Part shown: positions 1 through 64,000 of the stretch, one piece after another
How the letters are laid out: each line of letters starts with the position of its first letter
Numbering within the stretch: the first letter of the stretch is position 1
From: Myxococcaceae bacterium
GTDB taxonomy: Bacteria; Myxococcota; Myxococcia; Myxococcales; Myxococcaceae
Assembly (NCBI GenBank): GCA_044223505.1
Contig: JBGALX010000012.1
Span: 26,174 to 90,173 of the forward strand
Length of the DNA stretch: 64,000 bases
Direction of reading: 5' to 3'
Position numbers and translations under genes: made by a program
Notes under the pieces: model-generated
The model's database searches: none
What the model was told of the DNA's origin: nothing
What the model saw: only the letters and a program-made list of their open reading frames with translations

Positions 1-751
1 GTACCAGTTCGACCCGCGCACGACGACGCAGGCGCCGCAGGGGCTGCCGAGCGCGGGCGTGCTGACGATGCTCGGCTCGCTGTCGTCGTTTCCGCGCGAG
101 CGGGTGCGCGCCGCGCGCTTCATGGAGACGTTCGCGTGCGCGAGCTTCTCGCCTCCGCCGGCGGGGCTGCAGTTTCCGCCGTACGTCGATGACCCGGCGA
201 AGGGCGGCACGTGCATGCACTGCCACCAGACGCTCGACCCGGCGGCCATCTTCTTCAAGCGGTGGGACTTCGGCGCCGAGAGCTACTACGTGCCGTGGCC
301 GTTCATGGGCGGCGCAGGGCGCTGGCGCATGACGGCGGCGTGGCTCTCGGGCCAGTACCCGCACGGCCCGGACAGCAAGGGCCCGGGCTTTCGCTGGAAG
401 AACGCGTTCGGGGCGAACACGCTGATGACTCCGGTGACGCCGGCGCAGATTCAGGCGAACCCCGAGGCGGTGCTGCTCGACACGATGCCGCAGTCGTACA
501 CGCTGCTCGGCGAGCACGGCGACGGCACGATGGGGCCGCTGGGGTTCGGCAAGATTCTGGTGCGCTCGGGCGAGTTCGATCGCTGCGCGGCGCGGCGGCT
601 CTACACGCACTTCGTCGGGCGTGACCTCGACCCTGCGGCCGAGAAGCTCTACATCGACAAGCTCGCGGCCGAGTTCGTCGCGGGGGGCCGCAAGCTCAAG
701 CCGTTCATCAAGAAGCTCTTCCAGCAGCCCGAGCTGAGGAGGGGCCTGTGA
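1..751 (+). CDS. PSD-family protein (DUF1588/DUF1592-like, heme-binding CxxCH), 5'-partial
   Basis: Reading frame is open from position 2 through to the track ORF at 59-751. CMHCH heme-binding motif is present. Composition resembles Planctomycete-type DUF1588 proteins, which usually pair with DUF1501. Confidence 0.5.
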   Translation, partial: YQFDPRTTTQAPQGLPSAGVLTMLGSLSSFPRERVRAARFMETFACASFSPPPAGLQFPPYVDDPAKGGTCMHCHQTLDPAAIFFKRWDFGAESYYVPWPFMGGAGRWRMTAAWLSGQYPHGPDSKGPGFRWKNAFGANTLMTPVTPAQIQANPEAVLLDTMPQSYTLLGEHGDGTMGPLGFGKILVRSGEFDRCAARRLYTHFVGRDLDPAAEKLYIDKLAAEFVAGGRKLKPFIKKLFQQPELRRGL

Positions 752-1869
752 TGAACAGCGCAAACCCAAACGCAAACGCACGAAGTCGAGTCCCCTCTCC
801 CCTCGTAGGAGAGAGGGCCAGGGTGAGGGGCAAAGCGCTGTTGCTGGCGCTCACCGTGATGGCGTGCGACGCGTCAATCCTCACGCGCGGTCTACCGATC
901 CCGACGGGTCCCGGTGGAGCCGGAGGAGGAACCCCCGAGCAGCCGACGTGTCCACCGGTCGGCAAGAACGACGAGATCCGCCTGGCGCTGCACGCGGCGT
1001 GCAGCGGCTGTCACATCAACGGCAACCGGCCCTTCTTCGTATCGCTCGAGTCATTCGAGAACGGGCTCGTCTACGACACGAAGTACGTGAAGCCGGGAGA
1101 CCCGGCGAACAGCCTGCTCGTGCAGATGCTGAAGGGTGTGGCGCCGGGCAGCTACCCGCAGATGCCGGTGGGCACCTCCTACGACACGCTGCTGCAGCAG
1201 GGGGTGACGAAGCTGACTATCGCGGAGGTCGAGCAGTGGATTACCGAGCTGCCTCCAGCGGGCGTGCGCAACTCGGAGCCGTCGCAGGCGCTGTTCACGA
1301 TTCGGCGGCTGCAGGCCGACGACATGGTGGTGAGCCTGATGGATCAGCTCGGCCTCACACTCGAAGACTTCGTCGACACGTCGCGCGCGAATTGGCGCGA
1401 CGAGGAGCTCACGGTGCGCGGCGGGCAGCTGTTCGTGTGGCCGGGCGACTGGGCGCCGGGCATCTCGCGACAGTACGTGTCGGACTCGCGCACGACCGAG
1501 CGGTACCAGGCGCTGGGCGGCTCGGTGACGCTCGACTACCGCAAGAAAGACGGGTCGCTGGGGCCGTCGGCGCTGCAGACGCTGGTGCAGGTGTCACAGG
1601 CGTGGTGCCGGTGGGCGATCGAGAAGCCGGGCAACAAGGCGGTGCTGCGGTACGTGACGCTGGCGGACACGAGCGCGTCGAAGTCGGTCGAGATCAAGCA
1701 CAACATCGAGGCGCTGTACCTGCGCATGCTCGGCGAGGTGGCTCCGGCGGCCGAGGTCGACGCGCTCTACTCGCAGGTCTACCTGCCGCTCGAGTCCACC
1801 AACACGCGCACGGCGTGGACGGCCGTCTGCGCGAGCTTCGTTCGCCACCCGCTGTGGGTCTCTTTCTGA
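748..1869 (+). CDS. PSD-family protein (DUF1585/1587-like) with CSGCH heme motif
   Basis: 373-aa ORF whose start overlaps the previous stop (TGATG). Second CxxCH motif. The N-terminus carries one copy of the 40-bp palindromic element (translated as SPLVGERARVRG). Confidence 0.45.
   Translation: MMNSANPNANARSRVPSPLVGERARVRGKALLLALTVMACDASILTRGLPIPTGPGGAGGGTPEQPTCPPVGKNDEIRLALHAACSGCHINGNRPFFVSLESFENGLVYDTKYVKPGDPANSLLVQMLKGVAPGSYPQMPVGTSYDTLLQQGVTKLTIAEVEQWITELPPAGVRNSEPSQALFTIRRLQADDMVVSLMDQLGLTLEDFVDTSRANWRDEELTVRGGQLFVWPGDWAPGISRQYVSDSRTTERYQALGGSVTLDYRKKDGSLGPSALQTLVQVSQAWCRWAIEKPGNKAVLRYVTLADTSASKSVEIKHNIEALYLRMLGEVAPAAEVDALYSQVYLPLESTNTRTAWTAVCASFVRHPLWVSF
791..830 (+). repeat. 40-bp palindromic element copy 1
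   Basis: tcccctctcccctcgtaggagagagggccagggtgagggg. Confidence 0.8.
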
Positions 1870-1882
1870 AGGTCACGACGCC

Positions 1883-3466
1883 ATGAGCCTCTCTCGACGA
1901 CAGCTGCTCTCGTGGTCCCTCGGCGCTTCGCAGGTCGCGCTGCTCGAGCGCGCCGGCCTCTTCGGCGGCGGCCGCGCCCACGCGCAGACGATGACCGACG
2001 CGCCGTCGCGGCTCTGCGTGCTCTACGTGCCGGGCGGCTTCCGCTTCCAGCACGCGTTCTTCCCGGGCACCGACGCCGACGTCGTGAAGACCGTGCCGGC
2101 GCCGAGCAACTTCAACGGCGAGGCCATCTTCTTCCGCGCGAACCAGCTCGTCGACCTCGGGCCCGCGAACGGCGCGTACAACCCCGTGCGCATCTTTCGC
2201 TCGTGGGACCCGGCGATGCCGCAGACGCGCAACGACACGTACACGCCGGCGATGTACGGCTACCAGCACTTCGGCCTGGGCTCGCAGCTCTCGGTGCTGC
2301 ACGGCGTCGACCAGGGCACGAACGACCACGCGAGCGGCTTCATCGCCTCGGCCTGCGGAGTCGCCGGCGCCGACTTCCGAGCACCGTGCGTTCACGCGGT
2401 CATCGCGAACCACCTCTTCAACCGCTTCAAGGACCAGCGGCCGCTGCCGTTCGTCATCGTCGACAACTCGCGCGGCACGCCGCAGGCGATGGGCATGCCG
2501 TCGCGGGCGGCTCCGGTGTTCGTGCCGAGCATCGACGCGCTGGCGCCGCAGCTCTCGGCGAGCCCGGCGACGAACCGCTGGTGGCAGGGCCTCGACGGGC
2601 GCGCCGACCGGCCCGAGAAAGACGTGCGCGGCATGGCGGTCGGCGGCACCCTCAAGACCACCACGCTCGAGGAGTACACGCTCGGAGTCCCCGGCAAGTA
2701 CCTCGGCCGCTCGAACGCGAAGGTCGACGGCTTCCTCGAGGGGCTGCACGGCTCGCTGTCGAGCGTGAGCCGCGTGCTGGCGACCGACGTCGTCACGGTG
2801 CTGCAGCAGACGAAGGGCATCGACGACCTGATGACGAACAAGCCTTCGTACCTGTCGAGCTACGGCAACGTCGGGCCGTTCGGGTACACGTTCGGGCTCG
2901 CGAACTTCCACATGACGCAGCTCGAGCCGCGGCTCGACATGACGCTGCGGCTCCTCAAGTCGAACCTGGCGACGAGCGTGCACGTCGCGCTCGCGCCCGA
3001 CTACGACACGCACAACGGCACGGGCAACGCGTCGAGCTGCGCGCACGGCCGCAACCTGATGGACATCGTGGCGCGGTTTCTGGGCGAGCTGAAGGCGACG
3101 CCGGCGCCGGGGCTGCCAGGCAAGACGCTGCTCGACGACACGCTGGTGCTGGTGCAGAGCGAGTTCGGTCGCACGTGGTCGGCGCAGAACGGCGGCGGCT
3201 ACGACCAGGGCGACAACCACCACCCGTACACGTCGGTGGTGTTCGCGGGCGGCAACGTGGCGGGCAACCGCAGCGTGGGTGGGTTCGAGATTCCCGCGGG
3301 CATCGGCACGCCGGTCGACATCATCGAAGAGAACGGCCAGGCGTCGCGCCGGGTGCCGCGGGCGGCCGACGTGGTGACGACGGCGCTGCGCTGCCTCGGC
3401 ATGGGCATGCACGACTTCTTCATCCCCGGCGGCTACGGCGAGGTGACCGGCATCCGGCGCGGCTGA
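1883..3466 (+). CDS. DUF1501 domain protein with twin-arginine signal
   Basis: N-terminal MSLSRRQLLSWSLGASQVAL fits a Tat signal. Sulfatase-like motifs follow (HHPYTSVVFAGGNVAG). It is the usual partner of PSD/DUF1800 proteins. Confidence 0.6.
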   Translation: MSLSRRQLLSWSLGASQVALLERAGLFGGGRAHAQTMTDAPSRLCVLYVPGGFRFQHAFFPGTDADVVKTVPAPSNFNGEAIFFRANQLVDLGPANGAYNPVRIFRSWDPAMPQTRNDTYTPAMYGYQHFGLGSQLSVLHGVDQGTNDHASGFIASACGVAGADFRAPCVHAVIANHLFNRFKDQRPLPFVIVDNSRGTPQAMGMPSRAAPVFVPSIDALAPQLSASPATNRWWQGLDGRADRPEKDVRGMAVGGTLKTTTLEEYTLGVPGKYLGRSNAKVDGFLEGLHGSLSSVSRVLATDVVTVLQQTKGIDDLMTNKPSYLSSYGNVGPFGYTFGLANFHMTQLEPRLDMTLRLLKSNLATSVHVALAPDYDTHNGTGNASSCAHGRNLMDIVARFLGELKATPAPGLPGKTLLDDTLVLVQSEFGRTWSAQNGGGYDQGDNHHPYTSVVFAGGNVAGNRSVGGFEIPAGIGTPVDIIEENGQASRRVPRAADVVTTALRCLGMGMHDFFIPGGYGEVTGIRRG

Positions 3467-3469
3467 GCA

Positions 3470-3575
3470 AAAAAGGGGACAGGCTACTTTTTTGCGCAAC
3501 GCGCCCGGCCTCCCGCGGCCGACGACAACCGATGGTTGCGCAAAAAAGTAGCCTGTCCCCTTTTTTGCTCAGCCG
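3470..3575. terminator. Large perfect inverted repeat (~34-nt arms, ~28-nt loop) between convergent genes; likely bidirectional terminator
   Basis: gcaaaaaaggggacaggctacttttttgcgcaacg ... cgttgcgcaaaaaagtagcctgtccccttttttgc. T-runs flank both arms. Lies between the DUF1501 stop (3466) and the TIGR02996 gene stop (3569). Shares a core with a second hairpin at 57.5 kb. Confidence 0.6.
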
Positions 3576-4423
3576 AGCTGCGCCCACGCGGTGGCGGGCT
3601 CACCGAAGTGCGTGCGCAGAGAGCGCGTGACGTCGTCGTCGTGCGCCACGTAGCGCACCGCGAACCGCTTGCGGCGCTGGCCGAGCAGCTCGAGCACCGT
3701 CTCGCGCGTGAACGGCGCCTGCAGCCACTTGAGCGCCTTCGCCGCCGCCAGCGGAGCGAGCGAGCGCAGCGGCGCGTCGGCTCCGAGGTGAAGGTGCGTG
3801 AGCTGCGGAAAGAACGGCGCCGCCGCGAGCGCCGTGAGCGCCTCGTCGGTGACGCGGCAGTGCTCGAGGTTCAGCCGCTCGAGCGCGGGCAGCCTGCAGC
3901 GCGCGAGCTCCGCGACCTCTGCGTCGCCGTTGCCGGTGAGGTCGAGCACGCGCGCCTTCGCGAAGAAGGCCGTGTCGAGCACCCTGAGCTCGTCGCGCCG
4001 GAGACCGGCGTGCGAACAGTCGAAGTGCTCGACCGTCGGGTGCGGCGCCGCACGACCGAGCGTCGGCACCGAGCCCAACAGCTGCAGTCGCTCGAGCGGC
4101 ACCAGCGCCAGCGTCTGAAGCGCGTCGGCGGGCTGCTCCCAGTCGACGCTCGCCCGCTCGAGAAAGCCCCGCCGCCACTTCCAGCTGCGAATGAACGGGC
4201 GCAGCGGCGCGAGCCACGCGTGCTCGTGCACGTGCAGCAGCTGCTGCTCTCGCTTCGCGAGCGCCCTCGCGTCGCCCAAGCGCTTCGCGAGCCTGCACTG
4301 CACCTGAATCAGCTCGCCGCGCGCGTTGCCGTGCTCGAGCAGCCAGTCGGCGTAGACGAGGCGCGGCGCGTCGTCGGCGGGAGCCGCCATGATGGCCTGC
4401 AAGAAGTCTGGCTCGCGATGCAC
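3569..4423 (-). CDS. TIGR02996-domain (repeat-companion) protein with leucine-rich repeats
   Basis: N-terminal PRLVYADWLLEHGNARGE is the TIGR02996 signature. Leucine-rich repeat-like segments follow. Confidence 0.65.
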   Translation of the reverse strand: MHREPDFLQAIMAAPADDAPRLVYADWLLEHGNARGELIQVQCRLAKRLGDARALAKREQQLLHVHEHAWLAPLRPFIRSWKWRRGFLERASVDWEQPADALQTLALVPLERLQLLGSVPTLGRAAPHPTVEHFDCSHAGLRRDELRVLDTAFFAKARVLDLTGNGDAEVAELARCRLPALERLNLEHCRVTDEALTALAAAPFFPQLTHLHLGADAPLRSLAPLAAAKALKWLQAPFTRETVLELLGQRRKRFAVRYVAHDDDVTRSLRTHFGEPATAWAQLG

Positions 4424-4441
4424 CTGCAGCGGGTTCGTAAC

Positions 4442-5305
4442 TCACGGGCAGCCGACCCGCGAGCTGCCGAGCGCCACGTCGTCGACGAGCAGGTTGCCGC
4501 TGCCGCCATGGTAGATGACGTTCTGCACCTGCACCGACGTCCACCCGCTCGGCACTGCGGGGCCGCTCTGTGCGGCGGCGAAGTCGGTCACCTCGGCGCC
4601 GTTCAGCCACGCCCGGTAGACGCGCGTCGTGCGGTCGTACGAGGCCTCGAGGCAGCTCCAGGCCGCGGTCGGCACCACCGCCATGCTGTCGATCGCCGCC
4701 TCGCCGTTGGGCCACTTGTAGAAGGCGATCAGGTTCGGGTTCGCGTCGGTCGTCGCGGTGTAGTCGCCCGCGGTGCGCGCGCTCAAGATTCCGAAGCGGC
4801 TGTCCATCGTCGACGGCAGGAAGCTCGAGCGCAGCATCACGCGGATGAAGACGACGTCGCGCGCCGCGCTCAGGTTGAAGTTCAGCGACTGCCCGCCGGG
4901 GATGTCGAGGGCGCGGGCTCCACGGTAGGCAGCGGCGGCCGTCACCTTGATGGCGTCGTTGCGGCTCCACGGCGCCGGAGCCGCGCTGCCCACGGGAGCC
5001 CCCTCGAAGTCGTCGCAGAAGAACGCCGCCCCCGTTGCGCACGGGTTGTTCACCGCGCCGCCGGCCGAGCCGCCCGCGCTGCTTCCGCCAGCGGTGCTTC
5101 CGCCCGCAGTCGCGCCGCCGGCAGTGGCTCCTCCCGCCGTGGAGCCGCCGGCCACAGAGCCTGCGCTCCCCCCACCCGCGGTCATCCCACCGGCCGTCGC
5201 ACTGCCGGCCGTGCTGCCGCCTGCCGTCGAGCCGCCGCCACCCACATCGCCCACCTCTCCCTCGCACGCGGCACATGCCAGGAGGCAGGCGACCCACGGT
5301 CTCAT
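4442..5305 (-). CDS. Lipoprotein with (GGTAGG)n linker and C-terminal beta-sandwich-like domain
   Basis: Lipobox MRPWVACLLACAAC, then a Gly/Thr/Ala repeat linker and a globular domain. Only 19 bp upstream of the TIGR02996 gene, so probably co-transcribed. Confidence 0.6.
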   Translation of the reverse strand: MRPWVACLLACAACEGEVGDVGGGGSTAGGSTAGSATAGGMTAGGGSAGSVAGGSTAGGATAGGATAGGSTAGGSSAGGSAGGAVNNPCATGAAFFCDDFEGAPVGSAAPAPWSRNDAIKVTAAAAYRGARALDIPGGQSLNFNLSAARDVVFIRVMLRSSFLPSTMDSRFGILSARTAGDYTATTDANPNLIAFYKWPNGEAAIDSMAVVPTAAWSCLEASYDRTTRVYRAWLNGAEVTDFAAAQSGPAVPSGWTSVQVQNVIYHGGSGNLLVDDVALGSSRVGCP

Positions 5306-5344
5306 GCCGCAAAGACACCGCGAACCTCGAAGTCGAGACAGCCG

Positions 5345-5647
5345 CTACCGGCAGGGCTTCACGTCGACCTCGCAGCGGCCCGCGCGGCACACCGCCGACG
5401 AGCGCTCGCACGGGCAGTCGAGCGACGGGCAGCGCGGGGGACCGCCAGAGACGTCTTCACAGGCGCTGCGCGCGCTCGCGGCCGTGGCCTTCGTCGCCGC
5501 GACCGGACGACAGGTCGTGCAGCAGCTCGGCGGAGCGGCTCCGACGAGATCACAGTCGCCGTCGCCCGAGCACGGGCTGTCGGACACGCGCGTCACGAAG
5601 CGGCAGCCCGCGGCGGCGAGCAGCAGCACGAAGACCCAGCCCCTCAC
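5345..5647 (-). CDS. Possible small Cys-rich lipoprotein (100 aa)
   Basis: GTG start gives MRGWVFVLLLAAAGC (lipobox), followed by an 87-aa tail with 13 Cys. The start overlaps the stop of the GATase gene. Not called as a separate ORF in the track (it sits inside 5345..5995). Confidence 0.35.
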   Translation of the reverse strand: MRGWVFVLLLAAAGCRFVTRVSDSPCSGDGDCDLVGAAPPSCCTTCRPVAATKATAASARSACEDVSGGPPRCPSLDCPCERSSAVCRAGRCEVDVKPCR

Positions 5648-6333
5648 ACGCGCACCAGCGCCCGCACCAGCCGCTCGAGCAGCGCGACGTTCGCGGCCTC
5701 GGCGGCCTTGAGCTTGCCCGCGTCTTTCGCGAGTGCGTCGGCGTCGAGGCGCGCGGCCTTCAGCGTCTCGGCGCCGCGCTTCAGCCACTGCAACCACTGC
5801 GCCGCGTCGAGCTCGGCGTGAAACTGCAGGCCGTACGAGCGCCCGACGCGGAACGCCTGCTGCGCGTAGCGGTCGGTCGAGGCGAGCAGCGTGCCGCCCG
5901 GCACCGGCGTGAACGTCTCGGCGTGCCAGTGCGCGACGGTCGACTTCGCGCCGACGCCCTTGAACGCGGGGTCCTCCTGGGCGGCCTTCATCCACTTCAC
6001 CGCGCCGATGCCAATCTCGGGGCCGTTCTTGCCGACGTGCACCTCGGCGCCCGCGGCGGACGCGAGCAGCTGCGAGCCGAAGCAGATGCCGAGACAGGGC
6101 CGCTCGAGCGCGAGGCGCTCGATGAGCAGCGCGCGCTCGGCTCCGATGAACGGGTGCACCCCGACGTCGTTCGCGCTCATCGCGCCACCGAGCACCACCA
6201 GCAGGTCGGCCGCGACGTCCGCGTGCTCGACCGACCGAAACCGCTTCACCAGGTCGAAGCCCGCCGCCGTCAGCACTGGCCCGAGCAGGCCGGCGTCTTC
6301 GTGCTCCTCGTGCTGGATGATGACCGCGCGCAC
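5644..6333 (-). CDS. Class I glutamine amidotransferase-like protein
   Basis: GATase1 fold with catalytic Cys in the GICFGSQLL context; GMP-synthase-type small subunit pattern. Confidence 0.7.
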   Translation of the reverse strand: MRAVIIQHEEHEDAGLLGPVLTAAGFDLVKRFRSVEHADVAADLLVVLGGAMSANDVGVHPFIGAERALLIERLALERPCLGICFGSQLLASAAGAEVHVGKNGPEIGIGAVKWMKAAQEDPAFKGVGAKSTVAHWHAETFTPVPGGTLLASTDRYAQQAFRVGRSYGLQFHAELDAAQWLQWLKRGAETLKAARLDADALAKDAGKLKAAEAANVALLERLVRALVRV

Positions 6334-6337
6334 GCGT

Positions 6338-7149
6338 TCAGCTTCGAGCCGAGGCCCGGCCCTTCTTCGCCGGAGCCTTCGCCGCCTGCTCGATGACCTC
6401 GGGCGCTGGCTCGGCGGCCGCGGCCTCTTCCTCGACCGGTGCTTCGACCGGAGCCGCCGCCTTCGGCGCCGCGCGCTTCTTCGGCTTCGCGGCGAGGCCG
6501 GCCTCGGCGAACGCTCCGTCGACGGGCAGCAGCGCCGCTTCGGCGAGCAGCTGCGCCTGGTGCAGCGGCTGAGCGAGCGAGTCGGCGGCCACGGTCAGCT
6601 GCGCGCGGAGCTTATCGGCCTCGGCCTCGGGCAGCGCCTCGGGCGAGAACGCGGTGCGCCACGCGTCGAAGCTCGCGGTGAGCTGCGCGACGGCCGGCAC
6701 CACGGCGGCGTAGTCGTCGCCGGCGAAGATGCGCTTCACGTACTGCGTCTTGAGCCGCTTCGTGAACGAGGCGGCGAACTTCTCGAAGTCTTCGCGCGAC
6801 GCCTTGCGCAGCGGCGCGAGCTTGTACGGCTTGAACAGCTCCTCGAGCACCGGCGCGCGCGGGCCGGCGTGAAAGGTGATGCCGGCCTGCAGGCGCTCGA
6901 CGGCGTCGACGGCGGCGTGCTGCAGCGACTTCGCGAGGTCGCCGCGCACCGACTCGAGCTCGGGAAGCTGGGCGGCGCGGGTGGCGAGGCCGCTCACCGG
7001 CTCGACAACGGCGGCGAGGCGATCGACCGCGGTCTGCAGCCACTGCTTCTCTTCGGTGAGCTGCTTCCGCGCGATGAGCTTCTGGGCGTTCTTGAGGCGG
7101 CCGAGGAAGCCCTCGGCGAACACGACGGTATCGAAGGCAGCGAGCATGC
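6338..7149 (-). CDS. Hypothetical protein with C-terminal Ala/Lys/Pro-rich histone-H1-like tail (phasin/PhaF-like?)
   Basis: Coherent 270-aa reading from MLAAFDTVVF, ending in an AAKPKKRAAPKAAAP...AKAPAKKG tail. It forms the C-terminal part of the 1209-aa track ORF; the rest of that ORF is an Arg/Ala artefact. Confidence 0.5.
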
Positions 7150-7354
7150 GCGCCCAATACCACGGTCGGAGATCGCGAGGGCGTCCTCTGTCGGAGGACA
7201 GTCGTCCGGGCGTACGCGCTCCAACACCGCGGCACGCGCGCGTTTCAGGCTGAGCGATGTCGGGCAGCTCCGAGCGGGAACGCCGAGTGCTCTTGGGCCG
7301 CGCCGAAACGCAGCGCCGAACTGTCTCGGCGGCGTGACGAGAGGAAAGCACACG

Positions 7355-7903
7355 ATGAAGAGCTGGAACCTGATGGTGGTGCTGTTGGCGCTCGCAGGCT
7401 GCGGGCCCGTAGAGAACGTCGTCGACGAGGGCGACGAGCTCGCGACGACGCAAGACGCGCTCGGCGGTCGGCCGGTGATGCGCATGCCGTTTCGGTGCGG
7501 GCAGGTGTGGGCTGCGTCGACGCGCGCCACCCACAGCCCGCAGCTCGCGGTCGACTGGAACCGCGACGGTGACCTCGGCGACGCCGTCATCGCGTCGGCG
7601 GGCGGCACCGTGACGCGCTCCGAGAGCGAGGGCGACGTCAGCTACGGCAACTGGGTCGAGATCGGCCATGGCAACGGCTACCGCACGCGCTACGCGCACC
7701 TCTCGGTTCGCGGCGTGAAGGTGGGCGACGAGGTGAAGATGGGCGAGAAGATCGGCGAGGTCGGCAGCACCGGCGACTCGAGCGGGCCGCACCTGCACTA
7801 CGAGCAGCTCCACGACGGCACGCCGATTCGCGTGAAGATCGGCTCGACCGACATCGGCTACTTCGAGACGCAGAGCTACCGCAGCCACAACAGCTGCCCG
7901 TAG
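7355..7903 (+). CDS. M23 family metallopeptidase lipoprotein
   Basis: RBS gaggaaag lies upstream. Lipobox LLALAGC. LytM motifs HxxxD and GSTGDSSGPHLHYE. Confidence 0.75.
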   Translation: MKSWNLMVVLLALAGCGPVENVVDEGDELATTQDALGGRPVMRMPFRCGQVWAASTRATHSPQLAVDWNRDGDLGDAVIASAGGTVTRSESEGDVSYGNWVEIGHGNGYRTRYAHLSVRGVKVGDEVKMGEKIGEVGSTGDSSGPHLHYEQLHDGTPIRVKIGSTDIGYFETQSYRSHNSCP

Positions 7904-9327
7904 CGCGCCCGCCGCCGCCGCAACGCGACGAGGACCGCGCCGAGCAGCAGCGCCGTGCCGGGCTCCGACGTGCAGCCACACGATGACGTCGCGGGGCCCG
8001 GGTCCGTCCCGCCATCGGGGCGCGGGGTGACGGTGCCGGCGTCGGAAGGCGTGCCGGCATCCATCGGGGTGCCGGCGTCGGTCACGGTCCCTGCGTCGGT
8101 GACGACGCCCGCATCGACGCCTGCGTCGGGCACGACGGCGAGCCGCGTCGCGGTCGTCAGCCGCTGCGCCGTCAGGTTCGCGAACATCGTCGAGGTGACG
8201 CCGAGAAAGTCGGGCGCGCCGCTGCGAGCCGCGACGCGCGGGTTGAAGTTGCCGGTGACCCCGGTGGGGCCCCAGAGCAGGCCGGGGAGGTTCAGTGGGC
8301 GCCCTTCGCCGTCGAGCTCGAGCGCGGCGTCCTGCTCGGTGCCGTGCGTGACGACGACGAACGTGCCGGACACGGGGTTCCACGCGACGCTGTTGCCGTC
8401 GTAGGCCGCGTACATCGAGCTCGCGGTGCGGCGCGTGCCGAGCGTGCCGTCGGGCGCGACGGTGCGGGCCTCGAGCGAGCGCGCTCCGGGCGCGGCGCGG
8501 TACCAGACGGCGAGCCAGCGTCGCGCGGCGCGGTCGAACGCGAGCTCGGGCACGTAGCCGGCGGTGATGGGCGCGTCGAGGATGAGCGGCGTGCCGACGA
8601 GCGCTCCGGTGGCCGCGTTCACGCGCTGCGCGCGCACGAAGCAGTCGTCGTTGCCGACGCACCCGGCGTAGGCGACGAGGTACGTGTTCGACGTCGGGTC
8701 GTAGCTGGCCGACGGGTCGCGCGCGTACGGCGCCGCGGCGTCGATGTCGATGACACCGCCGACCTTCGCGCCGGCGAGGCTCACCCGCTGCGCCTGAATC
8801 TTGGTGGCGCCGAACGCCTGCCACGCGACGAGGAGCTCGCTCGGGCCGACGGCGATGGCGGCGCCCATCTCCCAGTTCGAGCCGTCGGGCGAGATGTCGA
8901 AGTCTTGCGTGAGCGCGGGCATGCCGTGGCGAATCAGGCGGCCGCGCACCCGCGCGGCGTTCATGCTGACGCTCGCGTGCCACGTGACCAGAAACGCGTC
9001 GGCGTCGGGGCTGTAGGCGACGCGCGGGCACTGGGCGAAGAAGGCGTCGGTGTCGACGGTGAAGGCGGCTCCGAGGGGGGCGCCGTCGGCGGCGAAGTAC
9101 TGGCCCTGGATGTTGTCGGCGCCGCTGACGCCGAGCCACACCGACGGGGTCGAGCCGAACGCGACGTCGGGCCACCGCACGGGCGCGGTGCCGGCGGCAG
9201 GAGCCGGGGACATCGGCGCGTTCGCCGCCGTCAGCTGAGCGTGCGCGCTGGCCGCGAGGCAGATCGCGACCAGACACGCGCTCGCTTGAGTGGAGCGCGA
9301 TGCGGGCGCGCGAACCCCTCGGGCCAT
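7876..9327 (-). CDS. Secreted protein with (DAGT)n repeats and MYXO-CTERM sorting signal
   Basis: Signal peptide MARGVRAPASRSTQASACLVAICLAASAHA. The C-terminus SSCGCTSEPGTALLLGAVLVALRRRRA matches the MYXO-CTERM pattern. Start taken at the internal Met. Confidence 0.6.
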   Translation of the reverse strand: MARGVRAPASRSTQASACLVAICLAASAHAQLTAANAPMSPAPAAGTAPVRWPDVAFGSTPSVWLGVSGADNIQGQYFAADGAPLGAAFTVDTDAFFAQCPRVAYSPDADAFLVTWHASVSMNAARVRGRLIRHGMPALTQDFDISPDGSNWEMGAAIAVGPSELLVAWQAFGATKIQAQRVSLAGAKVGGVIDIDAAAPYARDPSASYDPTSNTYLVAYAGCVGNDDCFVRAQRVNAATGALVGTPLILDAPITAGYVPELAFDRAARRWLAVWYRAAPGARSLEARTVAPDGTLGTRRTASSMYAAYDGNSVAWNPVSGTFVVVTHGTEQDAALELDGEGRPLNLPGLLWGPTGVTGNFNPRVAARSGAPDFLGVTSTMFANLTAQRLTTATRLAVVPDAGVDAGVVTDAGTVTDAGTPMDAGTPSDAGTVTPRPDGGTDPGPATSSCGCTSEPGTALLLGAVLVALRRRRARYGQLLWLR

Positions 9328-10759
9328 GAAGGCTGACGCCGTCTCGAGCGCGGCTGCACGATGCTCCACACAAGTGAGCCTGGGGAATAGAGTCAGCCAC
9401 CGCGTGGTCGAGCGCGTGGGCAAGTACAAGCTCGTCGAGCGAATCGGCGAGGGCGGCATGGGCGAGGTCTATCGCGCCCGGCAAGAGAGCAGCGCGGGTT
9501 TCGCGCGTGACGTGGCGCTCAAGCTGATCCGCCGCGAGGTGGCCGCTGATCCACGCATGCGCGAGCTGTTCCTGCGCGAGGGCCGTGCGCTGGCGGCCGT
9601 GCGCCACCGCGGCGTCGTGCAGGTGCTCGAGCTCGACGCCGAGGGCGACCGCCTCTACCTCGCGATGGAGTACCTCGACGGCGTCGACCTGCGCCGCCTG
9701 CTCACCGCGCACGGCGGCAAGGTGCCGTGGGCGACGGCCGCGTTCATCTGCAGCGAGGTGGCGCTCGCGCTCGGGGCGGCGCACGCGCAGGGCCTGGTGC
9801 ACCGCGACCTCTCGCCGTCGAACGTGATGGTGTGCCGCGACGGGGCGGTGAAGGTGCTCGACTTCGGGCTCGCGAAGCCGACGCACGCGGAGCAGAGCGT
9901 GTCGGGCCTGCAGGGCAAGGTGCACTACGCCTCGCCCGAGGTCATCGTGGGCACGAGCGTCGATCACCGCGCCGACCTCTACTCACTCGGAGTCGTCCTC
10001 TACGAGGCCATCACAGGCCGCCAGCCGTTCGGAGGAGCAACCGACTTCGACACGATGAACCAGGTCTTGCGGGCGGAGGTGCCGGCGCCGAAGACCGAGC
10101 TCCCCGAGCTGGACGAGCTGCTCCTGAAGGCGCTGGCGAAGGACCGGACGGCGAGGTTCCAAGACGGCGAAGCGCTGGCGAGAGCGCTGACGAAGCTCGT
10201 GGGAGACCGCTGCCGAGCGACGGACCTCCCCGCGCTCTTACCGAGTCCCCTCTCCCCTCGTAGGGGAGAGGGACAGGGTGAGGGGGCGGTCGAGAGCAGC
10301 AAGCAGCCGAGAAAGAGTGTGCTGAAGCCGCTGGCAGCGGGAGCTCTCCTGGTAGCGGCGGGGGCGGCAGTGTGGATGATCCAGAAACCGAAGCCTGAGC
10401 CGCCAACTCAACCGCCGCAAGCGGAACCCAAACAACCAGCGCCACCCAAGCCGCAGCCGGCGACAGGAATCCTCATCGTGACGGTCGACCGAGCGGACGC
10501 GCAGATCGAAGTCGACGGGAGCATCCTGGCGACGAACGCGGCGAGGGCGCAGGTCGAGCTCACGGCCGGGAGCCCGCACGAGGTGAAGGTCAGCGCCCCG
10601 GGAGCAAAGCCGTTCAAGCGCTCGGTGACGGTGGGTGAGCGGGGCACCATCGAAGTGAGCGCGACGCTGAAAGCTCCGCCGCCGGCCACGAAGCGGCAAG
10701 CAGCGAGCGACGACGACGACCAGCCGATCAACCCGCTGGCGCGGCCGAAGCGGAAGTAA
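9290..10759 (+). CDS. Ser/Thr protein kinase with C-terminal PEGA domain
   Basis: Kinase motifs GEGGMGEVY, HRDLSPSN, DFGLA, SPE. PEGA-like C-terminus GILIVTVDRADAQIEVDG. The start is uncertain; alternative GTG starts at 9404 and 9416. One palindromic element copy lies in-frame in the linker (SPLSPRRGEGQGEG). Confidence 0.8.
   Translation: MERDAGARTPRAMKADAVSSAAARCSTQVSLGNRVSHRVVERVGKYKLVERIGEGGMGEVYRARQESSAGFARDVALKLIRREVAADPRMRELFLREGRALAAVRHRGVVQVLELDAEGDRLYLAMEYLDGVDLRRLLTAHGGKVPWATAAFICSEVALALGAAHAQGLVHRDLSPSNVMVCRDGAVKVLDFGLAKPTHAEQSVSGLQGKVHYASPEVIVGTSVDHRADLYSLGVVLYEAITGRQPFGGATDFDTMNQVLRAEVPAPKTELPELDELLLKALAKDRTARFQDGEALARALTKLVGDRCRATDLPALLPSPLSPRRGEGQGEGAVESSKQPRKSVLKPLAAGALLVAAGAAVWMIQKPKPEPPTQPPQAEPKQPAPPKPQPATGILIVTVDRADAQIEVDGSILATNAARAQVELTAGSPHEVKVSAPGAKPFKRSVTVGERGTIEVSATLKAPPPATKRQAASDDDDQPINPLARPKRK
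10246..10287 (+). repeat. 40-bp palindromic element copy 2 (in kinase linker)
   Basis: tcccctctcccctcgtaggggagagggacagggtgaggggg. Confidence 0.85.
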
Positions 10760-10770
10760 TCTCGAGCGCG

Positions 10771-11415
10771 GTGCTGATGCTCACGTTGCTCTTGGCGGCC
10801 TCGCCGCAGGTGGAAGCGCTGAACGCGCGGGGGCTCGAGCTGTTCGACAAGAAGCAGTACGAGCAGGGCGTCGAGGAGTTCGAGAAGGCGTACGGGCTCT
10901 CGCCGCTGCCGGGGTTCCTCTACAACATGGCGCTGGGCAAGCGCATGCTGGGGCGCTGCGCAGAGTCGGCGGAGCTGTACCGGCGCTACCTGGTGGCCGA
11001 CCCGAAGGCGAAGAACCGGAAGAAGGTGGAAGCGCGGCTCGAAGAGATGGAGCGCTGCGCCGAGGGGCAGAAGCCGAAGCCGTCGCAAGAGCCGGCCGAT
11101 GAAGCGCCGGTGGTGCTCGAGCCTGCGCCGCCGCCACCGCCACCGCCGCCGGCGGTGGCGGCAGAGCCAGAGCCCAAGCGGAGCAGCCCACTGCCGTGGA
11201 TCTCAGCGGCGCTCGCCGTCGCGGCCGGAGGCACCGCAGCGGGGCTGCTGGTCTCGGCGAAGGGAGACTTCGACCGCTTCAACGCGAGCTGTGCGCCGGC
11301 GTGCATGAGAGCCGACTGGCAGTCGAGCAAGTCGAAAGAGCTGGCGGGCTGGGTGCTGGTCGGCACGGCAGCGACGGCGCTGGTCGTCGCGGTCGTCCTA
11401 TGGGCCATCCACTGA
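10771..11415 (+). CDS. TPR-like protein with Pro-rich spacer and C-terminal transmembrane anchor
   Basis: TPR-like N-terminus, a PPPPPPPP run and a C-terminal TM helix. Follows the kinase by 12 bp. Confidence 0.55.
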   Translation: MLMLTLLLAASPQVEALNARGLELFDKKQYEQGVEEFEKAYGLSPLPGFLYNMALGKRMLGRCAESAELYRRYLVADPKAKNRKKVEARLEEMERCAEGQKPKPSQEPADEAPVVLEPAPPPPPPPPAVAAEPEPKRSSPLPWISAALAVAAGGTAAGLLVSAKGDFDRFNASCAPACMRADWQSSKSKELAGWVLVGTAATALVVAVVLWAIH

Positions 11416-11424
11416 GCGGTGGCG

Positions 11425-12744
11425 CTACCGCAGGCCATGCTTGCGCATGAGCCGCTTGAGCTGAGTGCGCTCGATGCCGCTGGCGCGAGAGGCGGCCTTG
11501 ATGTTGCCGGAGTGTTCCTTCAGCAACCCGACCAGGTAACCCCGCTCGAACTCGCCGAGGGCGGCGGAGCGAAGCTCAGAGAACGAGCCATCGGCCGGAG
11601 CCGTCGCGGCAGTCGAAGGTGCGGCGTCGAGTGAGAGCGAGAGCTCGGCAAAGCTGCGAGCGCCGTGCACGAGCGCGCGCTCGAGCACGTTCCTCAGCTC
11701 GCGGACATTTCCGGCGAACCGATGGCTCTCGAGGCGAGCGAGGTTCGGCCCGTCGACGCCGCCAGGCTCGAGCAGCCCGAGCTCGCGAAGCAGCGCGCTC
11801 ACCAACGTGGGCAAGTCGCCCTTCCTCGACCGCAGCGGAGGCAAGGTGACGGTGAGCACGTTCAGCCGGTAGTACAGGTCCTCACGAAAGCGTCCGGCGA
11901 CGACCTCTTCGGCGAGGTCCTTGCGCGTCCCAGCGACGATGCGCACGTCGACGGCGACAGGAGCCTCGGCGCCGAGGGGCAGCACCTCGCGCTCCTCGAT
12001 GGCGCGCAAGAGCACGCCCTGCAGCGCGAGCGGCACCTCGGCGACCTCGTCGAGAAACAGAGTGCCGCCGGCGGCGCGAACGAAGGCGCCCGGCTTCTCG
12101 ACGGCGGCGCCGGTGAACGCGCCGCGCGCGTGGCCGAACAGCGCGTCGTGCAGCAGCCCGGGCGCGACCGCCCCGCAGTCGAACACCTCGAACGTCGCCT
12201 TCGCGCGAGCGCTGGCGGCGTGAAGCGCGCGGGCGGCGAGCTCTTTGCCCGTGCCGGTCTCGCCGGCGAGCAGCACGGTGGCGTCACTGGCAGCGGCGCG
12301 CTCGAGCAGCGTGAACGCGCGGCGCATGGCGACGCTCTTGCCGACGAGGCCGCCGAACGACTCGCGCGGGCTCGGCTCGATGCCGACGGCCTGGTCCTGC
12401 GTCTCGAGCGCGAGGTGCGTGTCGCCGACCTTCAAGATGGCGCCGGCGGGCAGCGCAATCTCTCCGACGCGCGAGCCCTCGAAGTGGGTGCCGTTGCGGC
12501 TGCCGAGGTCCTTCGCCACGAAGCCGTAGCGCCCGAGCGCGAGCTCGCAGTGCCGGCGCGAGACCTTCGGGTCCTTCAGCACGAGGTCGCAGGCCACGTC
12601 GCTGCCCACCACCACCGGAGCCTTCGCCTTCAGCTCGCGCTGCGCCCCGCGGTCGTCACCGTCGAGCACGCGCACGACGCCCGCCTCGATGCGCGGCAGC
12701 GCGGGAGTCGAGCGGCTCGCCTGCGTTCGGGAGTGCTGGGACAC
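11425..12744 (-). CDS. FHA-domain sigma-54-dependent transcriptional activator
   Basis: N-terminal FHA domain. AAA+ sigma54 interaction motifs GETGTGKE and GAFTGA. C-terminal HTH (Fis-type). Confidence 0.85.
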   Translation of the reverse strand: MSQHSRTQASRSTPALPRIEAGVVRVLDGDDRGAQRELKAKAPVVVGSDVACDLVLKDPKVSRRHCELALGRYGFVAKDLGSRNGTHFEGSRVGEIALPAGAILKVGDTHLALETQDQAVGIEPSPRESFGGLVGKSVAMRRAFTLLERAAASDATVLLAGETGTGKELAARALHAASARAKATFEVFDCGAVAPGLLHDALFGHARGAFTGAAVEKPGAFVRAAGGTLFLDEVAEVPLALQGVLLRAIEEREVLPLGAEAPVAVDVRIVAGTRKDLAEEVVAGRFREDLYYRLNVLTVTLPPLRSRKGDLPTLVSALLRELGLLEPGGVDGPNLARLESHRFAGNVRELRNVLERALVHGARSFAELSLSLDAAPSTAATAPADGSFSELRSAALGEFERGYLVGLLKEHSGNIKAASRASGIERTQLKRLMRKHGLR

Positions 12745-12756
12745 CGCGGCGTCGGC

Positions 12757-12954
12757 TCAGGCCGCCCGCTCGGGCCACTTCCAGGTCAGCATGCCCATTG
12801 GAATCTCTTCGAGCGGCACGCTCGGCAGCGCCTGCTTCACGCGCTCGATGATGAGCCCGTGGTTCTCGTACTGGTTGAGCAGGAACTTCACGTTCTTGCC
12901 GCTCTTCAGCTTCGCGACGAGGTTCACGCCGTAGTCCATGTTGTCGAGCTTCAT
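12757..12954 (-). CDS. Small hypothetical protein (65 aa)
   Basis: Clean ORF with gene-like codon usage, 12 bp upstream of the sigma54 activator. Confidence 0.4.
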   Translation of the reverse strand: MKLDNMDYGVNLVAKLKSGKNVKFLLNQYENHGLIIERVKQALPSVPLEEIPMGMLTWKWPERAA

Positions 12955-12966
12955 GCGCGCGAGCTC

Positions 12967-13713
12967 CTATTGATTCGCCCGCTCGCACGCGTCTTTCTGC
13001 GTGGCGGGCAGCGCGTTCTTCGACGACAGCAGCGGGCACGCGTTGCGGCGAAACGCGTTCGTCTTCGCGGCCACCAGCGCCTGCGTCAGCGGCCCCTTGA
13101 AGTCGTCCCAGCACTTGCCCGACATCTCTTCGGTCTCTTTCTTCCACGAGCCGTCTTCGAGCGCGCCGATCAGCGCCTTGTGAAAGTCGGCGTCCTTGCA
13201 GAGCGACTTGCTGCCGCGATCGAGCGACAGCTTGAAGAGCGGAAACGCGGTCACCGCGATGAGGCGGTTGAGCACGACCTCTTTGGCGAGGCGGTAGGGC
13301 AGGTCGGGCGTTACGGTGTCGCTCTCGGCGAACGTGCGCACGCGCTCGAGCCACGGGTCATCGCCCGACGAGTGCCGCGACGTGCTGAACGACATGGGGA
13401 AGGCCTTCACCGCGACCTCGGCCCGCTTCGTCATGAACACGCGCGACTGCTTCAAGAAGGGGAAGCGCTTGATCAGATCATCGGCCGCGTCGAGCGGCGC
13501 CTCGGCCGTCTCGGGCTTCTTCAGGTCGAACGTGCCGAGCCAGCTGGCCCCGGCGCGCTCGGCGAGGCCCTCCCAGTCTTTGTCACGCTTCGAGGGCGCG
13601 ACGTCGGCCAGGTGCTCGACGAGCTCGGCCCAGCTCTGCTGCTTCTCGAGCGCCTTCAGGTCGGCGAGCTCGTACGGCGTGTTCACGGCCACGGCGACGA
13701 TGAGTGAGAGCAT
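12967..13713 (-). CDS. Hypothetical (secreted?) protein
   Basis: The coherent non-Arg-rich part of track ORF 12967..14460 begins at MLSLIVAVAVNTPYEL; ATG at 13711-13713. Confidence 0.45.
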   Translation of the reverse strand: MLSLIVAVAVNTPYELADLKALEKQQSWAELVEHLADVAPSKRDKDWEGLAERAGASWLGTFDLKKPETAEAPLDAADDLIKRFPFLKQSRVFMTKRAEVAVKAFPMSFSTSRHSSGDDPWLERVRTFAESDTVTPDLPYRLAKEVVLNRLIAVTAFPLFKLSLDRGSKSLCKDADFHKALIGALEDGSWKKETEEMSGKCWDDFKGPLTQALVAAKTNAFRRNACPLLSSKNALPATQKDACERANQ

Positions 13714-13724
13714 GGCGGCGGAAT

Positions 13725-14741
13725 CTACAGTCCATCGATGACCGGCGAGAAGTCTTCCATCTGCGCCTCGGGGAAGCTCGACGCTTCGAGCTTCTTCACC
13801 GCAGCGAGCAGCTCCGACAGGTCGCCGCCGCAGCGCTGCAAGAGCCGCTCGAACGCAGGGCCCCCCGTGTCGTAGGTGCGGTACCCCGCCAGCGTCGCGT
13901 TGTTGTAGTCGCGCTTCGTCTTCAGCTCGGCCTTCAGCGCCGCGAGCAGCTCGGCCTTGCGCGCGCGCTTGTCGTCGTCGCTCGCCGTCGAGGCGTAGAC
14001 GGCCTCGAGCTCTTCGTACGCGCGGTGCAGACGGGCGACGCGCTGGGCGCTGTACGCGTAGGCCTCGGTGTACGCCTTCAGCTCTCGCGGGCTCGCCCCG
14101 GCGCGCGACGACAGCCACTCGGCCGTCAGCTTGTCGGCGACGAACGACGCGAGGCTCTCGTTGAACGACGACTGGCCGGGCACGTACAGCGTCGCGTGCA
14201 CCGACTCGTGCAGCACGGTGTTCGTGAGCCAGCCGAGCGCGTCGGGGCCGTCGCCGATCATGGTCGAAAGCACGGGGTCCTTGAACCAGCCCAGCGTCGA
14301 GTAGGCGCCGGCGCCGCGCACGTCGACGTCGAGGCCCTCGTCGCGCTCGAGCTGCTCGGCGTACGCATGCGCTGCGTGCTCGTCGAAGAAGCCGAGGTAG
14401 GGGACGGTGCCGGCGATGGGGAAGCTCCAGCGCTTCGACTCGAACGCGAGCGGCCGGCACGCCTGAACGACCCAGACGGCGGCGGGCCGGTGCAGGTCGC
14501 TGTAGCGGCCGTAGTTCTCGGTGGCCTTCAGCCCGCGCGACTCGCCGAACGCCTTCATGTCCGGCACCAGCGACAAGAGCCGCTGCACGTGCGGCGGTGT
14601 CGTCGGGTTGCGCACGACGCTCGACAGCGGCCGCCCGTGCGCGATGAGCGAGGCCTGGCCCGCCGCCGCCTGCCCGAGGTAGCGCGCGGTGAAGCAGCCC
14701 GACGCCGACAGCAGCAGCGCGATGAGTGCGGGTCTCGTCAT
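13725..14741 (-). CDS. Predicted zinc aminopeptidase lipoprotein (DUF2265/Aminopep family)
   Basis: Lipobox ALLLSASGC and an HESVH zinc motif. The ATG overlaps the kinase stop as ATGA. Confidence 0.6.
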   Translation of the reverse strand: MTRPALIALLLSASGCFTARYLGQAAAGQASLIAHGRPLSSVVRNPTTPPHVQRLLSLVPDMKAFGESRGLKATENYGRYSDLHRPAAVWVVQACRPLAFESKRWSFPIAGTVPYLGFFDEHAAHAYAEQLERDEGLDVDVRGAGAYSTLGWFKDPVLSTMIGDGPDALGWLTNTVLHESVHATLYVPGQSSFNESLASFVADKLTAEWLSSRAGASPRELKAYTEAYAYSAQRVARLHRAYEELEAVYASTASDDDKRARKAELLAALKAELKTKRDYNNATLAGYRTYDTGGPAFERLLQRCGGDLSELLAAVKKLEASSFPEAQMEDFSPVIDGL

Positions 14742-16414
14742 CGCTTCTGCGGCGGCGGCGACAGCGTCACCCGCAGTGACTTGTCGGCCCGCTCGACGAG
14801 CTGCAGCCACAGCACGCGCGGTGCGTGGCCTTCGCGCTCGAACGTCAGCTCGAAGGGAATGCCGGCCTTGAAGCGCAGCGCGACCGGAGTCGTGCCGAGC
14901 TCGCGGCTGTCGAGGCGGACCTTGGCGCCCGGCGGGTCGGTGTCGAGCATCACGCCGAGCCGGTCGCCGCGGTTGTCGTCGGGGCTCAGCCGGCCCCACA
15001 CCTTGAGCGGAGCGAGAGCGACCGGCGGCGCGACGGGCGCCTCCCTCTCCCCCGTAGGGGAGAGGGGCGGGGTGAGGGGGTCGGTCGGCGCAACGAGAAC
15101 CTCAGCGTCTGGAGTCTCCTCCGCGCCGCTGTCCGCCACTGCCTCTTCCTCAGCCACGGGCGCAGGCGCCGCTTGAACCGCCGGCGGCTGCTCTGCGACC
15201 GGTGCCGGCGCCGGCGCCGGGCTCGGAGGCTGCACGAGAACCTCAGGCGCTCGCCCCTCACCCTGTCCCTCTCCCCTACGGGGGAGAGGGGACGTGAGAA
15301 ACCACCATGCCGCCATCGCGATCGCAGCGACCAGCGCGAGCACCGCGAACATGCGCGAGGTCCCGCGCGCGGGCTTTTCGGGCTCCACCTTCTCGGGCGG
15401 GCTCGTCTTCAGCTCATCCGAGGACAGCTCGATCCACTCGGGCTCGTCGGCCTTCTTCGGCACCGGCAGCATCGACTCGCGCGTGACGGGCACCTGCCCG
15501 TCTTTCTTGTTCAGCGCGCGCATCCACGCCTCGAGCTCGGTGCGCCCGAACGGGGGCAGCACCGACCGCTGCACCTTCTCGAGCGCCGCCACCATCTCCT
15601 GCGCGCTCTGAAAGCGCAGCTTCGGGTCGCGCTTCATCGCCTCGAGCACCACCTTCACGAGCTCCTTCGGCAGCGACGCCTTCACCTTCGCCGGCGACAC
15701 GAACTCGCCCGACGCCACCCGCACCAGCAGCTCCCGCTCGTTCGGAGCCCTGAACGGCGGCTCGCCCGTGAGCAGGTAGTAGAGCAGCGTGCCCGCCGAG
15801 AACAGGTCCGACCGCGCGTCGACCGGCTCCGCGCTCGCCTGCTCCGGCGACATCCACGACGGCTTCCCCGCGACGGTGCCGATCGCCGAGTTCGAGCTGC
15901 GAATTCTCGCCTTCGCGATGCCGAAGTCCGCGAGCTTCACCTCGCCCGTGTCCGACACCAGCACGTTGTTCGGGCACACGTCGCGGTGAACGATGTTCAG
16001 CTTCACGCCCGCGCGCGTGCGCTCGTGCGCGTAGCCCAGCGCGCGGCAGACCTCGGTCACGAGGTACGCGGCCAGCTCGGGCGTCACCGCGACCTTCGCG
16101 GCGCGCGCCCGCTCGAGCAGCTGCTGCAGCGTCCACCCGTCGACGAGCTCGAGCACCAGGAAGTAGCGCCCGCGCGACTCGCCGAGGTCGAGCACCTCGA
16201 CGAGGTTCGAGTGGTGCAGGCCCATCGTGACGTGGGCCTCTTCCACCAGAATGCGGCGGAACATCTCGTCGGCGTACAGCTCGGGCCGAATGCGCTTCAG
16301 CACGACGAGCCGGCGAAAGCCCGCGGCGCCGACCTGCTCGGCGAGGAACACCTCGGCCGTGCCGCCGTCGGCGATTTTTCGCAGCGCCTTGTACCGGCCT
16401 GCCACCGCGGGCAT
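14738..16414 (-). CDS. Ser/Thr protein kinase, membrane-anchored, with C-terminal PEGA-like domain
   Basis: Kinase motifs HRDVCPNN, DFGIA, SPE. A TM helix. Two inverted copies of the 40-bp palindromic element lie in-frame in the Pro-rich linker. Confidence 0.8.
   Translation of the reverse strand: MPAVAGRYKALRKIADGGTAEVFLAEQVGAAGFRRLVVLKRIRPELYADEMFRRILVEEAHVTMGLHHSNLVEVLDLGESRGRYFLVLELVDGWTLQQLLERARAAKVAVTPELAAYLVTEVCRALGYAHERTRAGVKLNIVHRDVCPNNVLVSDTGEVKLADFGIAKARIRSSNSAIGTVAGKPSWMSPEQASAEPVDARSDLFSAGTLLYYLLTGEPPFRAPNERELLVRVASGEFVSPAKVKASLPKELVKVVLEAMKRDPKLRFQSAQEMVAALEKVQRSVLPPFGRTELEAWMRALNKKDGQVPVTRESMLPVPKKADEPEWIELSSDELKTSPPEKVEPEKPARGTSRMFAVLALVAAIAMAAWWFLTSPLPRRGEGQGEGRAPEVLVQPPSPAPAPAPVAEQPPAVQAAPAPVAEEEAVADSGAEETPDAEVLVAPTDPLTPPLSPTGEREAPVAPPVALAPLKVWGRLSPDDNRGDRLGVMLDTDPPGAKVRLDSRELGTTPVALRFKAGIPFELTFEREGHAPRVLWLQLVERADKSLRVTLSPPPQKR
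15041..15080 (+). repeat. Palindromic element copy 3
   Basis: ctccctctcccccgtaggggagaggggcggggtgaggggg. Confidence 0.8.
15254..15293 (-). repeat. Palindromic element copy 4 (inverted relative to copy 3)
   Basis: cccctcaccctgtccctctcccctacgggggagaggggac. Confidence 0.85.
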
Positions 16415-16423
16415 GCGTTCTAT

Positions 16424-17302
16424 TTACGCCCAACGCCCGCCGAAGCACCCGCGTTTCCGCTGCGAGCTGAAGACGCTGAGCGCCAGCGCCGCGAGCGCCA
16501 CCAACGCCGGAGCGCCCGTCGCCGAGCAGCCTCCTTCGGGCTCTGGCTCCGCGATGTGCTCGCTGCCGCCCGACGACCCGCCGCCCGGCGCCTTCGGCGC
16601 GACGACCTCGGCGGTCTTCACCTTCGACGTGTTGCCGTACGGCATGAACGTGCACCACGCCTCGAGGGTGCCTGCTGCCGTCGGCGTGATGTCGGCCTCG
16701 AGGCGGCCCTCAGAGTGGCTCGTGAACACGTGCCGCAGCGCGACGCCGGGCCCACGCACTTCGATGACGCCCTGCTCGCCCTGCTGCGGGCTGGCGTCGC
16801 ACGTCGCGACGAGCCGGTCGGTCTTGCCGGCGGTCGCCTTCTGGCGGTCGGGGCTCGACACCAGCACGAAGAGCCCGGTCATCTCCGGGTCGGTGGTGAA
16901 CGCCTGGTCCGGCCGCGGCACGTCGATGACCGGCGACGTCTCGGCGACGTTGCCGCAGATGCACATCGCATCGTTGACGACCGGGTAGAGCCTCGCGCCC
17001 GCGGGGAAGCGGCTGCTGATCTCGTAGCTCCAGCGGAGCTCCCGGCCGAGGAACCGCCCGTTCGCGGTGAGCGCCCGAACCCCCGGCGCGTTCTGGTGCA
17101 CGAAGTTGACGCCCAGGATGCTGCCCTTGAGCGTGTTGAGCGGCTCCGAGCACGCGCTGCACGCGAGCCAGACCTCTCCCGAGCCGTACGGCGAGCTCGC
17201 CTGTGCCGGGTCGGCGAGCGTGAACGTGGTGCCGGCCTCGGTGACGCTGAGGGCCGACGCAGAGGCTGCGAACAAGAGAACGGCGAGCTGAAGTGAGCGC
17301 AT
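16424..17302 (-). CDS. Secreted protein with MYXO-CTERM-like C-terminus
   Basis: Signal peptide MRSLQLAVLLFAASASA. C-terminus GGCSATGAPALVALAALALSVFSSQRKR. Confidence 0.55.
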   Translation of the reverse strand: MRSLQLAVLLFAASASALSVTEAGTTFTLADPAQASSPYGSGEVWLACSACSEPLNTLKGSILGVNFVHQNAPGVRALTANGRFLGRELRWSYEISSRFPAGARLYPVVNDAMCICGNVAETSPVIDVPRPDQAFTTDPEMTGLFVLVSSPDRQKATAGKTDRLVATCDASPQQGEQGVIEVRGPGVALRHVFTSHSEGRLEADITPTAAGTLEAWCTFMPYGNTSKVKTAEVVAPKAPGGGSSGGSEHIAEPEPEGGCSATGAPALVALAALALSVFSSQRKRGCFGGRWA

Positions 17303-17381
17303 GGTGGGCGCTCGGTTTGAGAAGTCCGCGCCGGGCCAACCGGCTGAATTCACGCCGGCGCGCCGAGCGCACCGTCCGAAA

Positions 17382-17939
17382 TCAGCGGCCGGCCTGTGCG
17401 TCCGCCGCCGCCCGCGACAGGAAGAACCGCGCCGTGGGCAGGTCGCTGTTCGACAGCGCGTCCCTCGCGCGCGCGAGGTTCTCTCGCGCAGCGGGCCCGA
17501 GTGAGCCTTCGACCGCAGTGAGCTGCCCCTCGACGTTCGTGTTCCCCGTCGAGAGCGCCTGGTCCACCGAGCCCAGCGTCACCGCCGCTGACCGCTGCGC
17601 CTCGACCGTCGCGGCCTGGCGCTGATCCGCATCGTTCTTCGCCTTCAGCTCCCCACGAACCGCCTCGAGCTCTTGCACCGCCGCGTCGAGCTTCGTCGTC
17701 TGCGCCTCGAGCTGCGCTTGCAGCTTCGCGAGCTCCGCTGAGTGGTCGGGCCCGGGCACCATCACCTTCTCGACGCGAGTGACTGGGGTGCCTGCGTCGG
17801 CAGTGTTGGAACCGGGAACAGCAGCGGCCTGCGCCGGCGCCTGGGCCGCGGGCTGCTGCTGAGCTGACTCGAGCCGCACCCCACCGTCCTGCGCCGTCAC
17901 CACCGCCGCGACTGCGGCGAGCGTGGAGATCAGCATCAT
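17382..17939 (-). CDS. Secreted coiled-coil protein
   Basis: Signal peptide, a Gln/Ala-rich stretch and a coiled-coil segment. Confidence 0.5.
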   Translation of the reverse strand: MMLISTLAAVAAVVTAQDGGVRLESAQQQPAAQAPAQAAAVPGSNTADAGTPVTRVEKVMVPGPDHSAELAKLQAQLEAQTTKLDAAVQELEAVRGELKAKNDADQRQAATVEAQRSAAVTLGSVDQALSTGNTNVEGQLTAVEGSLGPAARENLARARDALSNSDLPTARFFLSRAAADAQAGR

Positions 17940-18018
17940 GTTTCTTTCCTAACGGGCGCGACCTCGCCCGGCTCGCGGCCTTACCGGCATGCCCATCGGT
18001 CGCCCGACGTCTGACCGC

Positions 18019-20115
18019 TCACCGCCTCGGCAGCAACAGCCCCTCGAGGAAGAACGCCACCACCGCGGCCACGATGAGCCACGTCCAGATGGGCGCCTTC
18101 GACTCGGTGCTCGGGCCGCCCGCCTTCACCGCGTCGTCGCCGAAGAGGCCCTTCAGTTCCTCCGGCTTCAGGCGCGTGAGGTCGCTCTCGGCCGCGTCGG
18201 TCGCCACCGCGAACGACAGCGACGGCACCACCACGCCTTCGGCTCGCGCCACGTAAGCTCCTGGCGCCGGCAGCGGCCCCGCAGCGAGCGTGCCGTCGGG
18301 CTGCTTCGTGAGCTTGAGCTCGATGCCCTCGGGCCCGCCGAGCTCGACCTCGCTCACCGGCAGCTGCGTCTGCAGCACTGCCGTCTCTCCGACGAGCACC
18401 TTCAGCTCATCGCGCTCCTCGAGCGCGCCCGCGAGCCACGCGGCGATGCGCTGCATCAGCGGCAAGAACGACGTGCGAATCGAGAAGTCGCTCCAGTCGC
18501 GATCGACCGTCGACGTGAAGAGCAGCACCTGCCCGCGCCCGACCCGCCGCGCCACCAGCGCCGGAGCGCCGTCGTCGAGCGTGCCCAGCACCTGCCCGCC
18601 CTCGGCGCCCGGCTCGAGCAGCATGTACCGCGAGAACCGCGCGCTCATCAGGCCCTCGCGCGCGCGCCCCGTGAACGGCGCCAGCACCGGGTGCTCGGCC
18701 GCCACCTGCGACAGCCGCGCCGAGCGCGCGCTGACGTCGCTCGCCCCCGGCTCGACCGCCGTCTTGAAGAGCTTCAGCCGCCGCGGCAGCACCGCGCCCA
18801 TCGACAGGTTCCACGCGTCGGGGTCGACGCGGTCGCCCATCGAGATGAACAGGCCGTGCCCGCTCTCGACGTACGCCTTGAGCCGCGCCGCCACGTCGGG
18901 CCGCGGCGCCTCGACGTTGAGCAAGAGGACCACGTCGTACTGCGAGAAGTCTTCGCGGAACGCGGCGTCGGTGTCTCGCACCACCGACCGCACCGGCGAG
19001 CCGGTCGCCTGCAGCGCCGCCTCGACGAAGAACGCCTCGTCGCGGAACTTCTGCGGCGACGGAGCCCCGTTCACCACCAGCGCCGTCAGCTCCCGCGGCA
19101 CCGGCAGCACGACCGTGCGCACGTCGTCTTCCGTCAGCGCATCGGGAGCGAGCACGCCCTCGACCACCGCCACCGGCCCGCCCGAGAACCGGTGCGTCAG
19201 CGACTTCTGCCCCGTGCCGTGCGCCGGCAGGTCGAAGAAGCCCTTCGCCACCACGCGCCCGTCGACCTTGAGCTGCAGCTCGACGTCCTTCATCGCCTCG
19301 TCCGAGAAGTTGCGCGCCGTGAACGTGAACTGAAACGCCTTCGGGTCCACCTGCGGAGCCGGCTCGGCCTTCACGTCGAGCAGCGCCCGGTTCGGCAGCT
19401 CGGTCAGGCCCGACGCGACGTCGCGCAGCACGACCTCGGGTCGAATGCGCTCGCCCTTCGGCCCCGCCACCGTCGGCAGCGGCGCCTCGGTGCGCAGCGA
19501 CGTCGCGGCGAAGTCGCTCACCAGCACGATTCGCTTGGCCGGCAGCGGGCTGTCTTCGAGCGCGCGCGCCGCGAGCTCGAGGCAGCGGCTCGCGTCGGCA
19601 GACTCGTAGTTGGGCTGGGCGTCGTCGAGCGCCTGCAGCATTCGCGCGCGGTCGAACGACAGCGGCGCCGGCGGCTGCGGAGCGGCTCCGCACACCAGCA
19701 CCGTCGCGGGCTCTTCCGGCATCAGGTCGCGGGCCGCGGCCTTCGCCTCGGCCTTGCCGCGCTCGAACAGCGTCTGCGCCTGCAGCCCGCGGCTGTCGCG
19801 CCAGCGCATCGACAGCGAGTCGTCGAGCACGATGACGGTCGCCATGGGCCCGAGGCCCGCGGTGACGGTGCCCGCCTTGGTGAGCTCGGGCCGCGCGAGG
19901 GCGATGGGCACCGCGAGCAAGATGAGCGTGCGCAGGGTGTAGAGCAGCAGCCGGCGCAGGCGCAGGCGCGACGCCGTGCGCTTCTGCGACTTGAGCACGA
20001 ACGAGATGGCGCCGAACGGGTGAGGCCGCGGCCGTCGCCGGTCGAAGAGGTGCACGAGCAGGGGGATGAGGGCACCCAGGCACCCCCAGAGCAGCAGCGG
20101 GTGCGCGAACGTCAC
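18019..20115 (-). CDS. BatA-like N-terminal double-TM (TIGR02226) / vWA-like aerotolerance-type protein
   Basis: GTG start gives VTFAHPLLLWGCLGALIPLLVHLFDRRRP, the classic BatA/TIGR02226 N-terminus. LDDSLSM is vWA-like. A C-terminal TM is present. Start overlaps the DUF58 stop (GTGA). Confidence 0.65.
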   Translation of the reverse strand: MTFAHPLLLWGCLGALIPLLVHLFDRRRPRPHPFGAISFVLKSQKRTASRLRLRRLLLYTLRTLILLAVPIALARPELTKAGTVTAGLGPMATVIVLDDSLSMRWRDSRGLQAQTLFERGKAEAKAAARDLMPEEPATVLVCGAAPQPPAPLSFDRARMLQALDDAQPNYESADASRCLELAARALEDSPLPAKRIVLVSDFAATSLRTEAPLPTVAGPKGERIRPEVVLRDVASGLTELPNRALLDVKAEPAPQVDPKAFQFTFTARNFSDEAMKDVELQLKVDGRVVAKGFFDLPAHGTGQKSLTHRFSGGPVAVVEGVLAPDALTEDDVRTVVLPVPRELTALVVNGAPSPQKFRDEAFFVEAALQATGSPVRSVVRDTDAAFREDFSQYDVVLLLNVEAPRPDVAARLKAYVESGHGLFISMGDRVDPDAWNLSMGAVLPRRLKLFKTAVEPGASDVSARSARLSQVAAEHPVLAPFTGRAREGLMSARFSRYMLLEPGAEGGQVLGTLDDGAPALVARRVGRGQVLLFTSTVDRDWSDFSIRTSFLPLMQRIAAWLAGALEERDELKVLVGETAVLQTQLPVSEVELGGPEGIELKLTKQPDGTLAAGPLPAPGAYVARAEGVVVPSLSFAVATDAAESDLTRLKPEELKGLFGDDAVKAGGPSTESKAPIWTWLIVAAVVAFFLEGLLLPRR

Positions 20116-20990
20116 CGCCCCTGCCTCCGCGCCAGAAACCGCAGCAGCACCGAGTCGAGCGGCTCGTCGGTGCGCACGCGCTCGTAGTCGACGTCGGCGG
20201 CCATGCACGTCGCCTTCGTCTCGGCGAGGAAGCGGTTGAACTCTTCGAGGTAGCTCTCGCGAATCTCGCGCGGGTTCACCTCGAGGCGGCGGTCGTCCTC
20301 CATCGAGAGGAACAGCGTCGGGTCTTCGAACGGGAACTCGAGCTCGAGCGGGTCGACGAGCTGGAAGACGGCGAGGTCGTGGCGGCGCGCCTTCAGCGCG
20401 AGCAGCCGCTTGAGCGCGTCGGCGCGGTCGTCGAAGAAGTCCGAGAACACGCAGATGAACGCCCGGCGCGGAATCTTCTCGGCCAGGTGGTCGGCCGCCG
20501 CCGCCAGGTTGGTCGTGCCGTAGGGCCCCAGCTCGTCGAGCGCCTCGAGCACGACGTTCAGGTGCGACGCGTTCGCGCGCGGCGGCACGTCGTGCAGCCC
20601 GTCGCCCGCGAACACCGTGAGGCCGGTCGCGTCTTGCTGCCGCACGAGCAGGTACGAGAGCGCCCCGGCGAGCGTGCGCGCCACGTCGAGCTTCGTCAGC
20701 GGGCCCGAGCCGTAGGCCATGCTGCCCGAGCCGTCGACCACCATCACCGCGCGCAGGTTCGTCTCGTGCTCGAAGCGCTTCACGTAGTAGCGGTCGAACT
20801 TGCCGAACGCCTTCCAGTCGAGGTGGCGCAGCTCGTCGCCCGGCGCGTACTCCTTGTGCTCGGCGAACTCGACGCTCTGACCCTGGTGCGGCGACTTGTG
20901 CAGGCCCGAGAGCACCCCCTCGACCACGGCCCGCGCGCGGAGCTTCACGCCCGAGATGCGGGACAGGGTAGCGGCGTCGAGAACGCTCAT
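20112..20990 (-). CDS. DUF58 domain protein (MoxR-associated)
   Basis: VEFAEHKEYAPGDELRHLDWKA is the DUF58 signature. vWA-like D..S.S motif at VVDGSGSM. Confidence 0.75.
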   Translation of the reverse strand: MSVLDAATLSRISGVKLRARAVVEGVLSGLHKSPHQGQSVEFAEHKEYAPGDELRHLDWKAFGKFDRYYVKRFEHETNLRAVMVVDGSGSMAYGSGPLTKLDVARTLAGALSYLLVRQQDATGLTVFAGDGLHDVPPRANASHLNVVLEALDELGPYGTTNLAAAADHLAEKIPRRAFICVFSDFFDDRADALKRLLALKARRHDLAVFQLVDPLELEFPFEDPTLFLSMEDDRRLEVNPREIRESYLEEFNRFLAETKATCMAADVDYERVRTDEPLDSVLLRFLARRQGR

Positions 20991-21051
20991 CGAAGGGTGC
21001 TACGCAACATAAGCAGCCTTTGTTCCCCGCGCTAAACTCTCCGTTCAGACC

Positions 21052-21999
21052 GTGAGTGGCAAGCCGCCCGACCCCAAGCAGAAGCCGAAGACCGGCCTCA
21101 AGCCGGCGCTGCCTCCGAAGCCCAAGCCCGCCTCGGGGCCGGCCGCGACCCTGTCGGACTTCGACGACGAGGCGACGGCGAACAAGCGCATCCCCTCGCT
21201 GAGCGAGATTCGGCGAATCACGGGCTCGATTCCCACGGCGCGCAGCACGGCGCCGCTCGTGCCGGTCGCGAAGGCGCCCGCGCCGGCCCCGGCTCCGGCT
21301 CCGGCTCCGGCGGCGTCGAGCGGGGTGCTCACGCAGCGGCCGAACGTGCTGCAGCGCCACCTGCACCACTCGGGCTTCGACGACGACGAGCGCACCGAGA
21401 CATCGGCCATCATGGGGCACGCCAAGGGCCTCACGCTGGACGAAGACGAAGACGAGTCGCAGGTGAGCCAGGTGTACGACGGCATTCACCCGCCGCCCGC
21501 GCTCGCCGCGATGGACACGTGGAAGGCGACGATTCCTCCCGCGCAGAGCATGTTCGGCCGCCGCAGCAAGCGCAGCCTGCTGAACGTCATCGCCCAGTTC
21601 GCCGCCGGTCACAACCCGCGCTACGCCCCCGACGCGAAGGGCAACTCGCGCGCGCACATCTTCGTGTGGGACGTCAGCCGCGCGATGGGGTGCGAGATTC
21701 CGCACTTCCTCGCCGGTCGCGAGCTGACCCTCGCGCAGACCGTCGACTGGATGAAGATGACCAGCCACACGCGCGGCTGGCGCAAGCTCATGCTCGAGAA
21801 CGCCCTGAAAGAGATCGAGCAGGGCAACCTCGCCATCGTCGTCCCGAAGGACCCCAAGCGAAAGACCATCGGCGTCATGCGCCCGCGCGCGAGCGACGGC
21901 GGCCTGCGCGTCGCCGCCGCCGTGGCGCAGAAGGGCAACGACACCACCGTGCGCGAGGCCCTCGGCACCGACGACATCGAGGTCTACGTTCACGACTGA
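21052..21999 (+). CDS. Hypothetical protein (Pro/Lys-rich N-terminus)
   Basis: 315-aa ORF with coherent composition. Its 3' end lies inside the 69-bp tandem repeat. Confidence 0.5.
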   Translation: MSGKPPDPKQKPKTGLKPALPPKPKPASGPAATLSDFDDEATANKRIPSLSEIRRITGSIPTARSTAPLVPVAKAPAPAPAPAPAPAASSGVLTQRPNVLQRHLHHSGFDDDERTETSAIMGHAKGLTLDEDEDESQVSQVYDGIHPPPALAAMDTWKATIPPAQSMFGRRSKRSLLNVIAQFAAGHNPRYAPDAKGNSRAHIFVWDVSRAMGCEIPHFLAGRELTLAQTVDWMKMTSHTRGWRKLMLENALKEIEQGNLAIVVPKDPKRKTIGVMRPRASDGGLRVAAAVAQKGNDTTVREALGTDDIEVYVHD

Positions 22000-22140
22000 C
22001 GCCGCGCTCGGCGCATCCGAGCGCACGCGCGTCGACGAGCGCACCCACGACATCGAGGTCTACGTTCACCAGTGACGCCGCGCTCGCCGCGATTGAGCGC
22101 ACGCGCGTCGACGAGCGCACCCACGACCTCGAGGTCTACG
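21965..22140. repeat. 69-bp tandem repeat, ~2.5 copies, spanning a stop codon
   Basis: gacatcgaggtctacgttcac[gac/cag]tgacgccgcgctcg...gagcgcacgcgcgtcgacgagcgcacccac repeats at 21970, 22039 and (partially) 22108. Confidence 0.8.
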
Positions 22141-22156
22141 TTCACCACCGAGGCGT

Positions 22157-23263
22157 GTGCTACGGCGCCTCCCCGTGTTCTGCGTCACCGCGCTCTTGCT
22201 CGCTGCGACGCCCGCCGCACAGGTGGCGCCCGACGCCCGCTGCTCCCGCGCCCTCGGCGATGCCCTGCGCCGCAGCCGCGCCGTCGAGCTCGTCGCCACC
22301 GCCCCCGAGCTGCTCGTCGACCTCCGCGACGCCGGGCCCCGCTTGACCCTCGAGCTCCGCCGTCCGACCGGCGAGCGCCTGCTCGAGCGCTCCCTCGACG
22401 CCAACCCCGAGTGCCGCGACGTCGCCTTCGCCGCCGTCCTGATCATCGAGCGCTTCCTGCGCGGCATCGACCTCCAGGCCGTCCCCGACGCAGGTGTTCC
22501 TGCTCCCATCGCTCGTCGGCCTCCTCCTCGACCGCCTCCGCCTCTCTTCGACGCCGGGGTTCCTGAAGAGGTCCCGCCCGAGCCCGACGAGACCTTCGAC
22601 GCCGGCCCCCCTCACCCTGTCCCTCTCCCCTACGAGGGGAGAGGGGACGCGGGGTTCGACGCTGGGGAAGCTGAGGCGCCCCGTCGCCCCATCGCCGTCG
22701 CTTCGTTCGACGCCGGGCCTCCCCCGCCCTCGGGCCCCCGCCTCACCCGTGTCGAGCTCGGCGCCTCGGGCGGCGTCGACTTCTCTTCCGCCGCGCACGG
22801 CCTCTTCGCCGTCGAGCTCACCGGCTTCGCGGGGCCCGCACGCGTCGATGTTCAGGCGCAGCTCTCGACGCCCGAGTCGTCGCCCGTCGTCATCGCTTCC
22901 ACCGAGCGCGGCCGCGTCGAGACCCTCGCGCTCGCCGCCCTCGCCGGCGGCGGAGCCTGCTTCACCGGCGCCGTTCGACTGTGCGCAGCCGCCCACGCCG
23001 GTGCCCGCTTCTTTCGCGGCACGACCTCGGGCGACTTCGTCTTCCAGAGCACGACCGTCTGGCTCGTGCGACCCACCTTCGGCCTCGAGGCCCAGCTCGC
23101 CTGGCTGCCGCTGCGCGCGCTCGTGCTGTGGCTCTCTGCGGGCGGGCTCGTGAACCCCATCGCCGCCGAGTTCACCGTCGAAGGCGCTCCGGCGGCGACG
23201 CGCAGGTCCCCGACTTTCGAGGGGCAATTGCGCATCGGGGTGGGGTGGGGGGTCGACCGGTGA
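22157..23263 (+). CDS. Secreted hypothetical protein with DAG-rich linker
   Basis: Signal peptide MLRRLPVFCVTALLLAATPAAQVA. One palindromic element copy lies in-frame (PHPVPLPYEGRGD). Confidence 0.5.
   Translation: MLRRLPVFCVTALLLAATPAAQVAPDARCSRALGDALRRSRAVELVATAPELLVDLRDAGPRLTLELRRPTGERLLERSLDANPECRDVAFAAVLIIERFLRGIDLQAVPDAGVPAPIARRPPPRPPPPLFDAGVPEEVPPEPDETFDAGPPHPVPLPYEGRGDAGFDAGEAEAPRRPIAVASFDAGPPPPSGPRLTRVELGASGGVDFSSAAHGLFAVELTGFAGPARVDVQAQLSTPESSPVVIASTERGRVETLALAALAGGGACFTGAVRLCAAAHAGARFFRGTTSGDFVFQSTTVWLVRPTFGLEAQLAWLPLRALVLWLSAGGLVNPIAAEFTVEGAPAATRRSPTFEGQLRIGVGWGVDR
22608..22648 (-). repeat. Palindromic element copy 5
   Basis: cccctcaccctgtccctctcccctacgaggggagaggggac. Confidence 0.85.
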
Positions 23264-23309
23264 AGTTTTTCTGAACGCGCTGGGCCCTCGAGGGCATTCA
23301 GCACAGCCG

Positions 23310-23891
23310 ATGCTCGCCGAGTCCGCCAGCCCGCCCGCAGAGGCCCCGACGAGTGAAGACGTCGAGGTCGTCGCGTCGTGCCTCGAGGGCGACCGCGCGG
23401 CCTGGCGCCGGCTCTACGACGCCCACTTCGACTTCGCGTACCGCACCGCCCGCCGACTCGGAGCGCCCGACGGCGAGGTCGAAGACGTCGTTCACGAGGC
23501 GTTCGAGATCGCGTTCGCGCGGCTCGACCGGTTCGACCACGGCCAGTTCTCGACATGGCTGTACCGCATCGTCGCGAACGTCGTCACCGCCCGGCTGCGC
23601 CGGTGGAAGGTGCGGCGCGTGCTCGACGCGTGGTGGGGCAGCAAGACCGAGCGCGAGGCGCCCTCGCTCGAGAGCACCATCGCCGCGCGCGAGCAGCTCG
23701 AGCAGGTGGCCGACGTGCTGCGCTCGCTGTCGGCCGAGAAGCGCGAGGTGTTCGCGCTGCACGAGATTGAAGGGCTGACGCACGAGCAGATCGCCGAGCT
23801 GACGGGAGCGAAGGTCGCGACCGTGCGCACCCGGCTCCACTACGCGAAGCGCGACTTCGAGCAGCTGGCGAAGAAACGAGGTCTGTCATGA
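23310..23891 (+). CDS. ECF-family RNA polymerase sigma factor (sigma-70 region 2/4)
   Basis: Region 2 motifs (FDFAYRTARRL, VHEAFE, WLYRIVANV) and a region 4 HTH (LTHEQIAELTGAKVATVRTRLHYAKR). Confidence 0.85.
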   Translation: MLAESASPPAEAPTSEDVEVVASCLEGDRAAWRRLYDAHFDFAYRTARRLGAPDGEVEDVVHEAFEIAFARLDRFDHGQFSTWLYRIVANVVTARLRRWKVRRVLDAWWGSKTEREAPSLESTIAAREQLEQVADVLRSLSAEKREVFALHEIEGLTHEQIAELTGAKVATVRTRLHYAKRDFEQLAKKRGLS

Positions 23892-24772
23892 CGCAAGAGC
23901 TGCTCCGAGGGTTCAAGGAGGCCTCCGCGCTGCCACCGCCCGGTGCCCGCGAGCGCGTGTGGCGCCGGCTCGACTCGCCGCGGCGCCCCGCCGCCGCGCT
24001 CCCCTGGCTCGCGCTCGCCGGCGCCGCCGCGGCCGCCGTCATCGCGTTCGTCACGCTCACGCCGCGCGCCGCGCCTCCGCTCGTGCCGATGTACGGCGAG
24101 GGCTACGTGGTGCTCGCGCCGGCCGGCGCGCTGACGCGGTCGGGCGACGCGCTCGTGCTCCGCCACGGCACCGCGTTCGTCTCGGCCTGGGGAGGCCGCG
24201 TCGAGCTCGTGTGGGGCCGGCGGCGCGTCAGCACCGACGCGGCCGTGTTCGCTGCGAGCGTCGCCTCCGACGTCTCGCTCGCCGTGCAGAGCGGGGCCGT
24301 GCTCGCCGACGGCGAGCGCGTCGAGGCGTCGCCGCGCGCCACGGCCGTCGACTTCGCGCCGCTGCGCGCGCTCGAGCCGAAGGAGGCGGAGCAGGAGCGC
24401 GCCTGGGTGCTCGCCGAGAACGCCGCCGCCGAGGGCCGCATCGCCGAGGCCATCGAGCGCTTCGCCGCGCTGTCGGCGTACAGCTCGCTGCGCGCCGAGG
24501 CGGCGCTGCTTCGCAAGGCCCAGCTCGAGCTGTGGAGCCTGCACGCCCCGGCCGATGCGCTGCGCACGCTCGCCGCCGCGGCCGAGCGGTTCCCCGCCGG
24601 CGCCCTGCAGCAGGAGCGCGCGTTCTCGGAGCTCGAGGCCTACGTCGAGCAGAAGGCGTGGCGCGCGGCGGCCGAGCGGGCCGCGAGCTTCCTGACGGCG
24701 TGGCCCCAGAGCGAGCGGCGGGCCGAGGTCGAGCAGGTCGCGGCGGTCGCCGCAACTTCGATTGAACGGTGA
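23888..24772 (+). CDS. Putative anti-sigma factor (single TM)
   Basis: ATGA overlap with the sigma factor gene. A short cytoplasmic N-terminus, then a TM helix (ALPWLALAGAAAAAVIAFV) and an Ala-rich periplasmic region. Confidence 0.55.
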   Translation: MTQELLRGFKEASALPPPGARERVWRRLDSPRRPAAALPWLALAGAAAAAVIAFVTLTPRAAPPLVPMYGEGYVVLAPAGALTRSGDALVLRHGTAFVSAWGGRVELVWGRRRVSTDAAVFAASVASDVSLAVQSGAVLADGERVEASPRATAVDFAPLRALEPKEAEQERAWVLAENAAAEGRIAEAIERFAALSAYSSLRAEAALLRKAQLELWSLHAPADALRTLAAAAERFPAGALQQERAFSELEAYVEQKAWRAAAERAASFLTAWPQSERRAEVEQVAAVAATSIER

Positions 24773-24852
24773 TGAGGGCCCGGGACATTCAGCTGCCGAA
24801 AGACGCTGGAGCCGAAGGCCGGGCGCTTCAGGAACAAGACTTTGGAGACGAC

Positions 24853-25839
24853 ATGAACCGCTTCTCTCGACCGGGTTGGTCCATCGCGCTGCTGGCGACC
24901 GGCGCCGCCCTCGCCCTCGCCGCCGGCTGTCAGCCTGCGGTCGTCGGCTCTCGCTTCGTGAAGTCCGAGAAGGTCGGCGCGTCGGGCACGACCATCGCGG
25001 TGAGCGACACCGAGAGCCAGGCGCTGAAGGGCGCGAGCCTCGAGGTCGGCGCCGGAGCGCTCGCCGCCGACACCACGCTCACGCTCGAGGTCGGGGTCGC
25101 CGACGTGGTGCCCTCGGCGGCCGCCGCCGGCCCCGTCGCGGTCTGGGAGCCCTCGGGCCTCAAGTTCCTCAAGCCCGTGAAGATGACGCTGCCGCTGAAG
25201 CTGCAGCCGGGGCAGAGCGACGCCGACCTCGCCATCATGGTGGTCGAGGGCGACGGCAAGCGCCTGCGCATCGCGCGAAGCGACCTCGAGCTCGACGCGA
25301 CGCGCACGAAGGTGAGCTTCTTCGTGAACGGCTTCACCAGCTTCCAGCCGACGAGCGGCGCGACCTGCAACACCGACTCCGACTGCGCGATGGGTGAGAC
25401 GTGCCAGAGCAACGTGTGCCGCGCGGCAGGTGGAACGGGCGGCGGCAGCGGCGGCACGGCGGGCGGCGCCAGCGGCACGGCCGGAGGCTCGGCGGGCACC
25501 GCGGGCGGCACCGGCGGCACCGCGGGCGGAGCGGGAAGCCAGTGCGTGACCGACCGCGACTGCAACCCGAGCATCGGCGAGCGCTGCGTGAACGGCTACT
25601 GCGCCGGCGGCGGCACGGCCGGGGGCTCGGGCGGCACCGCGGGCGGCAGCAGCGGCACGGCGGGCGGCAGCGGCGGCACCGCGGGTGGCTCCACCGGTAC
25701 TGCGGGCGGCAGCGCGGGCTGCGGCACGTGCCCGACGGGCGAGGTCTGCTGGAGCGGCTCGTGCACCGTGATTCCGTGCAACGCCGTGCGGCCCTGCCCT
25801 TCGCCGTACACCTGCAACGCGATGGACCTCTGCGAGTAG
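24853..25839 (+). CDS. Cys-rich lipoprotein with (GGTAGG)n linkers
   Basis: Lipobox ALALAAGC. Three Cys-rich modules (CNTDSDCAMGETCQSNVC-like) are separated by GGTAGGS repeats. Confidence 0.6.
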   Translation: MNRFSRPGWSIALLATGAALALAAGCQPAVVGSRFVKSEKVGASGTTIAVSDTESQALKGASLEVGAGALAADTTLTLEVGVADVVPSAAAAGPVAVWEPSGLKFLKPVKMTLPLKLQPGQSDADLAIMVVEGDGKRLRIARSDLELDATRTKVSFFVNGFTSFQPTSGATCNTDSDCAMGETCQSNVCRAAGGTGGGSGGTAGGASGTAGGSAGTAGGTGGTAGGAGSQCVTDRDCNPSIGERCVNGYCAGGGTAGGSGGTAGGSSGTAGGSGGTAGGSTGTAGGSAGCGTCPTGEVCWSGSCTVIPCNAVRPCPSPYTCNAMDLCE

Positions 25840-25842
25840 TCG

Positions 25843-26706
25843 TCAGCCCAGTCGCTGCGACAGCGCGTGCAAGAGCGGCCTCGGCGAGATGTTGCCGAGG
25901 CCGCTGCATTGCGGGTCGCCGGTCTCGATGACGATCCACCCGCCGTCTTCGCACTGCCCCACGTCGACCGCGAGCCACGGAACGCCGGTGCGCCGATGCG
26001 TCTCTCGCACCAGCGCGTGAATCGCCGCGCGGTCGCCTTCGCTCGGCGCGCCGAACGGGTCGCCGAACGGCCAGTAGTAGCCCGACGCCAGCGGCTCGCC
26101 GTTCAGCGCGAACAGCCGGTACTCGCGCGCGATGGGGAAGCCCTCGTACGTCGCGCCGCTGCGCTTCAACGGAGCGAGGCGCCGCAGCATCACGCGGTCG
26201 CGCGACTGCCACTTCAGCGCGAGCAGCTTCTTCGTCAGCGCCTCGGCTTCCTCCGCCGTCTCCGCGACGCACGACTTCCAGCCGTACCACTTCCGCGAGA
26301 ACACGCTGCCCTTCACGAACACCGGCAGCCCGAGCTCGGTGGCCGCGGCCGCCGCCTGGGCCGCGTCGGTGACGACGCGCGTGTCGGGCGTCAGCCCCAC
26401 GAGCTTGCCGACGACGCGGTCGAGCTCGAGCGCGTCGAGGTGCTGCTCCGGCGAGTTCAGCAGCGTCACGCCGAGCGCCAGCGCCGCGTCGTAGAACGCG
26501 CGGTAGTGCTCGGCGGTGCAGAGCGTGCCGTAGCGCACGCCGCGCTGCGGAGGTCCCGCCTCGAGCCCCCGAATCAGCGGACCCTCGGCCGCGCGCTCGC
26601 TCGCGACGTGCACGACGCGCAGACCTTCGGCGACCGCACACTCGGTGAGGCCGTCGATGTCGGCGTCGGTGTCCCGGCCGGGCACTGACTCGGAGAAGAT
26701 GATCAT
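25843..26706 (-). CDS. ATP-grasp domain protein
   Basis: ATP-grasp_4-like fold; stretches such as LGLPVFVKGSVFSRK and EYRLFALNGEPLASGYYWPFG are typical. Confidence 0.6.
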   Translation of the reverse strand: MIIFSESVPGRDTDADIDGLTECAVAEGLRVVHVASERAAEGPLIRGLEAGPPQRGVRYGTLCTAEHYRAFYDAALALGVTLLNSPEQHLDALELDRVVGKLVGLTPDTRVVTDAAQAAAAATELGLPVFVKGSVFSRKWYGWKSCVAETAEEAEALTKKLLALKWQSRDRVMLRRLAPLKRSGATYEGFPIAREYRLFALNGEPLASGYYWPFGDPFGAPSEGDRAAIHALVRETHRRTGVPWLAVDVGQCEDGGWIVIETGDPQCSGLGNISPRPLLHALSQRLG

Positions 26707-26739
26707 GCGGGCCTCGCGCTGAGACTACTCGCGCTGTCG

Positions 26740-26780
26740 CCCCTCACCCTGTCCCTCTCCCCTACGAGGGGAGAGGGGAC
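26740..26780 (-). repeat. Palindromic element copy 6 (intergenic)
   Basis: Identical to copy 5; lies between the ATP-grasp gene and the repeat-protein gene. Confidence 0.85.
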
Positions 26781-26801
26781 GCGTTGACCTGGCTGGGCCG
26801 A

Positions 26802-37857: not shown

Positions 37858-38244
37858 ATGATCATTCGCAACTCGCCGGTCGCAACCACCCGCCGTTCGC
37901 TTCCCGCTCTCTACCGCAGCCCGCAGGTTCGTCAGGCCGTCGCGCGCGCGCCGCTCGACGCGTTCGAGTCGGTGGCTCCGGTGGCGCAGCAGCAGATCGT
38001 GAGCCGCCAGCAGCCGGTGACGGCGACGCCGACGACGACGAGCTCGGGCGGCTTCTTCTCGAACCTGTTCGGCGCGATCAAGCGCACGGTCGCCGGGTGG
38101 CTCGGCTCGGCCGGCACCTGGCTCTCGCAGAACATGGGCGGCCTCATCGACAAGGCGAAGGACGTCGTCGGCGGCTGGCTCACGAAGGCCGGCTCGTGGG
38201 TGATGGGCCTGCTCTCGGGCTGGAAGCAGAAGCTCGAGAGCTGA
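37858..38244 (+). CDS. Small Gly/Trp-rich amphipathic protein (128 aa)
   Basis: GGFFSNLFGAIKRTVAGWLGSAGTWLSQNMGGLIDKAKDVVGGWLTKAGSWVMGLLSGWKQKL. Preceded by a 230-bp intergenic region. Confidence 0.45.
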   Translation: MIIRNSPVATTRRSLPALYRSPQVRQAVARAPLDAFESVAPVAQQQIVSRQQPVTATPTTTSSGGFFSNLFGAIKRTVAGWLGSAGTWLSQNMGGLIDKAKDVVGGWLTKAGSWVMGLLSGWKQKLES

Positions 38245-38248
38245 AGGG

Positions 38249-38752
38249 TCACCCCGCCCAGAACAGGTGCCACAGCAGGGCGGGGCTCTCGGCGTAGCCG
38301 TCGAGCACCCAGCTGACCCGGCCGTCCGAGGCGACGATGTAGAACGTCGGAAAGCCCGTGGCAGCGAACGTCTGCTCGACGGTGGAGTCGCCGATGAGCA
38401 CCGGGTAGTCGACGGCGTTGTCGCGCACGAACTGCTCGACGCTCTCACGGCCGCCGTGGGACAGCGCGACAGACACCACCTGCGCGTGCGAGCCGCTGAG
38501 CTCGGCGACGCGCTTGATCTGCTCCACCGCCTTCTTGCAGTACCCGCACCACGGCGCCCAGAACGCCACGAGCGTCGGCTTGCCGCCGATCGACTGGAGC
38601 GCCATCGAGCCGCCGGCGAGCGCGGGCAGCTCTACCGTCGGCGGCATCGGCTTGCGCCCGACGCCGCGTGCGAGCCACCCGACCAGCGCCAGCGCGAGCA
38701 ACACGGCGACCGCTCTGACCACGACCTTCTTCTTCGAACCCATTTCACTCAT
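38249..38752 (-). CDS. TlpA/ResA-like thiol-disulfide oxidoreductase
   Basis: A TM anchor followed by a thioredoxin fold with WAPWCGYC. Confidence 0.75.
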   Translation of the reverse strand: MSEMGSKKKVVVRAVAVLLALALVGWLARGVGRKPMPPTVELPALAGGSMALQSIGGKPTLVAFWAPWCGYCKKAVEQIKRVAELSGSHAQVVSVALSHGGRESVEQFVRDNAVDYPVLIGDSTVEQTFAATGFPTFYIVASDGRVSWVLDGYAESPALLWHLFWAG

Positions 38753-38869
38753 CGCCTGCAACTGAGCCGGACCGCGGCTGAATGGCAACCCTCTCGAGTG
38801 TGCTTGCGGGCCAAAAAAGAAGAGGCCTCCGAGCCCACTCGAGCTCGGAGGCCTCTCACCGCAAGGCGG

Positions 38870-41491
38870 TCACTCGTCGGCGAAGTAGGTCACGCTCAAA
38901 TACGGGGCAACGCTGCTCGACCCCACCTCGTGGTTGAACCACCAGAACCCGTTGTCGAGGCCGTTGCCGTCGCTGGAGTCGGTGAACGTGCGCAGCTGGA
39001 ACTGCGAGCGATTTTGCCGGGTCGTGTGGTTCGCGATGTCGTCGGTCAGGCCACCCTTCACCGAAACGCTCACCGGGGTGGTGGTCGTAGGGCTGGCAGG
39101 AACGGTCATCGGGTTCCCAATGCCCACCGAGAGGCCACAGTCGCTGCTGGTGAGGCTGCTGCCATAGACGACCGAGTACGCGTAGACCGGGCCGTAGCCG
39201 CCGGTGGTGATGTTCGTGTTCAGGGTGTTCACCCATCCGAAGACGTTGAGGCTGGCGCTCGAGACGATCACGTGGTTGTGGCTCGTGATCGACGCGATGT
39301 CGAACGACATGAACCCGCTCATCGCCTCGTTGTTGTCGGTGTCACCCACGCCGCTGAAGTAGTAGCCGCTCGTGACATCGATGGCGCCGGTGCAGCCGCC
39401 CGTGGTGGGGCTCCGGAAGTAGGTCATGTTCCCGCTCGGAACGCTGTTCGCGCTGGTGGTGCAGGTCGAGCTCAGGCCGCAGTTGTAGATTCTGACGTTG
39501 CGTTTGACCTGCGTGGTGAACTGACCGTCGACGTCATGCGCCAGTGAGAGACCGGTCACGTCCGACTGCGCGGTTGTGGTGAGCTTCCACTGCACGGTCA
39601 CGAGCCCGTAGGTGCTGCCGTAGTTGATCGCGCCCTTGAGGTAGCACGTCATCGTCCTCTTGTTGGTGCTGAGCTCGCAGATGCTCACGTCGACTCCGAC
39701 CGGCGACATGATCGCGAACGCGTTCACGGTCGTCGCCGTGTCCATCGCCTCGCTGAACTCGAGCACGATCTTCTCGTCGGTGCCGGTGAGCGTGAGGGGG
39801 TCGACGCCGACGGCGCCGTTCGCAGGAGTCGTCGAGACGAGGCTCGGCGGAGTCGTCATGCCGCCCGCCGCCGTGACCGTGAACTGAAGGTTGTAGGCCA
39901 TGGCGAGCGGGTTGCCGGCGACGTCTTGCAGGTTGGTCGTCGCCTTCAACGTGTAGCTCGCCCCGACCATGAGCGGGGTCATCGGGGTGCACTTGACGGC
40001 GCGCGGGTTCAGCCACCGGACGTCGCACGGCACGGGGAACACGACCCCCCGAGTCAGCGTCAGCTGCGGCATCATCGTCATCGGCCGCATCGCTTCGGAG
40101 AACGTGATGATCAGCGCCGCGTTCGGGTGCACCGTGCCGTTCTGCGCCGGGAACGTGTTCGTAACGGTCGGCGCGATGGTGTCCTGCACCACGACAGTGT
40201 GGAAGGGGACGGCGATGCTGAACGCGTTGCCGGCGACGTCGGTGCCGCTCACGGTCACCGTGTAGTTCCTGTCCTGGTCGAGATCGGCCGGCGGGTTGAA
40301 CGTCACCGACTGGTTGTTCCCGCTCCAGACGCCCGAGCCCAGGCTCGCGTTCGGCGAGGCCGCAATGCCGAACGAGCCAGGTTCGATGGGCTCAGAGAAG
40401 TTGAACGTGAGGTTGGTGCCCAGGGCCACCGTCTGCGCGTTGATGGCCGGGATCGAGCTCGAGAGGGTCGGCGCCACCAGGTCAAGCGCCGCGCCGGTCG
40501 TGAACGTCAGCGTGTAGGCCATGACCATCGGGTTGCTCGCCAGGTCGGACGCTGCGACGACGCGGAGGGTGATCGGCAAGTTGGCCGGCAAGGCGACGCT
40601 CGAGCGCACCGTGACGGTCTTGTCGAGCGCGTCCCACGTGATGGTCGAGCCCGCCGGAGGCGCCGGGCTGAACACCACCGACGACTTGATCACCGGCTCG
40701 CTGAACGTGAAGCTGACCGGCGAGACCGTCGAGACGTTCGTCGCTCCCGAGATTGGGAACGACGAGACGACGGTCGGTGGAGTCATGTCGGCGCTCGCGG
40801 CCGTCACGAAATAGAACGTCTTGGTGACCGGGTTGTTCGCGAGATCCGACGCGGACACCGTCACGTCGTACCGCCTGCCGAGCTGAAGGCCGTTCAGCGG
40901 GAAGCTCACGCTCATGCCGTCAGCCGAAAAGGTCGGCAGGCCCGGCGTCACCGAGGGCATCAGCTGCACCACCACCGACGAGCGCGAGATCGCCTCGTCG
41001 AACTGGACCTGCAGCACGGTGTTCGCGGCAACGTTGGTCTGAGTGTCGAACGGCGAAGTGGAGACCACCGTCGGAGCCGTCATGTCGGTCGGAGCTCCAC
41101 TGCCACCGCCGGTTCCGCTGCTGCTGCCACCGCCGGTGCCGCTGCTGCTGCCGCCGCCGGTGCCGCTGACGCCGCCGCCGGTGCCGCTGCTGCTGCCACC
41201 GCCGGTGCCGCTGCCGCTGCCGCCGCCGGTGCCGCTGCTGACGCCACCGCCGGTGCCGCTGACGCCGCCGCCGGTGCCGCTGACGCCGCCGCCGGTGCCG
41301 CTGACGCCGCCGCCGGAGCCGCTGTCGCCGCCGCTGTCACCGCCGCTGTCACCGCCGCCGGCAGTGGACCTGCCGCCACCTCCGGCGCTGTGACTTGTTC
41401 CGCCACCGCCGCCGTTCCCCTCATTGGGGGGATCGCCACCGCACGCGGCAGCAAAGATACAACCCAGAACGAGACCCAGACGCCAGTTCAT
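38870..41491 (-). CDS. Large lipoprotein with Gly/Ser-rich linker and multiple bacterial Ig-like (SbsA_Ig-type) domains
   Basis: Lipobox LVLGCIFAAACGG. (GGGVSGT)n repeats. At least six repeats of the type PTVVSTSP...NV......V.F.E. Confidence 0.65.
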   Translation of the reverse strand: MNWRLGLVLGCIFAAACGGDPPNEGNGGGGGTSHSAGGGGRSTAGGGDSGGDSGGDSGSGGGVSGTGGGVSGTGGGVSGTGGGVSSGTGGGSGSGTGGGSSSGTGGGVSGTGGGSSSGTGGGSSSGTGGGSGAPTDMTAPTVVSTSPFDTQTNVAANTVLQVQFDEAISRSSVVVQLMPSVTPGLPTFSADGMSVSFPLNGLQLGRRYDVTVSASDLANNPVTKTFYFVTAASADMTPPTVVSSFPISGATNVSTVSPVSFTFSEPVIKSSVVFSPAPPAGSTITWDALDKTVTVRSSVALPANLPITLRVVAASDLASNPMVMAYTLTFTTGAALDLVAPTLSSSIPAINAQTVALGTNLTFNFSEPIEPGSFGIAASPNASLGSGVWSGNNQSVTFNPPADLDQDRNYTVTVSGTDVAGNAFSIAVPFHTVVVQDTIAPTVTNTFPAQNGTVHPNAALIITFSEAMRPMTMMPQLTLTRGVVFPVPCDVRWLNPRAVKCTPMTPLMVGASYTLKATTNLQDVAGNPLAMAYNLQFTVTAAGGMTTPPSLVSTTPANGAVGVDPLTLTGTDEKIVLEFSEAMDTATTVNAFAIMSPVGVDVSICELSTNKRTMTCYLKGAINYGSTYGLVTVQWKLTTTAQSDVTGLSLAHDVDGQFTTQVKRNVRIYNCGLSSTCTTSANSVPSGNMTYFRSPTTGGCTGAIDVTSGYYFSGVGDTDNNEAMSGFMSFDIASITSHNHVIVSSASLNVFGWVNTLNTNITTGGYGPVYAYSVVYGSSLTSSDCGLSVGIGNPMTVPASPTTTTPVSVSVKGGLTDDIANHTTRQNRSQFQLRTFTDSSDGNGLDNGFWWFNHEVGSSSVAPYLSVTYFADE

Positions 41492-41785
41492 TTTCGACCT
41501 CACAGACAACGAGTGTGAGGGGGGGCAAGGCACGGCGCGTGCCCACGGGGCGAGACGTCGTTGAGCACGGATGCGCGAGAGGGCAGTAGCTCCGACCCGA
41601 CGATCAGCAGGGTCCGCCCGCGTGAAGGTGAGAAAGTGCGAGGCAGGCGTCGCGGCCGTCGTGAAGACAAATTCGCGCCTCGCGGCCGATCGGCTGATGC
41701 CACATCAGCCCACTGTCTCAGCCGGGTGACGCGCGCCCACTCGTCGTATCGGCCGATGTTGACCGGCGCTCCTACGCTTCTGGTC

Positions 41786-43558
41786 ATGCAACGGCCACGA
41801 GGACAAGCGCTGGTGCTGTTCGCCCTGCTCATGCTGGTGCTCGTCGTCGCTGCGATCGCGACGATGAGCCTGTCGCATCTCACGCAGCAGAAGATGGAGA
41901 TGCAGGTCGCGAACGACGCCGCGGCGTACTCGCAGGCGGTCGCGGCCGCGCGCACGTACAACTCGGTGGCGCTGCTGAACCGCGCGCAGGTCGCGACGAT
42001 GGTGGCGCTGCAGGGCATTCACAGCGCGATCAGCTTCGCGGGTACGTACCGCGGCGCGATCAACTCGACGATGTTCGCCTACGAAGACGACTTCAATGGC
42101 GAGTTCGGCAAGTGCGGCACCTGGGAGTACCAGATCAACTGGACGGGCCAGGTCAACACCGGCAACGGCCAGCGCAACACGTGCGAGCTGCTCGACCGCA
42201 TGGCGCACGAAGACAGCTGCGCTCGCGCCCACCCGCTCGACATCAGCATCTTCGGCTTTCACATTCGCTTCGACTTCGCGTGCATCGGTGAGGCGTGCGA
42301 CGCCCGGCGCGAGGTGATGGGCGAGTACGGCTTCCTCGCGCTCAACTGCGACATGCAGCTCGGCGCCAGCGGCGGCCGCGTGCCGCTGCTCAAAGACGAG
42401 TGGTGCCGCGTGAAGAAGGTGTGGAACCTGCTCGACGACATGACGGGCTGGCAGGGTCGCAACGCGCAGGCCGAGGCGATCGCGCTCGGCGAGAAAGAAC
42501 GCGTCGCGCTCGAGCAGACGCTGCCGGGCGCGCTGCAGCCGCTGGCGTCGGCGAGCGCGGGCGTCGTGAACGCGAGCGTCGACACCTCGGTCGGCGTCTC
42601 GGAGGTCGGGAAGTCGTTCGCGGGCGGCGGCAGCTACAACGGCGTCGAGGCGGCGCTGGGCAGTCGCGCGCACCCGTTCATCAGCCGGCGCGAAGACGGG
42701 CGGCGCGCCATCGAGGAGCAGCTGCGGCTCGTCATCGCGGCAGCGGGCGCGGGCCCCGATGAGGTTCAGGTGCTGCCCGACTTCAAGGGCTCGAGCTTCT
42801 TCGACGAGCCGGCGTGGGGCGCGGCGACGTACTCGTACAGCCACGGGCAGCGCGACCCGTCGGCGTTCGCGTCGTGGGCCGACGAGCACGGGCGGGTGTC
42901 GGTCTCGTACAACGGGCCGCGGGCGAATCAGCGCGAGCCGGGCGTGGCCGACACGCGGCACATTCGCACCTTCCGCGGCTCGCAGTCGGCGACCGACGAG
43001 CAGCACCAGGGCGACACGCACCAGTGGTGCCCGGCCGACCTGAACGCCGAGTCGTCTGATCCGTTCGTGCGGCACACGCTCTTGCCGCACAAGATGCCTC
43101 CGCCGAACGAGCCGGACCCGTGCGAGAACACCTCGTGCATCTGGCCGGGCTTCTACGACATCAACGCGACGTACGTGGCGAGCCCCGGTGACGTGTTCGG
43201 GCAGCCGAAGCTGCTCACGGTCGCGACGCGCGACCTCGCGGGTACGAAGGACCCGTGGAACCTGTTCTTCAAGATTCAGGCGACGCAGGGCAGCAGCGGG
43301 GCGCAGGTCGACTTCCGTGCGAAGCACGCCGTCGCAGGTGCGCTGCCGAGCTTCCAGGCGCTGTCGTCGGGCATGGCGTACTACCACCGGCCCGGGCACT
43401 GGAAAGAGCACCCGAACCTCTTCAACCCGTACTGGCGCGCGACGCTGGTGCGCTCGAACCTGAAGGGGCTGCAGCTGAACGGCCTGCTCGCGGGCTCGAA
43501 CCAGGACGCGGTGAACGCGCTGACGGCGGGCAACATCGGCTACCGGGGCATTCCGTGA
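41786..43558 (+). CDS. TadG/TadE-like pilus-assembly family protein (590 aa)
   Basis: N-terminus MQRPRGQALVLFALLMLVLVVAAIATM matches the TadE-like domain (RGQalVeFAL). Confidence 0.55.
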   Translation: MQRPRGQALVLFALLMLVLVVAAIATMSLSHLTQQKMEMQVANDAAAYSQAVAAARTYNSVALLNRAQVATMVALQGIHSAISFAGTYRGAINSTMFAYEDDFNGEFGKCGTWEYQINWTGQVNTGNGQRNTCELLDRMAHEDSCARAHPLDISIFGFHIRFDFACIGEACDARREVMGEYGFLALNCDMQLGASGGRVPLLKDEWCRVKKVWNLLDDMTGWQGRNAQAEAIALGEKERVALEQTLPGALQPLASASAGVVNASVDTSVGVSEVGKSFAGGGSYNGVEAALGSRAHPFISRREDGRRAIEEQLRLVIAAAGAGPDEVQVLPDFKGSSFFDEPAWGAATYSYSHGQRDPSAFASWADEHGRVSVSYNGPRANQREPGVADTRHIRTFRGSQSATDEQHQGDTHQWCPADLNAESSDPFVRHTLLPHKMPPPNEPDPCENTSCIWPGFYDINATYVASPGDVFGQPKLLTVATRDLAGTKDPWNLFFKIQATQGSSGAQVDFRAKHAVAGALPSFQALSSGMAYYHRPGHWKEHPNLFNPYWRATLVRSNLKGLQLNGLLAGSNQDAVNALTAGNIGYRGIP

Positions 43559-43566
43559 GGGCGACC

Positions 43567-44430
43567 ATGAACAGGCGCGGGCAGGCGGTGACGGAGCTGG
43601 CGCTCGGGCTGCTCGTGCTGGTGCCGACGCTGCTCGGAGCCATCTACCTCGCCGAGGCGTTCATCTTCCGCATCGAGGCGACCGAGGCCGCGAGCGAGCC
43701 GTTGTGGGACGCGACGGCCGAGAAGCAGCACGAGTACGAGGGCGCGTGGGTGCAGACTCCGGGGGCGATCGCGCTCGCGCAGGGCAAGGTGAACGGCCGC
43801 ATGAGGGCGCGGAAGCTGGTGCTGACGGAGATGAGCGCTCCGCAGGTGCAGTGCGGGCCGGCGGCCCCGATGGCGTACGTCGTCGGCGGGGTGCCCTACC
43901 AGGACAGCGGCGGCATCTCATGCAACTCGCGCGTGCGCGTCGACGCGTACGGTCTCTCGCGCGGCTTCATCGACTCGAGCCCGAGCGGTTTCTTCCAGGA
44001 GCCGCTCGCGAACTGGAAGCGGAACTTCGACTTCTGCGGCACGCGGAAGTGCAGAGCGTTTCAGATGGCGATCGGCGACTGGGGGCTCGCGAAGCAGGGC
44101 GCCGAGATGAACGAGTGCACGCTGACGATGGACAGCTGCGAGAACAACGGCTTCTTCGCGAAGGCGAAGGCGACGTTCGACATGAAGCCCGACCAGCGGG
44201 GCACGAAGGCCGAGTGGCACCGGTACTTCATGGAGTCGCTGATCGACAAGGCGCCGATTCCGGATCAGTACCCGCGGGTCACCGACTTCCAGATGAGCTT
44301 CCAGGGCGAGACCAACTTCATGGAGGACGTGCCGGTGATCGAGGGCGATCGCGAGTGGCGCACGACTCCGTTTCTGCTCAGCAGGCTCGACTCGTACAAC
44401 GCCAGGTCGGATGGCTTCCTGGGGCTGTGA
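43567..44430 (+). CDS. TadE-like protein
   Basis: N-terminus MNRRGQAVTELALGLLVLVPTLL. Confidence 0.55.
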   Translation: MNRRGQAVTELALGLLVLVPTLLGAIYLAEAFIFRIEATEAASEPLWDATAEKQHEYEGAWVQTPGAIALAQGKVNGRMRARKLVLTEMSAPQVQCGPAAPMAYVVGGVPYQDSGGISCNSRVRVDAYGLSRGFIDSSPSGFFQEPLANWKRNFDFCGTRKCRAFQMAIGDWGLAKQGAEMNECTLTMDSCENNGFFAKAKATFDMKPDQRGTKAEWHRYFMESLIDKAPIPDQYPRVTDFQMSFQGETNFMEDVPVIEGDREWRTTPFLLSRLDSYNARSDGFLGL

Positions 44431-45089
44431 CGGGCGTTCTCTTTCTGTTGGTGCTCGCGGCCGACGGCGGCCGGTGGCTGCCCGATGCCGGGCCGCTGCC
44501 GGCGGCGATGCCCCCGCTGCCGTTCACGTGGGAGCTGCCTGCCAAGACGATGCATGAGGTGCCCATCGACGGCACGACGTACGTGATGGGCGTGCCCGTG
44601 CGCATGCGGTACCTCATGGTGAACGACACGCCGGGCTCCATCGGGAAGCACTTCCTCGAGAGCTTCAAGCGGCAGAAGATGTACATCGAGCCCGGGCAGG
44701 CTTACGACCGCATGCTCACCGGCGTCGACCCGCAGAGCATCACGACGTACACCGTGGTGCTGCAGCCGAACTCGCCCGGGTACACGACCGTGATTCTCGG
44801 CGAGTCGCGGCCGCTCGAGCGCAAGCCTCGCGAGGCCGGTGGGCTGCCTGTCCCTGAGAAGGCCCGCACTGCGCTGCCCGTGCAGTTCGAGGACTACACC
44901 CTGCTCAGCTTTACGGTCGGAGACACCGTCGAGGCCGTCAAGGCGTTCTACGCTGTCGAGCTGCCGCGGCGCGGGTACCGGCCGATGAGCGACGGCACGT
45001 GGGTGAAACCGGGTGAGGTGCTCGAGCCGACCGTCACGACCGAGAAGGGCGAGACGCATGTTGTCTTGAAGCTGCGCCGCGCTCCGTGA
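44427..45089 (+). CDS. Hypothetical membrane protein (tad-like cluster)
   Basis: GTGA overlap with the previous gene. N-terminal TM VTGVLFLLVLAA. Confidence 0.45.
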   Translation: MTGVLFLLVLAADGGRWLPDAGPLPAAMPPLPFTWELPAKTMHEVPIDGTTYVMGVPVRMRYLMVNDTPGSIGKHFLESFKRQKMYIEPGQAYDRMLTGVDPQSITTYTVVLQPNSPGYTTVILGESRPLERKPREAGGLPVPEKARTALPVQFEDYTLLSFTVGDTVEAVKAFYAVELPRRGYRPMSDGTWVKPGEVLEPTVTTEKGETHVVLKLRRAP

Positions 45090-45094
45090 AGGCG

Positions 45095-45190
45095 GGGGCG
45101 GGGGCGGGTTTGCGGGTGCGGGTTTGCGGTTGTGGGTTCCGGGTTCCGGGCCCGGTACCGGTACCGGGATCGTTTACCGGCCGCGGCCCG
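45095..45190. repeat. G-rich simple repeats (GGGTTTGCGG / GGGTTCCGG / GGTACCGG units)
   Basis: ggcgggggcgggggcgggtttgcgggtgcgggtttgcggttgtgggttccgggttccgggcccggtaccggtaccggg. Confidence 0.7.
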
Positions 45191-45261
45191 GGTTTCCGGT
45201 AGCGGCCCGTCTCACGGTTGCCCTCGGCCCTGGGCCCTCTCGTGATAGCTCATGGCAGCCT

Positions 45262-45981
45262 ATGCCCGACCTCGGCCCCGTATTCGGTGCGCTGCTCGAC
45301 CTGTTTGGCCCCGTCATCGGCGCCGCCCTCAAGGCCCTGCTCAAGACCGTCTTCGGCATGGCCCTGCTCGGCGCCGTCGTCACCGTCACCACCGTCTACT
45401 TCGCCGCTCAGGGCTCTTGGCTCCGCGGCCTCATCGCTGCCGTGCTGTCGCTCGTCGCCCTCGCCATCGTCACCGGCATCCTCGCGGTGAAGAACGCCAT
45501 CATGCGCGGCCTGCTGCACGGCTTGAAGACGCTGCAGCTCGGCACCCGCGTGCTCACGCTCCTGTTCAACCAGCTCGGCGTCACCGAGAACAGCAAGCAG
45601 GGCGAGCGCGCCGGCGCCGTCGGCCGCACCGTCGAGCGCCTGCCGCTCCGCGACGCCGAAGCCAAGCTGTCCGGCGCCGTCCTCTCGCTGCTCGCCGAAC
45701 GCGCCGGCAAGACCGGCGTCCGCGCGTGGATGGCCCGCAAGCTCATCGAGGCCGCCCTCACCCGCATCGAGGCCATCACCCTCGCCCGCTTCCGCGAGCA
45801 GGACTCGCGCACCGGCGGCGTCGATCTGCTCGTCGTTCGCGACGAGCTCGCAGCCAGCATCGACGGCACCCTCGCCAGCGGCATCGCCGCTCAGCTCAAC
45901 AAGCTGAACATTCTCGTCGCCGGCCTCTACGTCGTCTTCGCCGTCCTCATCGCGATCGCCCTGCCGCGGCTGGTGTCGTAG
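45262..45981 (+). CDS. Hypothetical integral membrane protein
   Basis: Hydrophobic helices at both the N- and C-terminus. Confidence 0.45.
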   Translation: MPDLGPVFGALLDLFGPVIGAALKALLKTVFGMALLGAVVTVTTVYFAAQGSWLRGLIAAVLSLVALAIVTGILAVKNAIMRGLLHGLKTLQLGTRVLTLLFNQLGVTENSKQGERAGAVGRTVERLPLRDAEAKLSGAVLSLLAERAGKTGVRAWMARKLIEAALTRIEAITLARFREQDSRTGGVDLLVVRDELAASIDGTLASGIAAQLNKLNILVAGLYVVFAVLIAIALPRLVS

Positions 45982-47182
45982 CGCACGGCGCCGCCGCCAG
46001 CGGGAAACGCTCGAGGTGGTAGCCCGGAGTCACGTACGTCTCTGGGAATTCGGGGCAGCTGATCAGCCCGACCCACGGCCGACCCGCGCGGATGGGCCAC
46101 GCGATCGTGCACCGCGCGTCGTTCTCGAGGTCGAGCGTCACCACGCCTCCATCGAGCTGCAGGCCGCTGACCGCGTAGTCGTGGCGCCCGTACACGAGGT
46201 GCAGCGTCTCGCGCGAGCTGCCGCGGAGCTCGATGACGCCGTCGTCGCAGCCTCGCCGGCGCACCAGGCCGTTTCCGCCGTCGTGCCTCGCGTGCAGCAC
46301 GTGCCACTTCATCGGCAGCTCGTTCTTCTCGACCGCCGCCATGAGCGCGACCTCGTCGCACGAGGGCTGCTCGGGCGGTGTGCGGCCGTAGATGGCCGTG
46401 TACAGGCTGTCGTGCGCGTTCACCGTGCGGCGCAGCACCTCGGCCTCCCAGCGGTTCTTACCCGAGCGCTTCGGCGCGCCCACCACGTGAACGACGTACG
46501 GGCCGCGGCAGTCGGGAATTGCGCTGAACACGACGAACGGTGCCGAGTCGTTCACCGCCGTGCCTGCGAGCGTGCGGCCGAGACACGCGCGGTGATCGCC
46601 CGACTCGCACTCGTACACCAGCGGCCGCTCGTCGGGGGCCTTCTCGCGCCGCGCCGCTGCCGCGCGCTCGGTCTCGACGAAGAGCGCGCGAGCGAGCTGG
46701 TGGGCTGCTGTCGATGTCGGGTCGAGGCCGACCGCCGCATAGGCCCAGATGCTGCGCCAGTCGGCGTCGAGCTTCGGGTCGGCCGCTCGCTCGAGCAGCC
46801 GGCGCACCGTGGGCTCCTCGGCCCCCAGGAACATCAGCTGCGCCCAGCCCGTGACGCCGTTCGCCTCGAGTCGCGCCCAGCCTCGAGCGCGCTCGACCAC
46901 CTTGCCCCTCTCTCCGACCGCGAGGTGCCCGAGGACGTCGGCCGGGTGCGTCGGCTCCGAGAGCAGCGCGATGCTGGCGTACGCGTACAGCGTCTCGCCG
47001 GCGGCGGTGCCCGCCCAGCAGAGCATGACCGTGAGAATGGCGCGGGAGAGCACGAAGGGGATGCGCCGCGGGCACGCAGATTCTGACCGCCTGCTCGACA
47101 CGCATGACGTTCTCAGCCGCACTCGAAGCCCCCCGAGCCTCGAGCGGCCGAGCCGGCGATCGCGCCGTCGGCTCGGCCGCAC
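45947..47182 (-). CDS. Hypothetical protein (start uncertain)
   Basis: C-terminal ~300 aa are coherent and Cys-containing; the N-terminal Arg-rich stretch is probably not translated. Confidence 0.35.
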   Translation of the reverse strand: MRPSRRRDRRLGRSRLGGLRVRLRTSCVSSRRSESACPRRIPFVLSRAILTVMLCWAGTAAGETLYAYASIALLSEPTHPADVLGHLAVGERGKVVERARGWARLEANGVTGWAQLMFLGAEEPTVRRLLERAADPKLDADWRSIWAYAAVGLDPTSTAAHQLARALFVETERAAAARREKAPDERPLVYECESGDHRACLGRTLAGTAVNDSAPFVVFSAIPDCRGPYVVHVVGAPKRSGKNRWEAEVLRRTVNAHDSLYTAIYGRTPPEQPSCDEVALMAAVEKNELPMKWHVLHARHDGGNGLVRRRGCDDGVIELRGSSRETLHLVYGRHDYAVSGLQLDGGVVTLDLENDARCTIAWPIRAGRPWVGLISCPEFPETYVTPGYHLERFPLAAAPCATTPAAAGRSR

Positions 47183-47199
47183 GGCCGAACAGCGCGCCG

Positions 47200-48675
47200 T
47201 CAGTCGTCCTTCAGCGTCAGCTTGTCGGCGTGCGTGTCGATCTGAAAGCCCTGCTGCCGCGCGACGCGCTCGGCGATCGCCGCGGGGTCGAGCTTCGTCT
47301 TCTCAGCGATGCGCTGCAGCAGCGAGGCCCACGGCACCCAGCGCGAGAACCCGTCGTTGCCCGGCTTGCCGCGCAAGGTCAGCTCGCGCAGGCACATGTC
47401 GACCGCGCGCGCGTACGTCTGCTCCTGCAAGAGCGCCGCGGTCTGACCGTTCAGGTCCAAGAAGCACGTCGCCACCGTGCGCACCGCGAGCGCCATCAGC
47501 GAGGTGCGCTGCATCTCTTCTTCGAGGTACTGGCGGTCGACCACCGCGACCGTCGTCTCCATCAGCGCCGTCACCGTCGCGAGGCGCGTCGTGTTGTTGA
47601 GAATCGCCGCCTCGCCGAACATCTCGCCCGGCCCCATCAGCCGCAGCATCTGCTTCTTGCCGGCCACCTCGCGGCTCGCCTGGCAGTGCCCGTCGAGGAT
47701 GATGTACGCGCAGTCGCCGACCTCGCCCTCGCGCACGACCACCTCGCCGGGCATGAACGTCTTCTCGGGCAGCCGCGCCGTGCCGCGAATGAAGTCTTCG
47801 AGGTCGGCCCGCAGCTCGCCGACGGTCTGGTACCGGTTCGCGGGCTTGTGCTCGAGCGCGCGCATCGCGATGGTGACGAGCCGCCTCGGCAGCTGCGTGC
47901 CCTGCGGCACCAGCAGCTCGGGCTGCGTGATGTTGCCCTGCTCGGCGAGCGCCAGCGTCTCTTCCGCCGTCCTCGCGACGTACGGCGGCCGGCCCACCAG
48001 AATGCGAAACAGCATGCCGCCGAGCAGGAAGATGTCGGTGCGCTCGTCGACGGCGTAGTTCTGCCCGCGCGCCTGCTCGGGCGCCATGTACGCCGGAGTT
48101 CCGATCGCTCCCTCGTTGTCGTCGGCCTGCGTCGGCAGGTCTTTCTTTCGCCGCGCGAGCCCCCAGTCGACCACGTAGATCTGCCCGTGCTCTGCGACCA
48201 TCACGTTCTGCGGCTTCAGGTCGCAGTGGTAGATGCCGCGCGAGTGCGCGAACGCCACGGCGTCGCACACGCGCACGAGCACCTCGAGCGCCTTGAACAT
48301 GCCCTCGGTCGTGTGGTTCGCCGGGTCGAGCAGCATCTCTTGCAGCGAGCGCCCCTCGAGCACCTTCATCGTGAAGCACGTCGAGCGCTTCTTGTCGGTC
48401 GCGAGCGCGTAGACCGGGGGGATGTTCGGGTGATCCAGCTGCGCCGTGATCTTCGCCTCGTCGATGAAGCGATCGAGCGCGTCGTCTTCTCTCAGCAGCT
48501 CGGGCCGCAGCACCTTCAGCGCGACCTCGCGCTCGAGCTCGTCGTCGCGCACGCGGTAGACGCGCGACATGCCGCCCGAGCCGAGCAGCCCGAGGTCGGC
48601 GACTTTCCAGCCCTGTGGAATCGGCTGGGTCAGCTGGTTGGGGTCGTCTGCCTTCTTCTTGCCGAGGCCGAACAT
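47200..48675 (-). CDS. Ser/Thr protein kinase fused to cyclic-nucleotide-binding domain
   Basis: Kinase motifs GSGGMSRVY, HCDLKPQN, DWGLA, APE. The cNMP-binding motif FGEAAIL...RLATV follows. Confidence 0.8.
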   Translation of the reverse strand: MFGLGKKKADDPNQLTQPIPQGWKVADLGLLGSGGMSRVYRVRDDELEREVALKVLRPELLREDDALDRFIDEAKITAQLDHPNIPPVYALATDKKRSTCFTMKVLEGRSLQEMLLDPANHTTEGMFKALEVLVRVCDAVAFAHSRGIYHCDLKPQNVMVAEHGQIYVVDWGLARRKKDLPTQADDNEGAIGTPAYMAPEQARGQNYAVDERTDIFLLGGMLFRILVGRPPYVARTAEETLALAEQGNITQPELLVPQGTQLPRRLVTIAMRALEHKPANRYQTVGELRADLEDFIRGTARLPEKTFMPGEVVVREGEVGDCAYIILDGHCQASREVAGKKQMLRLMGPGEMFGEAAILNNTTRLATVTALMETTVAVVDRQYLEEEMQRTSLMALAVRTVATCFLDLNGQTAALLQEQTYARAVDMCLRELTLRGKPGNDGFSRWVPWASLLQRIAEKTKLDPAAIAERVARQQGFQIDTHADKLTLKDD

Positions 48676-48703
48676 GCCCGACGGTGCCTATCATGCTGGC
48701 GAG

Positions 48704-49231
48704 ATGGGCGAGTCGATCGCGCTGCTCGCCGTGCTCCTCGCCGGGTCGCCGGCGGCGGTCGCCCTGCCCGACGAGATCACGCTGTTCCTCGACGAGCAGC
48801 GCGTCCTCTCGGCGCCTTGCCGCATCGGGCGCATCGCCGTCGGCGACTCGTCGGTCATCGACGTGAAGACGCTCGGCAACGACCGCCTGCTGCTGATCGG
48901 CGCCGCTCAGGGCAAGACGACGCTCTTGTTCTGGTGCTCGAACGGTCAGCGGCACTCGACCCTCGTGAAGGTGCTCGGCGAGCGGGCTCCGGCCTCGCCA
49001 CAGCCGGTGCCGGTGAAGACGTCACAGCGCGCCGCCACCGTCGTCGACCAGACCGGCGCCCACGACACCCAGGTCACCGTCGTCGAGATACCGCACGAGC
49101 TCAGCGAGGTGACCGAGGTCACGAGCAGCGGAGGCACGCTCACCTTCGTCGGCCGCGACGCCTCTGGCCGCAAGGTCACCGTCACCATCGCCGAGAGACC
49201 CACCAAGCCCGCGACCGACGGCGGGCGCTGA
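48704..49231 (+). CDS. Pilus-formation N-terminal domain (T2SS-T3SS_pil_N-like) protein
   Basis: RIGRIAVGDSSVIDVKTLGNDRLLLIGAAQGKTTLLFW resembles the N-domain of CpaC/RcpA secretins. Confidence 0.45.
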   Translation: MGESIALLAVLLAGSPAAVALPDEITLFLDEQRVLSAPCRIGRIAVGDSSVIDVKTLGNDRLLLIGAAQGKTTLLFWCSNGQRHSTLVKVLGERAPASPQPVPVKTSQRAATVVDQTGAHDTQVTVVEIPHELSEVTEVTSSGGTLTFVGRDASGRKVTVTIAERPTKPATDGGR

Positions 49232-49778
49232 GTCGCCCGTCGACCTTGCGTGCAACTTCAGGTGGGCCGCGGAGTCATGCGCGGCGGTGCCGAGCGAAAG
49301 GGTCGTACGCGACCTCGACTTCACGTGTGCGGCGTGCGGCGTCAGCCGTCGCGCCACCATCACCGCCGTCGGGCTCGGCCGCTCGCAGGAGCAGGCGGCC
49401 GGCAACGCAGCGCTCCGCGCCCGCGAGGTCGAGGTGTTCTTGCGGTGTCCCGCGTGCGGTACTGCTCGCTCGGGAAGAGGGTCGCGCACATCGTCAAGAC
49501 GCTGTGGGCGCCTTCTTCCTGCTCGCGGCGCCAGCGCAGACCCTCTATCGAGGTGAGCAGGACCTGGCGTTCCTCGGCCTGCTCACGGTCGCTGGCGGCG
49601 TGCGGGTCGCCACGAGCGTGAGGCGCGACCAACGCGATTGCGTCAGCGGGCACTGAGCCGTGCTGTTTCGACGTGGAGTCAGTGGGTGGGCAGCAGCTCT
49701 TGCTCGGGTGGGCCACGAGCTTCGGGCAGGGTAACGCGCCGCCCGAGGCTCGACGACACGCTCAGCGCCGCAGCGAAC

Positions 49779-52700
49779 CTACGGGCACCCCGTGCCGGTG
49801 CCCGAGCTCGGGTTGCCCTGAATGTTGGCGCCGTTCAGCGCGCACGTCGTGCGCGCGTTGAAGCGCACCCTCCCGCTCGCTCCACCGCCTCCTCCTCCGG
49901 CGTTGCCGCTGTTGCCGTTGCCGCCGATGCTGCCGACCGCGTTGCCCTGGCCGCCGTTGCCGCCGTTACCGCCATTGCCGCCGTTGCCACCATTGCCGCT
50001 GCCGGCGGGCGCGCCGTCGTTGCCGCTGCCGCCCGTCTGGCCCGTCTCGCCGCCCTCGCCGCCTCCGCCGCCGTTCGCCGCGATGCGCGTCGTCCCCGCC
50101 AGCACGATGCCGTCGCCCTCGAGCACCAGCCCGCCGCCGCTGCCGCCGCCACCACCGCCGCAGCGGTTGCCTCCTCCGCTGCCTCCGCCGCCCACCGCCG
50201 AGACCCGCCCGCTGAGGGTGAGCACACCGGCCGCCGAGATCTGCACCGCGCCGCCGCCTCCACCCGAGGCGCCGCCGACCCCCAGGTTGCTGCCCGTGCC
50301 GAGCCCGCCCACGCCGCCGGGGCAGCCGCCGCGCAGCGGGCTCATCGTCGACCCGCCGCTCGCCGACGAGACCCCGCCGCCCGTCGCTCCGCCCGTGCCG
50401 CTGCCGCCCTGGCCGCCCGGCTGGCCGAAGCCGCCGCCGCTCGCGCCGCCGCCGCCGCTGTTGCTCGAGCCCGGGACGCCGCCGTTCTTCCCATTGCCCC
50501 CCTGCATCGCGGCGCCGCACGCCGCGGAGCTACCGCCCGGCCCGGACGCCCCGAGGCGCGCGTCGGCGTCGACCACGGAGCCCGACGCGATGTCGACCGG
50601 TCCGTACACCAGCAGAATCGGCGGCCGCGCGCCGATGAAGTGCAGCGTCGTCGAGCCCGTCACGCTCAGCGCCGCCATGGGCAGCACCACCGCGTCGGGC
50701 GCTCCGCCGCTCTGCGTGAGGTTCAGCGCGACGAGGCCCGCCGGAGCGGACACGACGGCCGAGCAGCCGCCCGCGCCCGACCACGTCGGCTGCGCGGGCG
50801 TCGTGTCGATGGTGATGACGCCGCCGCACGAGAACGCGACCGGCCCCGCAATCGCCGTCACCGTCGTGGTCGTGTACGCGACCGTCAGGTTGCTCGGCGC
50901 GTACTTGAAGAGGGCTCCGCACGCGCCGCCCGCACACGTCTGGCCCGTGCCGCAGCCCGTGCCGTCGCCCGCCGCCGCGTACGAGCACGTGCCCGCGCTG
51001 CAGCTCCCGGGGCTCACCCGGCACGGCTGCGTCGTCGTGCACTCCGGGCTCGAGCAGCAGCCGCCCGCCGACACGCACGACGTGGGCCCGCTGCACGTGC
51101 GCTGCGGGGGCGTACAGGTGCAGGTGCCCGCGATGCAGGTCTGGCCCGCCACCGCGGCGCAGTCGGCGTCGCCACAGCACTCGCCGGGCGGGATGCACGC
51201 GTTTCGCGCCGTACAGAAGACGGTCGCGCCCGGGCACTGGCACGCGCTCGGCGTGCCGCCGTCGCAGTAGCGGCCGCCGTCGCCGCAGTCGGAGTCGGAG
51301 CAGCAGCCCGTCCCCGGCTGGCACGCGCCGTTGCACACGCGCGAGCCGGGCGCGCAGCCGCACGCGCCCGCGTCGCACACCTGCCCAGGCACGGCCGAGC
51401 AGTCGCCGTCGCCGCAGCAGAAGCCCGCCGGCACGCACGGCCCGCCCGGGCTGCAGCGCCTCGGCGTTGCGCCCCAGCATCCGCATGCGCCCGCGTCGCA
51501 GGCCTCGCCGGCGGCTGCGTCGCAGCTCGTGCTGTCGCAGCACTCGGCGGCCGCGATGCACGCGCTGCGCGCGAGGCAGACGTTCGGCGCGGACGGCGGG
51601 CAGGCGCACGCGTTGCCCGCGCCGCACACCTGGGTGCCCGACAGCATCGTGCACTCGCTCGACGCGCAGCAGGTGCCCGCGGCCGTCGAGATGCAGCCGC
51701 CGTCGCAGTCGCGCGTGCCGCCGGGGCAGGTGCAGGTGTCGGTCGCGAGGCTGCATGTCTGCGAGCTGCGGCACTCGGTCGAGCTGCAGCAGCCGCCATC
51801 GGCGATGCACCGCGTCGCGCACTGCCGCTCGCCGCTCGGGCACGCGCACGTGCCGTCGGGCAGGCACTGAATGCCCGCCACCGCCGGGCAGTCGGGCGGA
51901 GCGCTCGTGCAGCACGCGGTCGACGGTATGCAGGCCGAGCCGCCGTCGCACGAGCGCATGCCTCCGACGCACTGGCACGCCCCGTTCTGGCAGGTGCGGC
52001 CGCCGCTGCAGTCGCCGTCGACACAGCACGCCGAGTCGGCGATGCACCCGCCGCGGCACGGCTTGTAGCCGGCGCCGCAAGTGCAGGTGTTCGCCGCGCA
52101 CGTGCCGCCGTCGTTGCAGTCGGGGTCCGAGCAGCACCCCGTGCCGGCGCTGCACACGCCGTTGCACACCCGCATCATCGCGGGCGGGCACCGGCACGTG
52201 CCGCCCGCACACTCGACGCCCACCGGCGCGCCCCCGCAGTCGGCCGCCGTGCAGCAGGTGCCGGCGGGCACGCACACGCCGGCGCACAGCCGGGTGCCTG
52301 CACGGCAGGCGCAGGCGCCCGCGACGCACTCCTGGCCCGCGACGGTGCAGTCTGCATTCGTGCAGCACTGCGACGTGGGCACGCAGGCGCTCGCGCACGC
52401 GCGCGTACCGGGGGGGCAGCCGCAGGCCCCGCTGTCGCAGCGCTCGCCGTTCGAGCATTCGGCGTCGTCGCAGCACGCCGAGTTCGCGATGCACGCGCCG
52501 CGGCAGTCCTTCGTGCCCGAGGGGCAGGTGCACGAGGTGCCCTGGCACAGCCGCCCACCCGAGCACGTGAGGCCGGCGCACGCCTCGGTGTCGGCGCAGT
52601 CGACGCGGCCGTCGCAGTCGTTGTCGACGCCGTCGTCGCACCGCTCGTTGGCGCCCGAGCAGCCGAGCGTCACCTGTACGCGCTTGACCGTGCCGCGCAC

Positions 52701-53027
52701 GAAGCTCACCTGCAGGTCGGTGCCGTCGACCATCACCGTGAGCGGGTCGGCGCACCCGCCTGCGGCCGAGGTCATCGCCCGTGGCCTCAGCGCAACGTCG
52801 GCCGGCAGCGCGCCCTGCCCGATGCCCACCTCGTAGCGCGTCTTGCCTGCGGCGAAGGGCATCTTCGAGTCGGCCAGCACCGCCGCGCCGTCTCGCACCT
52901 CGAGCACCACGCAGGTGGGCGAGAGCGCGGGGTCGAGGTCGATGACGACGTTCAGGCCCGCGCCTCCGGGGCTCTTCGCACAGGCCGCCGCAGCCAGCGC
53001 GGCGAACGCGACTCGGACGGGCTTCAC
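49779..53027 (-). CDS. Giant lipoprotein with ~17 Myxococcus-type Cys-rich repeats (TIGR02232-like) and Gly-rich C-terminal region
   Basis: GTG start preceded by gaagggg. Lipobox AALAAAACAKS. Repeats of the form C.C..G...C...C.....CC...DC. A long (GGxGGxG)n tail. Confidence 0.65.
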   Translation of the reverse strand: MKPVRVAFAALAAAACAKSPGGAGLNVVIDLDPALSPTCVVLEVRDGAAVLADSKMPFAAGKTRYEVGIGQGALPADVALRPRAMTSAAGGCADPLTVMVDGTDLQVSFVRGTVKRVQVTLGCSGANERCDDGVDNDCDGRVDCADTEACAGLTCSGGRLCQGTSCTCPSGTKDCRGACIANSACCDDAECSNGERCDSGACGCPPGTRACASACVPTSQCCTNADCTVAGQECVAGACACRAGTRLCAGVCVPAGTCCTAADCGGAPVGVECAGGTCRCPPAMMRVCNGVCSAGTGCCSDPDCNDGGTCAANTCTCGAGYKPCRGGCIADSACCVDGDCSGGRTCQNGACQCVGGMRSCDGGSACIPSTACCTSAPPDCPAVAGIQCLPDGTCACPSGERQCATRCIADGGCCSSTECRSSQTCSLATDTCTCPGGTRDCDGGCISTAAGTCCASSECTMLSGTQVCGAGNACACPPSAPNVCLARSACIAAAECCDSTSCDAAAGEACDAGACGCWGATPRRCSPGGPCVPAGFCCGDGDCSAVPGQVCDAGACGCAPGSRVCNGACQPGTGCCSDSDCGDGGRYCDGGTPSACQCPGATVFCTARNACIPPGECCGDADCAAVAGQTCIAGTCTCTPPQRTCSGPTSCVSAGGCCSSPECTTTQPCRVSPGSCSAGTCSYAAAGDGTGCGTGQTCAGGACGALFKYAPSNLTVAYTTTTVTAIAGPVAFSCGGVITIDTTPAQPTWSGAGGCSAVVSAPAGLVALNLTQSGGAPDAVVLPMAALSVTGSTTLHFIGARPPILLVYGPVDIASGSVVDADARLGASGPGGSSAACGAAMQGGNGKNGGVPGSSNSGGGGASGGGFGQPGGQGGSGTGGATGGGVSSASGGSTMSPLRGGCPGGVGGLGTGSNLGVGGASGGGGGAVQISAAGVLTLSGRVSAVGGGGSGGGNRCGGGGGGSGGGLVLEGDGIVLAGTTRIAANGGGGGEGGETGQTGGSGNDGAPAGSGNGGNGGNGGNGGNGGQGNAVGSIGGNGNSGNAGGGGGGASGRVRFNARTTCALNGANIQGNPSSGTGTGCP

Positions 53028-53364
53028 GGGCGCACCCCTTCGAAGGGCCCTGAGGGGGCTGCACAGGCGGCGGCTGCAAGAAAATGGAGCGGGGTGCGGT
53101 TTGTTGCAGCCGGCGTGAACCGCCGGGCGGTCAGGGCGGCGTCGGCAGCGGCACCGAGAGCGAGTCGAGCTTGCGCAGGTTATCGCGGCGCGCAGGCGGC
53201 CAGCGCGACGACCGCGCCCCCTCCGCAGAGCTTCGGCGTCTGGGCGGTGCGGTTCACGGTCGGCGCGAGCTCGAGCGAAGCGGAGCACCACGCGCGGGTC
53301 AAGCCGGCGTTCCCTCCTCGTAACGCCGCAGGCGCGCGGCGAGCGCACCGATTAGGTCTACGGC

Positions 53365-54261
53365 GTGGCCTCCCGCTCGGTGCTCATCGCCATCGACATC
53401 GGCGGCACGAAGACGGCGCTGATGGCCGCCGACGCGCAGACGCACGAGCCGCTCGCGAGGGCGCGCTTCAAGACCGAGACGAAGGCGTCACCGGCGGCGA
53501 CGGCGAAGCGGCTCGAGGAGCACGCGCGGAAGTTGCTCGAGCGCGAAGGGCTTAGCCGCCGCAGAGTCCGCGCGGTGGGAGCGGCGGTGCCGGGGCAGGT
53601 CGACCCCCTGGGCAACATTCTGGTCGCGGGGAAGCTGGGCTGGCAGGACGCTCCGTTTCGGGAGCAGCTCGCGCAGGCGTTCGGAGTGCCGGCGTTCGTG
53701 GAGCACGACGCGAACTCGGCGGCGCTGGGCGAGCGGTGGAAGGGGCACACGACGAAGATCGACGACTTCGTGTTCCTCGCGCTGGGCACGGGTGTGGGCG
53801 CGGGCCTGTTCCTCGGCGGGCGGCTGCACCGCGGCCACCACCACGCGGCGGGCGAGGTGGGCAACATGCTGCTGGGCGGCAAGAGCCTGAGGAGGCCGCC
53901 GCGCGAGGGCGCGCTCGAGAAGCAGGTGGGCTCGCCGGCGATCAAAGAGCGGGCGGGCGCTCGGCACGACGTGCCGGCGAAAGAGGTGCTCGAAGACCCC
54001 GACGCGGCGAAGGTGGCCGAGCACGTGGCCGACGAGGTCGCGGCGGCGATCATCAACATCTGCTCGGTGGTGGACCCGCAGCTGGTGGTGCTGGGCGGAG
54101 GCACGGCGACCGACGCGCTGCTGACGCGCGTGCGCTACCGGGTGGGCGAAGAGCTGATGTGGAAGCCCGAGCTGCTGCGCTCGGCGCTCGGTGAAGAGGC
54201 CCAGCTCTACGGGGCGCTGTACGGCGCGCTCGGGATGGTGTCGCGAAGGGAGGCCGCGTGA
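53365..54261 (+). CDS. ROK family sugar kinase
   Basis: LIAIDIGGTKTAL. ROK signature around GLFLGGRLHRGHHHAAGEVGNM. Confidence 0.75.
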   Translation: MASRSVLIAIDIGGTKTALMAADAQTHEPLARARFKTETKASPAATAKRLEEHARKLLEREGLSRRRVRAVGAAVPGQVDPLGNILVAGKLGWQDAPFREQLAQAFGVPAFVEHDANSAALGERWKGHTTKIDDFVFLALGTGVGAGLFLGGRLHRGHHHAAGEVGNMLLGGKSLRRPPREGALEKQVGSPAIKERAGARHDVPAKEVLEDPDAAKVAEHVADEVAAAIINICSVVDPQLVVLGGGTATDALLTRVRYRVGEELMWKPELLRSALGEEAQLYGALYGALGMVSRREAA

Positions 54262-54989
54262 CCATTCGCGCGCTGGCGGTGGACTACGACGGCACGCTCG
54301 CGTGGCACGGCGAGGTCGACGAGCTGACGCTCGAGGCGCTGGTGCGGGCGAAGAACGCGGGCCTGAAGCTGATGATGGTGACGGGGCGCGAGGTGCACGA
54401 GCTCGTGCACGTGTTCCCGGGCCACGTGGTGTTCGACCTCATCGTGGGTGAGAACGGCGCGCTCTTGTACGAGCCGAAGCAGAAGTCGGTCGAGCTGCTG
54501 GCGCCGAAGCCGCCCGAGCGCTTCTTCGCGATGCTGCAGGCGCGGGGCGTGAAGCCGATCAGTCAGGGGCGGGTGGTGGTGGCGACCTGGGAGCCGCACC
54601 AGCACACGGTGCTGCGCACGATTCACGATCTCGGGCTCGAGCTGGACATCATCTTCAACAAGGGCGCCGTGATGGTGCTGCCGTCGGGCGTGAACAAGGC
54701 GACGGGGCTGGTGGCGGCGGCGAAGCGGCTGAGGCTCGAGCCGTCGCAGGTGGCGGGCGCGGGCGACGCCGAGAACGACCACTCGTTCGCGCAGGCGTGC
54801 GGCTACTTCGCGGCGGTGGCGAACGCGATTCCGAGCCTCAAAGAGCGCGCCGACTGGGTGACGCCGTCGGACCACGGGGCGGGCGTGGCCGAGCTGATCG
54901 AGCGGATCATGTCGGGGGCGCTCGACGGCCTCAGTCCCAGATCAGCTCCAGAACCGTCCATGGATCTTCCGCCCACGAGCGGGTCGTGA
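54258..54989 (+). CDS. HAD-IIB family hydrolase (sugar-phosphate phosphatase)
   Basis: Motif I LAVDYDGTL, plus GAGDAENDHSF. GTGA overlap with the ROK gene. Confidence 0.7.
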   Translation: MTIRALAVDYDGTLAWHGEVDELTLEALVRAKNAGLKLMMVTGREVHELVHVFPGHVVFDLIVGENGALLYEPKQKSVELLAPKPPERFFAMLQARGVKPISQGRVVVATWEPHQHTVLRTIHDLGLELDIIFNKGAVMVLPSGVNKATGLVAAAKRLRLEPSQVAGAGDAENDHSFAQACGYFAAVANAIPSLKERADWVTPSDHGAGVAELIERIMSGALDGLSPRSAPEPSMDLPPTSGS

Positions 54990-55482
54990 ACTTCGCCTCG
55001 ACGTTCTTCGCGCCCGACAGCTCGAGCAGCCGAATGAAGAAGCCCATCGTCTGAAACGACGCGGCCTCTTCGGCGACCGGGCCCATCTGGTAGGCGATGC
55101 GCAGCTGCGAGTCGGTGTCCGAGACGCCCATGACCTCGAGCGCGGGGAAGTCGAAGAAGCTCTGCCGCAGCACCTGAAAGCGCATGATGCTCTCGCGCGG
55201 GTCGCCCTTCGCGAGCAGCGCCGGGTGCGTCTCGGCGAGCCAGTCGACGGACATCGCGCCGAACGCCTTCACGGTCTCGAGCTCGCCCTGCGCGATGATC
55301 TCGAGGATCGCGAGGCCCATGCGCTCGAACGTCGACATCGGGTACCACGCGTCGTTCTGAATGCGCGAGGTCAGGTACGGCAGGTCTTGCGGGCCGAAGT
55401 ACTTCGCCCAGTCGACGTCCTTACGCGCCTTCAGCATGCGCACGTAGTCGACGAACAGCGTGCCCATGACGTTGCGACTCAA
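54931..55482 (-). CDS. Hypothetical protein
   Basis: 183-aa ORF with gene-like composition. Its 3' end overlaps the HAD gene 3' end by 59 bp. Confidence 0.4.
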   Translation of the reverse strand: MSRNVMGTLFVDYVRMLKARKDVDWAKYFGPQDLPYLTSRIQNDAWYPMSTFERMGLAILEIIAQGELETVKAFGAMSVDWLAETHPALLAKGDPRESIMRFQVLRQSFFDFPALEVMGVSDTDSQLRIAYQMGPVAEEAASFQTMGFFIRLLELSGAKNVEAKFTTRSWAEDPWTVLELIWD

Positions 55483-55741
55483 TTGGTACCGGCGCCGAGT
55501 CTACCTTTCCTGGCTCCTGCAGAGGGCCCGGCTTCCACCGCCTCTCGAGGGCGTGTGTGGGTCTGAGACCCACGACTCGATCGAGAGAAGGAGGCGGCGG
55601 CGAACGCCCCTCATTGCATTCGCCACCGCCAGGCACTTCCGTCTCTCTCGACGTGGCGGGGGTTGAGCAAGGGCGGTGCCCACTGTGGGTCTCGTGGATC
55701 CGAGGCCTTCAAGGGCGGCGCCGGCGCATGTCACGTGACCT

Positions 55742-64000: not shown

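Follow-up and report, generated by a model that had tools for sequence, protein, structure and literature searches.

RAYT-like genes that are flanked by TIRs, and not by REPs, have been described as belonging to elements called TIRtrons, which encode proteins called TIRYTs (Di Nocera et al. 2013, PMC3733652). Many of these TIRs share the box GGGGWSAS and lie at a similar distance from the gene, and they are moderately abundant as singles, dimers and groups (PMC3733652). TIRYTs are equivalent to subclass 2.1 of TnpAY1, that is, to Group 1 of the RAYTs of Bertels (Quentin et al. 2018, PMC6006769). Subclass 2.1 shows a patchy, HGT-like distribution, does not have REPs nearby, and is marked by the motifs NH[YF]H or NHVH, W[EQ], and YIELNP or Y[IV]HLNP, as well as by a C-terminal HTH-like domain (Bac_DnaA_C, HTH_23/28) (PMC6006769). 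RAYT Group 1 is the most widely distributed of the groups, and the 16-mers that flank its genes are modestly abundant (Bertels et al. 2017, PMC5581495). When we searched the literature, the term TIRYT was found in PMC3733652 and PMC6006769 only, and no biochemistry on TIRYTs was found.

Here, we analyzed a 64-kb stretch of DNA, hereafter the window, which carries two large hairpins referred to as copy 1 and copy 2. These hairpin elements belong to this known but obscure class, and each of them is very likely a gene-less TIR dimer of a TIRYT/TIRtron element, from a RAYT-like Y1/HUH clade. In such dimers, the terminal repeat spans ~23-40 nt and is made of an A-run, a G, GGGACAGGCTAC and a T-run. 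As with TIRtrons, we observed the GGGGWSAS box, inverted repeats around a Y1/HUH gene at a near-constant distance, dispersion as singles, dimers and groups, and a patchy spread over several phyla. The clade also includes gbm 2474 of Geobacter bemidjiensis and dau 2153 of Desulforudis, both of which are found in the Additional file 5 alignment of PMC3733652. Indeed, gbm 2474 is 69% identical over 120 aa to the protein of one of our loci (L039), which places this clade among the TIRYTs already published. Other features are absent from the searchable text of both TIRtron papers, namely a 23-mer with A/T tracts that hardly varies over at least 20 phylum-level groups, dimers of strict polarity, their position after stop codons, a C-terminal AT-hook and an in-frame insertion in a signal peptide. 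For the exact repeat and the AT-hook, this holds for the searchable text and supplements of PMC3733652 and PMC6006769, the figures being unsearchable. Compared with TnpAY1 subclass 2.1 as described, the family differs in that the unit adjoins the genes and in that an HTH/DnaA_C-like C-terminal domain was not detected.

Three other systems resemble the hairpins in part. As in REPIN-RAYT systems (Bertels & Rainey 2011; TnpAREP 4ER8), a long hairpin is built from two short repeats in inverted orientation. The elements are non-autonomous and presumably depend for their mobility on a low-copy Y1/HUH enzyme, the gene of which is itself bracketed by the repeats, and most of them are extragenic, at the 3' ends of genes. 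Canonical REPs, however, are self-complementary, with GT[AG]G at the stem base, and each is confined to a lineage in which it is inherited vertically, whereas the units described here are barely palindromic, are conserved in their core and not in a stem, and keep the same sequence across phyla. With IS200/IS605 and their miniature derivatives (PATEs), the family would share an HUH/Y1 enzyme acting on single-stranded DNA, the lack of target-site duplication and the existence of short non-autonomous derivatives. Yet the ends of IS200/IS605 are asymmetric subterminal hairpins and their transposases are ~150 aa long with a Y...Q motif, whereas we found terminal inverted repeats and an enzyme of ~220 aa with Y..NP and an AT-hook tail. 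Last, DDE MITEs (Correia/NEMIS) are likewise miniature, bounded by TIRs, intergenic, terminator-capable and occasionally translated in frame, but the present elements show no target-site duplication and their cognate enzyme is HUH/Y1, not DDE. The initial annotation had offered a choice between a terminator, a protein-binding palindrome and a MITE. The last came closest, although a MITE of the classical DDE type does not fit, since no target-site duplication was seen.

Two related hairpins in the window

Coordinates of the hairpins and of the neighboring genes are collected in Table 1. The window has a GC content of ~70%, in which both hairpins stand out as odd AT-rich palindromes.

Table 1. 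Hairpins, repeat units and adjoining genes in the 64-kb window
Feature	Position	Strand	Remarks
DUF1501 gene	1883..3466	+	Pfam PF07394; GC3 0.96
Copy 1, complete TIR dimer (hairpin), very likely	3457..3578	.	Arms 3457-3500 / 3535-3578, loop 3501-3534
Copy 1, left unit A6-G-GGGACAGGCTAC-T6	3469..3493	+	Core 3476-3487
Copy 1, right unit, identical 25-mer on other strand	3542..3566	-	Core 3548-3559
Convergent gene without Pfam hit	3569..4423	-	GC1/2/3 = 0.77/0.48/0.93
TPR / Peptidase_MA_2 protein, 608 aa	55742..57568	-	Signal-peptide n-region holds copy 2
Copy 2, more degenerate TIR dimer, very likely	57486..57561	.	Arms 57486-57517 / 57530-57561
Copy 2, second unit core, GGGACAGGCAAC (+), GTTGCCTGTCCC in gene direction	57488..57499	+	Codes ..KVACP..
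Copy 2, first unit core (gene direction), GGGACAGGCTAC	57548..57559	-	Codes ..GTGYF..
Upstream DUF4175 gene	57565..60756	-	TGA stop 57565-57567

Copy 1 had been annotated as an inverted repeat of ~34 nt between convergent genes. The hairpin was indeed found there, but with arms of 44 nt (98% complementary, one mismatch) on either side of a 34-nt loop, 41 nt being paired without interruption (3460-3500 / 3535-3575). Folded as RNA, it reached -95.6 (+ strand) and -98.5 kcal/mol (- strand), with z values of -11 and -13 as compared with shuffled controls. Copy 2, for which a related hairpin with 23-nt arms had been proposed at the 5' end of the peptidase gene, was likewise present. Its arms measure 32 nt and are 88% complementary, 12 nt lie in between, and its outer A/T runs are eroded; folding gave -54.8 and -67.3 kcal/mol for the two strands (z = -6.4 and -7.6 versus shuffles). 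With up to two mismatches allowed, the 16-mer core GGGACAGGCTACTTTT had four sites in the window, at 3476+, 3544-, 57488+ (one mismatch) and 57544-, and it never occurred in 100 shuffles of the window. The GGGGWSAS box is present in copy 1 and in the family consensus as GGGGACAG, and in copy 2 as GGGACAG, with one G fewer. The loops are unrelated, be it between copy 1 and copy 2 or between the window and an orthologous filled site (L118). No further unit or half-unit was found within the 64-kb window beyond copies 1 and 2, and the whole window gave 0 Rfam matches at gathering score.

The two convergent genes next to copy 1 end almost against it. The left unit begins 2 nt after the TGA of the DUF1501 gene (3464-3466), and the right unit ends 2 nt before the stop of the convergent gene (3569-3571, TCA on the + strand). 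Two ORFs that overlap the latter gene, 3600-5411(-) and 3536-5821(+), have a non-coding GC3, which is 0.71 for the second of them. The initial annotation had regarded as spurious two mirrored ORFs generated by the hairpins. This was correct for the one beginning MRKKVACPLF, which is 3536-5821(+), and incorrect for the one beginning MRKGTGYF, which is the peptidase ORF itself.

The copy 1 site is empty in two loci that carry a DUF1501 orthologue (L199 and L200). There, the protein ends with ...GYGEVTGIRRG followed by TGA, and the stop codon is the same as in the window. This indicates that the insertion left the gene unremodelled, and rules out that the element supplied a new stop to the DUF1501 gene. 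Comparison of the window with the same two loci revealed no visible target-site duplication. The arms of copy 1, ~45 nt long and of the form CTGMGCA-A6-G-core-T6-GCGCAAC, are common to two loci of the Myxococcaceae genome MAG-72 (L040 and L043). MAG-72 also encodes an orthologue 88% identical to the DUF1501 protein, and its copies of this long-armed subfamily lie at other sites. On both strands, copy 1 presents a long GC-rich stem preceded by A6 and followed by U6. Judging from this layout, copy 1 probably has a secondary role in terminating transcription in both directions or in stabilising 3' ends. Scans for consensus terminators and promoters returned nothing at either hairpin site; the terminator scan admits loops of 3-8 nt only, and it remained blank because the loops of the hairpins are longer than 8 nt.

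Copy 2 lies within coding sequence. The TGA of the DUF4175 gene sits 5 nt before the first unit core, and the GTG start of the peptidase gene overlaps this TGA (GTGA). An orthologue that is 91% identical and devoid of the element (P0002, locus L117) starts with GTG AGG CGC GCG CTG CTG..., translated as MRRALLPLLALLALPAFA followed by ADEEDLEE. In the window, the gene reads GTG AGG AAA, then the 72-nt hairpin (57488-57559), then TTG CTG GTA..., that is, MRK, the hairpin-encoded GTGYFSERRPRRSLRRAFGKVACP, and LLVFASLSSLPAFA followed by ASGDEEDLEE. The insertion thus adds 24 codons in frame after codon 3 (MRK). The GTGA overlap with the DUF4175 stop is identical in the window and in P0002/L117. As the GTG start is conserved in the element-less orthologue, we infer that the ancestral start lies upstream of the hairpin and that the element is an in-frame insertion. 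The sole in-frame start downstream, a TTG, would yield a signal peptide without a charged n-region. In the direction of the gene, copy 2 has no U-tract, and it appears to be tolerated because it is in frame within a permissive, positively charged signal-peptide n-region. No target-site duplication was visible between the window and L117.

Among more distant peptidase orthologues (72-80% identical), P0005 (L118), P0009 and P0010 (72-78%) have hairpin-encoded residues at the same site, with different loops, and P0007 has a remnant of the element. This pattern indicates either that the element has long been resident and was lost in the lineage of P0002, or that it inserted more than once at a hot spot. 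At the level of the sequences compared, both window sites are shown to be polymorphic for presence or absence of the element with respect to close relatives.

The dispersed unit and its Y1/HUH transposase

To the initial annotation, the shared core suggested that the structured element is dispersed and more than a terminator of local significance, a proposal that the public genomes bore out. Scanning one genome per species with the query GGGACAGGCWACTTTT yielded at least 116 loci, a number that is a lower bound for total abundance. For a 16-mer, ~550 matches are expected by chance in 596 Gb, and lone 16-mer matches therefore carry little weight. An A-run and a G upstream together with a T-run downstream were present in 97 of 116 motif-selected loci (at least 116 exist). 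A stricter filter was passed by 88 loci, which belong to at least 20 phylum-level groups and range in GC from 0.29 to 0.70. The carriers are Bacillota, Aminicenantes/Acidobacteriota, Nitrospirota, Myxococcota, Desulfobacterota, Campylobacterota, Elusimicrobiota, Planctomycetota, Bipolaricaulota, Omnitrophota, Tectomicrobia, Binatia and others, and they include the isolate genomes of Citrifermentans bremense R1 and Desulfoscipio geothermicus DSM 3669. Among the at least 116 loci listed, several MAGs had 3-5 loci each. The consensus unit of the family is A5-G-GGGACAGGCTAC-T5, a ~23-mer. The repeat family that had been annotated is therefore real and has further copies beyond the window, in MAG-72 and in many other genomes; its unit, however, is this single 23-mer and not the hairpin. 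A scan of viral contigs for the unit 20-mer gave 0 hits, hence no sign of a phage vehicle. Full-text literature was also searched with the 12-mer on both strands, and the only matches were human PCR primers.

Across the 88 loci, we counted 68 solo units, 32 close inverted pairs and 9 direct pairs. Loops of 4 to ~130 nt separate the paired units, and most of these loops show no relation to one another. Without exception, the 32 close inverted pairs are oriented as GGGACAGGCTAC...GTAGCCTGTCCC, the opposite polarity being found in none. This is the orientation in which the unit brackets the Y1/HUH transposase gene (see below), and this match, along with the reverse test and the kinship to gbm 2474, points to the window hairpins as gene-less TIR dimers of the TIRtron family. 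Units were also found preferentially behind genes: 22% of them follow the stop codon of a long ORF (at least 100 aa) at a distance of at most 15 nt, as compared with 3% of random positions. The stop codon is often fused to the A-run of the unit, as in TAAAAAAG, TGAAAAAG and TGAGCAAAAAG. A single-unit stem of at least 7 bp could be formed by 19% of the units versus 9% of shuffled-partner controls, with pairing via the A/T runs, and on these figures a REP-like hairpin with a conserved loop was not retained as a defining feature of single units.

An all-against-all comparison of the ORFs in the motif-selected loci returned one protein family that adjoins the units. It is ~220 aa long, with an HUH motif (PNHFHL) and Y..NP, and its gene or a fragment thereof abuts a unit in nine of the motif-selected loci. 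The protein scored 50-57 bits against Pfam Y1_Tnp, and 77.7 and 87.7 bits against the NCBIfam model of the REP-associated tyrosine transposase, whose cut-off is 80; the nearest solved structure is that of E. coli TnpAREP (4ER8, E = 9e-8). We checked seven motif-selected loci with the transposase (L079, L074, L039, L089, L103, L049 and L027). In six of the seven, from five phylum-level groups, a forward unit lies 45-100 nt upstream of the gene and an inverted unit on or just past its stop. L049 has two tandem units upstream of the gene, and in several loci the A-run forms the codons of the terminal lysines, while the TAG within GTAG is the stop of the transposase.

The association was also assessed in the reverse direction, using 80 metagenome loci picked by the protein alone, of which 73 had enough flank. 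A unit was found upstream in 31 of the 73, at -32 to -78 (mode ~-55), and downstream in 31, at -5 to +56 except for a single unit at +124; 29 loci had a unit on both flanks. The unit was carried by about three quarters of the homologues with at least ~49% identity, and by almost all of those with at least 51%. Moreover, left and right core variants co-vary, as seen in the pairs GGGACATTCTAC/GTAGAATGTCCC, GGGTCAGGCTAC/GTAGCCTGACCC and GGGACTGGCTAC/GTAGCCAGTCCC. The clade is large, with E <= 1e-30 for 7,785 of 8,000 scored candidates, all of which are named merely 'transposase'. Its relatives in a plasmid collection searched with the transposase protein were at most 42% identical.

The enzyme has NHFH, WQ and Y[VI]xxNP, the Y motif being without the L of the published ones. 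Within the last 40 residues, 104 of 120 homologues carry RGRP, and the tail [LI]RPRGRP[KR]K corresponds to the classical AT-hook core. The match of Pfam AT_hook to this C-terminal tail is weak and below threshold (E = 0.069), and other published TIRYTs likewise have basic tails of the RGRP type. Neither HTH nor DnaA_C domains were hit in the C-terminal 80 aa, even at E <= 10.

Competing readings and a possible mechanism

The preferred reading, that of gene-less TIR dimers, has to be weighed against others. It is possible, though we consider it doubtful, that the hairpins are relics, that is, TIRtron-derived ends that are now immobile in a lineage without an active TIRYT, copy 1 having been co-opted as a bidirectional terminator or 3' stabiliser and copy 2 being simply tolerated. 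No TIRYT gene was found within the 64-kb window, and the named top hits of the homologue search include no TIRYT of the clade from Myxococcota, both of which would suit a relic. So would the degenerate state of copy 2, with its 88% arms and eroded A/T runs, the element or remnant at the same peptidase site in 72-80% identical proteins, which suggests long residence, and the concentration of units at gene 3' ends. On the other hand, the arms of copy 1 match perfectly over 41 bases, the closest relatives available (88-91% protein identity) lack the element at both sites, pointing to recent gain or loss, and MAG-72 has further copies of the long-armed subfamily elsewhere. A canonical REPIN/RAYT system, in which the units would be REPs, the hairpins would be REPINs and a single-copy RAYT would be passed on vertically, as it is in Pseudomonas or E. 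coli, appears very unlikely. The dimer layout is REPIN-like, GTAG occurs within the unit, and the enzyme scores around the cut-off of the REP-associated model. Yet GTAG belongs to the conserved core instead of marking the base of a GC-rich stem, single units are no true palindromes, and the enzyme clade matches the published TIRYTs (longer, with a C-terminal extension and GGGGWSAS repeats). Besides, at least 20 phylum-level groups share one repeat sequence, in contrast to lineage-specific REPs (PMC5581495).

Two readings without a mobile element fared worse. That the hairpins are ordinary intrinsic terminators or another structural signal of the host, with a core shared by chance or convergence, is most improbable. 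The succession of A-tract, stem and U-tract between convergent genes at copy 1, and the units directly following stop codons, look like terminators, but the 16-mer was absent from the window shuffles, the 23-mer is near-invariant over GC 0.29-0.70 and many phyla, solo units are incapable of forming a terminator, and copy 2 lies within a coding region. The association between unit and transposase is tight and reciprocal; together with the reverse test and the cross-phylum spread, it refutes an origin as terminator only. No more credible is a palindromic operator bound by a nucleoid protein or a host transcription factor, or a recombination site akin to integron attC, which a palindrome with a conserved core might suggest. 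The spacing of half-sites varies from 4 to ~130 nt, and solo and direct-pair units exist, which is incompatible with a dimeric operator. As for attC, RYYYAAC / GTTRRRY is absent at the outer ends, where A/T runs and the GGGGACAG core are found instead; GCGCAAC / GTTGCGC has an internal position in copy 1 and departs from RYYYAAC, and both orientations of the unit are found among the 88 loci, unlike in one-way attC arrays. Neither kind of site is backed by an Rfam match. On anatomy, we rejected CRISPR repeats, attC, dimeric operators of the CIRCE, LexA or parS kind and sequencing-adaptor contamination, in view of the variable spacing and mixed orientations of the units, their natural gene contexts and their presence in isolate genomes.

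Coming back to gene-less TIR dimers, a route to the present state can be proposed. The dimers would have arisen from full elements that lost the gene, or from ends that paired, and a TIRYT encoded at another place in the genome would mobilise them in trans, or would have done so in the past. If the chemistry resembles that of IS200/IS605 and REP/RAYT, this TIRYT would act on single-stranded DNA and without target duplication, and the missing target-site duplications are what is expected from Y1/HUH chemistry. The C-terminal AT-hook (RPRGRPKK) may bind the A/T tracts on either side of the conserved core. Since single units fold as a weak A/T stem only, recognition probably differs from that of REP or IS200 hairpins. 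The mechanism leans on the analogy with E. coli TnpAREP, as TIRYTs have never been studied biochemically.

For TIRYTs, what is gained is a terminal repeat kept nearly unchanged across at least 20 phyla, the strict polarity of gene-less dimers, their post-stop positions and a conserved AT-hook that matches the A/T tracts of the repeat, and with these come hypotheses for DNA recognition by a neglected branch of HUH enzymes. The repeat-transposase pair behaves unlike the vertically inherited, lineage-specific REPIN-RAYT systems. A bolder idea, which we regard as unlikely, is that the clade is a horizontally spreading 'terminator installer' and not just a selfish element. If true, the HUH core and the AT-hook would read a 23-nt site (A-tract, 13-nt core, T-tract) and place it right after stops, providing ready-made bidirectional terminators in at least 20 phyla. 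The sequence would then be frozen at GC 29-70% by the constraints of both enzyme and terminator, and this would be a Y1-transposase repeat conserved across phyla, unlike lineage-specific REPIN-RAYT pairs.

For annotation, the two AT-rich palindromes of this 70% GC genome receive an explanation, and the spurious ORF 3536-5821(+) can be removed. The unusually long N-terminus of the peptidase, as translated from the ORF, would correspond to a mobile-element insertion in its signal peptide.

Repeats at the ends of the transposase genes

In six loci (L079, L074, L120, L122, L125, and L166), the 3' end of the gene for TIRYT, the Y1/HUH transposase bracketed by the ~23-mer terminal units, was overlapped by the right-hand repeat. 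The A-run of this repeat codes for the final lysines of the protein, past the AT-hook, and the stop codon is the TAG within its GTAG. Since the repeat thus supplies both the last lysines and the stop codon, the end of the gene and the end of the element are one and the same sequence. At the other end, two or three tandem repeats preceded certain TIRYT genes in the GGGACATTCTAC sub-clade, an arrangement like that of the multi-REP REPtrons of E. coli.

Coordinates of the repeat features
Feature	Locus	Position	Remark
Right-hand repeat over TIRYT gene 3' end	L079	3795-3815	
Right-hand repeat over TIRYT gene 3' end	L074	1178-1195	
Tandem repeats upstream of TIRYT gene	L133	-171, -54	
Tandem repeats upstream of TIRYT gene	L138	-175, -93, -55	
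Stutter copies	L118	1574-1610	
Stutter copies	L026	near 3053-3075	
Stutter copies	L103	downstream of 7661	
Stutter copies	L027, L079		downstream of transposase gene
Junction outside A-run	L058	near 5148-5220	
Junction outside A-run	window, copy 1	3464-3475	
Dimer with near-identical 15-nt loop	L018	1922-1968	
Dimer with near-identical 15-nt loop	L034	936-982, 2468-2514	
Dimer with near-identical 15-nt loop	L082	3603-3647, 7592-7638	
Dimer with near-identical 15-nt loop	L100	6-52	
Strict unit	L010	32-47	
Inverted repeat of a different family	window	15043-15079 / 15254-15290	37-nt arms, 95% complementarity, 174 nt between arms

Partial copies and junctions

Often a full unit had one or two incomplete "stutter" copies of its 3' half behind it, which read GCCTGTCCCCTTTT or only GTCCCTTTT. 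These may mark the point at which the enzyme cleaves and rejoins, or else may reflect replication slippage. On the A-run side, L058, from an unrelated, low-GC genome (a Pseudomonadota MAG, GC 0.48), showed a junction, TGAGCAAAAAG-GGGACAGG, the same as that of copy 1, the window hairpin just after the DUF1501 stop codon, where it reads TGAGCAAAAAAG-GGGACAGG. The agreement hints either at a preferred target or at an element that takes in a few bases beyond the A-run.

Distribution of units and dimers

Dimers (two inverted units) from MAGs classified as Eubacteriales and as Aminicenantes had a nearly identical 15-nt loop, TTAATTACCTCTGGA and variants, present in either orientation. This suggests either that some dimers move and spread whole or that there were binning errors. 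One strict unit was found on a contig binned as archaeal (L010, a Candidatus Woesearchaeota MAG); because it sits at the extreme end of this 4.6-kb contig, the archaeal assignment could be a mis-binning.

Peptidase start region and a separate repeat family

Two orthologues of the TPR/Peptidase_MA_2 protein (window 55742-57568, minus strand), P0006 and P0007, carried long, unrelated N-terminal extensions ahead of the signal-peptide h-region. The residues EISLSP in P0007 resemble a reverse unit that has decayed. Landing or decay of units seems to have recurred in the start region of the peptidase gene.

The window also holds an inverted-repeat family distinct from the TIRYT-type hairpins, with arms composed of CCCTCTCCCC..GGGGAGAGGG and GGGGTGAGGGG blocks; it is presumably the "first" palindromic family of the initial annotation.
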